Source: a virus (lineage: Duplodnaviria; Caudoviricetes). From it: DNA of 58,070 bases. The notes under the pieces are model-generated. The model saw nothing but the letters and a program-made list of their open reading frames with translations. It was not told where the DNA came from and ran no database searches. Every line of letters starts with the position of its first letter. The first letter of the stretch is position 1. The DNA is taken from IMG/VR virus record IMGVR_UViG_3300021414_000003, positions 1 through 58,070 of that record. The stretch is one strand, 5' to 3'. Made by a program: the position numbers and the translations under genes. Below, piece after piece: positions 1-58,070 of the stretch.

Positions 1-76
1 GCTGGTGCTGGCGCGGCCAGGGCGGGTAGCGGGGAGCAAAAGGAAACCGTGATGGGAATGAACTGACGCGCCAACG

Positions 77-102
77 AAAAAAAGCCACCTTGCGGTGGCT
101 TT
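77..102 (-). terminator. Intrinsic terminator (original host tRNA terminator)
   Basis: AAAGCCACC-TTGC-GGTGGCTTT hairpin; U-tract on minus strand just beyond the displaced tRNA 3' end. Confidence 0.8.
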
Positions 103-112
103 CTTCTTGATT

Positions 113-127
113 CTGGCGGAGACGGTG
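113..127. repeat. att core (displaced tRNA 3' end)
   Basis: CTGGCGGAGACGGTG identical to 57976..57990. Confidence 0.95.
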
Positions 128-248
128 TCCGCCAACCCGGCATCCATTAGCGTCCGAAACGATCCACTAAGTCCTTGATGTTAATGGATAAATACTCTTC
201 AATTAGTCCGGCAGAGTCCGTTAATATACGCTAGAATCCAGCGTATCA

Positions 249-270
249 ACGTGGGTAGGAACGGGGGTAG
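249..270 (+). promoter_or_regulatory. Integrase arm-type sites (pair)
   Basis: ACGTGGGTAG (249-258) and ACGGGGGTAG (261-270), 12-bp period; same motif twice at 57912-57933. Confidence 0.75.
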
Positions 271-1512
271 ATGGTGGGGCGGACGGTTGAAAAGCTGACG
301 GCATTGGCCGTCAATCGGCAGAAGGTGCCTGGGTATTATAGCGACGGCGCGGGTCTGTACCTGCAGGTTTCGAAGACTGGAACGAAAAGCTGGATCTTCA
401 GGTATTCGCGTGGCGGCAAGGAGCGCGAGATGGGCTTGGGGCCGCTGCATACGGTCAGCCTGGCCGAAGCGCGCGAGCATGCGCGAGGATGCAGGTCGAC
501 CTTGCTTGCCGGCGGCGATCCGCTCGAGATACGCAAAGCTGAGCAACTGGACGGTGCATTGGAGCGCGCGAAGACGATCACCTTCGACTATTGCGCCGCG
601 GCCTATATCGATGCGCATCGGGGCAGTTGGAAGAATCAGAAGCATGCTGCCCAGTGGGAGAGCACGATCGCTACCTACGCGAGTCCGATCATCGGCGAGC
701 TGCCAGTAGCGACCGTCGACACCGCCCTGGTCGTTAAAGTGCTTCAGCCGATCTGGCAAGAGAAGACCGAGACGGCGACCCGTGTGCGGAGTCGAATCGA
801 AAACATCCTGGACTGGGCCACGGTGAGCAAGTTCCGAACGGGCGAGAATCCCGCGCGCTGGCGCGGGCACCTTGACCACCTGCTGTCGGATCCATCGAAG
901 GCGGCGAGGGTCGAGCATCATGCCGCCCTACCGTGGCAGGAAATCGGTAATTTCATGGCCGACGTGCGGCAGCGCGATGGCGTGGCCGCGCGCGCAGTCG
1001 AGTTTGTCATACTCACGGCGGCCAGGTCGGGGGAGGTGCGCGGCGCCACTTGGTCTGAAATAGATCTGGATTCCGCTATCTGGACAGTGCCGGCCGAGCG
1101 CATGAAGGCTGGGCGTGAGCACCGCGTGCCGCTGTCGACCGCGGCGGTCTCGCTATTGAAATCGATGCCCCAGGTCGGCGACATCGTTTTCCCTGGCCAG
1201 CGGCACGGCCGGGGACTTTCCGACATGAGCCTCACCGCCGTGCTGCGCCGAATGGATCGCCGCGACATCACAGTGCACGGCTTCCGCTCGACGTTCCGCG
1301 ATTGGTGCGCGGAATCGGTCGGCAACTCGTTCCCACGGGAGGTGTGCGAGCACGCCCTCGCGCACAGCCTGCCCGACAAGGTCGAGGCGGCCTACCGGCG
1401 CGGCGACTTGATCGAGAAACGTAAGGTGCTGATGCAGGTATGGGCGGACTATTGCGGCAAGCGGCCGACCACCGCGGGCGTCTCGGCGCTTAGGCGTGAG
1501 GAAGCTGCGTGA
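271..1512 (+). CDS. int: P4-type tyrosine integrase
   Basis: N-terminal arm-binding domain (YSDGAGLYL...SWIFRY), catalytic R (TAARSGE), HGFRS, LAH, AAY. Confidence 0.97.
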   Translation: MVGRTVEKLTALAVNRQKVPGYYSDGAGLYLQVSKTGTKSWIFRYSRGGKEREMGLGPLHTVSLAEAREHARGCRSTLLAGGDPLEIRKAEQLDGALERAKTITFDYCAAAYIDAHRGSWKNQKHAAQWESTIATYASPIIGELPVATVDTALVVKVLQPIWQEKTETATRVRSRIENILDWATVSKFRTGENPARWRGHLDHLLSDPSKAARVEHHAALPWQEIGNFMADVRQRDGVAARAVEFVILTAARSGEVRGATWSEIDLDSAIWTVPAERMKAGREHRVPLSTAAVSLLKSMPQVGDIVFPGQRHGRGLSDMSLTAVLRRMDRRDITVHGFRSTFRDWCAESVGNSFPREVCEHALAHSLPDKVEAAYRRGDLIEKRKVLMQVWADYCGKRPTTAGVSALRREEAA

Positions 1513-1517
1513 TCAGT

Positions 1518-1820
1518 TCAGCCGGTTTTTGAGCCGGCCAGCACCATTACCGACCATTCCTGCACACACTCGGCGCCGCCCTCCCCTCGCTCGATTCCGC
1601 GAAACAGCATCTTGTCCAAGTGCATCGTCACCAGCTTCGCATCGGTTAGGATCGGGATAATCGGCTCCTGCCGCGAGTCGTCGTGCTTTGCCAGCTTAGC
1701 CTGAGGCCCGCCGCTGGATATGGAAAGCGTAAGCTCGCCGGCCGCGCCCGGATCCGCCTGGATATCCCGGTCGTTTTTGCGGATGCCCCCGCTGCGAAGG
1801 CGCTTGACGATACTGTACAT
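1518..1820 (-). CDS. Hypothetical protein, probably SOS-regulated and leaderless
   Basis: 100-aa ORF whose ATG lies inside a LexA box, 6 nt after a TATACT -10. Confidence 0.75.
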   Translation of the reverse strand: MYSIVKRLRSGGIRKNDRDIQADPGAAGELTLSISSGGPQAKLAKHDDSRQEPIIPILTDAKLVTMHLDKMLFRGIERGEGGAECVQEWSVMVLAGSKTG

Positions 1821-1830
1821 TTATCCAGTA
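1811..1830. promoter_or_regulatory. LexA (SOS) box
   Basis: TACTGTACATTTATCCAGTA matches CTG-N10-CAG with TA flanks. Confidence 0.85.
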
Positions 1831-2131
1831 TATCAAAAACGCAACTGTCGCGCCTCAAGACCAGGTTGCGGTGCGCTGGCATCATCGCTGGATGAAACAG
1901 CGAACCGACATAGCCACCGCTGCTGTGATTGACGCAGCAATCCATTTGAGCACCGCCGCTGGCGTCCGGCCCGCCGCGCACTTCTTGTTCACGCGCTGCG
2001 TTCCGATCTGGGTTGCGCACCGCGTGCTAGTCCGTCCGAGTCTGCGTCGGCCGCACTAGGAGCGGCAGAGGGGACGTGCTGACAGCGGCCGCACTTGATG
2101 ATAGGATCGAATCTCTACCACGGGAGGGATC

Positions 2132-2398
2132 ATGAATAACCAGCAGCGGTTCGACAAGGCGCTATCTGATGCCAGAGACAAGCTGGATTCCTCATTTCTG
2201 AACCTGTCGCGAGCCGTGCAGGCGGCAACGTGCAGTTTCGAGAATTTCCGGCTCGCGGCTCCCACTGACGATATCCGTGCAGTGCGTCAGGAAGCAAGCG
2301 AGGCGGTCGACGGCGCGATGGCCCGCGCTCCTGAAATAATCGACCAATCGAACGCTATGGCGGCTCGCGCTCTCCAACGCGCCATGGGCCGCGGCTAA
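2132..2398 (+). CDS. Hypothetical helical protein
   Basis: 88-aa ORF with GGGAGG SD. Confidence 0.6.
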   Translation: MNNQQRFDKALSDARDKLDSSFLNLSRAVQAATCSFENFRLAAPTDDIRAVRQEASEAVDGAMARAPEIIDQSNAMAARALQRAMGRG

Positions 2399-2530
2399 CC
2401 ACTTCGATTGCCCGGCCCCTGGTCCGTCCATCGCGGCATCGGCTGATATAGCCCAGTCCATCCGTTGACCGTTAACAACTTGCAGTAAACCCAACAGTTC
2501 GACAATGCCTCATCACATCGAGGAGGCATC

Positions 2531-2965
2531 ATGCTTTACACCATTTACCCCGGCAATGTAGACGCCCTGGAAGGCCACGCGCCCTTCCGGGATGGTGAGT
2601 GCGTAGCGCTCGTTCAGTCGACGACTGGCGTTGGCCACACAAGCAGATGGCGGCCGGGTCCCCGGGTGGTAGACCTCAGTTTCCTGAATCCCGGTACCGT
2701 TATTGCTAATTTCGTCTTCGACAACAAGGGTATCGGGCACTTTCCGAACCGACACGGCTACCACGCAGCGCTCTTCATCGAGTTTGGTGGGCGCGGTATG
2801 TCGAGCGGGAAAGCGATGAGCATTCACGTCATGGACCAGTGGCGAGGGCGGCGAGAGAACGTAGTGAAGCGGAGGGAAATTCCGGCGCGGGGCAAGAGCA
2901 AGGCGGAAGGCAACCCCTATTCCGACTCCGAGAACGCCGATCAGTTCTACGTGGTGATTGCGTGA
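2531..2965 (+). CDS. Peptidoglycan amidase, Tae2/BPSL0067-like (T6SS effector type)
   Basis: GECVALVQ catalytic Cys, W.PG..V, PGTVIANF, HAAL catalytic His, VMDQW, NADQFYVV; strong SD; no signal peptide. Confidence 0.8.
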   Translation: MLYTIYPGNVDALEGHAPFRDGECVALVQSTTGVGHTSRWRPGPRVVDLSFLNPGTVIANFVFDNKGIGHFPNRHGYHAALFIEFGGRGMSSGKAMSIHVMDQWRGRRENVVKRREIPARGKSKAEGNPYSDSENADQFYVVIA

Positions 2966-3297
2966 GGGCCGCCATTGCTGTGGCCATCGCGGCGTGCATC
3001 GGGGTCGCGCATGCGGAAACAATCGAGTGCCCGCAGCGCTACGCCGGTGCGCAGCTGGTGGGCGGTAGCATGTACGACGGGGCTGCGCACGAGTATGAAC
3101 TGGTGGGCACGCTCGCGGAAATGCGCGACGGCCAGAGCGTCGCCTATGAGTTCCCAGGCGCGGAGGTGAAGTGGCTCGCGTGCTGGTACGGAAAGGGTGC
3201 AGTGCAGTGGCGTCAAGTAAGCACCGCAGTGAAGAGGTGTGAGGTCAGGGAGCGCCGTTCGCGCGATCGAGTGATAGTGATGGCCGAGTGCAAGTAA
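2962..3297 (+). CDS. Putative periplasmic immunity protein (STY0301/Tai-like)
   Basis: GTG start overlapping amidase stop (GTGA); signal peptide ending AHA; mature part with CP, WLACWYG and further Cys. Confidence 0.7.
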   Translation: MRAAIAVAIAACIGVAHAETIECPQRYAGAQLVGGSMYDGAAHEYELVGTLAEMRDGQSVAYEFPGAEVKWLACWYGKGAVQWRQVSTAVKRCEVRERRSRDRVIVMAECK

Positions 3298-3330
3298 CGC
3301 TATCTCGCGGCGAGGCCCTGATGCCCGCTG

Positions 3331-3636
3331 CTAACCCGACGGACCTTTTTGGCGAGGACACCCGGCGATCACCACCTCGAGCTTCGTCGCGTAGCCCTCC
3401 CACGCAGCCGCGTCGATGAGCGCGGCCTGCGCGGCGGCCTTGTCGCCCGGGTAGGCGCCGTCGCCGAACGTGTTGACCGGGCGCGCCGGCACCGGACCAA
3501 CGCAGCCGACCGTCACCGGCACCGGCACCTTCTGCGGCTCGACCGCGCAGCCGGCCAGCACCAGCGCCACTAGGGCGCAGGTGCTGCGGAAAAGTGCAGG
3601 TGCAGCCAAAAGCTGCAGGCGGTGCAGGCCCAGCAT
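3331..3636 (-). CDS. Outer-membrane spanin (Rz1-like lipoprotein)
   Basis: LAGC lipobox, Pro-rich, TGATG coupling to i-spanin. Confidence 0.75.
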   Translation of the reverse strand: MLGLHRLQLLAAPALFRSTCALVALVLAGCAVEPQKVPVPVTVGCVGPVPARPVNTFGDGAYPGDKAAAQAALIDAAAWEGYATKLEVVIAGCPRQKGPSG

Positions 3637-3995
3637 CACCACCTCCCCCACGCTTCGCGCATCACTCCGTCGCAGTCCTGCGCTTGGCTGGCGGTGACGG
3701 CCGCGCTACGGCTTTGCGTGCGCGCGATCGCGGCGGCGGCGAACTTCTCGGCCACCTGGCGGCGCTCGTCGGCCGCGCGCCTCTCGTCGCCCAGCTTGTT
3801 GACGGCGGCGCTCTGCTCGAGCAGCTGCTTTTCCACCGCGGCGCGCTTGCCGATTTCGATGGCGAGCGCTCGTTGATGCCCGGCAGCCAGGCGCCAGCCA
3901 TTGGCGACGGCACCGGTGGCGGCCGCGCCTGCTAGCGCCAGCACCAGGGCCGCGGCGCCGGCGACCAGCTTGTACTGCGGCGGGATGAGCATCAT
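3636..3995 (-). CDS. Inner-membrane spanin (Rz-like)
   Basis: N-terminal TM plus coiled coil; ATGA overlap with endolysin stop. Confidence 0.75.
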   Translation of the reverse strand: MMLIPPQYKLVAGAAALVLALAGAAATGAVANGWRLAAGHQRALAIEIGKRAAVEKQLLEQSAAVNKLGDERRAADERRQVAEKFAAAAIARTQSRSAAVTASQAQDCDGVMREAWGRW

Positions 3996-4402
3996 GGGTA
4001 TGCCTTCCACGTGAGCTGGAAGTGCGGGCCGTCGACCAACGATTTCCAGTCGCCGCCCCATTCGATCGGCACGCCCAGCTCGGCCGCCGCCGCCTTCATG
4101 GCCTTGGCCAGCTTCGGGTACAGCGGCCAATCCCAGCGTACCTCGGTGCCGACCATTGCAGCCAAGTCGACCGCGCACGACAGGCCGCACTTGTTCGCCG
4201 TCGGCAGGTGGCGGGACCGGGCCGTCTGCGAGGCGCCGGCGGCGACCAGCTGCTGCTGGCGCGCCGCCGAGCGCACGCCTTCGGTCACGGCGAAGTCGAT
4301 GTCGGTGAGCTGGATCGCGCGCTTGACGACTTTCACCAGGTCGGGGTGCACGCCGTCCAGGCGCGAGAGTGAGCGCGCGCTCAGTTGGAAATTAGGCTTC
4401 AT
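3992..4402 (-). CDS. Endolysin, M15-family peptidase
   Basis: EGVRS, SRH...AVD, WGGDW...DGPHFQL motifs. Confidence 0.92.
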   Translation of the reverse strand: MKPNFQLSARSLSRLDGVHPDLVKVVKRAIQLTDIDFAVTEGVRSAARQQQLVAAGASQTARSRHLPTANKCGLSCAVDLAAMVGTEVRWDWPLYPKLAKAMKAAAAELGVPIEWGGDWKSLVDGPHFQLTWKAYP

Positions 4403-4766
4403 TGGGCGGTTCTTTCGGCGATTGGGTAGATGGAAACTTGGTGTCGGCCCATGCGCTCAACTTGGCCTCGGCCTTGAAGAGCGCGCGCGAGCCCATGTGC
4501 GACGTGATGCCGACGAGCGCCGGCGCCAAGTCAGACGAGAAGCCCTGCCACTGGCACAGCTTGAAGGTAATGATCCCGACGAACGCGGACGTCGCCAGCT
4601 CGCCGATAAACTCGGTGATGTTCCAGGCGCGCACATGGCCGGCCCGCAGCTTCTGGTAGAACGACACGAAGCCGCCGAGCAGGGACAGGGCCACGACCCA
4701 CGCCCAGGTGAGTAGCGTCGCCAAGTCGCTGATGAAAATCGGCTGGTGCGGTGGTTTTTCGAGCAT
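4392..4766 (-). CDS. Holin
   Basis: Two to three TM segments, GI..HMGSRAL motif, directly upstream of endolysin. Confidence 0.85.
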   Translation of the reverse strand: MLEKPPHQPIFISDLATLLTWAWVVALSLLGGFVSFYQKLRAGHVRAWNITEFIGELATSAFVGIITFKLCQWQGFSSDLAPALVGITSHMGSRALFKAEAKLSAWADTKFPSTQSPKEPPNEA

Positions 4767-4838
4767 GGGTGCCTTATGGTTGGGCGTAAAAAAACCGCTC
4801 GAGGCGGCCTGGTTTGCTGGTTTCTGGTGCTGTGCGGC

Positions 4839-5342
4839 TCACGCGCGCATCAGTTCTGACTTGGGGTAGTCGACCATGTGCAGATCGATGGGGCGGACTC
4901 GCTTCATCATCGCCGGATCGAACAACCGCGTACCGCCGGCGAGCACGATCGCAAACGTCAGATCGGAACACCACCACCGATCATCGTCGGCCCAGTCCAC
5001 CGAGTAGGTGAGCGGGATGCCGACGGCGCCGCGGTAGTCGTACTTCTTCGGCTTCGCCGGCGGCGGTGGTGCGCACTGCGCTTCGGCGAAGGCGCGCGCT
5101 GCGTCGATGTCGGGCACGATCACGTGCATGTCCCGGTAGACCACGATACCTTCCATCAGCTGGTCGACCGTACCCGCCCGGCAGCCGTGCACCATCGACG
5201 CCTCATAGGCGCGGTCGCCAATGATCGTGATCGAGTGCGAGAACTGGCGCGAGCCCGAGCAAACCCCGACAGCCAGGCTGAGCGGGTTGTACGGCCACCG
5301 GCTGGTGAGCCGGACCGTGACGATTCCTGATCGCTTCATCAA
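4839..5342 (-). CDS. Permuted papain-like (YaeF/YiiX-type) protein
   Basis: FSH...YEA...KYDY.G...WWCSDL, His-before-Cys order. Confidence 0.75.
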   Translation of the reverse strand: MMKRSGIVTVRLTSRWPYNPLSLAVGVCSGSRQFSHSITIIGDRAYEASMVHGCRAGTVDQLMEGIVVYRDMHVIVPDIDAARAFAEAQCAPPPPAKPKKYDYRGAVGIPLTYSVDWADDDRWWCSDLTFAIVLAGGTRLFDPAMMKRVRPIDLHMVDYPKSELMRA

Positions 5343-5998
5343 ACCTCCTTTAATGTAGAGCTAGTGGTGTATTGCTCCGAAAGTCCGAGCTGCTGAGCCA
5401 GCGCCCGCATATCCGCACGCATGTCGGCGACGATCGCGAAAACGGCGCCGGCGTCGGGCGCGTGCCGAGCATCCTCTTTGTTCAGCAATCGCAGCAAGCG
5501 CACCTTGCTGAGAACTGTTTCCCACAGCGCCGCTGTGGCCAGAATGTCGTCACAGGCCTGGCGTGCAGTCCAGCCGTTACGCCACTTCGCCATGGCCCAG
5601 CTGACCACATCGGGCGGCGCTGGCTGTTCGTCCGTCTCAGGGTAGCCGGAGCCGCGCCACGCCTGCGCCTGCTGTAACGCCTGACGATATTCCTCTGTCT
5701 GCATCGTCAGGCGATTGACGACCGCCAGGCGCAAGGCTTCGCCGGCGGCGTCGATTTGCCGGATGCCCACGGCGACAGCCTCATCCAGTGGGATTTCCCA
5801 GCGCGGCGCGCCACCAACCCAGCGCTGCACGCTGCTCGGTGTCGGCGCGCCCATGGTCACGGCGCCCTGCCATGGGACGTAGGTGAAGCCCTCGATATCG
5901 GTAGGCGTGGGTGCGGTCGGCCCAGCGTCGGGCGCGTCAGGCTGACCGACCGCATGGTTGACGCGGTTTTGCGAGTCCAAGCCTAGAAATTGGGTCAT
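5339..5998 (-). CDS. Putative tail fibre assembly/chaperone protein
   Basis: Start MTQFLG coupled by ATGA to J; helical C-terminus typical of fibre chaperones; synteny. Confidence 0.6.
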   Translation of the reverse strand: MTQFLGLDSQNRVNHAVGQPDAPDAGPTAPTPTDIEGFTYVPWQGAVTMGAPTPSSVQRWVGGAPRWEIPLDEAVAVGIRQIDAAGEALRLAVVNRLTMQTEEYRQALQQAQAWRGSGYPETDEQPAPPDVVSWAMAKWRNGWTARQACDDILATAALWETVLSKVRLLRLLNKEDARHAPDAGAVFAIVADMRADMRALAQQLGLSEQYTTSSTLKEV

Positions 5999-8900
5999 GT
6001 GAGATCCACGAAAATATCTTGCGAAACACCCTTGGTGGTGCCGTTGTCCGAAATGATGCAGGTAATGGTGACCGTCACCGAATCGCCAGCAACCGTATTT
6101 GCGTTCGCACGCACAGTGACGGCCGCTTGCGTTGCGCCGACCAGATTGAATTGCACCTGCGCCGGGGCATTCGTTATGGACCAGGAATACGACGGGTTGA
6201 CCGGATTTGAAATCGACGCGGTGTGCGTCCCGCAATACCCGTTCGTCACGTTGTGCGGAAGCTGGAACGTATTTCCAGGATTGGACGTAATTGAAACCGC
6301 GCGCCCGGCCAGTTGAAGCGTCGGATTGACGATCAGCAGTGGCGTGGACGATCCCGGGTCCATGATGATTTTGGATCCCGCCGAGTTGCCGATGCTCATG
6401 CGTGCGCTATGGCCGCTTCCTGCGCCCTCGATCCAGAAGCCGCTTCCCGTATCGAACGCGGTTTGACCACTGCTGATATCGCCGCCCACACTCAACTTCA
6501 GGTGCTTCGTTTCGATCGAACCCGGCGCCGTCGTGGAACCCTCGGTCATCAGGTCGAGGCGCAGACCGGTCACGGCCATGGCGTTGCTGGTTCCGCTGCC
6601 GCCTGCATTGATCTGCAGGAACACCGAACAGAACTTTGCTGCCGCAGGAATGGGTAGTCCGGCCACCTTCGCACCAAAGCCGCCATTCTTGTACGTGCGC
6701 CAAACGCCATCGCCCCCTGGGATGAAGTTTTGGACGAAGTGCGCGCCGAACTGATCGCTCCAGCTCGACGTGATAACCGCGCCTGCGCCGTCGTAGAAAT
6801 TCAGGCCGACACGCAGTGCACGATTGTTGCCCGACGAAGCCCAAGCGCTTACCGAGGCGTTGTAGGTGGCCGACGAGTCGATCGGGAAACGCTCACTGAC
6901 GGCATTGGCGTAATCAGCCGTACCTTGGACGTAGGTATTGGCAGGCGCCGCCCCGCCTGGCCCGGTGGCTGCGCTCATATTGTTGAGCGACCAGCCTGCA
7001 ATATCGGTGAAGTAGGGGTCGCGGTTGAGCGTCCCACCATCGCCCGTCGCAATGATATTGGACGCCTTTACAATCGTTCCCGTCAGGGTTCCGCCGAACG
7101 TCCCCGACATCGCCCATAGCTGCCCAGTATTCGACACGCGGAACGGCGCAGCGCCATAGGTGGCCGCACCAGCCCACTGGTTGCCGGCCGCATCTACGTG
7201 CATGCTTGTGGCACCCGAGCCGATATCTAGCGTACCGCCGATGATTGCAACGGAGCTAAATACGGCCGCGCCAGTGTTGGAGACGCGGTAAGGTGCACTG
7301 GCGAATGATCCGGCGCCAGCCCACTGGTTGCCGTTCGCGTCGACGTGCCAGCTCGTGGAGCCGCTGCCGATGTCCATGCTCCCGGACGTGATCGCGCCCA
7401 TGACACCGAGCGTGATCGCCGATAAGCTGGCGACTTTCAGCGATGACCAGTATGGGACTGACCAAGTGACGGTATCGTTGGCCGGGTTATAGATGCCGTC
7501 GACCTGGTACATGAACTCGCCCTGGGCGAGCGCCGGGACTCCTTTCGAATACATGCCCACGATGCCGCCGCTGTTCGACACTGGAACGCTCGTCCTGCCG
7601 GCCGTCGGCGCAGGGGGCGTGGTGGTGCTCGCCGTTGCCGAGGCGCAATAGGCCGTGACGTAGCTCGCTCCTTCAGCACCGGCAACGCTCGCCCCGGCGC
7701 GCGCTTTCGCGAGCGATAAGACGATCGGGATGATCACGCCACCATAAACTGCCTGCAGCGTGGCTGATGCCTGGTCGGCGCTCATCGCCGACACGGAGTA
7801 GACGCCTGCCGTTGTAATCCCGACGGTGCAGCCGGTTTGCGACGCGACCGAATAGGCGACCGCGGCGCCAGTTTTCTCGACCGTCCCTTCGTAGACCTTA
7901 AAAGTACCAAAAGCAGACGCGAACGAGCCGACTGTGCCCGCACTATTGGCCGCCAACGTCATCGACTGATTGGTAAGGAAGCCACCGATCGCCGACGCAC
8001 CATTGCTGCCGCCAGTGACCTGCAAGAGCGTCATCTCATCGGTGTAGACGGTACCCGCGATCGTGGTTTGCACGCGGAACACACGCGAGCCAGTGAAAGC
8101 GCCGGACGCCGCGGCGTACGTTGCCGCCGTGGCGCCTGCGATGTTTGTCCAAGCTGAACCCGTCCAATACTGCCATTGATTCGCGCTAGCGGCGCCACCG
8201 TAAGGAGTCGCCGTCAGCGTTATCGTAGTCGGAGCGAAAGCATCAGTTGACGTCGCGCGACTGAAAACCTGGCCGCCGGCTGTAGAAATATCGACATACA
8301 TTGCGGTACCGGCCGGACCTGTGGCACCAGCAGACCCGGCAACCGTGATCGATGCGCTCGACCAGTTAAATCCGGTCGACGAGACGGCAGCCGAGTCGAT
8401 GACGCGCACCGCGGCTTTCCACAGCGTGTAGCCCGGCGATGGCGAAACCCCGGGCGTCAGCGCCCAGCTAGCGGGAGCCGCGCCGAAAGCAAAGCTCGCC
8501 CAGGTGAGCGTGCCAGTACCCACTGGCCCCGCCGGGATTGTGGCCGCCCATTGGTAGACGGCGACCTCATACGACTGCAGGCCGCTCAAGCCATTCGCGC
8601 CGTTCTGCACGCCATCCTCAACGACCGCGCTTGTGTAGGCGACTGGCGACGTGGTGGCCGCGACAGCGGCCGACAGTGGGACCGCAGCTGCGAAGAGCCG
8701 CCACCCTGGCGTGCCTGGATTAGCCGCCGCTGGGTTTGCCCATCCATCCTGGCCAGTGTAGCCACTATTCGTCAGGGCCGCCCAGGTGAACGTGCTGACC
8801 CCGGTTGGCTTCGCGGGCGCGATCGGTGCCCATTGGAACAAGCGCGCGACTGCGGTTTTCAATCCATCAGCACCAGCTGCTCCGTCCCGGCTCTTGATGA

Positions 8901-11313
8901 GCTTGAGCGTGCGCGAGTACGTCCGGCCGAACGTCGTGATGCTCGCGGTTACCTCGGCTGACGATGCGGCCATATTGGCAAAGGTCAGTTGTGCAGTGGC
9001 GGCGGCCTTATTCGTCAGCGTGCCGCCAACGCAGGACCAGGTCACCGGGCCATCCAGTGCGATGAGGGTCGCAGAAAAGGTGATCACCCCAGGCGTGGTT
9101 TCGCCCGCCTGGTTGGTATGGAACGACGGAGCGTCCGAGGACAACAGGACGTCGGCGTTTTTCGAAACGCCATCCTTCGCGATCGCCACTGCTATCGACA
9201 GCGTCTCGATCGACGTGATACCGATCGAATTCACTGCCGCCATCTTCGCGGCATAGGTCCCGGGGAGCACGTCCTGCACGTCCAGCGTTGGATTCGGCTG
9301 GCGCGGAATGGCAACCCAGTTGTCATCGCCACGGCGGTATGCGCCCTCATATGCAACTGCACCCGGCACCGGTGCACAGCTGACCTGCAGCGCCAGCTTT
9401 TGCACGTCGGCGAGCGACACGGTATAGCCGACGAGGGTCACCGATGCCGGCGGCGCCTGACGGCTCACGTCGAGCGCCGTTTGCGTGCGAGGCGTGATGG
9501 CCGTGCCGTTTTCCACGAAATCGAACTTGCCCGGCTCGTGCTGGATTGCCGATATCGAAAACGTCAGCTCGTCCTTTTCCACGACGGACAGCACGCGGAA
9601 CAGCGGCGCGGACAACTCCGTGCTGTCCACCGACCATATCGATTGAGCCGCCGGCATGACCGACCAATCGGTGGCTACGGTGACAGAATCACCAGCCACG
9701 GCCGAGACGGCGCGGGTTTCGCTCTTGCCGGTAGGTAGGATGACGGTTAGGTTATCGCCTGCCTTGACCACCGGTGCCTTATCGAGCACCGCGGTGCGCC
9801 CGGTTGCCGAGCGAATACGCCCGCCAGCACGGCGGCCCATGCGTGAAGGATCGGAAATGCGCACGATCTGACCAGGCAGCGCGATTGCGCCGTCCAGGCC
9901 GACGTCGAACGTCAGCGCTTCGGTTTCCAGGCGCGAGGTGGCCAGCACCCAACGGCCAGCGCGCTGGGCTTGGGCTTGCGACGTGCAGCCGAAGGCTGTC
10001 AGCTCCGCCTGTTGGATTCCGTACCGCCGAACGCCCTCTTGGTCCTCGACATACTCGACCTTCGGCCTATAGAAATCCTCCGGGTCGTTCCAAGTAACAA
10101 GCGCCACGGTGTAGCGTGTCGCCTTACCACTTCCGGCGCGGGTAAATTTGGCGTCAATGACGTTGGCGGCGGTGTAGACGTAGACTGGGTCTGCCGGCAT
10201 GTCAGCGGACGCCATGATCGTACCACCACCCCAATACGAGATGCCGCGGAAAATCGACGCAATATCCTGCAGCACGGCATAGGCCGCCTTGCGGCTCTGT
10301 AGGTACAAATTGCAGGTAAATCGCGGCTCGGTGCCACCCCTTCCGTTCGGGACCATCTGGTCGCAGTACTGTGCGATGCGGTACAGGGACCACTTGTCCA
10401 GCTGGGCCGGCAGGATGCGGTCGCCTAGGCCATAGCGATCGTGCAGTACCAGGTCGCGGAACACCCACGCCGGATTGTTCGACCACGCCGGCTTGAACGT
10501 TCCATCCCACACGCCGCTGTACGTGCGCGTGATCGAGTTGTAATTGCTCGGCACCTGAATGATGCGACCTAGAAGGTCGTACGCCCGCATCGGCACGCTC
10601 TGGAACTGCTGCGCGTCTACCTGGATGCCGACGATTGCGGACATCGGATAGCGCAGCTTCGCATCGATGATCTCGGCGTAGCTGACGACGGTAGTCGTAT
10701 CGGCAATCGAGGAGGTGTTCGCGTTCGGGGTCAGGCGCGTCACGCGGATTTGCCACCCGGTGGTGGCGCGCGGCAGGTCAACCCGGGCCGAACGCTGGTA
10801 GGCAGACGTGGTCTTGCCGCTGAAGCTGTTTGAGATGACGACCTGGTAGGCGCCACCGTCCTTCGAAAGCTCAATCTGGTAGTCGATCTTATAGCCTAGA
10901 ATATCGCCGTTCGTGGTATCGGCCTTACTTAGGGCTGGCACGCCCAGGGTGATGCGGACGGCCGAAAGCTCGGTATTGCCGATCGCGCGAACCCAGGGAG
11001 CGCCCGACTTAAGTTCGACGCCCACCGAAATTTCATTCTCGACGTCCGCAAAGCCGGCAATATAGTCCTGGTCCTGCGTGCCGGTGCGGAAGTCGACGGC
11101 AATGCTCGCGAAATTGCGCGTGCCATCGGCGTTCTCCACGGGTGTCTGATTCAAGTATACCGATTCCATGCCTTTCGCCAGACCCAGAATTTCGCCTTCT
11201 GAGACAAGGTCAAGCACACGGGCGAACGACGTGTTGTGCAGGCTGTCCGTGGCCTCGTAATGCTTGTGCGACGAGCCACTCTTGCCGCTACCGTAGCCGA
11301 TAATGTCTGTCAT
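5995..11313 (-). CDS. Central tail tip / host specificity protein J with long C-terminal extension
   Basis: DLVSEGEI.G, WSNNPAW, EPRFTCN motifs of lambda gpJ; 1772 aa. Confidence 0.95.
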   Translation of the reverse strand: MTDIIGYGSGKSGSSHKHYEATDSLHNTSFARVLDLVSEGEILGLAKGMESVYLNQTPVENADGTRNFASIAVDFRTGTQDQDYIAGFADVENEISVGVELKSGAPWVRAIGNTELSAVRITLGVPALSKADTTNGDILGYKIDYQIELSKDGGAYQVVISNSFSGKTTSAYQRSARVDLPRATTGWQIRVTRLTPNANTSSIADTTTVVSYAEIIDAKLRYPMSAIVGIQVDAQQFQSVPMRAYDLLGRIIQVPSNYNSITRTYSGVWDGTFKPAWSNNPAWVFRDLVLHDRYGLGDRILPAQLDKWSLYRIAQYCDQMVPNGRGGTEPRFTCNLYLQSRKAAYAVLQDIASIFRGISYWGGGTIMASADMPADPVYVYTAANVIDAKFTRAGSGKATRYTVALVTWNDPEDFYRPKVEYVEDQEGVRRYGIQQAELTAFGCTSQAQAQRAGRWVLATSRLETEALTFDVGLDGAIALPGQIVRISDPSRMGRRAGGRIRSATGRTAVLDKAPVVKAGDNLTVILPTGKSETRAVSAVAGDSVTVATDWSVMPAAQSIWSVDSTELSAPLFRVLSVVEKDELTFSISAIQHEPGKFDFVENGTAITPRTQTALDVSRQAPPASVTLVGYTVSLADVQKLALQVSCAPVPGAVAYEGAYRRGDDNWVAIPRQPNPTLDVQDVLPGTYAAKMAAVNSIGITSIETLSIAVAIAKDGVSKNADVLLSSDAPSFHTNQAGETTPGVITFSATLIALDGPVTWSCVGGTLTNKAAATAQLTFANMAASSAEVTASITTFGRTYSRTLKLIKSRDGAAGADGLKTAVARLFQWAPIAPAKPTGVSTFTWAALTNSGYTGQDGWANPAAANPGTPGWRLFAAAVPLSAAVAATTSPVAYTSAVVEDGVQNGANGLSGLQSYEVAVYQWAATIPAGPVGTGTLTWASFAFGAAPASWALTPGVSPSPGYTLWKAAVRVIDSAAVSSTGFNWSSASITVAGSAGATGPAGTAMYVDISTAGGQVFSRATSTDAFAPTTITLTATPYGGAASANQWQYWTGSAWTNIAGATAATYAAASGAFTGSRVFRVQTTIAGTVYTDEMTLLQVTGGSNGASAIGGFLTNQSMTLAANSAGTVGSFASAFGTFKVYEGTVEKTGAAVAYSVASQTGCTVGITTAGVYSVSAMSADQASATLQAVYGGVIIPIVLSLAKARAGASVAGAEGASYVTAYCASATASTTTPPAPTAGRTSVPVSNSGGIVGMYSKGVPALAQGEFMYQVDGIYNPANDTVTWSVPYWSSLKVASLSAITLGVMGAITSGSMDIGSGSTSWHVDANGNQWAGAGSFASAPYRVSNTGAAVFSSVAIIGGTLDIGSGATSMHVDAAGNQWAGAATYGAAPFRVSNTGQLWAMSGTFGGTLTGTIVKASNIIATGDGGTLNRDPYFTDIAGWSLNNMSAATGPGGAAPANTYVQGTADYANAVSERFPIDSSATYNASVSAWASSGNNRALRVGLNFYDGAGAVITSSWSDQFGAHFVQNFIPGGDGVWRTYKNGGFGAKVAGLPIPAAAKFCSVFLQINAGGSGTSNAMAVTGLRLDLMTEGSTTAPGSIETKHLKLSVGGDISSGQTAFDTGSGFWIEGAGSGHSARMSIGNSAGSKIIMDPGSSTPLLIVNPTLQLAGRAVSITSNPGNTFQLPHNVTNGYCGTHTASISNPVNPSYSWSITNAPAQVQFNLVGATQAAVTVRANANTVAGDSVTVTITCIISDNGTTKGVSQDIFVDLT

Positions 11314-11960
11314 TGAAGTTCCTGATACGGGTCGAGTACTTTAGGGATGCCGGGCCCGGTAAGCGGGGCTCCAACATAAGCCTGCTCCTGCGCCAAGATC
11401 CCGGCCGAGATCACGGCTGAGCCGACAATCATTCGGCCGTAGAGAAGTGGGACGGGATTGCCCTGAGCGGTGGTATTGACGGCGCCAGTGAAGTTGTAAG
11501 AAGCGCCGTTTTCGACCGACTCACCCGAAATCGACTGCGGTTGCGGCGAAAGCATCTGCACAACGCCGCCAAGGATCATCGACGCGCCAAACTTCATCAG
11601 CGGGACGCCGACCGCGCCAGCGCCAACGTAGGTCGCCACGGCGCCGACGACCACAAGTACAATTCCCACAATGGTCTGGAGCGCACCGGCCGCTTTCGCA
11701 CCCGCCAATACTGGAGCGATTCGAATATCTTGGCTGCCTCCCGAGAGTGTCAACTCTTCCCTGCCGATGTTCTGCTTACCCAGGAAGCATGCGTAATGCA
11801 CGCCCCGGTCTCGACTTGTCATCAGCTCTCGTTCGAAACCTGGCATCAGCACGCACAGCGCGCGAACCGCTTCGGCCGTACTCTCAACCGCCAGGCGGTG
11901 CACGCGGCCAAATTTTGCGCCCAGCTTGCCGTACAGGCGAATAGTGCGAAGGTTTTCCAT
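11310..11960 (-). CDS. Tail assembly protein I
   Basis: TIRLYGKLG..FG, NTTAQGNPVPLLYG. Confidence 0.93.
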   Translation of the reverse strand: MENLRTIRLYGKLGAKFGRVHRLAVESTAEAVRALCVLMPGFERELMTSRDRGVHYACFLGKQNIGREELTLSGGSQDIRIAPVLAGAKAAGALQTIVGIVLVVVGAVATYVGAGAVGVPLMKFGASMILGGVVQMLSPQPQSISGESVENGASYNFTGAVNTTAQGNPVPLLYGRMIVGSAVISAGILAQEQAYVGAPLTGPGIPKVLDPYQELQ

Positions 11961-11998
11961 AGGCTCCGGAAATAAAAAAGCCCGCTCAAGGCGGGCTG

Positions 11999-12739
11999 TC
12001 AGGCTTGCGGCTGGTGCCGCAGAATTGCGCGAGTGCACTCGCGGTACCACCCCCCATAGAGATCACGACTCGACAGCCGGCCGTGCATGTGGTGCAGCAT
12101 CAGTCCGTCGCCCAAGTAGACGCCAGCATGATTCGGAACGCCATTGCGGGCGCGAATCTGCATCAGGATGACGTCCCCTACCTCGGTGTCTACTCCCTCG
12201 GGCACTCGAACAAAGCCAGCTTTCGGGAAGCCTTCGGTGTATAGGTCGGAGCTGCCGTCGTTCCACCACTCGTCGGCGCGCGAGAACTGCGGCAGCGTAA
12301 CGCCGCGCTCCTGCGCATACCAGTCGACGATGAGCTGGTAACAGTCCAGCACGCCGTGGGAGAACTGGCGGCCCACCAGCGGCGCCTGATATCCAGACGG
12401 CTTGATCGTCTTCATCTCGCCGACCGTCGGCTTTCCGTCGACCAGGTCTACTCGTACGATGTGCCAAGGCAGTCCCGACGCCTCGCACGACACGAGGTCG
12501 GCCTGACTGGCCGCCGCCGGCGCGTCCGGATGAGAATGCACGACCGCCAGGATCTCGCCCAGCATCTCGGCATTCGCATAATCTTCGGCCGGCAGGACGA
12601 AGTGCTCGGTCCCCTGGGCTGCGTTTGTGCACGGCACGTACCGCTCGCGACCCTTGGCCACAGCGATCAGCCCGCATGCCTCACGCGGATATTCGGCCTG
12701 CGCATGCGCGCTAATCGCTGCAATGGTTTGTTTTTTCAT
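11999..12739 (-). CDS. Tail assembly protein K (JAB + NlpC/P60)
   Basis: PREACG, HSHP, LDCY, NHAGVY motifs. Confidence 0.93.
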   Translation of the reverse strand: MKKQTIAAISAHAQAEYPREACGLIAVAKGRERYVPCTNAAQGTEHFVLPAEDYANAEMLGEILAVVHSHPDAPAAASQADLVSCEASGLPWHIVRVDLVDGKPTVGEMKTIKPSGYQAPLVGRQFSHGVLDCYQLIVDWYAQERGVTLPQFSRADEWWNDGSSDLYTEGFPKAGFVRVPEGVDTEVGDVILMQIRARNGVPNHAGVYLGDGLMLHHMHGRLSSRDLYGGWYRECTRAILRHQPQA

Positions 12740-12740
12740 G

Positions 12741-13430
12741 TCAGGCCTGGAGCAGAGCGGCAGCCGGGAAGCCACCGAAGTTGAGCACGCTGGTCGCGCC
12801 GAACCGCACCTTACACGAGCTCAACCTTTTCGAACACACATCGAGGGCCGAGTCCGTGACCGACTGGTCGTTGGCATTGAACTTCGCCGTACCGGCATAG
12901 CCGCAATACGCGCCCCGGTACTGCCAGGCGCACAGGTTCGCGATGATCTGGCGGCGCGGCAGCATCACCTCCTGGAAGTCGAGCGCACTTTTCAGCTCGA
13001 ACTCAACCACCTCATTCGTTTCGAACGTCTTCTGCTCGATGAACCAGACCTCCAGCGGGAATTCCTGGCTGGGGTCCGCGGTCGGATTGCCACCCGGGAA
13101 ATTGGAAGCGTCCAGATATTGCCTCAGCGTTACGTGCCGCGTCAGCTTGGCGCCGACCAGGTCGTCCAGCGTGATGCACAGCGCGGAGATCGACCCGTCG
13201 ACGTTACCGACCGAGAGCTTCGGTGCCGGCTGCTGCCCTTCGCTGGTCTTGGCGAAGCCCTCCGCTTCGATTGGCCAGGGCGTGTAGTCGTTGCCCTGCC
13301 AGCGGATCGTACCGGCCTGCTGGTATCCGTGGAACCGCAGGAGGCCGCCGTCGGCAATCGACGTGGCGTCCAGCTCATACAGGGCGACGCGCGCGCCAGG
13401 CTCGAGGCCTTGAATGTCGGCAGTGATCAT
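12741..13430 (-). CDS. Minor tail protein L
   Basis: CAWQYRGAYCGY...DVCSK...C Fe-S cysteines. Confidence 0.95.
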   Translation of the reverse strand: MITADIQGLEPGARVALYELDATSIADGGLLRFHGYQQAGTIRWQGNDYTPWPIEAEGFAKTSEGQQPAPKLSVGNVDGSISALCITLDDLVGAKLTRHVTLRQYLDASNFPGGNPTADPSQEFPLEVWFIEQKTFETNEVVEFELKSALDFQEVMLPRRQIIANLCAWQYRGAYCGYAGTAKFNANDQSVTDSALDVCSKRLSSCKVRFGATSVLNFGGFPAAALLQA

Positions 13431-13762
13431 GGCTGGAAGGACTCCTCAAAAGTGGCAGTCAACTGCCATACATCGCCGCCCATGTGCTTTGAATCGTAGG
13501 CCGCGCATTTGTAATACCCAGGCACCCCGAGCGGTGGCGTCCAGAAAAACGACTGCCACCCGCCGCGGGCATCGAGGAAGGCTTTGATTGCCGTGATCGT
13601 CGCGGCCTGGCCGGTGAACTGCAGCGGCCAGGACTGCGATTTGTTGTTGATGCCGTCGGCCGCCGTCTGCGTGTACCCGTCGCCGAACTGCGCCTTGAGC
13701 ACGCGGAAAGTACTCGTGCCGCTCGGCTTGGCGTCGTGCCTCCAACTGAAAGTCGTTGTCAT
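13427..13762 (-). CDS. Minor tail protein M (distal tail)
   Basis: FGDGYTQ...GIN, FFWTPP. Confidence 0.93.
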   Translation of the reverse strand: MTTTFSWRHDAKPSGTSTFRVLKAQFGDGYTQTAADGINNKSQSWPLQFTGQAATITAIKAFLDARGGWQSFFWTPPLGVPGYYKCAAYDSKHMGGDVWQLTATFEESFQP

Positions 13763-16700
13763 CCTCGCCCCATTTTCATATTCCACAACAGGCCGCCCTG
13801 ACGGCTTTCTCGCATAATCACTTCCTTCGCTTTCGTCGAGATCATGTCCGCCAGCGCCCGGCCAGCGGTGCTCTGGTCGCCACTGGTCGTGCTCGTCGCG
13901 CCTCCGGCGGTCACCTGCACATTCGTCTGGATCGTGATCGGGGAGCCGCCTGCGCCGAGCATGTGGTTCGGTGTAATTGCGCCGCTCGATGAGGGCGTGA
14001 AGATTTCAGGCCCCTTCTCGCCGACCAGGTACGACAGCCCAGAATTGACCGGCCCGCCGGCGGCGCGGGCGCCGGACACGCCGAACGCCTGCATCAGCGA
14101 GGAAGTCCAGTCGCCGCCACTACCACCACTACCGATTGACCCCAGGATGGACGAGGCCACGCCACTCAGCGCCGACTTTGCCTGAATGCGCGCGAAATCA
14201 GCGATGATCGATGTCGCGAGGTCTCGGAAGTTCAGCTTGCCAGTGGTGACGAAGTTGGCGAATGCGTCCTCAGCGCTGCGCAGGCCATTCGACAGTGCGT
14301 CACCCACCATGCCACCGATGTTTTCCGCCTCTTCGCCGTATTGCTTGAGCGACGCGCGGAGGTTCACATAGGGGTCGCGCGACTTGGCGAAGCCGTCTCG
14401 CTCGGCGGCTGATCCGGCCCGGATCGATGCTGCCTGATCGCGGTAGATCTGGGCCAGTGCGCTGCCAGGCTGGATTGCCTCAAGCGCGGCCGCGGCCTCG
14501 TCCTTCAGCGACGCGATGTTCTCGACGCGCTGGCGGCGCAGCTCCGCCACTTCATTGCTGCTGAGGCCGATTTCCTCGTTATATTCCCTCTGCGCCTTCA
14601 GGTTTTCAGCCAGGCTTGCTCGTTCAGCCTGGGCCGCGACGATGCCCGATGTGTAAAGCTGGCTCGAATCATCTGCCCGCCGGCGCCGCGCCCCATCCAA
14701 CTCGAGATCGCGCTGCTCCTCACGGTTCCTGCGCTCCGCTTTGTTGATGTCGATCTGGCCCTCGAGGTCAGCCTGCTCTCTCTGGCTGTTGATCTTCGAG
14801 CGCACCAGACCCAACTGGTCTTGCAGCAGCTTCTTCTGGCGGTCGAGCGCGCCGATTTCGATCTGAGCCGTCTTGGCGATCGCATCGTCTTCCGAAATCG
14901 TGCCGACGGCGCGCTGCGCCTGTAGCCGGGCCAGGGCGCGCTGATCCAGCACGCTTTCGACTTCTGCGCGATTTCGCAGGGCTGTAATGCTGGTTTCAAT
15001 GCCGGACGTGTAGACGTCATTGTATTTCCGGCGCACCACGGTGAGGCGAGTCTGGATTTCCTCTTCGCTCAGTCCATTTGCCCGACCTTCGGTTTCGGCG
15101 GCGCCCAAGTCTCGCTTCAGCTGCTCCTGGCGCGTGAGCAAAATGTTCTGATCGGCCAGCCACCGCTTGCGCAACTCCTCGGCCTTCAGCGATTTCTCTT
15201 GAGCCTGGCCAGCGGCTTGCTCGTCTGCCATGCCGCCCTGGAGCACCACCCGACGCGCCTTCAGTTGTTCGATGTCCGCCTTCAGCTTCTGGGAGAAGTA
15301 AGAGTTGCCGTCATCGCCGTTAGCCGCGCGCTGCGATAGCCCAAGCTGCTTCGCGGCGATATCGCTGTCGATTTTGCCGATCTCTTCGTTCGGCGTATCC
15401 TTCCTGCCGATATCCAGGATGGCATCCCAGCCTTTTTTAGCCCATTCGGTGACGCCCATCCAGCCGCGCTTGAGCGTTCCCAGATTTTCCAGAACCTTCT
15501 TGTTTCGCTTTTCAAACTCATCAGCATAGGTGCTCTGCGCCAATGCTGCAGCTTCAGTCTGGCGACCTTCGTCTTGTAGCGCTTTCACTTGCGCATAAGT
15601 CGCCGCACTGACGAAGTGATACTTCTCGCCCAGCTTTTGCAGGGACTCTAGAGGGGCGTGGCGGAGATCGGCGAACTCAGCTGCAGTGTCCTGCACCGAT
15701 TTTCCAAGTACGCGCTCGACTTCTGCCGCTACTCCGGCGAAGCGCTCAAGGTTGGCAGATGAAATCGCGCCTGTGCTGACCAGCGCCTGAAGGGCCTCCG
15801 CCGCTGCCCCCTGGGTGCTCCTTGTCATCTCGGAAATGCCGCGGGCGGCATCCATCAGTTGATTGACAGACGTCCCGGCAGCGTTGCCGCTGAGAATAAT
15901 CGATTCGCCGAAGGCTCTGGCTTCGTGCGCTCCCTCGCTGTATGCATAGGCGAGAGTGCCAACGGCAGCGGCGGAGACGGTGATAGGATTGATCATCCCA
16001 ACCACAGCGCCACCGAGCGCCTTTGCAGCACCACCAACGCTGCCGAACATGTCGCGCAACTGGCCGCCCTGCTGGAGGAGCACAGTCAGCGGCGCTTGGC
16101 CGCCCTGCAGGCTGACGATGATGTCCGTCAACTGTGCTGGCGTCTGGCGCAGTGCCGCATTCAGGGCCGCGGCGGACATCTGCCCGTTCTGCAAGCCCTG
16201 GTCCGCGGCGCGCAACTGGTTGATGAACGGCTGCGCCCGGCTCGTGACGCCCATCTGGGCTGCCTGGAGCTCGAGCATTTCGACCCGGGTTTTCCCGATT
16301 GCGGCCGCCTGCTGCTCAAGGTTACGAATGAACGAATCTTTGCCGGCTTGCACCTGCTCGGCCTCGCGCTGTGCCTGTGCCGTTGCTTTGGCCGCGGCGG
16401 TTACCTGCTCCTGGGCTGTGCGCAGCGTATGCAGCTGCGCAATCAGTGGGTCGGCGGCGGTGGCCAGGCCCATCTGTGCAGCACGGTACCGCAGAGCTTC
16501 TTCCGTCGACAGCCCGAACAAGGCGATCTGTTCGCGCAGGCCTGCCAGGAAGGCATCCTTCCCGGCTTGGATGCGCAGGGCCTCGTGCTGCGCGCGCTCG
16601 GTCGCACGCGCTGCTTCCGTTACCTGGTCCTGCGCGGCGCGCATGTTCTGCAGCTGGAGAATGAGGGCCGACGATTCTTGAGCGGCGCCGGCCTGCGCGG

Positions 16701-17244
16701 CGCGGTAGCGCAGCACCTCGTCGGTCGACTTGCCGAAGAGCGCAACCTGCTCGCGCAGACCTGCGACGAACGAATCACGGGTGGCCTGGGCCTGGGCCAA
16801 CTCGCGCTGCGCTGCGGCCTGGGCCAGAGCCGCTTCGGTCGCCCGCTGCTGCACGGCCTGCTGCGCGGCAAGCGTTTGCGCCGACTGCGACTGCGCGCGC
16901 TCCACCGCTCGCAACTGGACGAGGTATGCTTCCAAGGCGGCCGGATCGACGCCCCGCTGGCGGGCCAGCATCTCGTAATAGGCACTCCCGGACTTCCCGC
17001 CGGCCTCCATCGCGGCGGTTGTCCGCTGGATGGAGTTGATCAGGCTGCGCTGCGCATCCGCGACTTTTTTTGCTGAGTTGCTCGCGCTTCCACCAATGCC
17101 GTCCACTGCCCGGTCGGCCTGCTGGCTGGCACGCTGCACACTTCCGGCCATTGCCCCAGCCTCACGAACGATCTCGTTAAAGCCGGTGCGGGCGCCGGTC
17201 GTATTGACCTGGGTTTCTAGTACGACGGCGCGGGTTTCGCTCAT
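13759..17244 (-). CDS. Tape measure protein
   Basis: 1161 aa, Ala/Gln helical, LLQQGGQLRDMFG, GGPV...YLVGEKGPE. Confidence 0.95.
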   Translation of the reverse strand: MSETRAVVLETQVNTTGARTGFNEIVREAGAMAGSVQRASQQADRAVDGIGGSASNSAKKVADAQRSLINSIQRTTAAMEAGGKSGSAYYEMLARQRGVDPAALEAYLVQLRAVERAQSQSAQTLAAQQAVQQRATEAALAQAAAQRELAQAQATRDSFVAGLREQVALFGKSTDEVLRYRAAQAGAAQESSALILQLQNMRAAQDQVTEAARATERAQHEALRIQAGKDAFLAGLREQIALFGLSTEEALRYRAAQMGLATAADPLIAQLHTLRTAQEQVTAAAKATAQAQREAEQVQAGKDSFIRNLEQQAAAIGKTRVEMLELQAAQMGVTSRAQPFINQLRAADQGLQNGQMSAAALNAALRQTPAQLTDIIVSLQGGQAPLTVLLQQGGQLRDMFGSVGGAAKALGGAVVGMINPITVSAAAVGTLAYAYSEGAHEARAFGESIILSGNAAGTSVNQLMDAARGISEMTRSTQGAAAEALQALVSTGAISSANLERFAGVAAEVERVLGKSVQDTAAEFADLRHAPLESLQKLGEKYHFVSAATYAQVKALQDEGRQTEAAALAQSTYADEFEKRNKKVLENLGTLKRGWMGVTEWAKKGWDAILDIGRKDTPNEEIGKIDSDIAAKQLGLSQRAANGDDGNSYFSQKLKADIEQLKARRVVLQGGMADEQAAGQAQEKSLKAEELRKRWLADQNILLTRQEQLKRDLGAAETEGRANGLSEEEIQTRLTVVRRKYNDVYTSGIETSITALRNRAEVESVLDQRALARLQAQRAVGTISEDDAIAKTAQIEIGALDRQKKLLQDQLGLVRSKINSQREQADLEGQIDINKAERRNREEQRDLELDGARRRRADDSSQLYTSGIVAAQAERASLAENLKAQREYNEEIGLSSNEVAELRRQRVENIASLKDEAAAALEAIQPGSALAQIYRDQAASIRAGSAAERDGFAKSRDPYVNLRASLKQYGEEAENIGGMVGDALSNGLRSAEDAFANFVTTGKLNFRDLATSIIADFARIQAKSALSGVASSILGSIGSGGSGGDWTSSLMQAFGVSGARAAGGPVNSGLSYLVGEKGPEIFTPSSSGAITPNHMLGAGGSPITIQTNVQVTAGGATSTTSGDQSTAGRALADMISTKAKEVIMRESRQGGLLWNMKMGRG

Positions 17245-17567
17245 TCTTCACTTCCTTCTCTCATGGCGGCCATCGCGGCCAGTTCCATAACGCGCATATC
17301 GGATTCAACGTCGTCATACTGATCCGGAGTGAGGCCCAGCCGGTCCATCTTGCGGTACATGACGTTGTAGTCGAGCCCTATGACCCCCATGCCTCCGGCG
17401 CGCCACTGCGTCTGGATTTCACAGAGCAGCCGGAAGGACAGCCAGTTTTCCGGCCAAACTTCGACGCACTCACCTTCGAAGTCCTCCGGACACAGGCCGG
17501 CGGCGGCCAGTTCCTCTTTCGAGGGCGGCGCGGTGAACAGGGCGCGCGCCGCCTCCGTCAGTTTCCC
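17241..17567 (-). CDS. Tail chaperone gpT part (DUF1799-like), reached by -1 frameshift
   Basis: Open frame GKLTEAARALF...VWPENW...TQWR...GLDY...EGSEE*, starting at slippery GGGAAAC; missing from the ORF track. Confidence 0.88.
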   Translation of the reverse strand, partial: GKLTEAARALFTAPPSKEELAAAGLCPEDFEGECVEVWPENWLSFRLLCEIQTQWRAGGMGVIGLDYNVMYRKMDRLGLTPDQYDDVESDMRVMELAAMAAMREGSEE

Positions 17568-17980
17568 TGGCGGCCTTCGGTGATCGCGTCGCGGTAGGTG
17601 CCGACAATCGCCGGGATTGCGGCCGGGACCTCGCGCACGAGCTGGGCGACAGCCGATTTATCGAAGGGGACGTCGAGATCCCAGCCTTCGACGCAGCCCA
17701 TGATGTAGCGAACGTTGGTCTCGTTCTGGCTCGCCAGCACCTCAGATTCGGTCAGCTCCGGAACCGGAAGATCGTTCTCGACCAAATTCTTGATCTTGTT
17801 CATTTCGGCCTCATGCTCGGCCTTGAGCTCGGCGACGATGCCGTCCGTGAACTCGCCGAACTCGACACGATCGCGGTACTTATAGGTCGCAACGATTTCG
17901 CCGGGCGAGCCGTCCACCTGCAGGAATTTCACGGTGCGGCGGAACGAGGTTGGGGGTTTTCCTAGGATGATCTTTGCCAT
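17558..17980 (-). CDS. Tail assembly chaperone gpG
   Basis: Between tail tube and tape measure genes; ends ...QGN* over G GGA AAC. Confidence 0.88.
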   Translation of the reverse strand: MAKIILGKPPTSFRRTVKFLQVDGSPGEIVATYKYRDRVEFGEFTDGIVAELKAEHEAEMNKIKNLVENDLPVPELTESEVLASQNETNVRYIMGCVEGWDLDVPFDKSAVAQLVREVPAAIPAIVGTYRDAITEGRQGN

Positions 17981-18063
17981 GTTCTTGTGCTTTCATTGGA
18001 ATAAAAAGACCGGCGGTGATGACCCGCCGGCGGGAGAGGCCGGGAAGCCCGGCCTGGCAAAAC

Positions 18064-18711
18064 TTAGGACGCGTAGCGCACCGGCTGCCCCTGCTGGGCC
18101 ATGTTTGCCTTGACGCTCATGACCTGGCCCTTGGTGAGGGTCGGGGTCTCGTCGTAGGTGATGTAGCCGTTGTAGAGGATGATGCTGCCGCTCGGCAGCT
18201 GCGCGCGCACCGCGGCGATCTTGCGGCCGTCCGAAATAGCCTTGAGCGCAGCGTGATGCGGCAGCGTCGGGTCGTCGCCGATCGTGATGGCCAGCGTGCG
18301 CGCCGAGTAGCCGGCCGGAATATTCAGCTCGGTGTCGGTGTCCATCGGCTCGACGGTCACGAACTTCGCGTCGCCGCCCGATGGCTCGCAGGAGATGACC
18401 TGCGTGATCGGGGTCCACGTGGTGATCTTCCGCAGCGAGCCGATGCCGGCGCCAGCTGGGAATAGCGCCACGGCCGTCGTGTCGAAGCCCTCCAGGGTCA
18501 CCGAGGTGCCGGTGACGGCCTTGGCGCGGAAAACACGGTTGTTGGCACGAGTCCAGCCGGAGGTATATTCCAGCAGGTCGCCGACCGCATAGGTGTTTGC
18601 CGCGGTCGTGAGCACCGCTTCAGTCGCGTTGGTGGCCGCCGAGACGGCAATCAGCGTCGCGTAGATCGACGCAACCGCATACGTCGTGCCATTGGGGAGT
18701 GAGAATGCCAT
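18064..18711 (-). CDS. Major tail tube protein
   Basis: MAFSLPNGT, SGW..AN.RVF motifs; synteny. Confidence 0.9.
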   Translation of the reverse strand: MAFSLPNGTTYAVASIYATLIAVSAATNATEAVLTTAANTYAVGDLLEYTSGWTRANNRVFRAKAVTGTSVTLEGFDTTAVALFPAGAGIGSLRKITTWTPITQVISCEPSGGDAKFVTVEPMDTDTELNIPAGYSARTLAITIGDDPTLPHHAALKAISDGRKIAAVRAQLPSGSIILYNGYITYDETPTLTKGQVMSVKANMAQQGQPVRYAS

Positions 18712-18748
18712 TTATGAGGCCTTTCGTGTAAGCCCGGCGACCGGGCAT

Positions 18749-18772
18749 AAAAAAAGCCACCCGGAGGTGGCT
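18749..18772 (-). terminator. Terminator-like hairpin upstream of tail tube gene
   Basis: AGCCACC-CGGA-GGTGGCT followed by U-tract on minus strand. Confidence 0.65.
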
Positions 18773-18791
18773 GGTTTGGATGGGGCGGCGA

Positions 18792-19145
18792 TCAGCGATC
18801 GGCCCAAATGTCGAAGTCTTGCCTGCTGCAGTACCGCGCCATGTCAGCTTCGAAGTCGCTCACGGCTGCGGCGATTGGGCTAGCCTGGATTTCGGTAGCT
18901 CCGCTCAGGCGCGCTTCGATCGCCAGGATCACGGCCTTGGCCTCCTTGCGAGAGTCGGCCCAGACGTTCACCTGCATATCGGCGTTCTCTTTCGATGGCA
19001 CAGTGTTATCGAGGCACTCGACCACCTCGCCGCCGATCTGTTGAAAGGTCACGTACGGACGCTCAGTCTCAGGCGGCGCAAAGTCGGGGAACACGCGCGG
19101 GCAGACGGCCGCCAGCTCGATGTACAGTCGCTCCTCAAGTGTCAT
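18792..19145 (-). CDS. Tail terminator (DUF3168-like)
   Basis: PYVTFQQIGG, QVNVWA. Confidence 0.85.
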   Translation of the reverse strand: MTLEERLYIELAAVCPRVFPDFAPPETERPYVTFQQIGGEVVECLDNTVPSKENADMQVNVWADSRKEAKAVILAIEARLSGATEIQASPIAAAVSDFEADMARYCSRQDFDIWADR

Positions 19146-19665
19146 TGTTGATGGCCTGTAGCAATTTGGTTTTGGCCGCCTCGGCAGCCTGCTCTGATTT
19201 CGACGTCGCCCTGCGCACGAATGCGCGTGCTGCAACCTGCTTCGGCGCCGGCAGCGGGACGTAGTAGGCATCCTTTTCGGCCTGCGATGCGTTTCGGCGG
19301 GGCCTGCGGGTTCCGCGCTTGCTCGGGCGTATGGCAGTGTAAAAATTGCCGTCGCTACCCTGGTAGGTCACGTACCGCTGAATGTGGCCGAACTCGACCA
19401 GGCCGCCGTGCGGCGCTTTTCTGTGGTTCCAACTGGCTTGGTAGGTGGCAATGCCCGGGCTACTGCGCGATTCCGAGTAGACCTGGTAGATGCTGCGCCC
19501 GAGATTCCCGGTTTTTTGTGGAATGGCAGCGACGTTGCGCTTAATCTCGTCGTACAGGACCTGAATCGCTGCCTGGCTCGCTGGCCGCGCCGCAGCTTCT
19601 GCAGCATCGGCCCGATTCTCCATGAATTCTTCAAGATGTCCGAGATCCAACTGCAAAAGGCTCAT
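19135..19665 (-). CDS. HK97 gp10-like neck protein
   Basis: TGNL.RSI, LVEFGH, A.AFVR. Confidence 0.85.
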   Translation of the reverse strand: MSLLQLDLGHLEEFMENRADAAEAAARPASQAAIQVLYDEIKRNVAAIPQKTGNLGRSIYQVYSESRSSPGIATYQASWNHRKAPHGGLVEFGHIQRYVTYQGSDGNFYTAIRPSKRGTRRPRRNASQAEKDAYYVPLPAPKQVAARAFVRRATSKSEQAAEAAKTKLLQAINNDT

Positions 19666-19967
19666 TTCGCAGCCTCGCAGACCAGGTCCATGAACCGCCG
19701 GTCCGCGTTGCGCAGTGGTGGCGACTTGATCTCATAAGTCGTTTCGCCGTGCACCAGGCGCATGGCCGCATCGACTTCCGACCGGTACCACATGCGAACG
19801 GAGGCGCGCAGCACCGACACGTCGGCGCCGGCGCGCAAAGTCTCCAGCCCGCGCAGGTGGCGAACGTCGGCCCAGAAAACGCCGAGATCGATCCATTCGC
19901 TAATGGGTTGCCCGATCGTGTCGGCGCCGACGGCGCGTTGCTGAATGGTGATGCGGTCGTTGAACAT
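19662..19967 (-). CDS. Head closure protein
   Basis: RITIQ...D..GQ...W...WA.V..L.G.E. Confidence 0.88.
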   Translation of the reverse strand: MFNDRITIQQRAVGADTIGQPISEWIDLGVFWADVRHLRGLETLRAGADVSVLRASVRMWYRSEVDAAMRLVHGETTYEIKSPPLRNADRRFMDLVCEAAK

Positions 19968-20512
19968 TAGAGGTACACCCTTTCACCATCCAGCAACCGC
20001 GGCGCGCTCGCTGCCAGCGATGCTGACAGCTGTCCGAATTGATCTGCCACGCGGCGCAGGATGAAGCCTTTGATCGAATCAGGCACACTCGTGTGGTCCG
20101 GGCCGTAGCCGGCGGTGTACTGCACCTCGACGGCGTTGATTCGATCCGCCGTTGGGGGCCAGGCCTTGCGCGGTGCCGGAACGATATAGCCCGGCTCGCT
20201 TACTGAGTCGGCCTCGTAGTCCTGAGGGTCGATCGTCTGCCACTGGCCGTTGGTGTCGAGGTATTTCACGTGCGCGACCGAAACCAGCGGTGGTCGCTCG
20301 AGCTTCAGCGCCGGCGAGAACTTGTCGACCGTGAGACGCCAGGTCTGGTTGATGAGCGCGCGCTGGGTTTCGAACTCGGCTTCAGCCGTGTACGTCCGAA
20401 CCGCCTGCTCGACCTCACTGTCGATACCTGCGCCGTTCGCGCGCGCCGCTGTGATGGCGGCTTCGAGCGAAACGGCCAGGCCAACCGCCGGGGTAATCAG
20501 TTTTGCGGTCAT
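19967..20512 (-). CDS. Head-tail connector
   Basis: AE..TQRALINQTW, YTAGYG. Confidence 0.85.
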   Translation of the reverse strand: MTAKLITPAVGLAVSLEAAITAARANGAGIDSEVEQAVRTYTAEAEFETQRALINQTWRLTVDKFSPALKLERPPLVSVAHVKYLDTNGQWQTIDPQDYEADSVSEPGYIVPAPRKAWPPTADRINAVEVQYTAGYGPDHTSVPDSIKGFILRRVADQFGQLSASLAASAPRLLDGERVYL

Positions 20513-21669
20513 CGGATATTCCTTTGGATTTCAGCTATGCGCGCACCGCCGACCTGGGCCGGGCGCGCCCGATATTCGTTGCGTTGCGGGGCATAGCCAG
20601 AGCCCGCTGGCGCGCGTGCATATCGGACACCGGCACCAAGTACACCGCCAGCCGACACGACAGTGTGCGTATTACCCGACAGCGCGATCCAGGTGATGAG
20701 CGAACCGCTCGCCGTGATGCGCGCCGGCATCACGCCGGACAGCACGATCGCGGTGAACAGGTCGCCGGTACCGATCGCGCGCATGGACGCACCGCCGGAC
20801 AGCACCACGGCCGATCCCGCCAACGCGCCGCCGGCAAACACCTGAAGCGCGGCGGTGCCGGCCAGGAGAATGGATGTCGACAGCGTGCCAGCGGCGGACG
20901 CCCGGACAGCGGCGTCGCCGGCCAGCGCAGCGCCAGCACCGGCAAGTGATCCGGACGCGGCCGCCTGTAGCGCGGCGGCGCCGGAGAACGGAATGGACGT
21001 TGAGAGCGATCCAGCGACAGCCACGCGGGCGACAGCAGCACCGGCCATCTGCGCAGCGCCGCTGTCCAATTGGCCCGACGCGGACGCGGTGACCGACGCG
21101 GCACCGGATAACGGGATATCGGTGGTAAACACGCCGGCGACGAAGGTGCGCACCGAAGCACCGCCGACCAGGGTCGCACCGCCGCCGGTCAATGCGCCCA
21201 ACGCGGACACCTGCAGCGCGGCAGCACCGACCAACCGAATGACAGTCGACAGCGCGCCGGTGGCGGACGCGACCAGCGAAGCGCTACCGGCCAGTCGAAC
21301 CTGCGTGGTTAGCGCGCCCGAGGCGGATACCTGGAGCGCAGCGGTGCCGGACAGAATCGCGCTGGCGGAAGCGAGCGAACCGGACGTGGACGCAACGAGC
21401 GCGGCCGAGCCGGACAGCGGGATCGAAGTGGTCAGTGTGCCCGATGATGAAGCTGCGAGCATGCCGGCACCGGTCAAACGCACTTGCGTCGACAGCGAGC
21501 CCGATGCGGCAACCGCGCCAGCGGCGCTGCCTGCCAAGCGAATGACGCTGGACAGCGTTCCGGTGGCGGACACTTGGAGCGCGGCGGCGCCGGCCAGAAC
21601 CGCACCGGAGGTCACGCCCCCTGTATCGAAAGCGTTACTGGCGAATGCGTTACTGGCGAAAACACCCAT
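20509..21669 (-). CDS. Ala/Gly/Ser-rich repeat protein, putative fibre shaft
   Basis: ~16 imperfect 20-22 aa repeats of the type L.G.AAL.V.ASG.L. Confidence 0.75.
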   Translation of the reverse strand: MGVFASNAFASNAFDTGGVTSGAVLAGAAALQVSATGTLSSVIRLAGSAAGAVAASGSLSTQVRLTGAGMLAASSSGTLTTSIPLSGSAALVASTSGSLASASAILSGTAALQVSASGALTTQVRLAGSASLVASATGALSTVIRLVGAAALQVSALGALTGGGATLVGGASVRTFVAGVFTTDIPLSGAASVTASASGQLDSGAAQMAGAAVARVAVAGSLSTSIPFSGAAALQAAASGSLAGAGAALAGDAAVRASAAGTLSTSILLAGTAALQVFAGGALAGSAVVLSGGASMRAIGTGDLFTAIVLSGVMPARITASGSLITWIALSGNTHTVVSAGGVLGAGVRYARAPAGSGYAPQRNEYRARPAQVGGARIAEIQRNIR

Positions 21670-21671
21670 GG

Positions 21672-22058
21672 CTACAGGCTCGCGGCCAGTTGGAACAGCG
21701 CGTACATTTCGTCAACCGACTTGCCCAGGCCCGCGCCCATGGTGATGGTCAGCTCGTTGTCCGAGTAGAAGCGCGGCGAGTGCAGCCAGCCGATCTTCAG
21801 TTCGATGTTATTGCTTGCCGCCACTGCTGCTTCGACAAGGTCAAAAAGACCCATCCTGATCAACGCCTTGCGGATTTGAAAAGCCGACACGTCGATGCGC
21901 GGCAGGAACGGTTCGGCGTCTGGTACTTTGGTCGGGCCATTCCCGGCGCGCAGGAAGTCCAGGTAGCGCTGATACGCCTGCGTGCTGTCGTCCTGCTCGA
22001 GCGGCACGCCGCTTTCGAAGATCCTCCCGCTCGGCACGGAGATAGTCCAGGCAGTCAT
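21672..22058 (-). CDS. Putative fibre chaperone
   Basis: Y..YL.FL.AGN.P and VSAFQIRKAL...W...F...LF..A pattern of small fibre-adjacent proteins. Confidence 0.6.
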   Translation of the reverse strand: MTAWTISVPSGRIFESGVPLEQDDSTQAYQRYLDFLRAGNGPTKVPDAEPFLPRIDVSAFQIRKALIRMGLFDLVEAAVAASNNIELKIGWLHSPRFYSDNELTITMGAGLGKSVDEMYALFQLAASL

Positions 22059-22059
22059 A

Positions 22060-22965
22060 TCAATTCTCCGTTTCGATGTACATCAGCATGAGGTCGACGC
22101 CAGCGGCGACACCTGACGGCCCATTCGACACGTTGAGGTGCGGCTGCAGCAGTATCTCAATGGGGAGGTCGCCAAGCATGGTGCCGGTTGCGGTCACGCC
22201 GGTCGTCAGGTTTGTGGCCTGCCAGGAAACCGTTTGTGCACCCGGCGCCACGCGCATGACAAACTCGATCACATCGGTGTTGTTGGTGTTGCATGGGAAG
22301 CCAGCCGGGAGCGGCGTCTTGGTCGGGACGCCGCTCCCGTCGTTGCAGTAAACGCTCCAGACGGTATCGCCCGCATCAAAGCCAATGCCGATCATGTCGG
22401 TGAGCGAGCTCGGGGACGCCGAGCCGTATGCCGACGAGCTCCCCATCATGCCGAAAAAGCAACGAGCATCGTTCACATACGCCGAGGTGCCGAAGCGCCA
22501 CACCTGCAAGAAACCGCCCGTGCGCGGCGCGCTGCCGATGATGTAAAGCCGCTCAGCCGCACTGCCTGCGCGGGCATTGACATTGGCGTTGGCAGTCGCG
22601 GCGGTCACGTAGCCGACGCGACGGTGCGAGGCGAAGAACGACAATGACCCCACCGATCGCGCGGTAGGAGCGCCCGGATTAATGAGGATACCACTGGCGG
22701 TGATGGTGGTCGAGCCGCCGTTGGGCAGCCAGTAGGCCGGACGACAGCGCAAGAAGGCCGTCTGCATCAACGCGATCGAACCGCCAGGGGCGACAACGCC
22801 CAGCACCGGTCGCCCTGCATAGTCCTGGGCGACCGGGCTCAGGCCGGCAGCAGGTGCGGTCGCGTCCGCGTCGAAAATGTGCGGCTCGTTCCACTTGCCC
22901 GAGTCGACGTCGGTTGGGTCAGGTGTCGCCGGCGCTACCGTAACGAACAAGTGTCGCATTGACAT
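22060..22965 (-). CDS. Putative lectin-like / receptor-binding virion protein
   Basis: 301 aa, beta-rich; WN.PH anchor-like N-terminus. Confidence 0.55.
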   Translation of the reverse strand: MSMRHLFVTVAPATPDPTDVDSGKWNEPHIFDADATAPAAGLSPVAQDYAGRPVLGVVAPGGSIALMQTAFLRCRPAYWLPNGGSTTITASGILINPGAPTARSVGSLSFFASHRRVGYVTAATANANVNARAGSAAERLYIIGSAPRTGGFLQVWRFGTSAYVNDARCFFGMMGSSSAYGSASPSSLTDMIGIGFDAGDTVWSVYCNDGSGVPTKTPLPAGFPCNTNNTDVIEFVMRVAPGAQTVSWQATNLTTGVTATGTMLGDLPIEILLQPHLNVSNGPSGVAAGVDLMLMYIETEN

Positions 22966-22967
22966 GA

Positions 22968-23438
22968 TTAATTATCGATCTGGATGGTCAGCGCGCCGGC
23001 TGCGAATGACGGTGCGGGGTCGCCGTTGTTGATCGTTTTCGGCGCGCCCAGTGCAGCGTAGAACAGCTCGACGCCGCCGGTCAGCGAGTCGTGCACGCCG
23101 AAGCCGACAACCTGACCCCACGGAGCACCTGGCGTGCCGAAGGTGATCGCCGCGTTGTTCGAGGTGGTGCCGCTGGTGCCCGTCGACGCCACGGTGGTGC
23201 CGGCGCCTTGCGTGCCCGCCCAGGCGGCCAGGGTGCAGGGCACGGCCACACGCGCGTAACCAGCGCCCGAGACTTCCGCGCCCTGCGCGGCGTCGCTGTC
23301 GGCGGCAGTTTTCAGGCTGATGAACACCTGCGACAGGCCGGTGCCGGAACCAGCGGAAGCGCCAGCCAAGCCGAGCGCCTGACCACGCAGGAGGAAGTCG
23401 ATCAGTTTATTTTCGAAGTTGTCGCTTGCTGCGCTCAT
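22968..23438 (-). CDS. Conserved phage fibre-associated structural protein
   Basis: EVSG.GYARVAV, N..AITF....WG.V....V.D..TGG motifs. Confidence 0.7.
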   Translation of the reverse strand: MSAASDNFENKLIDFLLRGQALGLAGASAGSGTGLSQVFISLKTAADSDAAQGAEVSGAGYARVAVPCTLAAWAGTQGAGTTVASTGTSGTTSNNAAITFGTPGAPWGQVVGFGVHDSLTGGVELFYAALGAPKTINNGDPAPSFAAGALTIQIDN

Positions 23439-23445
23439 GTGGTCC

Positions 23446-23733
23446 TCAATTATTCGTTTCGCCACCGGCGACAGGCGCCGACAGCTCGATTGTTTTCATG
23501 CGCCCGCGCCGCTCGAGCATCACCGTGGTGACGCCGCTGTCACGCAGCAGGTTGAGCATCGCTTCCCAGGTCTCGCGGTCGGCGATGCCATGGGCGCCAC
23601 TCAGGTAGACGATTTGGTCGTTGAGGTGCGTTACGGTGACGATTGCGCGGTAAGGCAATCGTTTTTCGTAGCCGCCTGGCTGGTCGTAGGCGCGGATCTC
23701 GGAAGTTCGCGTGCTCATTTCCAGGTGGATCAT
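23446..23733 (-). CDS. Hypothetical protein
   Basis: 95-aa ORF in late operon with GGAGG SD. Confidence 0.7.
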   Translation of the reverse strand: MIHLEMSTRTSEIRAYDQPGGYEKRLPYRAIVTVTHLNDQIVYLSGAHGIADRETWEAMLNLLRDSGVTTVMLERRGRMKTIELSAPVAGGETNN

Positions 23734-23806
23734 GTCGACCTCCAGGCGGCCGGGAACGGCAGCACTTCCGATTTGCGGGATGGTGCGAGCCGGCCCGGCC
23801 TGCGGA

Positions 23807-23959
23807 TTACTTCGCGTCGGTCTTAGCCGGCTTGCTTTCCGGCTCGACGGCTTCCGCCACCTTGCCGTCGATGAGGGTTTTTGCCTGCTCTGGCTCGAAG
23901 CCGGCGACGTCGCCGCGGCTGTAAATCTTCCACGGCTTGATAAATTTGACCGATTTCAT
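23807..23959 (-). CDS. Small capsid-adjacent protein
   Basis: MKSVKFIKPW.IY..GDVAGF...A..LI..KVA, directly after capsid gene. Confidence 0.7.
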   Translation of the reverse strand: MKSVKFIKPWKIYSRGDVAGFEPEQAKTLIDGKVAEAVEPESKPAKTDAK

Positions 23960-24020
23960 GCTCGGACTCCTATTGAATGGGTGAGCCGACCTGCGGTTGC
24001 AGGTCGGCAATCAGGTCGCT

Positions 24021-25352
24021 TTACGCGCCCCAGGTAACGCCGGTCAGGATCGATACCGATTCGACGTGGCGTGGGCCGAAGTCGTGCTTCGCGATCACGC
24101 GGACCAGGGTCTGGTCACGCTGGAACGCGCTGACGACGTTGCCGCCTTCGTCCTTGTAGGTCGCCTCTTTCGAATAGTCGATCAGCAGGGTCTCGTCTTC
24201 GCCGATGAAGCAGTCGTTGAAGTCCACGAAGTAGATTTCCGACGCGTTCGAACCGGCGCCCAGGTTGTTTGGCACCTGGGTGGTCTTGCCGATCGGGTAA
24301 CCCTTCAGGTTGCCATCCTTCATTTCCGGATAGACCTTGTTGCCGTTGCCGTCGCGCAGGCCTTCGAGGAAGCGGAACGAGCGCGGCGACATGATCCAGC
24401 CAGGCTTGCCCATGTTGGCGTTGACGGCTTCGAGGCACAGGATCAGCTTATTGAGATCGGTTTCGATCTTCTGCAGCGTATCGCCGGCCGAGGCGACAAT
24501 CTTGAAGCCGGCGAGCGCCCAGGACAACAGGCCTTTTGGCGTGTCCAAGGTGCCATCGTCGCGAATGAACGCCTTGTCCTCGCGGGATGCCATGGCTCCG
24601 GTGAGATCGTCCACGACGAGCTTGTCGACGTTCGGGCTCGTACCAGCATAGGCCAGCAGGTCATTCGAGATCGGCACCAGGCCAGTCAGCTTTTTGGCCG
24701 ACAGCTTCAGATTGTCGAAGGTCTGGCCAGTCGTCGGGATATCGGTGTCGCTACCGATGTAGCCGACCACGGCGCCGCCCTTCAAGCGCGGCAGCGTGAT
24801 GTTGCCGTTGGTGAGCGGCAGCGAGCGCGCACCGAGCCGGCGCACGACCGATTGCGGACGCCACAGCTCGATCACTTCGCGCGCCATGTTGGCCGGAACC
24901 AGCACACCACCGGCGCCGGGGGTCAGGGTGTTCAGTGCCATCGCCACGTCTTCGCCGAACTGGTTGTCCATGGCGAATTTGGCAGCGACCTGCTGGTTGC
25001 CGCCGGCGACGACGAGCGCACGCACCATGCGCGACATGCCGGAGCCCGGCAGATCGGCGGTGCGCGGGCGTGCAGGCATGCTTGTCGAAGCGCCGGCCGC
25101 CGGTGGCGCGGCTGGCTGGTGAGCGGCGGCCAGCGCGCGGTCGACCGGCACCGCGGCCGCGGCGGCGATGCTTTCGGCAGATTCCATGCGGGTGATTTGA
25201 GCGGTCAGTTCGCCGAAGCGAGCCTGCAGGTCGGTGAATTCTTGCACCTGCTCGACGCTCAGCTGGGTGCCGGTGGCTTCGATCACGGCCAGAGCCTGGA
25301 CGCTGGCGTTGACCTTGGCGCGTTCGCTGCGGAGTTCGTTAATGGTTGGCAT
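24021..25352 (-). CDS. Major capsid protein, HK97 fold
   Basis: Delta-domain coiled coil, AGGVLVP, KKL..LVPISNDLL, SAFQRDQT. Confidence 0.95.
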   Translation of the reverse strand: MPTINELRSERAKVNASVQALAVIEATGTQLSVEQVQEFTDLQARFGELTAQITRMESAESIAAAAAVPVDRALAAAHQPAAPPAAGASTSMPARPRTADLPGSGMSRMVRALVVAGGNQQVAAKFAMDNQFGEDVAMALNTLTPGAGGVLVPANMAREVIELWRPQSVVRRLGARSLPLTNGNITLPRLKGGAVVGYIGSDTDIPTTGQTFDNLKLSAKKLTGLVPISNDLLAYAGTSPNVDKLVVDDLTGAMASREDKAFIRDDGTLDTPKGLLSWALAGFKIVASAGDTLQKIETDLNKLILCLEAVNANMGKPGWIMSPRSFRFLEGLRDGNGNKVYPEMKDGNLKGYPIGKTTQVPNNLGAGSNASEIYFVDFNDCFIGEDETLLIDYSKEATYKDEGGNVVSAFQRDQTLVRVIAKHDFGPRHVESVSILTGVTWGA

Positions 25353-25417
25353 ATTGCCCTTCCTAGAAATGAAAAAGCCGCCTCGAGGGCGGCTGGTTGC
25401 TTGTCCCGCGAACGCGG

Positions 25418-26377
25418 TCAAATTTGGTTCTGGATTGCCATCGCTTTCGCGCGGGCGCCGATGGAGGTTTGCTTCGTGGTGCGTGCTGCCCGGGCCTGCC
25501 GCGCTTGTGCGGCCACACGGTCGGCGGCCGCCTGGGGTGTTTCGATGCGGTCGGCAAGGCCGAGGTCGATGCCCTTCTGGCCGAAGAAGACGCCCGCCTC
25601 GGTTCCACGCACGGCGTCTGCACCAATGCTGCGGTACTTTGCGACGGCGTCAGTTAACTGGGTGTAGTAGCCCTGCACCATCTCGTTGAGGAACTGCATC
25701 GACTGGTCGGTCAGCGCTTCGTGAGGGCTCATATCGTTCTTGTGCGCGCCGGCGTAGACCGTCGTCACCTTCACGCCCATTTGTTCGTTGCGCGCCGAGA
25801 CGTCCATGTGCTTCGCAATCACGCCGATCGAGCCGACGCCCGACGTGCGCGACACGGAAACGTCGCCGATGGCCGAGGCCAGGAGATAGGCTGCCGAGAA
25901 GGCATTGAAGTTCACGATCGCGCTCATAGGCTTGATGCCGCGGGCTTCGAACAGGAAATCAGCCAGCTCGAAGCAGCCGGTCGTGCTGCCGCCTGGGCTG
26001 TCGACGTCGAAAGCGATGTGCTCGACGGCCGGGTCGGCCAGCGCCGCGCTGACCTGCGAACGGATCTGCTCGTAGCTGGTCATCGTCTCGCACAGGCTCA
26101 GCTGCGTGCTGCGGCTGACCAGGACGCCGTGGATCGGGATCATGGCCACGCCGGTGTCGGCGATCGCCTGGCGGCGTGCCTCATCGGCGCGGGCGGCGCT
26201 ACTTTCGTACGCGCCCTCGTCTTCCATCATCTGCGGCTGGGTGCCGTTGACGCTCAAGTTGACGATATTCAGGCTCATTTGCTGGTTGGCCCACTGCGCG
26301 ACCTGGTCCAGCATCGATTCAGTGACCATCTGCGGCTGGTTGAAGATCAGGCCGGCGAGGCGGAAGCGATTTTTCAT
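25418..26377 (-). CDS. Prohead protease, S49 family
   Basis: DSPGG, AFSAAY, VGSIGV, AGAHK. Confidence 0.93.
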   Translation of the reverse strand: MKNRFRLAGLIFNQPQMVTESMLDQVAQWANQQMSLNIVNLSVNGTQPQMMEDEGAYESSAARADEARRQAIADTGVAMIPIHGVLVSRSTQLSLCETMTSYEQIRSQVSAALADPAVEHIAFDVDSPGGSTTGCFELADFLFEARGIKPMSAIVNFNAFSAAYLLASAIGDVSVSRTSGVGSIGVIAKHMDVSARNEQMGVKVTTVYAGAHKNDMSPHEALTDQSMQFLNEMVQGYYTQLTDAVAKYRSIGADAVRGTEAGVFFGQKGIDLGLADRIETPQAAADRVAAQARQARAARTTKQTSIGARAKAMAIQNQI

Positions 26378-27624
26378 GCAAGGATTCCTTCGATTTCTGC
26401 GACCTGCGCAGCACTGGCCTTCGGTGGTGTGGCAGGCATAGGCTTGGCCGCGTCGACCATGTTCAGCGGCTGCAGGTAGGTGTTTCCGCCTGCGATCGGC
26501 GGCAGGTTTTCCAGCCGTCGGATGTCGTTCACCGACAGCCAGCCCCACTGGCGGGCGACGGCGTAGGCGTCGTAGCGCGATTTCTGGTCGCCGCGCAGCA
26601 GGCCGGAGACGTTGAATTCGATGTAATACTCGTCACGCTCGCTCGGCAGCAGCAGGTCGCGCATCATGGCCTGCTCGTGCCGCTTGATCCAGGGCAGGAG
26701 CGTGTAAATCACGAACTGGATTGCCTGGTGCTCGATATTCGAGAACGTGGCCTTGTCCAGCTCGCCGATCATGTGCGGCGGGATCTTGTAGATGCGCGCG
26801 ATCTCGAGCGCGCTCAGCTTCAGCGAAGCGATCAGGTCCGAATCGATGTTCGTCATCGACAACGGCTTGAAGGTCATCCCCTCCTGCAGCATCGCCACTT
26901 TTTTGGCGTTGCTACTGCCGCCGTAGCGCTGCGCCCACTGCTCAACCAGGCGGTCGACCACGCCCTGGTCTTTGATCGCGCCGCTCTCCCGTGGCCGTTC
27001 GATAACGCCCGAGAGCGCCGTCCCGTTCAGGAAGGACTTGCCGGCGTACTGCTGGATTGCCTGGGCGTGCCCGATCGCATTCGCATGCAGCATGATCGGC
27101 GAAACGCCCACATAGCCGTTCAGGCTCCACCAGCGCACGTGGTGCACCATGCGTTGAGGGATTGGCTCTTGGCCGTCGATGCGGTAGTACGGGAGCAGGT
27201 CCGGGCCTTTCAGCACCTGGACCGACTCGGAAGGCACAGGGTACAACCCGGTGACCGTGCTATCCCCGTCGCGGCCGATTATGCTGATCGAATTCCCGCG
27301 CGTACCGGCCTTCATCTGGCTTTGCTCGCGGTACTCGAACGGCGTCTGCCATTCATTCGGCGCATATGCCAGGATCCGGTATAGCGAGTGATCCTTTGCC
27401 GCCTCTCGGCCGCCGTCCTCGGTGCGCCGGAACAGCTCGAGCGGCAGCTGCGCGATGCTCTCGGCGAGCAGCGTTGTGCATGCCTGCAAAGCCGTATGCG
27501 CAAGCGCCGATTCGACCGTGACGATGGGGCCCGCATCGGAGCGCCCGCCGCCGAGTCCGGACAGCCAACCACCCTCCCCGCCGCCACCGCCGCCCGAGGC
27601 GCTAAAAAACTGTCGTGAGAACAT
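26374..27624 (-). CDS. Portal protein, HK97 family
   Basis: IAQLPL, PNEWQT, TFSNIEHQ, LLRGD, NDIRRLENLPP. Confidence 0.96.
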   Translation of the reverse strand: MFSRQFFSASGGGGGGEGGWLSGLGGGRSDAGPIVTVESALAHTALQACTTLLAESIAQLPLELFRRTEDGGREAAKDHSLYRILAYAPNEWQTPFEYREQSQMKAGTRGNSISIIGRDGDSTVTGLYPVPSESVQVLKGPDLLPYYRIDGQEPIPQRMVHHVRWWSLNGYVGVSPIMLHANAIGHAQAIQQYAGKSFLNGTALSGVIERPRESGAIKDQGVVDRLVEQWAQRYGGSSNAKKVAMLQEGMTFKPLSMTNIDSDLIASLKLSALEIARIYKIPPHMIGELDKATFSNIEHQAIQFVIYTLLPWIKRHEQAMMRDLLLPSERDEYYIEFNVSGLLRGDQKSRYDAYAVARQWGWLSVNDIRRLENLPPIAGGNTYLQPLNMVDAAKPMPATPPKASAAQVAEIEGILA

Positions 27625-27627
27625 CCG

Positions 27628-27789
27628 TTACCCTTTGCTGCCGCGACGGGCGACGATGTACGACCAGGCGACCAAGGCCGCCCCCGGGACGATGAAGCCG
27701 GCAGGGGTATAGATCATGGCCGCGCCTGCAGTCAGCAGGCCCAGGCCAATGAGGCCGGCGAGGAAGGTGATCAGGTCAAGCTTGGTCAT
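27628..27789 (-). CDS. Small two-TM membrane protein
   Basis: 53-aa hydrophobic ORF MTKLDLITFLAGLIGLG..., ATGA-coupled to terL; not in ORF track. Confidence 0.7.
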   Translation of the reverse strand: MTKLDLITFLAGLIGLGLLTAGAAMIYTPAGFIVPGAALVAWSYIVARRGSKG

Positions 27790-29468
27790 ATCGTTATGCC
27801 TTCGTCGTAAATTGAGCGAGTCGACACAGCGACGGGATTCAGTGCCATCAGGTACACCGCGTTGAAAAGAGCCATCAGCGGGTCGATCTTAGCTTTGCCC
27901 GAGGCCGCCTTCGTTACCGAAATCGCGTTACCGCGGTCCTCGATTCGCGCGTTGCTGACGCACCAGGCCATCATGGGTGTGGCGCCATGCACTAAGTCGC
28001 CGCCAGCGATTTTTCGCTCGGTAGTTTTGATCGCGCCGTTCAGTCTCCAGCCTTGAGAGACCGCGACGATCTGCTCGATGTTGATATCCCGGCCGGGAGA
28101 TACCAGTTCATCGACAATGTCGGTGATGCCGGCAGCATCCACGCCGATTGCGTTCTTTTCTGGGAGTAGCCCGGCGTCGCGCACGCGACAGATGACGTCC
28201 GCCACTTCTTTGACGTCATCGCCAGGTCGTTCGACGATCGTCAAATCGCCCTGCGCCTTGAAGTCGAGGAGCGCTGGAGCGATCTCTTTGCGTCGCTCGA
28301 GCGCGATTTCATGACACCAAGCATGCGACCAGGTCAACCAGCGGCCAGTCGCGATCTCGCGACCGACCAGTGTCAGGCCCAACAAGTCATCCAGACCGCC
28401 GCCGTCGATGCCGGCCACGACCACCTCGCTGTTTTCAAGCAGGTAGCCCAGGGTGACATTGACGGCGCCGGCGGCCTCCCAGAAATCCGTACCCGCCCAG
28501 CGGTCGGACCGCAGATTGAGTCCGATCTCTACGTTGAGATGCTTTGCAAGGAACTGCTGGAGCGTGCCATCGGTCTTGTTCTGGTTTTTTTTAAGCTGAT
28601 CCTCAAGCCATTCCGCGCTCACAGAGCGCCCCATGTTTGGATTGGTAACGTAAAAATTACCAGGCTCGAGGTAGCCCTTGTTCTTGATCATCGCCGGCGG
28701 GAACTCGTAGAGCACGCCCAGCGTTTTCCGGTCGTCGATCTTTTCGTCGCGGACGTCACGCCAGTAGTTCAGTCGCTCCCGAAACACTCCGGCAGGGGGC
28801 TCATCACTCTGGGTTGTCAGGTAGATGACCCATCCTTCATCGCGCGACACCTGGCCGCCCAGGGCTTCCATGAACATCGCCTCAGCGTTCGCCCGCTTGC
28901 CAAACAGCCAGAGCTCGTCGACCAGCACCTTGCCGGACTTTTTGCCTGAGACCGTGTCGGTATCGGCAGCCACCACCTTGAGGCTGTTGCGGGTCGTGCG
29001 GTCCGTGATGGTTCGGATGTGGTCTTGGATATGGAAGATGTCCATCAGCTCGTCATCCGCGCGGATCATGCTCGCCGCAGGCTTGAAGCTGTTGTCCGCC
29101 ACCTCCTTGGTAGGCGCTAGAATGAGGTGCTCCTCCTCCTCGCGCCAGCACAGCATCAGGGCCGTGACCATGATTCCGGCTGCGATTGTAGATTTCGTGT
29201 TCTTCTTGCTGATCAGCAGCCCGAACTCGCGTATCAACTGCTTGCCGGAGTCGGAATCATATGCGCCGAAAATCGCGGCAACATAGTCAAAGACCCAAGC
29301 TTCGCTACACTCGCCGAATGTCGGCTTCCCTGGAAGGTCCGTTACGCGGAGCTGCCTGAATATCTTGAGGGCTTCCTCAGCCTGGTCCGGGAAGATCGGA
29401 GCGGGAATGATCGATTGCTTGCCGATCAGCCGCCGCTCCCAGTCGGGGCAACTTGTGGACCATTGCAT
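27786..29468 (-). CDS. terL: Terminase large subunit
   Basis: KKNTKST Walker A variant, VLVDELW Walker B, GIDGGGLDDL, KIDPLMA. Confidence 0.96.
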   Translation of the reverse strand: MQWSTSCPDWERRLIGKQSIIPAPIFPDQAEEALKIFRQLRVTDLPGKPTFGECSEAWVFDYVAAIFGAYDSDSGKQLIREFGLLISKKNTKSTIAAGIMVTALMLCWREEEEHLILAPTKEVADNSFKPAASMIRADDELMDIFHIQDHIRTITDRTTRNSLKVVAADTDTVSGKKSGKVLVDELWLFGKRANAEAMFMEALGGQVSRDEGWVIYLTTQSDEPPAGVFRERLNYWRDVRDEKIDDRKTLGVLYEFPPAMIKNKGYLEPGNFYVTNPNMGRSVSAEWLEDQLKKNQNKTDGTLQQFLAKHLNVEIGLNLRSDRWAGTDFWEAAGAVNVTLGYLLENSEVVVAGIDGGGLDDLLGLTLVGREIATGRWLTWSHAWCHEIALERRKEIAPALLDFKAQGDLTIVERPGDDVKEVADVICRVRDAGLLPEKNAIGVDAAGITDIVDELVSPGRDINIEQIVAVSQGWRLNGAIKTTERKIAGGDLVHGATPMMAWCVSNARIEDRGNAISVTKAASGKAKIDPLMALFNAVYLMALNPVAVSTRSIYDEGITI

Positions 29469-29470
29469 GC

Positions 29471-29935
29471 TTAAACCTTTTTCCCGCCGTTAGCCACCAG
29501 CTTCGGCGGGGTGGCGCGACCAAACCGGCTCGCCGCCTTCTGTGCTGCCTCCTGCTTCTGGTCCTTCTTGCCGCCCTCGCCCAGCTTCTGATGCTTAAAC
29601 GGGAGCATCGCCTTCGCTGCGTCGATCCGGAGCCGCAGGTCTGCGGCCGGCTCATTCATGACGTTGGTCAGAAATTCGACAGGATCGACAGTGTGCGGAA
29701 TTTCGACCGCATCGTCCGGCGGCCCAGGTGCTGCTGACGGCAGTTTCGCGCCAGTCGTTGCAGGGTTTTTCCGGTGCGCGTCGACGTAGGCTTTAACATC
29801 CGGGTCTTTAACATTTCGGGACCCGGCAGCGGACGCCGTTTTTTCACTGAAGCCAGCGCGAATTGCCGCTTCCTTATTCGAGAACCCGGCCAAAACGGCA
29901 TCGGCGAAGGCTCGCTTTTTGCCTGTTAAAGCCAT
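29471..29935 (-). CDS. terS: Terminase small subunit
   Basis: LT.KKRAF...AAIRAGFSEKTA HTH; upstream of terL. Confidence 0.9.
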   Translation of the reverse strand: MALTGKKRAFADAVLAGFSNKEAAIRAGFSEKTASAAGSRNVKDPDVKAYVDAHRKNPATTGAKLPSAAPGPPDDAVEIPHTVDPVEFLTNVMNEPAADLRLRIDAAKAMLPFKHQKLGEGGKKDQKQEAAQKAASRFGRATPPKLVANGGKKV

Positions 29936-30011
29936 TAACAAATTCCTCCAAGGGGGATTTTTTCTGCGCGTGAGAGACAAGGTGGTGTCCGAGGGCCGAC
30001 GGCCCCAGACT

Positions 30012-30356
30012 TCAGATACCCCCTCCCCATGGGGTGACCAGGCCGCCGGCGGCGCGCTGCCGCGCCTCGTGGGCGCTCTTGGCGTCATGGCAAGGCTGGC
30101 ACAGCAGCCACTTGTTGCTGTCCTCGTCGGTGCCTTCGGCCCAGAGAGGGATGATGTGGTCGACCGCGACGCCGACGGCTGTTCGACCTTTGGCTTTGCA
30201 TGCCTGGCACAGGCCGCAGTCTCGCTGACGGATGCGCTCTCGGTCCCGCATGCCAGCACTGCCGCGCTTCCGCTCGACCGTCGCGGTCGGCGCCGGCGCG
30301 AGCCGTGTGTTGATGGCAGGCTTGAGGCGGGATTGCAGGGTGCGAAGCTTCGCCAT
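30012..30356 (-). CDS. HNH endonuclease (packaging-associated)
   Basis: CQAC...VDHIIP...GTD..SN...LC.PCH..K; next to terS as in HK97-type cos phages. Confidence 0.92.
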   Translation of the reverse strand: MAKLRTLQSRLKPAINTRLAPAPTATVERKRGSAGMRDRERIRQRDCGLCQACKAKGRTAVGVAVDHIIPLWAEGTDEDSNKWLLCQPCHDAKSAHEARQRAAGGLVTPWGGGI

Positions 30357-30613
30357 CAGCGCCGTCGCTTCCGGCCCTTGCGGGTCGGTGGCGCCGATGC
30401 AGTCGGCAGCAGCTGGACGATCTCGGTGAGCGTCATCCACGGCTGCCCGTATCCTTTGGCGCGCAAGAGACGCTTAGCCTCGCAGCCATCGGCGAGCGAG
30501 TTACAGAAGTCTTCCAGCACGGTGGGCTGGTGTACCTGGCGCAGCATGGCCGGGCGATCAGGGACAACTGCGCGTATCAGCTCGTCGCGGTACATCTCGG
30601 CAGTCGGATTCAT
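30356..30613 (-). CDS. Hypothetical protein
   Basis: Coupled ORF in late operon. Confidence 0.65.
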   Translation of the reverse strand: MNPTAEMYRDELIRAVVPDRPAMLRQVHQPTVLEDFCNSLADGCEAKRLLRAKGYGQPWMTLTEIVQLLPTASAPPTRKGRKRRR

Positions 30614-30975
30614 ATGCCAGTCCCATTGATGTACCGCTCAATGGCTTCGGGAGGGAACGTCAGCCAGTCGCATGAAGGGTGATAAGACGTGCGCTCCATG
30701 TACTTGGCGTGCGCGACGTTGATTCGGTGGCGGTACCAGGTGTCGAAGTCAAGGGGCTCGACAGGCGGCAGCACTGCGACGCACTCGCCTTCCGTCAAGA
30801 TGATCGGGATATCACCCAGGCGCTCGCACAGGATCTCGCCTTTCCGGACTTGCGGCCGCATGTGGACGATGGTCGGGTTGCCGGCTGCATCGCGTGACAA
30901 CACCTCAACCTCGGCGCGGCGCAGCACGACCTCTTGACCGATCTGCACTCGCAGACTCGGGACTGTTCGATCCAT
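30610..30975 (-). CDS. Hypothetical protein
   Basis: ATGA-coupled ORF with GAGG SD. Confidence 0.6.
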   Translation of the reverse strand: MDRTVPSLRVQIGQEVVLRRAEVEVLSRDAAGNPTIVHMRPQVRKGEILCERLGDIPIILTEGECVAVLPPVEPLDFDTWYRHRINVAHAKYMERTSYHPSCDWLTFPPEAIERYINGTGI

Positions 30976-30985
30976 TGCTGGCCTC

Positions 30986-31639
30986 TTAATTGAACTGCAG
31001 GATCGTCAGCGCCTTGCCGAACACGGCGCCCGTATCGATGTAGTGAACGTTGCCGAGCGAGGTCGGCTGCTTCACCGGGGTGTGACCGACGAATACCATG
31101 GCCACGCCCGTGACGCCCGAGCAATCCTTACTCGTGATGCGCTCACGACTCCAGGCGCACGCCTCCGCAACGAGCTGCGCGCAGCCACCGGCAAGCGCGG
31201 CCTCCAGCCGTGGCCACGACTCGAACGGGCAGTCGGCGTGAACGATGCCGACGAGGCCCGTCGGCGTCTCCACCTCGATCGCAATCGGCAGCGCGTTGAA
31301 CGCATCGGCGAACGCCTTCCGCTCAGGTGCCGTCCTGCTGAGGAACCACGCACCACCATTCTGGATATAACAACCAGCGTCCATGTTGCCCGCGACTGCG
31401 TCGATGGCCATCTGCTCATGATTGCCGCGCACCGCGTGGAACCATGGCTTGTTCAGCCACTCGAGGGCCAGCTCGGAATCAGGTCCACGGTCGACCAGGT
31501 CGCCAACGCTGAACAGCCGGTCGCATGCTGAATCGAACCCGAGGACGGCCAGCTCAACCTCGAGCTTCCTGAAGCAGCCGTGGATGTCGCCCACGACGAA
31601 GTCCCTGCCGGTTGTATTCGCGGCGAAGTGCTGGAACAT
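30986..31639 (-). CDS. Ser/Thr protein phosphatase (NinI/PphA-like metallophosphoesterase)
   Basis: GDIHG, GDLVDRG, RGNHE, GHTP, IDTGA. Confidence 0.95.
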   Translation of the reverse strand: MFQHFAANTTGRDFVVGDIHGCFRKLEVELAVLGFDSACDRLFSVGDLVDRGPDSELALEWLNKPWFHAVRGNHEQMAIDAVAGNMDAGCYIQNGGAWFLSRTAPERKAFADAFNALPIAIEVETPTGLVGIVHADCPFESWPRLEAALAGGCAQLVAEACAWSRERITSKDCSGVTGVAMVFVGHTPVKQPTSLGNVHYIDTGAVFGKALTILQFN

Positions 31640-31650
31640 GGGCGACCTCA

Positions 31651-31689
31651 GAAATAAAAAGCCGCCAGCAGCGAGAACGCTACGGCGGC
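31651..31689 (-). terminator. Intrinsic terminator in late leader
   Basis: GCCGCC...GGCGGC stem followed by UUUUUAUUUC on minus strand. Confidence 0.7.
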
Positions 31690-32170
31690 GAAGTCCAGCC
31701 GAGAGACTGGAGGAGGCAAGTAGTGGTGGCCGGTGCTACACCCGGCAATGCCTAAGGAGGATTCAACAGGCGATTCGCGCCTGCGTCTCATTTCACCACA
31801 CAGCGGCCGGCTACCTCTCAAGTCCCAGACGGGAACAGCGAGGCGGCCAAGGCCGGTGTGTGGTCACTGGTTGCGCCAGTGAGGCGGCTACTTACAGCGT
31901 GTAGCGACGAGGCGCGCTTGGGTAGCGCTCGCCTGTTCTGGCCGATGCCAGGTCAAATTCGATTGTGTGTGTGCGCCGTCTCTTGAGTATCGCCGGGCGG
32001 GTGCTCCGGCACTCATCGGGCAACTGAGATCCCGTGCGCGTTTCGTCGCGCTTTCACGTGAAGACCAGATGCGGGAGCAGTGATTACTTCATGTGTCACC
32101 TCATTAGGTAGGTAGCCCGCCCCGAGTGAGGCGAGCCGAACGAGCCCCAGAGCTATCTACTAAGTGGGCC
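31690..32170 (-). ncRNA. Candidate structured late-leader RNA
   Basis: ~480 nt with no credible long ORF and many inverted repeats, between two terminators. Confidence 0.45.
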
Positions 32171-32176
32171 GTAAAC

Positions 32177-32214
32177 GAAAAAAGCCCGAACGTTTGAAGG
32201 TTCGAGCTTTTTTC
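32177..32214. terminator. Bidirectional terminator after Q-like gene
   Basis: GAAAAAAGC.CGAAC...GTTCGAGCTTTTTTC. Confidence 0.8.
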
Positions 32215-32245
32215 TAGGCGAGCAGAATCGCCCTATGCGCACAGT

Positions 32246-32680
32246 TTACGAGAAGTGCAGCCGAGTTGCAACATTGTTGCGCAATTTCTTTTCGAGGTCG
32301 TCGCGTGCATCCGTCAACACATCCTCGTACCGGGCATTTGGGAAGCGCCAAGCCGAAGCAATGCCCTGGCTTTTATAGATCGCCCAGCGGTGCTGCATCG
32401 TCAGGCTGTCGACCATGGCATTGACGGTCTCGCCCATCCGCAAGTCGGCGATGCGTTGCTGCGCGTGGACGTCGTGATCCACTTCCGCGTCGCTGGCCAG
32501 CTTCATGCCGCGCGAGCCTAGGTCCCGGTCGTCAACGCGCATGTAATCGCTCCAGCACGTCATCAGCTGGGCGTAAGCGTCCGGCTTGTCGAAAGCTGGG
32601 CGCGCCACTTCCTCCCGTCTAACTCGGCGAAGTTGTGGTGCGTGGATGGCGCCGAACGCAGCGCTTAGGGTCGCAGTCAT
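32246..32680 (-). CDS. Probable late regulator (Q-like antiterminator)
   Basis: Last early gene before late operon; sigma region 4-like C-terminus; mainly synteny. Confidence 0.6.
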   Translation of the reverse strand: MTATLSAAFGAIHAPQLRRVRREEVARPAFDKPDAYAQLMTCWSDYMRVDDRDLGSRGMKLASDAEVDHDVHAQQRIADLRMGETVNAMVDSLTMQHRWAIYKSQGIASAWRFPNARYEDVLTDARDDLEKKLRNNVATRLHFS

Positions 32681-32827
32681 GGTGTGATCTCCGTATGGAT
32701 GACCTGAGATTACCATGTGCCGTCAAAAACATTGCCGTGCCCGAACTTCTTTTGCTAGCCCTGCGTTGCATATTTTTCTCATTGATAGCCAGTTATCGGC
32801 GTCTTGTGAAACTTTTTTTATAATCCG

Positions 32828-34039
32828 TTACATTTGTTTATCCTGTGGCTTCCCCAACTTCTCGAGAAGCTCCCTCAGTTTTTCACCAGTTTCTTGCATC
32901 GTCTTGACGCCGCTCGCAGGGAATTGCCTAGCTCCAGTGCCAACTTCGCTGTCTTCCGAAACTGAAATTTTGCTTAGCTCTTCACGCCGTTGCGACTGAG
33001 TCATGCTGGTATCTGCCAAAATGCTATTGTAACGGCTTCTTATTATGTCATCTTGCAAACGCAACCTATTGTTAGCGATTCCCATTCTACTCATGCATGC
33101 TGACGCCATACTTTTCGGGTCTTTGTATGCTTCAGCATCAGAGCCTTGTCCTGCAGAGTTCTCTTGATTCTTAATGTTGCCAAACTTAGCAATACAGATC
33201 TGGAGGAAGTCATCAGTAAGTGTCACATTATCGACGATATGCTGAATGACCGAAGTAATCCCACTAACATCCGCCGGAGTGCTCGCCACTTTTGTATCTT
33301 TAAGGGAGCCAGAAGTCGTAGTAACCGCTTTTTCAGGCACCATGTTCGCTATAGACTTTAAAATTCCATCATTCGATGTTTTCAGTCTAACTATATCTAC
33401 TTGCGCCTCTTTTTTCCTTTCCTCGTTTATGCCAGGCACTTTAATCTCATTCTCCAGAGAATTTATTTTCGTGAATTGTTCTTCAAATACACTTTGAAGA
33501 AACGCGATCGCTGATCCTTGGGCAGAACCCGAGGCGCTAACTAACGCTGCTGACGCACTGACTACCCCCGTCATCTGCTCGATTGCAAGCAACGCCACAG
33601 TTTGCTTTTGATAGCGCCTAATGAGCAAGCTGTATTCTGAAGCACTGATTGCCTGGTTCATATACGCTTCACATGCCCTGAAAAATTGATCGCGCAAAAG
33701 CTGAATACTCTGCGTTCGCAGACCTACGAACGCGGCGCTCTCCGCACTAGCGAATGTCGTGCTCAGCGATTTCCCTGTGGGTAGCTTCCCTTGCGCGGCT
33801 AGATCAAAAGCATAAGCAGATAAAGCATCGGGACTGGGCTCTGCACAAACTACGGGATGCGTCGTAGTCGCCCCCTGGCCCTCATCGCGCATGGTGGATG
33901 CAAATATACCACGCTGCTTTATGTCAATCAGAACGCCTTGCCCATTAGAGGTGTCTAAAGTTCGGTGAATACTATTTAAATTACCACAGCCACCAAGACC
34001 ACATCCCACAAGCATTATTGCTGCAAAACATGATCTCAT
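32828..34039 (-). CDS. AT-rich moron lipoprotein of unknown function
   Basis: LGGC lipobox, CAEPSPDA and RTQSIQLLRD...R.CEAY.N motifs; composition differs from flanks. Confidence 0.8.
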   Translation of the reverse strand: MRSCFAAIMLVGCGLGGCGNLNSIHRTLDTSNGQGVLIDIKQRGIFASTMRDEGQGATTTHPVVCAEPSPDALSAYAFDLAAQGKLPTGKSLSTTFASAESAAFVGLRTQSIQLLRDQFFRACEAYMNQAISASEYSLLIRRYQKQTVALLAIEQMTGVVSASAALVSASGSAQGSAIAFLQSVFEEQFTKINSLENEIKVPGINEERKKEAQVDIVRLKTSNDGILKSIANMVPEKAVTTTSGSLKDTKVASTPADVSGITSVIQHIVDNVTLTDDFLQICIAKFGNIKNQENSAGQGSDAEAYKDPKSMASACMSRMGIANNRLRLQDDIIRSRYNSILADTSMTQSQRREELSKISVSEDSEVGTGARQFPASGVKTMQETGEKLRELLEKLGKPQDKQM

Positions 34040-34163
34040 GGAGTTCTCCGTTATTTGAGACTAGCTTGAACGATTTATAATAGTGATGAATTGGTCTTTG
34101 CTCAAGCACCATATCTTTTTGCCCCCTGAGCGTGAAAAAATTACAACATGCATTTTGAAGGGG

Positions 34164-34508
34164 CTAGAATTCTTCCAACAACCAGCCGCCGCCCTCCTTC
34201 TTCGGTTTCGCCTGGATCGCGACGAAGCGCATCGGGTACAGGTCGGCGGCGATCTTGATCTTCGCGCGCGCGTCGTCGAGCCAGTAGCCTTTCACTTCGT
34301 GCATCTCCAGCTGGCCGTCGGCGAGCATAACGGCGAAGTCCGGCGAGTAGAAGGTGTTGTCGGCCAGCCGTAGTTTGATCCCCTCGAACTTGAACCAGGC
34401 AACCTCGCCGGCGTGCCGCCGCTGCTCCAGCGTTGCGGCGTAGGCCTGCTCGGTCTTGTTCATGGCGCCGGTCTTGAGGCGGCCAAGTGCTTGCAGGCCG
34501 CGCTTCAT
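34164..34508 (-). CDS. DUF1064-like PD-(D/E)XK nuclease (putative resolvase)
   Basis: MNKTE..Y, YSPDF, HEVKG. Confidence 0.8.
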   Translation of the reverse strand: MKRGLQALGRLKTGAMNKTEQAYAATLEQRRHAGEVAWFKFEGIKLRLADNTFYSPDFAVMLADGQLEMHEVKGYWLDDARAKIKIAADLYPMRFVAIQAKPKKEGGGWLLEEF

Positions 34509-34846
34509 CGCTGCCGCTCCAGCAGCTTCATCGTGACCGCACTGACGATTGCATGGCGGACGGCACCGTCCTTTGATTCGCCGGCCTCGCGCGGCCACAT
34601 TAAGTCGAGCTCGTCGATTGCCCTGACAGTGGTCCATGGTTCGCCGATGCGCAAGACCTCTACGTGTTCGACCAGCAGTGGCCCGCAGTCGCGCCAGTCG
34701 CCCGTCCAGTTCGGCACCTTCGCCTGGTTACGGCACGCCGCCCCGCCCGGAGGAGGGGTTCCGAGCAGCGCGCCGCCGACGTCGAAAATGTCCGTCCAGC
34801 CGAGCAGCTCGGCCAAGCGGCGGTTTGCGGCGAGTGCCGCGATCAA
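34505..34846 (-). CDS. NinX-like protein
   Basis: TTG start overlapping upstream stop; P.W..DW..CGPL motif. Confidence 0.55.
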   Translation of the reverse strand: MIAALAANRRLAELLGWTDIFDVGGALLGTPPPGGAACRNQAKVPNWTGDWRDCGPLLVEHVEVLRIGEPWTTVRAIDELDLMWPREAGESKDGAVRHAIVSAVTMKLLERQR

Positions 34847-35133
34847 ACGGGCACCTGCAGCGCGTGGAATGCCAGCTTGCGCATGTCGGACAGGTGCTTC
34901 TCTGTGGCGGCGAGCGAACCGGCGCTGCCCGAGCCTTCCGTTGGCCGGAGGCCGCAGTCCCACAGTGCATCCATGAGGCGCTGTGCGTCATTCATCTGCA
35001 GCGACATCAGCGGGGGCGACAATTGGCCCTGCTCGCGCTTCTCGAAAGTGACGTGCCGGGCGATGTTGTCGCCGTCAAGTAAGTGCAAATCGATGGCGTC
35101 CATGATGATCTGCCGTTGTGCATAGAATTTCAT
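34843..35133 (-). CDS. Hypothetical protein
   Basis: Coupled ORF; AQ.LMD.LW.CGLRP. Confidence 0.7.
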   Translation of the reverse strand: MKFYAQRQIIMDAIDLHLLDGDNIARHVTFEKREQGQLSPPLMSLQMNDAQRLMDALWDCGLRPTEGSGSAGSLAATEKHLSDMRKLAFHALQVPV

Positions 35134-35420
35134 TCAATCCCCTTTTCGGTTTGTGCTTCGTGGTTTTTCTGCTTTTGCTTCTGCTTCTCGATCCACGCGC
35201 TGCGTGGTGCCATTGGGTTGGCCCAGACAAAGTGCACGCAGACCCGGTGATCCCAGGCTATGAACGGGTGGCGCAATTCGTAGCTCGTGCCGTCGTAGCC
35301 GGTGCACCGCCCTTCCCCGCGCTCCTTGAGTTCCGGGTAGCCGATGGTGGTGAAGTGTCGGCACCGGCCGCAAATCTCTTCCCATCGCTCCGTCACGCGA
35401 ATGCTCGCTGGCTCTCCCAC
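35130..35420 (-). CDS. Cys-rich hypothetical protein
   Basis: C..C.HF...G.C...C..F. Confidence 0.6.
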   Translation of the reverse strand: MGEPASIRVTERWEEICGRCRHFTTIGYPELKERGEGRCTGYDGTSYELRHPFIAWDHRVCVHFVWANPMAPRSAWIEKQKQKQKNHEAQTEKGIE

Positions 35421-36145
35421 GGGAAATTGCAGGGGTAGGCGTTGTCGCGCAGCCGGTCGTGCACGCGGTCGCCAACGAAGTCCTTGAGCGTGTCGAGCTT
35501 CTGGTTCGTGATTGCGATCATCGGCTTGTTGTTCGAATAACGCCTGTTGACGACCTCGGTGAGCAGGAGCTTCGCGTTGTCCTTGTCCGATACCGCGTCG
35601 ATCTCATCCAGGACGAGCAGGTCGTACCGGGCGAAGCGCGCGATCTCCGTTTCCTCGGCCTTGCCCTCCCGCCCGTAGCTGGACTGGATCTCGCTGATCA
35701 TGCCGCGCGCCGTGATGTACCGCGCCGAGCGCCCCGTCTTGGCGATGTAGGCCTCTGTCAGCTCGCAGGCCAGCAGCGTCTTCCCGGTGCCGACCTCGCC
35801 CACCATCAGCAGCACTGCCCAGCGCGGTGCCGGCGTGATGGCATCGCGGAACCTGGCTGCGATCGCGCGGATCGCTTTGTGCTCGTCGGTCAGGCCCTTG
35901 AAGCTTTGGCCGCGGTATCGCGCTGGGATGTCCGCCGCCTTCGCGACGTGCTCGCGGCGGTCTTTTGCCCAGATCGCGTCGAAGTCAGGGCGCTTCTGCT
36001 GGTCCAGGCAGTGCGGGCAATACCAGCCGGCGCCGGAACGGGCGAGCACCTTGCTTGCGCCGTGCTCGCCGCAGGAGCCATCGACGTATTGCAGCCGCGC
36101 GCCGAGACCCTCGATCAAACTCCCGACATGCTGGAAGCCGCTCAT
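35393..36145 (-). CDS. DnaC/IstB-like helicase loader ATPase
   Basis: Zn motif C..H...CP.C, GEVGTGKT, LLVLDE, DRL. Confidence 0.92.
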   Translation of the reverse strand: MSGFQHVGSLIEGLGARLQYVDGSCGEHGASKVLARSGAGWYCPHCLDQQKRPDFDAIWAKDRREHVAKAADIPARYRGQSFKGLTDEHKAIRAIAARFRDAITPAPRWAVLLMVGEVGTGKTLLACELTEAYIAKTGRSARYITARGMISEIQSSYGREGKAEETEIARFARYDLLVLDEIDAVSDKDNAKLLLTEVVNRRYSNNKPMIAITNQKLDTLKDFVGDRVHDRLRDNAYPCNFPWESQRAFA

Positions 36146-36669
36146 AGTGGAACGTCCTCAGCCGGGACCGCGATCGCGTGTCGCTGCATGAAGTTGTCCT
36201 GCGCGCCCTGGTCGCCCGACCGGTCGGCGCCGGCGAAGTTGAACTTCTGGCGCGGCAAAGCGATAGGCTTGGCACCAGCGGTATTGCTCGCTGCCGGCGG
36301 CGTCCAGTCGGAACCGAAGTGCTCATCGGGCCCGAAGAACGTCTCCGGCAGCTTCAGATGTTGGCCGGTCGCCTGAATGTAGGCAGAGTAGCCCCGCGCT
36401 CCGGCGAGCATCGTCTCGGCAGCCACACCGGACCTGATCCGCGCCGTCCAGGCCTTGAACGTCGCGCGCTTGTTTGCGCCCGGGCGCGTCGGGTAGGCCT
36501 GCCACGCCTCTTCGAACGCCGCCGGGTAGTCGTTTCGCTTCGGCTTGCCCGGCACCGCCGCGCTGCGCAGCGCTTCTAGCTCGTCCAGCAGCTCGTTGAT
36601 CGTCGAGGCCTTGAGCAGTACCGTCTCGGATTTCGCGGCCCGCTCGCGCAGTGGGGAATAGTCACGCAT
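36142..36669 (-). CDS. Short replication protein (C-terminal domain of O-type initiators only)
   Basis: YP..FE.AW.AYP.R.G..K...FKAW..R...TFFGP; upstream of loader; 175 aa. Confidence 0.75.
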   Translation of the reverse strand: MRDYSPLRERAAKSETVLLKASTINELLDELEALRSAAVPGKPKRNDYPAAFEEAWQAYPTRPGANKRATFKAWTARIRSGVAAETMLAGARGYSAYIQATGQHLKLPETFFGPDEHFGSDWTPPAASNTAGAKPIALPRQKFNFAGADRSGDQGAQDNFMQRHAIAVPAEDVPL

Positions 36670-37396
36670 GGGCCACCTCCGGCGTGCGCTGCTTCAATTG
36701 CCATTTCGCCCACTCGCCGGTCACCCACAGCACACCCTTCGGCGTGAAGCGTGCGGCATTGTAGGCATGGCCACTGACTTGGGCGGTACCGGCCTTGACG
36801 CAGAACCGGCCGGCGTCGATGTGCGCGGCGTGCGGCGTCAGTTCGCGGCCCAGGCGATACAGGATCTTCTGATCGATGAGGAACTCGCGGAAGTGGTTCT
36901 CGTTTGCGCCCAGCAGCTTGGCCACTTGCCGGAAGCCCTTCGTGCCGGTCGAGTCAGCGTAGCGCCCGACGAACTCCACGGCCGGCGCCGCGGCGGCGAG
37001 CTGCTCGGCCTGGGCTGCGATCACATCCTGCTGGTCGGCGGCCAGGCGCAGCGCATCGGCGAAGGACTTCGGCAAGGCCATGGCCGGCGCCGGCACCGCA
37101 GACTCCAGTTCGATCCAGCGGTCGATGATCTTGGCGCGCAGAACCGCGTTGTAGCCAGAGATGACGATCAGGCAATCGCGCTTCGCCAGGTCGTAGACCA
37201 TCGTTGGACGCCCGCCGCCCTCCGGCGCATGGGGACGAGCGGTATTACGACCAAGTCGTAAAACCCCCTGATTGATCAAAAGCTCGATCGTCGCAATGAC
37301 GTCGTTGTGGCGCGCCTCGCAGATGTCGGCGATTTCGCGGCTCGACATCGTCGCTTCGGTCGAGCCAGTCGGATGCAAACTCAGAATGCTTCCCAT
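36662..37396 (-). CDS. Antirepressor-like protein (Rha + KilA-C/ANT)
   Basis: TMSSREIA...H..V, GY...LRAKIIDRW.ELE, LP.SFADALRLAAD, FTPKG..W. Confidence 0.9.
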   Translation of the reverse strand: MGSILSLHPTGSTEATMSSREIADICEARHNDVIATIELLINQGVLRLGRNTARPHAPEGGGRPTMVYDLAKRDCLIVISGYNAVLRAKIIDRWIELESAVPAPAMALPKSFADALRLAADQQDVIAAQAEQLAAAAPAVEFVGRYADSTGTKGFRQVAKLLGANENHFREFLIDQKILYRLGRELTPHAAHIDAGRFCVKAGTAQVSGHAYNAARFTPKGVLWVTGEWAKWQLKQRTPEVAHA

Positions 37397-37426
37397 GTCG
37401 TTTCCTTTTTGTCTATTGGCGCCGCG

Positions 37427-37915
37427 TCAAGCTGCCTCTCGCGCCAGCTCGCGCACAACGCTGGTCGAGTTGATGTGGTGGCGCACCCGGCGGTCGACTT
37501 CCCGACACGCGCGCTCGACGTCGATGGCGCGCACGTTCTCCAGTTGGGCGTCATGGCAGGCCAGGCCCTCGCGAATGGCGTTCAACTCATCGCCTTTCAA
37601 GATGACGCGGTCGATCTTGAGGATGCGCTTACCGACTTCCAGCAGTGCGTCGCGAGCGGCGATCGTCTGCGCGCGGAACTCGTTGCCGATTTTCTGCTCG
37701 CACATCACGTTCGCCATGTTGATTGCACCGACCAGCAAGTCCCAGCCTTCGCGCGTGCCGGCTCCCTGAGCCATGTCGGCGAGCGCCTTGTGGCTGCGGA
37801 TCTGGATCAGGCGCAGGTGCTCAATGTGGTCACCGCTCATGCCGCCGAAGATGGTCGTCAGGACGTTGCGGGCGACGTACTTCGGGACGTATGGTTTGTT
37901 TCGGCGCTTTTTCAT
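37427..37915 (-). CDS. Hypothetical protein
   Basis: 162-aa coupled ORF. Confidence 0.75.
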   Translation of the reverse strand: MKKRRNKPYVPKYVARNVLTTIFGGMSGDHIEHLRLIQIRSHKALADMAQGAGTREGWDLLVGAINMANVMCEQKIGNEFRAQTIAARDALLEVGKRILKIDRVILKGDELNAIREGLACHDAQLENVRAIDVERACREVDRRVRHHINSTSVVRELAREAA

Positions 37916-38139
37916 GCTGCCTCCAGCTCATTCTGGTTACCACTGTGCTGGGCTAGAAACGCGCGGCGCTCGCCTATCTGCCGGCCCGGTGCCACCTTGA
38001 ACAGCACCGTCGGCGGTGCGTCGGCGCGGACGTACCGCTCGTAGCCCAGACACCAGCCGTGACCCTCCGCCGCCTCCTGCTCGTGGCCGCTGATAATGAA
38101 GCGCGCACACATAGCACATGGATCGTGAGCGTGCGTCAT
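37912..38139 (-). CDS. Cys-rich hypothetical protein
   Basis: ATGA-coupled; C.MC..F...G.C.GY, similar pattern to 35130..35420. Confidence 0.6.
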   Translation of the reverse strand: MTHAHDPCAMCARFIISGHEQEAAEGHGWCLGYERYVRADAPPTVLFKVAPGRQIGERRAFLAQHSGNQNELEAA

Positions 38140-38531
38140 GCTGCAGCGGCCATCGACACGGCGACGGGGATCTTCAGGCGCCTGCACTCATCCTCGTACG
38201 GCAGCCAGGTCTCGGCAGGGGCGCCGTTCTTGATAACCGGATTCCCGTTCTTGTCGCGCTTCGGGCCACGCACCATCAGCACCGTGTCGCGCACGTGCCC
38301 GGGGTCAGCCGCGATCCAGTCGATGCAGAAATGCGGCGTATCGAGCTCAGGGCTGATCTTCACGCGGCGCCCCCCCTGGTTGAACATTTGAGCTGCCAGG
38401 GCGTCACGGCGGGTTGCCCACTCGCTTGGCGTCAGGTTGCGACTACCATCCTGAGTCGAGGTCTTCTTCGCCGCTGCTGCGCGGCACACCGTCAAGCTGA
38501 TTCCATAAACACAAAATGCACCCATGGTCAT
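38136..38531 (-). CDS. Hypothetical protein
   Basis: ATGA-coupled ORF. Confidence 0.7.
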   Translation of the reverse strand: MTMGAFCVYGISLTVCRAAAAKKTSTQDGSRNLTPSEWATRRDALAAQMFNQGGRRVKISPELDTPHFCIDWIAADPGHVRDTVLMVRGPKRDKNGNPVIKNGAPAETWLPYEDECRRLKIPVAVSMAAAA

Positions 38532-39061
38532 AACTCCGTAGTGGTTTGTGCGACTACCGCAGGGGTTGCACCCGCCGCGGCTTCGCTATTTGTGAGCAGG
38601 CCCTGGGCCCGCAGTTTTTCTTGGCTCTCGGCGCGCGCGGCGTCGAACGTGGCATCGACGGCAGCGCGCGGCATCCGGCCGGCATAGCCACCATCGAGCC
38701 AGGCGTGGCAGTCCGAGCAGCCGTAGCAGCCCTCCTCGTCCGGGGCCTTCAACCCCATGCCCTTGCCGTCTACCAGACGGTTCGAGTGGCACCAGGCCGT
38801 CGTCTCCGGGTTGCGGTTGCAGATGCCGGGGAAGCGGAGCGTGCACTCCTGGCCGCGCGCCGACTTGCGGATTGGCGTCATCTTCGGGCGCGTCGACTTC
38901 ATCGGCTTGCGTGCTTTCGGCGCCCGATCGCGGGCCTTCGCCTGCACCGCGGCGACCCGCAGCACGCCAGCGCCGGCCGCCAGGGTCTTCGTGCTCGAGC
39001 TGCTCATCGGCTTCTTGCGCTGGAGGGGCTTGCCCTGCTTGAGGGGTGAGCGACGCATCAT
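38528..39061 (-). CDS. DUF1364/YbcO-like nuclease-fold protein
   Basis: RKSARGQECTLR.PG.C..NPETT...H...G.G.K..D...CS.CH..LDG. Confidence 0.85.
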   Translation of the reverse strand: MMRRSPLKQGKPLQRKKPMSSSSTKTLAAGAGVLRVAAVQAKARDRAPKARKPMKSTRPKMTPIRKSARGQECTLRFPGICNRNPETTAWCHSNRLVDGKGMGLKAPDEEGCYGCSDCHAWLDGGYAGRMPRAAVDATFDAARAESQEKLRAQGLLTNSEAAAGATPAVVAQTTTEL

Positions 39062-39321
39062 GCTAAGATTTCGCTTTCGACAACGGAGGCACTATGGACT
39101 GGCGTAGCGAGGAATACCGTGATCATGAAATCGGCGCGCTTGCGCACGAGTCGGGCAGCAGTCCAGGTAAATGGCTGGGGAGCTACGAGATCAAGAAAGA
39201 CGGCGAGGTAGTCGCTCGCGCCGCCGTCGTGAATCTCTATGACAGCGCTGCTGAGGCGCGGCAGAACATCCTCCGGATTGCGAAGCAGGTTCTGGATGAT
39301 TTGCTTGATCGCTGAAATCAT
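39058..39321 (-). CDS. Bridging ORF antisense to 39094..39315
   Basis: ATGA overlaps with both neighbours; 87 aa. Confidence 0.45.
   Translation of the reverse strand: MISAIKQIIQNLLRNPEDVLPRLSSAVIEIHDGGASDYLAVFLDLVAPQPFTWTAARLVRKRADFMITVFLATPVHSASVVESEILA
39094..39315 (+). CDS. Small counter-oriented protein
   Basis: GGAGG SD; globular-looking 73 aa. Confidence 0.65.
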   Translation: MDWRSEEYRDHEIGALAHESGSSPGKWLGSYEIKKDGEVVARAAVVNLYDSAAEARQNILRIAKQVLDDLLDR

Positions 39322-40004
39322 GGCGTCACCCGCTTGAACTCGACCACCCACACCCATGGGTTAGCGCCCCAGCTGCCGGCACCGTTGAGCTGCTCCCAGA
39401 GGGTGGCGTAGCGCAGCACCGCGTCCTGGTGCGGGCCCATGCGGCGCGCCAGGTCGAGGATTTCGGCATTGCTGCCCAAGCCATCACACTGACCGATACC
39501 CTCGGCGCGGCAATCGCCCGCGCTGATGGTGTTCAGCCGCTCGACGCGCACCGACACCACCTCGAGCAGGATGCGGCTGGCCCAGCGCGGCATGTGAATG
39601 CTCGGCTTGCAGCTTGTCCGCAGGTTGTCGTCGGCGTCCATAAATTCCTGCACGCCGTCGGTGGCCGGGTAGCTGACGCGGTACCCGGCGCCGGTCTTCC
39701 AGTTGGTTGTGCTCTCGCGCTCGATGCCCTCGGCCCACAGCGGCTGGTAGGTCTCGCGCACCCACAGGCGGTCGCCGGGCTGACCGTACGGGCAGATGAC
39801 CGGATCCTTCCCGACCGCCTTGCCCATCATCCGGTTGTACGTCTCAATGGCCAGGGTAACCGCCTTGTGCACGATCTTCCAGCCACCGCTCCATCCAGCG
39901 TCCTGTTCGATCGGCAGTTTCACCACGCGCCGCGTCTGCGTCTTGGTGCCGCCGAGCAGCGCACGCACCATCGGCGCGCTAAAGAGGATTGGGCGCTCCT
40001 TCAT
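39318..40004 (-). CDS. ASCH/PUA-like phage protein
   Basis: MKERPILFS..MVRA...KTQTRR, GDRLWVRET, PSIHMPRWASRI, NPWVWVVEF. Confidence 0.8.
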   Translation of the reverse strand: MKERPILFSAPMVRALLGGTKTQTRRVVKLPIEQDAGWSGGWKIVHKAVTLAIETYNRMMGKAVGKDPVICPYGQPGDRLWVRETYQPLWAEGIERESTTNWKTGAGYRVSYPATDGVQEFMDADDNLRTSCKPSIHMPRWASRILLEVVSVRVERLNTISAGDCRAEGIGQCDGLGSNAEILDLARRMGPHQDAVLRYATLWEQLNGAGSWGANPWVWVVEFKRVTP

Positions 40005-40435
40005 GCCTCACCTCCGCCGATGTTCTTGAAGCCGAAGCCGGCCGGACGCCGGGACCAGGTCGGGACATCTTCACGGGTGCCGCGCGAGTTCAGCATGTAA
40101 GCCTTGCGCAGTGGCGGGCGGTTGAGCGCGCCGAGTCCGTCACGCGCCACGGCGATCTGCCCCACGTACGCGACTTTCACGACACCCGCCTCCTTGTCGT
40201 AGTGCGCCTTGGCGAACTCGCTGCAGTCCACCTTGCCGCCGCCGACGATGCGGAACCACCCGGCGCGCACGCCGCGCTGGATCATCTCGTTGCGAATGTG
40301 GGTGCGCATCGTGTTGCCCATGGCATCGAACAGGGCGTCCTCGGTTTGAGGCCCGTTCTTGTAGAGGTACTGGCCGCCGGTGTACTGGAAGGTGTCCCGG
40401 GCGGCGGTACGGATTGTTCCGCTATCGATGCTCAT
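40001..40435 (-). CDS. Hypothetical protein
   Basis: Coupled ORF. Confidence 0.7.
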   Translation of the reverse strand: MSIDSGTIRTAARDTFQYTGGQYLYKNGPQTEDALFDAMGNTMRTHIRNEMIQRGVRAGWFRIVGGGKVDCSEFAKAHYDKEAGVVKVAYVGQIAVARDGLGALNRPPLRKAYMLNSRGTREDVPTWSRRPAGFGFKNIGGGEA

Positions 40436-40692
40436 CAGTGAGCCCTCCGAATAGTTACTTGTGCGACCCAGCAGCCAGCGATGTGCGGCTCTCCTTCAGC
40501 CTCACCGCAGCAGATGCAGCGGGCCGGGCCCTGGGCGATGCTGGGCGCGGCGGCGCGCACTGGCGCAGGCGCCGGGCGGCAGTTGCATGGGCGGCGACCG
40601 CCGGAGCAGTCGCCGCCGCAGTCGCCGCCGCAGCCCGGCGCCGTGCGCACCAGGTCGATCAGCGCGGCGAGTGGAGCGATGAAGCGATTCAT
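40435..40692 (-). CDS. Cys-rich hypothetical protein
   Basis: CGGDCGGDC...C.C...C.CC...H..C; coupled at both ends. Confidence 0.6.
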   Translation of the reverse strand: MNRFIAPLAALIDLVRTAPGCGGDCGGDCSGGRRPCNCRPAPAPVRAAAPSIAQGPARCICCGEAEGEPHIAGCWVAQVTIRRAH

Positions 40693-41603
40693 GCTGCCTC
40701 CAGCATCGCGGTGATGACGTCGCGCGCGGCCGGCGGCGCGACGGCGTTGCCCAGCATGTGCACGGCATCGCTGTGGCGCGCGGGCAGGATGTAGTCAGCG
40801 GGGAAGCCCATCGCAGCCCGGCACTCCTGCGCCGAGAACATGCGCATCCGGTCGCCGTCGACGATCGCGTGGCGGTCGCGCGTGGTGATGGTGCCGACCG
40901 GGCGCGCGAGCGAACGTCCGCCCTTCTCGGCGCCGTAGTAGCTGCTGATGAAGCGGTCACCGTGCACAACGCGCCCGGCGGCGATACGCGCGAGCGTGTT
41001 GGCTGCGCGACCTGGCTTCTCGATCGGCTGCCAGTTGCCCGTGCCGAAGTCGATGAAGGTGCTCGCCGGGACGTGCGAGCGCTTCTCAAGGTCGATCATC
41101 AACGGGTGTTTCGCTCGAGTCGCGACAATGAACAGGCGCTCGCGGTGCTGCGGCGTGCCGTGATCGGCCGCGTCGACGATCATCGGCGTCAGCGCGTACC
41201 CCAAGGCGCCCATTGCGGCGCACCAAGCTGGATACAGCGACCAGCACGTGAACTCAGGAACATTTTCGACAACTGCGAACGCGGGGCGGTGGTATTCGGC
41301 AGCAGAGACGACAGCCCAGGCCGTAGAGCGGCGCGCGTCGTGCTGCGGATTTCCGTTTGCCTTCCCGCGCGCCCTGCTGTGACCTTGGCAGCACGGCGAC
41401 GCCAGCAGGATGTCGTGTGCGGGCACGTCCTGCCAGTTCGCCTGGTGCAGATCCTGGCATGCGTGTTCGGCGCCCGGGTGATTCTGCGAGTGGATGTCGA
41501 CGGCCGCCGGCCAGTGGTTCGCGGCCCACACGACTTCAACGCCCGCCATCTTCGCGCCGGTGCTGAATCCGCCGGCGCCGGCAAACAGATCGATCGCCTT
41601 CAT
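40689..41603 (-). CDS. Orphan DNA (cytosine-5) methyltransferase
   Basis: DLFAGAGG, SPCCQGHS, ENV, Q.RER, LGNAV. Confidence 0.93.
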   Translation of the reverse strand: MKAIDLFAGAGGFSTGAKMAGVEVVWAANHWPAAVDIHSQNHPGAEHACQDLHQANWQDVPAHDILLASPCCQGHSRARGKANGNPQHDARRSTAWAVVSAAEYHRPAFAVVENVPEFTCWSLYPAWCAAMGALGYALTPMIVDAADHGTPQHRERLFIVATRAKHPLMIDLEKRSHVPASTFIDFGTGNWQPIEKPGRAANTLARIAAGRVVHGDRFISSYYGAEKGGRSLARPVGTITTRDRHAIVDGDRMRMFSAQECRAAMGFPADYILPARHSDAVHMLGNAVAPPAARDVITAMLEAA

Positions 41604-42064
41604 GCCCGCACCTCGTGACGGCTAGCGCCGAAGAATGCAGCCACCATTGGATCGCGCATAGGCGGCGTGCGGCTGACGCGCACCGAGAAGTGGGCGTCAT
41701 CGCGCATGATGTGGAAGTGACGGGACGGGTCGCGGGCGGCAGCCAGCAAGCTCGATTTCGGCTCGACGACGGCGCGCGCGCAGGTGTTCGAAGTCAGGCC
41801 GTCCAGGTAGGCCTGGGCTTCAGCCTCGGTGATGGTCAGGCGGTAGACGGTGACGCTCTCCAGTGCCGCGGTGACGTCGACCTGGCGCGCAACCATGGCG
41901 CCCAGCTCGGCGACGTACTTGCGAACGCCAGACGGGCCGACCTGCAGCATCTCACCGATCGCATCGCGCTCCATTTGGCTGGCCAGCAGCGCGTTGATCA
42001 GGATGCGCAGCTTTTCCACCCGGGCAGCCGTTTTGCGGTGGGTAACGTGCCGAGCGCGGGTCAT
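41600..42064 (-). CDS. Putative wHTH protein
   Basis: IGEMLQVGPSGVRKYVAEL helix-turn-helix-like segment. Confidence 0.6.
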   Translation of the reverse strand: MTRARHVTHRKTAARVEKLRILINALLASQMERDAIGEMLQVGPSGVRKYVAELGAMVARQVDVTAALESVTVYRLTITEAEAQAYLDGLTSNTCARAVVEPKSSLLAAARDPSRHFHIMRDDAHFSVRVSRTPPMRDPMVAAFFGASRHEVRA

Positions 42065-42537
42065 TGCTGACCGCCGATCTCGGCCGGCACCGATGCCGCG
42101 GTGAAGTCGGCTTCGGTCAGGGTGTGACGGTGGACGGTTTCCGCCCGGTAGACGACGTCGCCGGGGCGCAGCCGGTCGTTCTGGCTGATCAGGCTGTCGA
42201 GCGTGGACGCCGTGAACGGCTCAACGATGACGGACCAGATATCGACCTTCACCTGGCCGGCGGTGGCCAAGTGCGAAGCACCCGCGGCACTCAGTCCGAG
42301 GGCTTTGGCGCGCGCCACCTGGTTGAACAGGTTGACTACTGCTCCGTGGTGATCGGCATCGATGCAAGCCTGGGCACTGTCGCGCTCTTCCTGCAGGTAG
42401 ACGAAGGCCAACGTGTTGGCGGCGCCGAACAGGCCGACGAGGACATTCTTCCAGTGTGCATCGCGGGCTGCGAACACATCGGGCGAAGACTGATCTTCAC
42501 CGCCGTGCGACGCCGGCGTGATTTTCTCTGATAACAT
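42061..42537 (-). CDS. Hypothetical protein
   Basis: AGGAG SD; 158 aa. Confidence 0.65.
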   Translation of the reverse strand: MLSEKITPASHGGEDQSSPDVFAARDAHWKNVLVGLFGAANTLAFVYLQEERDSAQACIDADHHGAVVNLFNQVARAKALGLSAAGASHLATAGQVKVDIWSVIVEPFTASTLDSLISQNDRLRPGDVVYRAETVHRHTLTEADFTAASVPAEIGGQQ

Positions 42538-42783
42538 GCGTTCTCCTAAGTTGTTCTTGTTTCATGAAGCCCGGCTGCAACCGGGCTTTTCTATTTCTGC
42601 TTCTGCTTCTGCGCATCTACCAGGCGTTGGTACTGCTTAGGGCTCATTACGTGGCCGGGCTCGATCGGCAGCGGCACCGGTGGCGGGTGGTCGTTCTTCG
42701 GTTGATCCATCTCTTCTCCTTCGTTGAGGCGCCGCAGTCGTGCTGACGGGCGCGCGGTTATCGTGGTATCGGTGGGGAGCGGA

Positions 42784-42990
42784 TTACGCTGCCGCCAGTT
42801 CGCGAATTTCTTCAACCGGCAGCTTCATGCGCTCGTGGATGCGCAAGATCGTCGTGTCGTTCAGCGGGTTCTTCTGGTTGCGCATCTTCGAAACGATCGC
42901 CTGCTGAAGGCCGAGCGCCGCACACATCGCCTTGTCGTTCTTCAGGCCGAAGCGCTTCTGCACCGTGTCAAACAAATTCGCTACGCTCAT
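42784..42990 (-). CDS. Small XRE-type HTH protein
   Basis: LKND..MC.ALG.....VSKMR...LRIHE. Confidence 0.75.
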   Translation of the reverse strand: MSVANLFDTVQKRFGLKNDKAMCAALGLQQAIVSKMRNQKNPLNDTTILRIHERMKLPVEEIRELAAA

Positions 42991-43048
42991 CTCTTCGTTC
43001 CTCGCTCTGGTTTATTGGTGACGGCGCGCCCCGCCGCCTGGGTGCTGC

Positions 43049-43654
43049 CTACTTCGAAGATGAGGCGGCAGCGCGATCCATCGCTTGGCGGGCGGTGATC
43101 TCGACCATCAGGGCGCACGCGGCGCGCTCGTTGGCCTGGGCGGCTTCCACCAATTCGTTGTGCGCGGCCAGCAGCTCCGCATGTGTTGCGGTCGACGGCA
43201 GGCTGACCAGGGCCAGCTGCGCTTCTCCGCTTTCTTTCATGACCGAGCGCAGGTGGGTCGATACGTCCAGGCGCTCGCCGACGTGGCAGCCGACTGAGCG
43301 CGCCTCGATGCCCAGCTGGCACAGCCACTGATTCAGAAAGCTCAGGCGGCCTTCCATTGGCATGGCTGCCAGGATCGAAGGCAGCATGTTCGCCGGCAGC
43401 TTCGCCTCCTGCTCGTCGTCGCCACCCAGCCAGCGGTACAGCTTCTGCGCGGCCGATTTGGCCCGGGTGTAGCAGTCCTTGTTCGCGGAATCGAATCCGA
43501 TGCCGGTCACCGCCTCGGCGCCCAGGGCCTCATGCGCCTCGGTGACGCACACGGCGACCGCTTCACGGCTCATCGAGTTGCTGCTCCGGCGCCACCCTTC
43601 GATAGTCGATCGCAGGATTTCTACCAGGGACTGATTTTGAAGATGCTGCTTCAT
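43049..43654 (-). CDS. CII-position regulatory protein
   Basis: Directly after cro; Q.LYRWL, ILAAMP, KE.GEA motifs. Confidence 0.6.
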   Translation of the reverse strand: MKQHLQNQSLVEILRSTIEGWRRSSNSMSREAVAVCVTEAHEALGAEAVTGIGFDSANKDCYTRAKSAAQKLYRWLGGDDEQEAKLPANMLPSILAAMPMEGRLSFLNQWLCQLGIEARSVGCHVGERLDVSTHLRSVMKESGEAQLALVSLPSTATHAELLAAHNELVEAAQANERAACALMVEITARQAMDRAAASSSK

Positions 43655-43769
43655 GACTTTTTCCTAATCGAAAGCTAATCTGTGAACACTGGATAACAAC
43701 AAAGACAACGACCATGAAACCGACTGCCACCACCCGCAACGACCGCCAGGCTCAAGACGCGGAGGCCGG

Positions 43770-44090
43770 TTATGGCTTAGGTTCGCCCCCTACTGGGGAT
43801 GGGTCAGCGAGCGTCATAAGTTTGTCGCGCGAAGGCGGCGATCGCCCAGCGCGCCCGGCATCCGGCTCTGGATCAGTCGAACGACGACCAGGAGGCGGCT
43901 CAGCCAATCCGAGCTTTACGAAGACGGCAGGCCGGGCCAGTCGCAAAAAATTCAACTGTGCTTTCGGTATGCCTAATTTCCGCCAGCCCGAAACCGAGGG
44001 CGGCTGGATCTCGCAAAGGCGCGCTACTTCTGACGTCCCGCCCAGGGCGTCGATAATTTCATCGGGCGTAACATTGGGGCTCATGGGCAT
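43770..44090 (-). CDS. cro: Cro-like repressor
   Basis: IIDALGGTSEVARLCEIQPPSVSGWR..GIP; divergent from cI. Confidence 0.88.
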   Translation of the reverse strand: MPMSPNVTPDEIIDALGGTSEVARLCEIQPPSVSGWRKLGIPKAQLNFLRLARPAVFVKLGLAEPPPGRRSTDPEPDAGRAGRSPPSRDKLMTLADPSPVGGEPKP

Positions 44091-44093
44091 ATT

Positions 44094-44165
44094 TTAGGGA
44101 TACCTAAATTTTTAGGCAAGCTTTTTTTAGGCTTACCTCAACGAAAAAAGTTTAGGATTACCTAA
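44094..44165. promoter_or_regulatory. OR operator cluster
   Basis: TTAGG-N4-CCTAA palindromes at 44094-44107, 44127-44140 (1 mismatch) and 44152-44165. Confidence 0.88.
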
Positions 44166-44884
44166 TGGAACAATGGAAACTAAGACTGAAGGCAGCGCGT
44201 GAGGCGAAAGGTCTCAACAAGACCGAATTTGCAAGGGCTGTTCGTGCCTCTAACCCGACGGTCACCGACTGGGAGAAGGCCGTCATTGAAGGCGGCATTA
44301 AGGAAATCTCTGGGGTCAGACTGACGAAGGTGTGCGAGGTACTGGGGGTTGATGCATCCTGGCTCCTGCATGGCAGGGGGAGTGGCGCCGCCGCAGTTAC
44401 GCCGGCATCCACAGATCAGATTGACAAGTTAAAGCCCGTTCAAGGTCTGGATGAAGGCGACCCGACGTTCGTGCACATACCGAAAGTCCGCCTGCTCGTG
44501 TCTGCTGGGGTCAGTGGCTTCGGTGTTGAACCCGAGCCATATGATGGCGCAACTGCACCGGTGCCGACCGAGTGGCTCCAGCGGCGCCAGCTACGACCGG
44601 AGCGACTCCTTGCGACTCGGGTGCGCGGGCGCAGCATGGAGCCGACCTTCTTCGAAGATGACGCCGTGATCATCAACCTCGACGCAATAACGCCCATTGA
44701 CGGGGCGGTCTTCGTCATAAATTACGAGGGTGAAGACATAATCAAGCGACTCATGAGGGACGCCGGCGACTGGTGGCTTGAGTCTGACAACCCCGATAAA
44801 CAACGTTACCCCAGAAAGCTTTGCAGAGGCGCGGAGTGCCTCATCCTTGGCCGAGTGGTGCGCAGCGAACGAGAGCACTACTAG
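44165..44884 (+). CDS. cI: CI repressor (HTH + S24 autopeptidase)
   Basis: N-terminal XRE HTH, SAG cleavage site, GRSMEP Ser, IKRL Lys. Confidence 0.95.
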   Translation: MEQWKLRLKAAREAKGLNKTEFARAVRASNPTVTDWEKAVIEGGIKEISGVRLTKVCEVLGVDASWLLHGRGSGAAAVTPASTDQIDKLKPVQGLDEGDPTFVHIPKVRLLVSAGVSGFGVEPEPYDGATAPVPTEWLQRRQLRPERLLATRVRGRSMEPTFFEDDAVIINLDAITPIDGAVFVINYEGEDIIKRLMRDAGDWWLESDNPDKQRYPRKLCRGAECLILGRVVRSEREHY

Positions 44885-45175
44885 GTGCAGTGCGTAGTAA
44901 TCGATTTGTGCTGCGTTCGAATCGCAGTGATACGGGTTGCGCCTGCGCTCCTGGTTGAACCTCAGTCGACTAGGACGATACGTGAGCTGCAGCCGCGCTT
45001 TGGGGTAGTGCCTCTGCTGCTTGCATCTTTTGAGGATCCGGACATGAGCGATGTTCGCGGCTATTCAGAGTTCCCGGCCGCCGATTATCTGGCGGATCTG
45101 CTGGACTGGCATAGCATGGAACCCATCGAATGGGGGCCACTGCCGGTGCCGGCCGAAGAAGAGTTACCGTTTTAG
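44885..45175 (+). CDS. Hypothetical protein
   Basis: GTG immediately after cI stop. Confidence 0.5.
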   Translation: MQCVVIDLCCVRIAVIRVAPALLVEPQSTRTIRELQPRFGVVPLLLASFEDPDMSDVRGYSEFPAADYLADLLDWHSMEPIEWGPLPVPAEEELPF

Positions 45176-45219
45176 GCGCTACGGCACGCCACGGTGCCGA
45201 TTACATACCAAAGCGAAAA

Positions 45220-45666
45220 ATGGGTCTCGCAAAAAAGCTGGCTGTTGTTGTGATTGCTATTCCTGTCCTTCTCGTGGGCGGCTCCTACATCCGCAATAAG
45301 GCAGTTGGCCCAGAGGGATGGGCCATGGACAACACGGCGACTCGGCTGAAAGTGCACTTTAAGGATCCTGACTCGGTAGTGATCAGGTCATCCCGAACGA
45401 TCGCGAAGGTGGACCCGGAAAGCAAAGGTACCGTCATCCATATTTGCGGCTTGGTCGATGGGAAGAACTCTTTTGGGGCTTACCCCGGCGCCGTTCGGTT
45501 CGTATCGCGCAGCGTCTACAGTAAAGTCACAGATACGTTCGATACCTACTCGGTGACGGTCGAAAATCCGCTGGAAACCGCAACCGCGCATCGGATCGAC
45601 AGGCGGAGCGGTTTCGAGAAGGTTTACTGGGACCCGAACTGCGAAACCGACAGCAAGGCCACCTGA
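45220..45666 (+). CDS. Membrane-anchored periplasmic protein
   Basis: N-terminal TM; KDPDS...ICG.V.GKNSFGAY.G..RF motif. Confidence 0.75.
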   Translation: MGLAKKLAVVVIAIPVLLVGGSYIRNKAVGPEGWAMDNTATRLKVHFKDPDSVVIRSSRTIAKVDPESKGTVIHICGLVDGKNSFGAYPGAVRFVSRSVYSKVTDTFDTYSVTVENPLETATAHRIDRRSGFEKVYWDPNCETDSKAT

Positions 45667-45953
45667 GCCGCAGCGACGCACCAGGCTGCAGTCACTGCAA
45701 CAATTGGCGAGATTTCAAGCATTGTTAGCAGGATATACTCATCGGGCGATACAGCACACAGAGGTGCTGATTCGACGGTAAATACTACCGGTTTAGCAGT
45801 ACTTATTTCTGTCTTTAACCGCTTGATCTGCGTGGGCATCAGCAACACGGCACGATCTTCAAATAGTCTTGAAGTATCTTGATTTGAAGCAACCAGTTAA
45901 TTCGCTCAACCGATGATTCTGAATAGCAGAATATGTGAAATTTTGGAGTTTTA

Positions 45954-46958
45954 GTGAAAACAGTTAAAAACCGGAAGCAGTTATATTATAAACAGGCTAA
46001 GTTTTCGTCTAAGACTTCCGATACCCTTCAGTTGCTTCTTGAAAAGGCGCTCAAGACCTTTAAGGTACCAGACAGGAGTCAAACCATTTATGAAACGCGA
46101 ACAACCCTAGAAGATAAGACTTCGCAGGAATGGCTGCGGTTGATAAACAGTCCTCGACTCGTTTCCGGCTTCCAGTGCGGAACCTTAGTCTCCTATTCCC
46201 CTGGAATGCATCATATGGTGATTTCTATCGCCAAGTCTAACGAGGATGAACTTGACGTTTCAAAGCACCCGCCTCCTGATGGCAAGCGGTTTATGGAAGC
46301 GCCGTTGTACTTCGCAGTCCGCGACAATCATGTGGTGATTCTGCAGTCCATGTCTTTGCGAGCTGATGCATTTGAATCTCATCTAAACTGGTTACTGCAA
46401 AAAACTGGCGGGTTGCATGCCGGTGAATCCGTGCGCCTCAGCGACGCAATCCCAGGGGAGATCAGACGAAAGATTAAGAACCGTGCGATTAAGAAAATAA
46501 CGTTACAGTCGCCGTTCTTTGAATCTCAGGCGAAGGATACTATTGAGCATCGTAGTGTAACAAGCTCTATAAAGGCTGCCGCCGGGAGAGGACTTGATAT
46601 TCTTAAAGGCATCATCCCTGCGGTGCAGTACGACAAACTCGTTGCACAAGATCTTACCGACGTTAGCGATATACAGTTGAACTTGGAAATCAAAGTGGTT
46701 GGGCGGCGGCGTTCTGACAATCACGATGAGCAAGCAATGCGGACACTTATGGATGCAATACGACATGTCGACGATCCAGATTTAGTGCGCGCTGAGGTCG
46801 AAGGTATCGGAACGATTAAAGGAAGCGAGTTAAGGGTTCACGACTATCGTAACATTAAGGTAATTGATGGCATTCTAGATACTGCCGATACTTATGACAC
46901 CATGTGCACATGGGTGATAAGTTTGGTTGACAATAACCGAATATCAGGCGACCATTGA
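45954..46958 (+). CDS. AT-rich soluble protein, candidate defence component A
   Basis: 334-aa ORF, GGAG SD, rex position. Confidence 0.8.
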   Translation: MKTVKNRKQLYYKQAKFSSKTSDTLQLLLEKALKTFKVPDRSQTIYETRTTLEDKTSQEWLRLINSPRLVSGFQCGTLVSYSPGMHHMVISIAKSNEDELDVSKHPPPDGKRFMEAPLYFAVRDNHVVILQSMSLRADAFESHLNWLLQKTGGLHAGESVRLSDAIPGEIRRKIKNRAIKKITLQSPFFESQAKDTIEHRSVTSSIKAAAGRGLDILKGIIPAVQYDKLVAQDLTDVSDIQLNLEIKVVGRRRSDNHDEQAMRTLMDAIRHVDDPDLVRAEVEGIGTIKGSELRVHDYRNIKVIDGILDTADTYDTMCTWVISLVDNNRISGDH

Positions 46959-46961
46959 TAT

Positions 46962-47534
46962 ATGAAATATTTAATGGCAGTCGTGGGCTCGGCAATTTCC
47001 TGGGGAATATACAAATATTTCCCCACTGCCTTTTCACAGCTCATTAAGGTTGCCGGTTTTTATGGTGGGGTGACTGCAATTCTTACGGTGCTTACAGCCG
47101 GCTGGGTCATCTGCCTTTCGAGGCTTTCGACATTTGAAAAGCTAGAGGATTTGCCAAGTGGTGGCCGAGACAGAATTATCGATTATGCCAAACGTTTACG
47201 CCGAAGAATATTGGGCACTATAACGTTAAATGTCGTTTTCGCTTTTTTGCTGTTTGTCGTCATTTTTTCCGCTCAGGTCGCCGCATTTAGTCAACTTAGC
47301 TTGGATTCAAAAATCGGATATATCATTTGTGCAACTTTGGGTTTTTGCTTAGGTGGCTCTTTAGATTCTTGGAGATGTTATAGCGCGATCGAAAGTACGA
47401 AAGAAGAGTTTATACTTGCACAAATAGAGTCAAAAGCAAGAAAAACCCTTCTTGAGAAGCTTAGAAAAGATGCTCAAGAAAAACCGGTTTCACGCGACGA
47501 CCCGCATTTGAATGGATATACCGAGAATTTTTAA
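46962..47534 (+). CDS. AT-rich multi-TM protein, candidate defence component B
   Basis: 3-4 hydrophobic segments, charged tail, 3 nt after component A. Confidence 0.8.
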   Translation: MKYLMAVVGSAISWGIYKYFPTAFSQLIKVAGFYGGVTAILTVLTAGWVICLSRLSTFEKLEDLPSGGRDRIIDYAKRLRRRILGTITLNVVFAFLLFVVIFSAQVAAFSQLSLDSKIGYIICATLGFCLGGSLDSWRCYSAIESTKEEFILAQIESKARKTLLEKLRKDAQEKPVSRDDPHLNGYTENF

Positions 47535-47602
47535 ATACGGAATCGCTCGAACGAGTTATAGGCTTTTTAGGTAACCCAGTTGGCATTCGGTATCGTGACC
47601 AT

Positions 47603-48013
47603 TCATTTCGCGCCATTAGTGCTGCCCTCAGAACTCACCCGGCGCCTCGCATAGCGTCGCGCTGCCCGCAGCGTAAGGCCGAAAAACGATTTCGCCTCAG
47701 TTTTTCCATCTGCCTTTCCACCTGCAGTGATGTTGCGCTTGTCTCGGGGGCCTTCGCAGATGACTAGCCCTTTATCCCGCCGAACCCCATTCAGGCCGCG
47801 CTGCGCCTTCTCAGCCGTTGATGATTTCGCGCGCCCGATTTTTTCCAGCAGCGCGTCGAGCATGTCCTGCGTGATCGGCGCTACGCCATGCCTGTGCGCC
47901 CATCCTTTCTGCAATGGGTACGGCACTCCGAATACCTCCGCCTCGATGCGCGTCAGCGCTTTGACGGATCCCCGCTTCTCTAGGTAGACCTCGAGGGTCA
48001 GACTTTCGGGCAT
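47603..48013 (-). CDS. Basic hypothetical protein downstream of structured element
   Basis: 136 aa, K/R-rich; KALTRIEAEVFGVPYPLQKGW. Confidence 0.7.
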   Translation of the reverse strand: MPESLTLEVYLEKRGSVKALTRIEAEVFGVPYPLQKGWAHRHGVAPITQDMLDALLEKIGRAKSSTAEKAQRGLNGVRRDKGLVICEGPRDKRNITAGGKADGKTEAKSFFGLTLRAARRYARRRVSSEGSTNGAK

Positions 48014-48385
48014 TTTCGGGCCTTTTTTCTTTGCACCTTGTATAGGTACTGTTGACGTTCTTGTTCTTGGCTGTTCAGAGAGGCTGTTCAGCTTTTAGGG
48101 TTTCGAATTATCCCAGCGGAGCCTCGGTTCCAGAGCGGCACCCTCCCTAAAGGCCAGTCAAAAAAGACTCGCCTTCGTGGTGAGCGCCTGCATCCCTTGC
48201 TTTCGCACTTCGGACACTTTCGCTTGTTCGCAGACTTCCCAGGTGTTTCCACCTGTCCCCCGGCGCGCTCTACGACCTACCACCCACGCTTTGCCCCTGC
48301 CGGACGTCCTTGGCTCTTAGTCCTGGACGTCGGCGGTTTCCCCTCCCTACCCCAGGCTTGCAATCAACCGAACTCGGCCGATGGG
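48014..48385 (-). ncRNA. Candidate large structured RNA (or structured origin)
   Basis: Several GAAA-capped stems, long-range complementarity, purine-rich minus strand, upstream TACAAT -10. Confidence 0.6.
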
Positions 48386-48388
48386 GCA

Positions 48389-48455
48389 ATTGTACCTAAA
48401 TATTTAGGTATGCCGAAATAAATCTGTTGATTTTCTTTTAGGTGTACCTAATAAT
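48389..48455. promoter_or_regulatory. OL operators with pL and a divergent promoter
   Basis: TTAGGTATGCCGAA (48404-17), TTAGGTGTACCTAA (48438-51); plus strand TTGATT-17-AATAAT; minus strand TTCGGC-17-TACAAT. Confidence 0.8.
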
Positions 48456-48493
48456 GGAGCCACACGAAGCGAACTCACCAGCAGGAGCCAGCG

Positions 48494-48658
48494 ATGCCGC
48501 AGACCAGCAACCGACCTACAAACGAACAGGTGCGCAGCTGGATGCAACAGCGCCAGGCAGACAGATCGCCTCCGCCGGCACCGGAGGAAATCCGGAGGCA
48601 GTTGGGCTGGGGACTGGTTGAGGCAGAGCGGCAGGCAACCGGGCAGGGAAAACGATGA
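48494..48658 (+). CDS. First pL gene, 54-aa protein
   Basis: AGGAG SD; MPQTSNRPTNEQVRSWMQQRQ...PPP.PEEIRRQLGWGL; not in ORF track. Confidence 0.7.
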   Translation: MPQTSNRPTNEQVRSWMQQRQADRSPPPAPEEIRRQLGWGLVEAERQATGQGKR

Positions 48659-49788
48659 AGACCACAAAACCACAGGGGAACCACATGGAAAAGCAGGAAG
48701 CTGCAGCGGCACCCGCCGAGCAAGAAACGATCACCTCATACAAGGGGTTCGACAGCAATTGGCAATGCCGCGGCTTCCAGTACGCGCTCGGTCAGACCGT
48801 GGTTCACGATGGCGACGTCGAGGCCTGTGCATCGGGCTTCCATGCATGCGAGTACCCGCTCGACGTCTTCAGCTACTACGAGCCGTCCACCAGCAAGTTC
48901 GCCGTGGTCGAGCAGTCGGGCCAATTGAGCCGCCATAGCGACGACACGAAGGTGGCTAGCAAGACGCTGACCGTGAAAGCCGAAATCAACCTGCCAGGCC
49001 TGATCAAGGCGGCGATCGAATACACGGTCAAGCGCTGCGCACCGATCGACAAGGCTTCGCCGGCATATTCCGAGAGCGAGCGTGGCGCGGCCAGCAGCAC
49101 CGGCTACGGTGGCGCGGCCAGCAGCACCGGCTACGGTGGCGCGGCCAGCAGCACCGGCACCCGTGGCGCGGCCAGCAGCACCGGCGACGGTGGCGCGGCC
49201 AGCAGCACCGGCTACGGTGGCGCGGCCAGCAGCACCGGCGACGGTGGCGCGGCCAGCAGCACCGGCTACGGTGGCGCGGCCAGCAGCACCGGCTACGGTG
49301 GCGCGGCCAGCAGCACCGGCGACGGTGGCGCGGCCAGCAGCACCGGCTACGGTGGCGCGGCCAGCAGCACCGGCGACGGTGGCGCGGCCAGCAGCACCGG
49401 CTACGGTGGCGCGGCCAGCAGCACCGGCGACGGTGGCGCGGCCAGCAGCACCGGCTACGGTGGCGCGGCCAGCAGCACCGGCTACGGTGGCGCGGCCAGC
49501 AGCACCGGCGACGGTGGCGCGGCCAGCAGCACCGGCTACGGTGGCGCGGCCAGCAGCACCGGCTACGGTGGCGCGGCCAGCAGCACCGGCAAGCACGCGG
49601 TCGCGATGGCGTGCGGCTACGAAGGCCGGGCAATGGCTGGCGAAACCGGCGCGATCGTGCTGGCTCACCGTAACGATGACGGCGTCCTGGTGCACATCCG
49701 TGCGAGCAAAGTCGGTGAGAACGGCATCAAGGCAGGCGCCTGGTACCAACTCAACGTCGACGGTCAATTCGTGGAGTGCGCAGCGTGA
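48655..49788 (+). CDS. Phage protein with conserved N-terminal domain and 9-aa tandem repeat
   Basis: YKGFD...CRGFQY..G...C.SGFHACE.PLDVF.YY; GAASSTG-x-G repeats; VGENGIK...WY.L. Confidence 0.88.
   Translation: MKTTKPQGNHMEKQEAAAAPAEQETITSYKGFDSNWQCRGFQYALGQTVVHDGDVEACASGFHACEYPLDVFSYYEPSTSKFAVVEQSGQLSRHSDDTKVASKTLTVKAEINLPGLIKAAIEYTVKRCAPIDKASPAYSESERGAASSTGYGGAASSTGYGGAASSTGTRGAASSTGDGGAASSTGYGGAASSTGDGGAASSTGYGGAASSTGYGGAASSTGDGGAASSTGYGGAASSTGDGGAASSTGYGGAASSTGDGGAASSTGYGGAASSTGYGGAASSTGDGGAASSTGYGGAASSTGYGGAASSTGKHAVAMACGYEGRAMAGETGAIVLAHRNDDGVLVHIRASKVGENGIKAGAWYQLNVDGQFVECAA
49084..49590 (+). repeat. 27-bp coding tandem repeat, 18 full units plus one 21-bp core
   Basis: GGCGCGGCCAGCAGCACCGGC + (TAC/GAC)GGT; one unit has ACCCGT. 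Confidence 0.98.
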
Positions 49789-49888
49789 AAAAGAAATACG
49801 TCGCCCAGGACCGCGCTGTCAACTGCGTGATCGCCGCCGGCATCGCGGCTGTGGCCTACGGCCTGATTCAAGCCTTCGGGAGCTGATC

Positions 49889-50305
49889 ATGACGACCTGG
49901 ACCCAGAAGTACCTAAAGGAAGCGATCGCCGACGAGATCGAGCTGGCCGCGCTGCTCAATTACGGAAAGCTGGTCCGACCACCGGCGCCGACGATGTACA
50001 CGCTGCTGCAGCGCGCTGGCGGCCCGCGCACCGCTCGCGGCGCCCTGGGCTCCGGTGGAGACGCTGGCACTTCGGCGATCCCGATGTGGCGCCGTAACTG
50101 GGGCGCTGCCGGGTCGCTGATCTCGCGCCTCTGCCTGCAGATCAGGCACGACATGGACGAGCGCACCGTTTCGGTTGGTGCAAGCGATAGGCGCCGCAGC
50201 GTCACCGAAGCCTATGCGGACCATCCGTCGGCCGATGCTGCGATCTGGGCCGCGGTCGTGCGCGCTTCGATCCAGCTGCTGACCGAGATGCGCGACGCCA
50301 CCTGA
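49889..50305 (+). CDS. Hypothetical protein (NinX-like C-terminal part)
   Basis: GGGAG SD before MTTWTQKYL; P.W.RNW.AAG.L. Confidence 0.65.
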   Translation: MTTWTQKYLKEAIADEIELAALLNYGKLVRPPAPTMYTLLQRAGGPRTARGALGSGGDAGTSAIPMWRRNWGAAGSLISRLCLQIRHDMDERTVSVGASDRRRSVTEAYADHPSADAAIWAAVVRASIQLLTEMRDAT

Positions 50306-50554
50306 CCATGATCCTGGCGCCCCTGACCGCCTGCCGCGTCCTCTACTGGCTACTGCCAGCGCCGTATGCCGACGGCGAATATGAGGTGGCAGGTTTGATC
50401 GAACGGCCTCTGCAACTTGAGTATGGCTAGATCACGCGCTTACAGGCCGGCATGCCGGTAAGCGCGCCCACCAGCAGCACTTAGAGCCCCACGCGATGGG
50501 GCTTTATCACTGAGAGGGTCACACCGGCCCCGAACATAACCAAGGGAGAGCGCC

Positions 50555-50957
50555 ATGCACCTGCGAATCACGGTCCGCGACGAAAACGACCGACCAGAGA
50601 CCTACACCGCTATCGGCGATCCAGCGGCGCTAGAGGCTGCGGCCTATGACGCCGGCGCCGTCGGCGTGACCGTGATGGTGATCGCATGAACCGCGCGCAG
50701 ACAGCCCCGGCCGCGGCGGTGCCGGTCGTGAGCGAGCGCGAGATTCAGGCCGGCATGGTGTCGTACGCGGTCGAGTGCATCGCTGCAGTTGGCCTGGTGG
50801 TCCTGATCTTTCTGACGAAGGTGGCCGCGTGATCCGCCGCGCCGCTACGGCACTCGTCGCCGTCCTGGCCCTCTTGATCCTCCTGGCCGAAGTGCAGCGC
50901 GCTGACGATGCGGCCGCCGACCAGTTCGCCCAGCACCACCTGGCCGCACGCCAATAA
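50555..50957 (+). CDS. Three coupled mini-genes (50555-50689, 50686-50832, 50829-50957)
   Basis: SD then ATGA/GTGA overlaps; the last two have single TM segments. Confidence 0.6.
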
Positions 50958-50977
50958 CGAAAACACGAAGGAACTCA

Positions 50978-51871
50978 ATGTTCAAGAATCTCCAGTTGTA
51001 CCGCCTCCCCGCCCCATGGCCGATGACCGCCGCGACGCTCGAGCAGGCGATCACCCCGCAGGCCTTCACGCCGGCGTCGAGCAACGAGCTTTCGCGCCAG
51101 GGCTGGGTGGCGCCGCGCGACGGTGGCGACCTGGTACACAACGTCGCCGGCCAGTTCCTTCTGACGCTCAAAATTGAGAAGAAGGTGATGCCGGCCGCCG
51201 CGGTGGATGCCGTGGCGAAGGCGAAAGCCGCCGAGATGGAAGAGCAGCAAGGCTTCCCGCCCGGGAAGAAGGCGATGAAGGACCTGAAGGAGCGCGCCGC
51301 CGAAGAGATGCTGCCGCGCGCGTTCACGATCCCGTCCCATACGAGCATCTGGATCGACCCGATCAACGGCTGGCTGGCGGTCGACGCTGCGAGCCCCGCC
51401 AAAGCCGACGACGTCGTGAAGATGCTGCTCAAGACGGTCGACCGCATGCCGCTCGAATCGCTGCGCGTGCAGAGATCCCCGGTAGCGGTAATGACGGGCT
51501 GGCTGGAAACCGATGAGGCGCCGGCCGGCTTCACGGTCGACCAGGACACCGAGCTGCGCGCCACCGGTGAAAGCCGCGCCGCGGTGCGCTTCGTGAAGCA
51601 CTCCCTGGATCCTGCTGACGTCGGTCGCCACATCGCCGCCGGCAAGCAGTGCACGCGCCTGGCGATGACCTGGAACAGTCGGATCTCGTTCGTACTGACC
51701 GAATCACTGGCGATCAAGAGCATCAAGCCGCTCGACATCCTGAAGGAGGGTGCGCCGGGCGGGGCGAACGACGTCGAGCGCTTCGACAACGACTTCGCCC
51801 TGATGGCCGGTGAATACGCGCAGATGCTGGCCGACCTGGTCGAGGCCCTGGGCGGCGAGGTACGCCCGTGA
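50978..51871 (+). CDS. rdgC: Recombination-associated protein RdgC
   Basis: MFKNLQLYRL, GWV.P, LPRAF, GKQCTRLAMTW, FD.DF.LM.GE. Confidence 0.95.
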   Translation: MFKNLQLYRLPAPWPMTAATLEQAITPQAFTPASSNELSRQGWVAPRDGGDLVHNVAGQFLLTLKIEKKVMPAAAVDAVAKAKAAEMEEQQGFPPGKKAMKDLKERAAEEMLPRAFTIPSHTSIWIDPINGWLAVDAASPAKADDVVKMLLKTVDRMPLESLRVQRSPVAVMTGWLETDEAPAGFTVDQDTELRATGESRAAVRFVKHSLDPADVGRHIAAGKQCTRLAMTWNSRISFVLTESLAIKSIKPLDILKEGAPGGANDVERFDNDFALMAGEYAQMLADLVEALGGEVRP

Positions 51872-52071
51872 GCCGCCAGGGATACGCGCCGCGGCCCCGC
51901 GCCGGCACTGATGCGAATGGAATGACCGCTGAAGACCGCGAGGCAGTGCGCAACCACCGCACGCGCGTGCTCGGTGGCGGCCTGATCTCGAAGCGCTACC
52001 GCCAGGACATGAGCGACATCACTAATTCGGCGCCGGAAACGAAGACGCCAGCCCCAGCCAACGACAAATAA
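51868..52071 (+). CDS. Hypothetical protein
   Basis: GTGA-coupled to rdgC. Confidence 0.55.
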   Translation: MSRQGYAPRPRAGTDANGMTAEDREAVRNHRTRVLGGGLISKRYRQDMSDITNSAPETKTPAPANDK

Positions 52072-52098
52072 AACCTAGACCACGAGCCGAGAGAACCC

Positions 52099-53214
52099 AT
52101 GGACACTATCGACACCAACGAAGCACCAAAGCGCCGCATCGAGGACCACACGCCAGACGCCACCCTCGACTGGACGAAGCCAGGCGCGCCGGCAATACCT
52201 GTAGCAGCGGTTGCGGCCGCGCGAGTCCCGTTGCGCGCGGTGGCGTCGATGTGCGTGAAGAATGGCGAAATCTCGGTCTTCCCTACCCCGGCTGCGAAGG
52301 ATCTGGCGCCAGGGCACTACATGCTGTCGGCGTCGGCCGTCGAGCGGGCGCAGAGCCCAGTGACCGGTACGGCTGCCCCTGCCGCGCCAGCCGTGCCGCA
52401 CCAATACCGCAAGCTGACGAGCGAACTGACGTTGAAGGAGCTGGCCGCCGAGTTCTTCGCCGTGTCCGCGCTGGGCGGCGAAGCGGTCATTTCGGCCGGC
52501 GTGTGCCAAAAGCTTTTCGAGGCCATGACCACCGCGCCAGCCGTGCCGGTCATCGATGCGCCGCGCGTTGAGAATCGGATCGTGATAACGCTGCGGCAGG
52601 CGCACGAGCTGGTGAAGTTCTTCGGCGGGCACGATGCCGAGGTTACCGTTGCTGCACCGCTCCCTGCATGGGGCGAAATGGCACCGGGCCTGTACGCCTA
52701 CTGCACGGATTATCCGGAGGAAGGGTCGGATTACCTCGGCCCTACCGAGGTTGACGACGATTTGAGTTCACTGGGTGAGCGTGGGCGCAAGGCACGAGCG
52801 GCGCTTGCGGCTCTGCCGATTGCACGCCAGGCGCAGCCGACCGACCTCTCGAAGCGTTTGCGCGCTAAGGCAAGCCAGCCATTCGGGCCGGAAGACTTTG
52901 CGCTGCTGACGCAAGCCGCCGAGGAAATCGAGCGTTACTACGGCGGCATGATGGCATGGAAGCGGACGGCCGAGAAGAAGGATCGAGACTGGAGCGAGGC
53001 ACGCATGGCGCGCGAGAACGACCGTGCAGCCGCTCGAGCGCAGCCGACCGACCGCGATGCCGTGCTCGATTTGGCATTAGCGGCTATCGAAGCTGAGCGA
53101 ATCGCAGCTGTTGGCGAGGGGACGCTTTGCTATAACGAAGGGATCAGCGATGCCCTCAAGGTTGTTCACGCCCTGAAGTCTGGCGGGAGCACTACAGAAG
53201 GAGCGGCATCGTGA
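52099..53214 (+). CDS. Modular hypothetical protein
   Basis: 371 aa; Ala/Pro linkers. Confidence 0.7.
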   Translation: MDTIDTNEAPKRRIEDHTPDATLDWTKPGAPAIPVAAVAAARVPLRAVASMCVKNGEISVFPTPAAKDLAPGHYMLSASAVERAQSPVTGTAAPAAPAVPHQYRKLTSELTLKELAAEFFAVSALGGEAVISAGVCQKLFEAMTTAPAVPVIDAPRVENRIVITLRQAHELVKFFGGHDAEVTVAAPLPAWGEMAPGLYAYCTDYPEEGSDYLGPTEVDDDLSSLGERGRKARAALAALPIARQAQPTDLSKRLRAKASQPFGPEDFALLTQAAEEIERYYGGMMAWKRTAEKKDRDWSEARMARENDRAAARAQPTDRDAVLDLALAAIEAERIAAVGEGTLCYNEGISDALKVVHALKSGGSTTEGAAS

Positions 53215-53558
53215 AAAAACGCTACACCGTCACCTATGACTGGAATTTCGACATGGTTGTCGAGATTGACCACGAGGTATGCAAGGACGAGCTGCTGCAT
53301 GAAATCAATAAGTTCTGGTCGGATGCTGACTGGCGTCTGGGCCAGGCTGACGGGAACATTCTGAACGCGGTGCTGAAGCTGATGGCGCAAATGGCGTTCC
53401 GCCTGAACATTTCGGACTGGCGCGATACCGCCTCGCTGCTGAAAAAGTCCGAGACATGCCCTGAAGGCTGGCCGGTGCTCGACGGATCGGCCGGCATCAC
53501 CCTGGTAAGCATCGATGACTTTGAGTTCGATGCCGACGAATTCACCATCAAGGACTGA
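53211..53558 (+). CDS. DUF2528-like protein
   Basis: K.Y.V.YDW...VEIDH...L.EIN.FWS...EGWP..DGS.GI. Confidence 0.75.
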   Translation: MKKRYTVTYDWNFDMVVEIDHEVCKDELLHEINKFWSDADWRLGQADGNILNAVLKLMAQMAFRLNISDWRDTASLLKKSETCPEGWPVLDGSAGITLVSIDDFEFDADEFTIKD

Positions 53559-53561
53559 ACC

Positions 53562-54845
53562 ATGACCGACACTACCCAACCAGGGGCCGACAACGCCCTA
53601 GACCTCGACAAGCTGGAAGCACTGTTGAGCGCAGCAACGCCGGGGTCATGGGACTACCGCGAAGCCGATGGGATTTCGGCTATCGCGCACCCGCTCGGCT
53701 GGGTACTTGAATCTGGCGATGAGCAAGAGTGTGCCGACAAGCGCTTCATCGTCGCCGCCAAGAACGCGATGCCAGCCCTTATCGCTTTGGCCCGCCGCGC
53801 CGCGCAGCCTGTAAGGGCAAAGCCATTTCCCACGCCTGATGAGGGCTACGAGCGGCAGTGGTTGAAATGCCGCACCTGCGGGCACCTGCAATACTACGAC
53901 TACATTCCGTACTCGCTGAGCAATCCCATCATGACGACCGCGTGCGGCCACGGTTCGGGCGAGCGCGATTATGGATGCGACCGAATCAGCGAGGACAAGG
54001 CGCGCAGTGCGTGGGTCGCCACCCATCCCTCCGAGCCTGCCGTGCCTGCTGTGGGCAGCGCAGCGCCGGTATCGAGCGACCTGTCTGCCGCACATCATGC
54101 CTTGTTCAACGCAGTACGGTTCCTTCTGACCGCTTCGGTTCCGGTGACCCGCCAGCAAGACGAATGCTGGCCCGGCTTGAAATCCGCGTTCGACGCATGC
54201 CAGCAGGCCCTCGCAGCAGTAGCTGCCGCCAAGGCTGCACCTGTGGGCGGCGCACTGGTGGCGATGCCCGACCTGTTGCCGCCGATGGGCATCCGTAACG
54301 ACCGCGACATGCTGAACTACCTGATGGTGGCTTTCGACAACGAAATTGGCACCTGTGAACGCTGCGGCCATTCGGAGCCGACGAAGAACATGGACAGCGC
54401 TGGCTTCCTGCGCGAATACCTCCGCGCCGCCCCTGCTGGCGCACTGGTGGCGAGCGATGAGGATGCGGCGTTTGAAGCGTGGGCCGTTTCGAGCTGCGAC
54501 GAGGAAATCTGCAAGCCGCGCACCATCGGCGGCAGGTCGGCGGGATGGGTCTTCAGCGACCGCGCCCGCACGGCATGGAAGGCCCGCGCCAGTCTCGCCG
54601 CCCCAACAGGGAGCGCAGCGGCACCAGCAGACCTGACGAAGCGGCGCATTGAGCAGATCGGCTGGTCTTTGCGCATGCAGGCTTTTGAGAACGCCGTTTT
54701 CCGCGCTGACCACGGCCAGCAGATGACTAGCCCCGAACAGGACGAGTACAACCAGATCGTCAACTTCGCGCGGGCCATCGCATCCGAGGTGCGAGCCCAA
54801 TTCATCGCCACCAGTCAGCCTATCCCTACCGGAGAAAAAGCATGA
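53562..54845 (+). CDS. Modular Ead/Ea22-like protein
   Basis: L.ALL.AATPG.W...D..FI.AA...ALI N-terminal module; Zn-finger-like modules. Confidence 0.7.
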   Translation: MTDTTQPGADNALDLDKLEALLSAATPGSWDYREADGISAIAHPLGWVLESGDEQECADKRFIVAAKNAMPALIALARRAAQPVRAKPFPTPDEGYERQWLKCRTCGHLQYYDYIPYSLSNPIMTTACGHGSGERDYGCDRISEDKARSAWVATHPSEPAVPAVGSAAPVSSDLSAAHHALFNAVRFLLTASVPVTRQQDECWPGLKSAFDACQQALAAVAAAKAAPVGGALVAMPDLLPPMGIRNDRDMLNYLMVAFDNEIGTCERCGHSEPTKNMDSAGFLREYLRAAPAGALVASDEDAAFEAWAVSSCDEEICKPRTIGGRSAGWVFSDRARTAWKARASLAAPTGSAAAPADLTKRRIEQIGWSLRMQAFENAVFRADHGQQMTSPEQDEYNQIVNFARAIASEVRAQFIATSQPIPTGEKA

Positions 54846-55039
54846 GCGCCGCCCGCCGCATTCCGAACCGCATCAAGTTCAGCATGGTCATGAGCGACCG
54901 CAGCAAGATCGAAGGCACGTTGAAGTGCAGCGACGAGCAGTGGAGCGCTATTTTCGCCATCTTGCTGCCCGAAATCGTACCAGCCGAGCAGCCTATCCCT
55001 ACCGGGAATGGCGACACCGATAAGGGAGAACAAGCATGA
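54842..55039 (+). CDS. Hypothetical protein
   Basis: ATGA-coupled. Confidence 0.6.
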   Translation: MSAARRIPNRIKFSMVMSDRSKIEGTLKCSDEQWSAIFAILLPEIVPAEQPIPTGNGDTDKGEQA

Positions 55040-55230
55040 AACTGATTTCCCTGATCTGGACGTACCTGACCTGCTGGAAGCACGATCTGGTATTTAAGAG
55101 AAACATTTACGGCGACGAGATTATTCACAGCGGCAGGTTCAAGCGCAGCTGGTGGCGATGTTCCAAGTGCGGGGCGTGGAAGTCGAAAGAGCATTTACAT
55201 ATTGACCCGAAAACCGGAGAACCAGCATGA
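55036..55230 (+). CDS. Small Zn-ribbon protein
   Basis: C.KH...RNIYGDEI...C.KCG. Confidence 0.65.
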   Translation: MKLISLIWTYLTCWKHDLVFKRNIYGDEIIHSGRFKRSWWRCSKCGAWKSKEHLHIDPKTGEPA

Positions 55231-56651
55231 CCACCACCCCTACCCACGCCTCGCAGCAATCCCCGTGGTTCGATACCGCGATGGACACCGGAATTATGCC
55301 GGATCACGTGCAGCCATCCCTGGAACAGCAAGTTGAGCAGGTATTGCTCGGCACGAAAGAGCAATATCAAGAGGCAATGCAGCCATCCCCGGCACCCGCC
55401 GACTGGCGCATTGATGAGCTGGACGCGCTGAGCGATCTGCGCCAAGCCGTGATCGACGGTGCGAGTAACGACTGGCTGCTGACATTTATTCGTCAGCGCC
55501 CGCTGTCTGGGCAGCCATCCCCGGCGCGTAGCGACAAGGATGCAGAGCGCGAAGCTTTTGAAGCATGGCACCGCAGCAAGTTCGAGACGAAACATTCGAC
55601 CGGCCAGCCCACGCGGGACATGCACAACGGTATTTATGCCGAGAAATACGGGCCGGAAAACCAGCAGCAGATGTGGGAAGCATGGCAGTTCCGCGCAGCC
55701 AAAGCCCAAGAGAGCGCCCCGAGCAGCGAGAGCATCGCAACGTGGCAAGAGCGCGCGGCAAAAGAATACCCGAGCATCACGACCGGCACACTGGCGCCCT
55801 GGGCGAAGCTGAAATGTGCTGCCGACGAAATTGCCGACCTTCGCGCAGCACTCGCCCGCCGCGCTACCTCTGAACGCAGTGAAGAGAAACCCGCAGGCAC
55901 TATTACACACGATTTCAACGATGAAGGCGTTTGCCGCCGATGCTGCGCGTACAGCAGCAAAGCGCACTTACCTTGTATTGCAGGCACTACTGCTGCCCCG
56001 AACGGTGAAACATCGAACGTTATTGCCGGGTTCACCGAGTGGATGCGCGACACCAGCCACTACCCGCACAACGACGACCGCCGCAAGCCGTTCGACGCAT
56101 TTGATGCCGGCGCAGCATGGGCAAGGCGCGCTACCGCAGGCAATGCCGCACCGACCGAAGCGCAGGCAGCGCGCGACCGCGCCGACGCCATCCGTTATCG
56201 CTTCCTCATTGCCAGCAATGCCGCAACCGCCGCACCGGGCGGTCTGCCTGACTTGATTTGCAAAATCGAAGCCATCATCGACAGCTGCACGGTTTTCCGG
56301 CGCTGCGCCGAAGCAAAGGCCATCGGCTCGCTTCTCGACCAGATGCGCGAATACGGCAGGGCATGTATCGACAGCAATGCAGGGGCAGTTATACCGGAAG
56401 GCTGGAAGATTCCGCGCGAGAGCAACGACAAGTTGATTGCGTTCGCTCGCCGCTGGAAGCTCGACGGCGATTGGCTGACGTGCAAGGGCTGCAAGCGAAG
56501 CCTGATCGCATCGCGCGACGGCGAGGAACTGAACCACGCGGCCGGCTGCAAACTCGCCGCCGAACAGCATCCATGGGCACAGTTGCGCGAACTCGTCACC
56601 AAGCGCGCCCCATCTAATCCGCCAGCAGGCGCAAAGGAGCAAGCCAAGTGA
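55227..56651 (+). CDS. Modular hypothetical protein
   Basis: 474 aa; EREAFEAW and DA.RYR modules. Confidence 0.7.
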   Translation: MTTTPTHASQQSPWFDTAMDTGIMPDHVQPSLEQQVEQVLLGTKEQYQEAMQPSPAPADWRIDELDALSDLRQAVIDGASNDWLLTFIRQRPLSGQPSPARSDKDAEREAFEAWHRSKFETKHSTGQPTRDMHNGIYAEKYGPENQQQMWEAWQFRAAKAQESAPSSESIATWQERAAKEYPSITTGTLAPWAKLKCAADEIADLRAALARRATSERSEEKPAGTITHDFNDEGVCRRCCAYSSKAHLPCIAGTTAAPNGETSNVIAGFTEWMRDTSHYPHNDDRRKPFDAFDAGAAWARRATAGNAAPTEAQAARDRADAIRYRFLIASNAATAAPGGLPDLICKIEAIIDSCTVFRRCAEAKAIGSLLDQMREYGRACIDSNAGAVIPEGWKIPRESNDKLIAFARRWKLDGDWLTCKGCKRSLIASRDGEELNHAAGCKLAAEQHPWAQLRELVTKRAPSNPPAGAKEQAK

Positions 56652-56854
56652 GCATCGAACGCGCATCACCAACCCAGCAGCGCAAGTCGCTTGAGGTGGC
56701 AAACCTGTTCGTCAAGATGGGCGTCGGCTTCGTCCCGATCCCTGTCGCGAGCGAAGCGGAATATGACGCGCTGGCGAAGAAGGCGCTCGACAAGCTGGCC
56801 GAAATGGAAGGCATTGCAGATGAGCCGGTAGGCGCAGAAAGGAAAGCACCGTGA
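56648..56854 (+). CDS. DUF1382-like small protein
   Basis: RASP...RKSLE.AN.....G..FVPIPV. Confidence 0.6.
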   Translation: MSIERASPTQQRKSLEVANLFVKMGVGFVPIPVASEAEYDALAKKALDKLAEMEGIADEPVGAERKAP

Positions 56855-57039
56855 GCATCGTTCGCGAAAATCTGATGACGCAGCCAGGCTACGCGCCATA
56901 TTGCGGCGGCCAAAACTGTAGCACGATGCCACGCGCGCCATTCAACGGCAGCCAGTTCGAGTGCCGCGTGTGCGGCTGGAAATCCGCCTTTGATCCGCAT
57001 TTCATTGCCGAATATAAAACGAAATGGGGGAAAGCATGA
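56851..57039 (+). CDS. Small Zn-ribbon protein
   Basis: YC...C..MPR..FNG.QF.C..CGW. Confidence 0.65.
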   Translation: MSIVRENLMTQPGYAPYCGGQNCSTMPRAPFNGSQFECRVCGWKSAFDPHFIAEYKTKWGKA

Positions 57040-57524
57040 CCCAAGACACCGACCAGTACCGCGCAGGTTTTGAGGCGTGGGCGCGCGCCAAATCGCTGCC
57101 GATCATCCGCGAAACGACCCCGTTCGCCGGGGCGGATGGCTACGAGGACGCAGAAACGCACATTGCATGGACTTCCTGGATCGCGGCAAAAAGCGAAGCC
57201 AGCACCGAGCCTGGCGCGCTGACGGCATGCGCGAACTGCCTGCGCCCGAAGTGCGAGCACAACGGCAAGCTGTGCCCTGCGCCGTACACGACCGTCTGGC
57301 ACGCATGGGACTACAAAATTCAGCCGATGCCAACCTACAAAGAATATGCGGCCGGTGCGCTGTCGGATGATGCGAAGGACGCGGCGCGGTATCGAATAAT
57401 CAGGAGCGGCAGCACCGGCAACGACGAGCTTACTGTCGCAACCCTGTTCATCACCGGGACAGAGTTGGACGAAATCACCGACGCTGCTATTGAAGCGAAC
57501 AAGGCCGGGAGCCTCGATGCGTGA
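57036..57524 (+). CDS. Modular hypothetical protein
   Basis: ATGA-coupled; R..FEAW and DAARYR...LD...DAAI modules. Confidence 0.65.
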   Translation: MTQDTDQYRAGFEAWARAKSLPIIRETTPFAGADGYEDAETHIAWTSWIAAKSEASTEPGALTACANCLRPKCEHNGKLCPAPYTTVWHAWDYKIQPMPTYKEYAAGALSDDAKDAARYRIIRSGSTGNDELTVATLFITGTELDEITDAAIEANKAGSLDA

Positions 57525-57694
57525 CATGGCAGGCCGGCGCATGACCCTGGATCGCCGGTTCCGCAAGCTACTGGCGGCGCTGTACTTGATCGGCAAGCGC
57601 AAGAGCGAGCGGCGCGGCGGCTGGGATCGGCGCCGGGGAGTGGCAGAAGAAACGTGCGCGGGATGCGCGCACTTCAGTAACGAAAGGAAAGACG

Positions 57695-57910
57695 ATGGAC
57701 AAGCAATCTGAAACCCCGAAGCAATTTCTTCGGCTGCCGGCCGTCATCAGCACTGTCGGCATCGGCCGCACAACAATCTATGACCGAATCAAGGCGGGAA
57801 CGTTTCCGGCGCCGGTTCAGCTCGGCCCGCGTGCCGTCGCCTGGGATGCGGCGGCGATCGCCAAGTGGCAGTCGAGCCTCGTGAGTGGGGTGAAAAAGAC
57901 CCTCGTTTAG
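57695..57910 (+). CDS. alpA: AlpA-family excisionase/regulator
   Basis: FLRLP.V....GIGRTTIY..IK.GTFP.PV.LG.RAVAW. Confidence 0.93.
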   Translation: MDKQSETPKQFLRLPAVISTVGIGRTTIYDRIKAGTFPAPVQLGPRAVAWDAAAIAKWQSSLVSGVKKTLV

Positions 57911-57911
57911 G

Positions 57912-57933
57912 ACGGGGGTAGAGACGGGGGTAG
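57912..57933 (+). promoter_or_regulatory. Integrase arm-type sites (pair)
   Basis: ACGGGGGTAG twice, 12-bp period. Confidence 0.75.
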
Positions 57934-57942
57934 CAGGAAAAA

Positions 57943-57968
57943 GAAAAGCCCCTTCATAGGGGCTTTTC
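57943..57968. terminator. Phage-supplied bidirectional terminator for tRNA and pL operon
   Basis: GAAAAGCCCCT-TCAT-AGGGGCTTTTC. Confidence 0.85.
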
Positions 57969-57975
57969 AAGGTAA

Positions 57976-57990
57976 CTGGCGGAGACGGTG
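57976..57990. repeat. att core at tRNA 3' end
   Basis: Identical to 113..127. Confidence 0.95.
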
Positions 57991-58069
57991 GGATTCGAAC
58001 CCACGATACAGGTATAAGCCGTATGCATCCTTAGCAGGGATGTGCCTTCGGCCACTCGGCCACGTCTCC
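57977..58069 (-). tRNA. tRNA-Ser(GCT)
   Basis: Minus strand GGAGACG...CATCC-CT-GCT-AA-GGATG, long variable arm, GGTTCGAATCC, CGTCTCC-GCCA. Confidence 0.97.
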
Positions 58070-58070
58070 A

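Follow-up and report, generated by a model that had tools for sequence, protein, structure and literature searches.

A folded early RNA candidate divergent from pL in Massilia-type lambdoid phages, modularly related to the Betaproteobacteria-1 motif

An RNA locus back-to-back with pL

The window, by which we mean the whole 58,070-nt stretch of phage DNA analyzed here, contains a purine-rich, non-coding stretch on its minus strand at positions 48014-48385, with a promoter-like site on its 5' side and an ORF for a basic 136-aa protein (47603-48013, minus strand) on its 3' side. The carrier is a temperate, integrating phage whose hosts are soil bacteria. Purines make up 61% of the RNA strand and G alone 33%; there are 11 runs of at least three G residues, and the core shows a GC skew of +0.235. 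The conserved unit comprises the core from hairpins P2 to P7 together with the GGAACCGAG junction, about 250-260 nt in all. Every motif named in the original prediction, which had been made from the sequence of this phage, was found where it had been placed.

A consensus scan identified a promoter-like site upstream of the RNA, denoted pX (TCGGCA-16-TACAAT; 48389-48416, minus strand), with an inferred transcription start near 48383; this is the minus-strand promoter of the original prediction, recovered with a shift of one base (48416-48389). Of 55 distinct homologous cores, 51 have a -10-like TAnnAT element 5' of the RNA, and in the alignments this element keeps a fixed position. The spacer of pX and the edge of its -10 element are spanned by an operator-like 18-bp palindrome, TACCTAAATATTTAGGTA (48393-48410). 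The only other match to this palindrome in the window (two mismatches; none expected from shuffled sequences) occurs at 44101-44118, in the intergenic region that separates cro from the S24/HTH repressor gene (44165-44884) and corresponds to OR. An operator had been predicted at the RNA promoter, and a palindrome that overlaps this site and recurs at OR agrees with that prediction. The scan also detected a divergent pL-like promoter (TTGATT-17-AATAAT; 48427-48455, plus strand) back-to-back with pX, within which a second palindrome, TTAGGTGTACCTAA (48438-48451), can be read directly from the sequence. The pL-like promoter serves a conserved 54-aa ORF (48494-48658) and the genes that follow, and in related loci a homologous small ORF is likewise divergent from the RNA. 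The scan revealed no terminator-like site within 46800-48700, and a simple consensus scan revealed no plus-strand promoter-like site within 48014-48385.

In Massilia-type lambdoid phages, the RNA core follows a separate promoter-like site that is divergent from pL and is itself overlapped by a phage-specific, operator-like palindrome. Perfect inverted repeats (6+6) adjoin the -10 element in only 18 of the 55 cores (a raw count, uncorrected for chance), so operator control beyond the immunity type of the window is read solely from inspection of the alignment. From this sequence arrangement, the RNA is probably expressed early under repressor gating: it would be silent in the lysogen and made once the repressor is lifted, alongside the small basic, putatively nucleic-acid-binding protein encoded 3' of it. 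A weak hint of expression, with possible DNA carry-over, comes from a metatranscriptome library containing one 151-nt contig identical to 48039-48190. Two short contigs of relatives cover 48050-48255 and 48105-48340, although the assignment of those runs to RNA is a guess. Another contig matching the region, 7 kb in length, is probably DNA.

A conserved fold and its relation to RF02932

Homology searches yielded 56 distinct RNA cores. Among 32 distinct gap runs in the core alignment, 28 have a length that is not divisible by three, and variable columns are spread evenly over codon phases (43/40/40). Indels that disrupt every frame and substitutions that lack a 3-base rhythm indicate that the region is not coding. 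Stop codons are uninformative for the core, since stop-free frames are common on both strands of such G-rich sequence; the frame that is open varies from one sequence to the next. We assembled a 53-pair secondary structure model that is 95.6% paired across a 27-sequence alignment, as compared to 32-44% when the model is slid along it. Changes on both sides are found in 20 pairs, against 5-10 when slid, and none of 500 shuffles reached the observed values. The single-sequence minimum free energy has a z-score of -2.73. Many pairs of the G-U type, which form on one strand only, are conserved, with both a GU and a UG pair retained in 27 of 27 sequences.

The individual elements, all on the minus strand, differ in how they vary. 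P1, a 5' hairpin located directly after the inferred start (48363-48382; columns 6-11 with 20-25 of our alignment A4), shows both-side changes in four of six pairs. P2 and its invariant internal hairpin P2a, a 20-mer of sequence GGGAGGGGAAACCGCCGACG, occupy 48321-48357; both-side changes affect five of seven P2 pairs, and P2 is fully re-paired in the homologous loci L099, L106 and L108. An A-G mismatch in P2a is converted to A-U in L095 and to C-G in L017. The P2a 20-mer was found in 26 viral and 49 metagenome stretches, and the same pattern with an altered loop base gave no viral match. In P3 (48293-48314), GCC/GGC becomes GCU/AGC in 2 of 27 sequences, GGC/GCC in L099 and CAC/GUG in L104 and L106. 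P4 (48265-48289) is invariant in the Massilia-type set, and its GCGU/GCGC pairing becomes GAGU/GCUC in L099. P5 (48240-48255), which mostly carries a GNRA-type loop, shows both-side changes in three of six pairs and is identical to the originally predicted CAGGTG-GAAA-CACCTG stem. A covariance model of the window-type P3-P5 region (R1) recognized L107, L108, L104 and L106 with 89.8, 67.8, 41.3 and 38.0 bits, respectively. P6 (48192-48215), including a GC-GAAA-GC mini-hairpin, shows either no variation or changes confined to one side of a pair; the mini-hairpins of this type in the original prediction are all invariant. The long hairpin P7 (48137-48188) shows both-side changes in 7 of 17 pairs (for example, UA in 14 sequences and GC in 12, or CG in 17 and AU in 10), and its tip is the AAGGC-AGTC/GACT-GCCTT hairpin predicted earlier, which covariation supports in the same way as P5. 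It is adjoined by an invariant 3' junction, GCUCUGGAACCGAGGCUC.GCUGGGAU (48110-48136). Finally, P10 (48033-48049), a hairpin of six pairs with the form GUACCU-loop-(A/G)GGUGC and one-sided changes only, stands just 5' of an A-run, a Shine-Dalgarno-like AAGG and the ATG, all of which are conserved. It also occurs in L053, L078, L095 and L017 and is duplicated in the sister RNAs described below.

Other pairings fared less well. The predicted GCCGACGTCC/GGACGTCCGGC stem is paired in 69% of cases with zero compensation, and is not conserved; the predicted long-range CGTGG/CCACG pairing is 96% paired, with four mismatches and zero compensation. Long-range GUAGAGC/GCUCUGC and CCGGGG/CUCUGG helices, suggested by RNAalifold from 14 sequences, were dropped because changes among 27 sequences are disruptive or one-sided. 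With all 27 sequences, RNAalifold exchanges the long-range helices for a local hairpin, and L099 favors the local P4 register. Pairing of the Shine-Dalgarno region with the core (GGGC/GCCC was predicted) shows no compensation, and other candidates sought by eye are not conserved. Taken together, covariation that includes G-U pairs, conserved GNRA loops and the evidence against coding uphold a folded minus-strand RNA, and we consider it nearly certain that 48014-48385 encodes a real structured RNA. Its many invariant junction and loop bases and its GNRA loops look more like those of a tertiary-folded ribozyme, riboswitch or protein-binding RNA than those of a primer.

Rfam 15 contains no match to this RNA. 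At gathering thresholds the whole window returned only a tRNA at 57980-58069, and at E values up to 10 the RNA region drew matches from just two families, isrD (16.3 bits) and ceN45 (14.9 bits), each falling well short of its threshold. The model for RF02932 (Betaproteobacteria-1; gathering threshold 49.4 bits) likewise gave no match at E values up to 10 in 47500-48700 or in 11 other window-type loci, with positive controls scoring 82.4 bits (L053) and 92.7 bits (G003). RF02932 does, however, take the slot of the central domain of the window RNA in sister prophages (L053, L078, L095/L004, L017, L111 and L116), where the shared P1-P2 5' module precedes it, the shared GUACCU hairpin comes after it, and a homologue of the 136-aa protein follows. 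Both RF02932 and the window core are purine-rich and, by eye, each contains a series of three hairpins whose loop motifs resemble one another between the two RNAs (CGGCAGGGG; GGG..GGUC..AGA); the window type, unlike RF02932, adds P6, P7 and the GGAACCGAG junction. Homology between the two could not be demonstrated by covariance models in either direction: at RF02932 sites, R1 scored 3.8-4.4 bits (E values of 6-9) in L095 and L096 and nothing in L053, L078 and L017. RF02932 also stands alone on chromosomes, where a conserved 3' segment specific to it extends the RNA. These stand-alone copies, accounting for six of nine genome matches, adjoin tniB/tniQ or RNA-repair-type genes, and one is flanked by a HAD_SAK_2 gene of the RNA-repair type and by the gene of an AAA_13 ATPase. 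The paper in which the Betaproteobacteria-1 motif was described (PMC5737381) does not mention it in its main text. We conclude that the window RNA is a discrete, strongly constrained folded RNA, which represents a new family absent from Rfam that is modularly related to RF02932.

Distribution of the RNA and its downstream protein

The K/R-rich ORF noted in the original prediction proved to encode a genuine, conserved protein (pI 10.27, 27 K+R), for which we collected 51 homologues and 85 cluster representatives. Its conserved part is a helical N-domain (residues 1-77), while the C-terminal half varies and terminates in an arginine-rich GF.LR.ARRYR motif. The protein belongs to no Pfam or PHROG family. 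An AF2 model reaches pLDDT values above 90 for residues 20-60, a Foldseek search against the PDB returned nothing below an E value of 2.6, and all structure neighbours in the atlas had TM-scores under 0.5. Longer proteins join the N-domain to DUF5710, HTH_3, Lar, T5orf172/MUG113 or HNH domains; among 10 long homologues, four have DUF5710 as the fusion partner, and some of the others have an HNH or T5orf172 nuclease.

The RNA and this protein are frequent but not obligate neighbours. An N-domain protein follows 43 of 49 cores, at the same offset in 41, and is absent from the remaining six: one of these precedes a DUF5710 ORF (L043), two lack a recognizable ORF, and three reside in a Toprim context with unrelated small ORFs. 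Given these six, the RNA is not simply a leader of this ORF. Nor does RNA similarity track that of the protein: L013 and L087 each have an RNA identity of 0.93 with N-domain identities of 0.61 and 0.48, whereas L002 and L003 have RNA identities of 0.88 and 0.87 with an N-domain identity of 0.82. Across 27 loci, mean identity of the core to the window is 0.89, as compared to 0.44 at fourfold sites of the adjoining ORF. Similarly, in 13 loci the approximately 375 nt upstream of the ORF are 80-86% identical and the proteins 42-61%. Junctions and loops are invariant across distant phages, and the region, located at a module boundary, is highly conserved between heteroimmune phages.

Among 401 genomes of the family, window-type cores occur only as prophage copies, with no host-chromosomal counterpart. 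Culturable lysogens with homologues include Massilia haematophila CCM 7480 (L002) and M. brevitalea CGMCC 1.10731 (L003), and M. phyllosphaerae (L004/L095) bears the RF02932 type. A BLAST search with the L099 RNA against 401 genomes of its order retrieved only itself, a distant blastn search of deposited phages with the 901-nt region gave no match, and locus searches with the 136-aa protein alone also gave none. On balance, these patterns favor the view that the core acts independently of the 136-aa gene. It would then work as a folded RNA in its own right, rather than as a leader specific to that gene; this autonomy is suggested by its presence beside a DUF5710 protein, without a recognizable partner ORF, and inside the early operon of another phage lineage.

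Possible roles of the RNA

Under one reading of the original prediction, the RNA would substitute for an absent initiator domain by priming replication. A contribution of the RNA to the start of phage DNA replication is the most likely specific role, yet we regard it as doubtful; the suggestion draws on gene neighbourhood and composition only. The G-rich transcript might form a priming or helicase-loading RNA-DNA hybrid; alternatively, the RNA might be a cofactor or loading site for primase-type proteins. The relevant neighbourhood is that of G427 (L103), L104, L106 and L108, where the gene order is SF2 helicase, Toprim_3 protein and RNA core, and where, in four divergent members, the core begins 5-20 nt past the stop codon of the Toprim gene. 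The Toprim_3 protein of L106 also carries PriCT_2, and NinB and RusA follow the core in G427. The upstream gene is constant in this context and the downstream genes are mutually unrelated. A second, similarly circumstantial pointer to replication is the DUF5710 ORF behind the RNA in L043, taken with the N-domain fusions to DUF5710 and to HNH or T5orf172 nucleases. Owing to their common synteny, the four loci represent one lineage rather than independent events.

In the window itself, the claim of a missing initiator domain holds in part: similarity of the 175-aa protein encoded at 36142-36669 to phage initiators is limited to their C-terminal, DnaD-like part. However, a Rha/KilAC DNA-binding protein is encoded just upstream, beside the genes of the DnaD-like and DnaC-like proteins, and the phage need not lack an initiator for that reason. 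Among near-complete records of RNA-bearing phages, the DnaD-like protein of the window is present in one of five and Toprim_3 in none of five; with replication modules that differ in this way, the RNA is not tied to one replication machinery. Two further observations argue against an origin. The RNA is directly followed by an ORF rather than by an AT-rich unwinding element, and RF02932, the sister central domain, stands alone on chromosomes in most of its genome matches, which origin function does not explain. The specific version of this idea, a repressor-gated RNA-based initiator whose transcript, made on derepression, would form an RNA-DNA hybrid or primosome-loading structure and whose core was captured elsewhere beside helicase/Toprim-primase genes, seems to us improbable.

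Precedents for such a role exist. ColE1 RNA II is an RNA-primed replication origin. Extrachromosomal prophages of mycobacteriophage cluster A carry non-coding 'ori' RNAs that are described as RNA-based replication origins (PMC7157519). Like these, the window RNA, as judged from its sequence, would be promoter-driven, untranslated, folded and a few hundred nucleotides in length; it is G-rich, relatives lie directly after helicase/primase genes (a frequent location of origins), and the DnaD-like protein of the phage has no recognizable origin-binding domain. In contrast to ColE1 RNA II, there is no visible antisense copy-control promoter, and in contrast to RNA-primed, plasmid-like origins, the window phage integrates (tRNA at the window end, S24 repressor). 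No sequence or Rfam relationship links the window RNA to ColE1 RNA II or the cluster A RNAs.

About as plausible is a trans-acting early phage RNA unrelated to replication, such as a scaffold, decoy or catalytic RNA for host takeover or counter-defence, perhaps processed from the 5' end of an mRNA. The window type and RF02932 could then be alternative payloads within one chassis, with P1-P2 at the 5' side and P10 at the 3' side. A core far better conserved than adjacent synonymous sites, with unvarying junctions and loops in distant phages, would be expected of such an RNA, as would its occurrence in two unrelated genomic contexts, its persistence in the six cores that lack the protein, and the exchange of RF02932 between identical flanks in sister phages. 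The stand-alone chromosomal RF02932 beside the HAD_SAK_2 gene would also fit mimicry of a host RNA. A precedent is provided by GOLLD and ROOL, large, ornate and strongly conserved prophage-carried RNAs described as having unknown function and multiple GNRA-type loops (PMC5737381). The window RNA shares the prophage setting, ornate fold, strong conservation and several GNRA-type loops with them; it differs in lacking an Rfam match to either, in being much smaller (about 260-370 nt), and in lying under operator control next to pL rather than adjacent to a tRNA within the phage. Against this reading, it describes a class of mechanisms rather than one, and the window-type core is confined to prophages among the family genomes. 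One member of the class, a GGA-rich CsrA sponge of the CsrB/RsmZ type, was ruled out: PF02599 is absent from all five RNA-carrying genomes, and control genomes match.

Less probable is a cis-regulatory leader, riboswitch-like or protein-binding, that would control translation or stability of the downstream gene, possibly with autoregulation by the 136-aa protein through its arginine-rich tail. Such a leader would agree with the constant offset of the N-domain gene, the lack of a terminator-like site between RNA and ORF, the conserved P10, A-run and Shine-Dalgarno-like sequence before the ATG, and the modular layout of constant flanks and alternative central domains before a homologous gene; moreover, some same-strand ORF is located downstream in every context. 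Yet the RNA has no expression platform, in that neither a terminator nor a covarying helix sequestering the Shine-Dalgarno sequence is present. In the Toprim context it is the upstream and not the downstream gene that is constant, RNA and protein similarity are independent (L013 and L087 versus L002 and L003), and L025 and L107 have no homologous ORF. RNA elements that start operator-controlled early transcripts are known from lambda N/nut and HK022 put. The window RNA resembles them as an early, operator-controlled RNA with a companion protein bearing an arginine-rich motif, but it is 4-5 times larger, and its transcription unit in the window soon meets convergent genes, which leaves no long operon on which antitermination could act.

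The other reading offered originally, an RNA partner of the 136-aa protein as a type III-like antitoxin or a guide, is now very unlikely. The RNA does adjoin a basic protein in most cores, and the N-domain is fused elsewhere to HNH and GIY-YIG-type nucleases. A ToxIN-like antitoxin would be repetitive, however, and the RNA body (48027-48385) lacks tandem repeats, the sole nearby array (10 nt x 2.3) being located at 48004-48026 across the start codon; the antitoxin version thereby fails. Partnership in general is weakened by cores that exist without the protein and by the uncoupling of RNA and protein similarity. Neither family nor fold comparisons place the protein among nucleases or toxins, and the RNA varies in its co-varying helices, with no sign of a guide-like variable segment. 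A promoter apparently repressed in the lysogen would, moreover, be off when a defence or addiction module is needed. Least probable of all is a DNA-level element (a single-strand initiation site, recombination linker or protein-binding array) or an unrecognized small gene, for which the conservation between heteroimmune phages at a module boundary, a core that is stop-free in several frames and GC-GAAA-GC mini-hairpins, which are very stable also as DNA, might speak, and against which stand the frame-breaking indels without periodicity that exclude coding, the conserved one-strand G-U pairs that would be weak A-C mismatches on the other strand, and the promoter-like site at a fixed distance upstream.

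Were the replication link to hold, integrating phages of the lambdoid type would possess an RNA-based means of initiation that the repressor controls directly; our literature searches returned no report of such a device. The initiator reading, if true, would define a conserved family of structured 'origin RNAs' in integrating temperate phages of Proteobacteria. RF02932, for its part, gains a setting as the exchangeable central domain of an early transcript, putatively under operator control, that arises from the immunity region of temperate phages, and this placement makes its function testable in culturable Massilia lysogens. RNAs with near-invariant junctions and loops have previously proved to be ribozymes, riboswitches or RNA cofactors, and the RNA described here, if real, would add a large structured class of this kind.

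Conservation and secondary structure of the RNA

Protein-guided searches recovered 18 related loci. In 13 of these, the ~375 nt upstream of the ORF for a 136-aa basic protein (47603-48013, minus strand) were 80-86% identical to the window, whereas the proteins were just 42-61% identical. Exact-pattern scans using an invariant 20-mer, and later the motif of helix P4, enlarged the set to 56 distinct cores (the core spans helices P2 to P7); the 20-mer matches L092, L076 and probably L056, which look like chance matches, were excluded. Across 27 loci, mean identity to the window was 0.89 for the 250-nt core, as compared to 0.44 at fourfold-degenerate positions within codons 1-77 of the adjoining ORF, so the conservation reflects selection on nucleotides rather than recent common descent. 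Most distinct gap runs (28 of 32) were not multiples of three, and the variable columns exhibited no codon periodicity (phases 43/40/40). Together, these observations show that the region is a conserved RNA, neither a coincidence nor a gene.

The RNA lies at 48014-48385; the original prediction described a folded RNA at this location and proposed a covariation test. We evaluated a hand-curated 53-pair model on a 27-sequence alignment (A4), comprising P1, P2 with an internal hairpin (P2a), P3, P4, P5, P6 with a GAAA mini-hairpin, and the long hairpin P7. In this model 95.6% of cells were paired, versus 32-44% with slid partners; 20 pairs (versus 5-10) and 95 cells (versus 7-16) changed on both sides; and none of 500 shuffles matched the model on any of these measures. 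Covariation was concentrated in P1, P2, P5 and P7, and bore out two hairpins drawn originally, P5 and AAGGC-AGTC/GACT-GCCTT, the latter being the tip of P7. P2a, P4, P6 and the mini-hairpin did not vary in this set and so are neither supported nor contradicted by it. Additional evidence comes from divergent members: in L099, L106 and L108 every pair of P2 is replaced by another, P3 is found as GGC/GCC or CAC/GUG, L099 has GAGU/GCUC in P4 instead of GCGU/GCGC, and two sister RNAs have A-U or C-G at the position of the P2a A-G mismatch. A palindromic GCCGACGTCC stem that had also been proposed, and that single-sequence MFE folding draws as well, is not conserved. The candidate long-range pairing CGTGG/CCACG was 96% paired, showing 4 mismatches and no compensatory change. 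Conserved G-U pairs identify the window's minus strand as the RNA strand. A scan against Rfam 15 returned no match for the window RNA. The original description was essentially right, and the feature is real: it is a new structured RNA family. The phage contig of L104 gave a second, weak match to the P3-P5 model (18.8 bits, E 5.6e-4) at L104:6576-6672 (minus strand), located downstream of the main RNA at a distance of about 4.4 kb.

The partner protein and the conserved unit

The 136-aa ORF is conserved (51 homologues, 85 cluster representatives). Its N-terminal domain (residues 1-77) is almost invariant, and an arginine-rich motif closes the variable C-terminal half; the protein matched no family and no relative among solved folds. 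Of the 10 longer proteins scanned, 4 have the N-domain fused to DUF5710; other fusion partners are HTH, Lar, a T5orf172/MUG113 nuclease-type domain and HNH. This pattern is that of a small nucleic-acid-binding module. In one viral contig (L031/L006) the RNA precedes two tandem N-domain paralogues of 176 and 149 aa rather than one. A GCCCGAAA-type direct repeat (10 nt x 2.3; 48004-48026), kept in many homologues, extends over the Shine-Dalgarno region of the 136-aa ORF and its start codon.

Downstream sequence of at least 1 kb was available for 49 distinct cores. Of these, 43 precede an N-domain protein, 41 of them at the same offset. It is missing from the other six. A DUF5710 ORF replaces it in L043, no recognisable ORF follows the core in L025 and L107, and in L104, L106 and L108 the core occupies a wholly different genomic place. 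In the latter three and in the G427 prophage (L099/L103), there is no promoter-like hexamer at the core, which begins 5-20 nt past the stop codon of a gene for a Toprim_3 protein, itself preceded by an SF2 helicase gene; in L106 the Toprim_3 protein also has PriCT_2, and NinB and RusA come next after the core in G427. Small ORFs downstream in these four loci are mutually unrelated. Within the Massilia-type set, moreover, similarity between RNAs is not mirrored by similarity between the proteins. From the cores lacking the protein, the Toprim context, the unrelated ORFs and this lack of correspondence, we conclude that the RNA core itself is the conserved unit.

Relationship to RF02932

A sister arrangement occurs at two metagenome loci and in several prophages (L053, L078, L004/L095, L017, L111, L116). 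Like the window, they include a promoter accompanied by a palindrome of its own, the P1-P2 module, a GUACCU hairpin before the start codon (duplicated in the sisters), a homologue of the 136-aa protein and a divergent small pL gene. Unlike the window, their central domain is Rfam RF02932 (Betaproteobacteria-1; 82-93 bits). The RF02932 model did not detect window-type RNAs, nor did a model of window-type P3-P5 significantly detect RF02932, so the window RNA lies outside that family. The order of hairpins and the loop motifs hint at a distant kinship, and RF02932 is the closest catalogued relative, belonging to the same phage module.

Within the order, RF02932 was found in 2 of 151 genomes, and within the family in 9 of 151; three of these nine have the phage arrangement, and in six the copies stand alone and continue past the Rfam model into a conserved 3' extension. 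Stand-alone copies (L110, L112, L113, L114/L115) share ~200 conserved nt downstream of the model (GGCUCCAUAC..., GCUGAGUCUGAAGG..., GGCUGGGCUCA.CC.CACCACC...), so RF02932 seems to cover just part of a longer RNA. At L118 (G234:C70:108000-121000) and L119 (G299:C28:1-14000), a stand-alone RF02932 gene adjoins an operon of three genes at its tniQ end, with the 3' end of the RNA gene facing the operon, which encodes, in order, a 675-aa protein without a Pfam match, TniB, and a 614-aa TniQ with HTH. Either a Tn7/Tn5053-like element uses the RNA gene as its attachment site, or the RNA is part of the element. A weaker copy (64.7 bits) at L109 (G123:C1:2762000-2779000; RNA at 7810-7932, minus strand) has on one side a HAD_SAK_2 gene, of the 'Swiss Army Knife' RNA-repair type, and on the other the gene for an AAA_13 ATPase of 735 aa. 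The main text of the paper introducing Betaproteobacteria-1 (PMC5737381) does not discuss the motif, and a literature search returned no further paper naming it in an RNA context.

Phage setting and possible function

The window is an entire IMG/VR virus record (58,070 nt) and belongs to a lambdoid-type temperate phage. Its host is probably in the Massilia group, since Massilia is the source of every named homologue of the 136-aa protein and of three genome loci. The stretch 35393-37396 holds Rha/KilAC, DnaD-like and DnaC-like genes, a cro-like ORF is encoded leftwards from about 44086 together with a CII-like gene, an S24/HTH repressor gene occupies 44165-44884 (plus strand), and a tRNA lies at the right end. 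The RNA and 136-aa ORF, on the minus strand, are located between a low-GC block (45130-47534, plus strand; GC 0.47-0.52 versus about 0.63) that follows the repressor gene and the plus-strand early-left operon, which begins with a 54-aa ORF at 48494. The block, in a moron position, encodes a phrog_3482 protein of 334 aa and another of 190 aa whose translation looks hydrophobic; it may carry exclusion or defence genes expressed in the lysogen. The first pL gene (48494-48658, plus strand) encodes a conserved ~54-aa protein (...QVR.WMQQRQ...PPP.PEEIRRQLGW...) with no family assignment, and in homologous loci of both RNA types it is always divergent from the RNA promoter. The second gene (48655-49788, plus strand) encodes a DUF7666/phrog_4433 protein containing a GYGGAASST-type repeat (27-nt unit x 18.9, 96% match, 49082-49590).

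Every motif in the original prediction was found in the window where it had been placed. Consensus scans located a promoter-like site for the RNA at 48416..48389 (minus strand) and a divergent pL-like site at 48427-48455 (plus strand), with no terminator-like site between 46800 and 48700. A palindrome (48393-48410) occupies the spacer of the minus-strand promoter; across the 58 kb its sole other near-match falls between cro and the repressor gene, and shuffles expect none, so operator control of the RNA in this phage can reasonably be inferred. Evidence for expression is thin: one 151-nt contig in a metatranscriptome library is identical to 48039-48190, with DNA carry-over possible.

The specific function proposed originally, a repressor-controlled RNA that primes replication, is unproven. 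It has more support than when first suggested because of the position after helicase/primase genes, the G-rich, purine-rich composition, repressor gating and the primase- and nuclease-associated neighbour modules, and RNA-based prophage origins are a precedent documented in PMC7157519. Against this function, the four Toprim loci represent one lineage, the RNA-bearing phages differ in their replication modules, the window does not plainly lack an initiator, what comes after the RNA is an ORF rather than an unwinding element, no antisense regulator promoter was seen, the invariant junctions and GNRA loops resemble a tertiary-folded functional RNA, and chromosomal RF02932 copies adjoin tniB/tniQ or RNA-repair-type genes. 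A role of the core in phage replication is tentative, and another trans-acting role is equally so. That the RNA acts as a cis-regulatory leader is unlikely. An antitoxin or guide partner is highly improbable, and a DNA-level element more improbable still. This analysis places RF02932, an orphan motif, in the phage module of the window RNA, whose function is directly testable in culturable Massilia lysogens.
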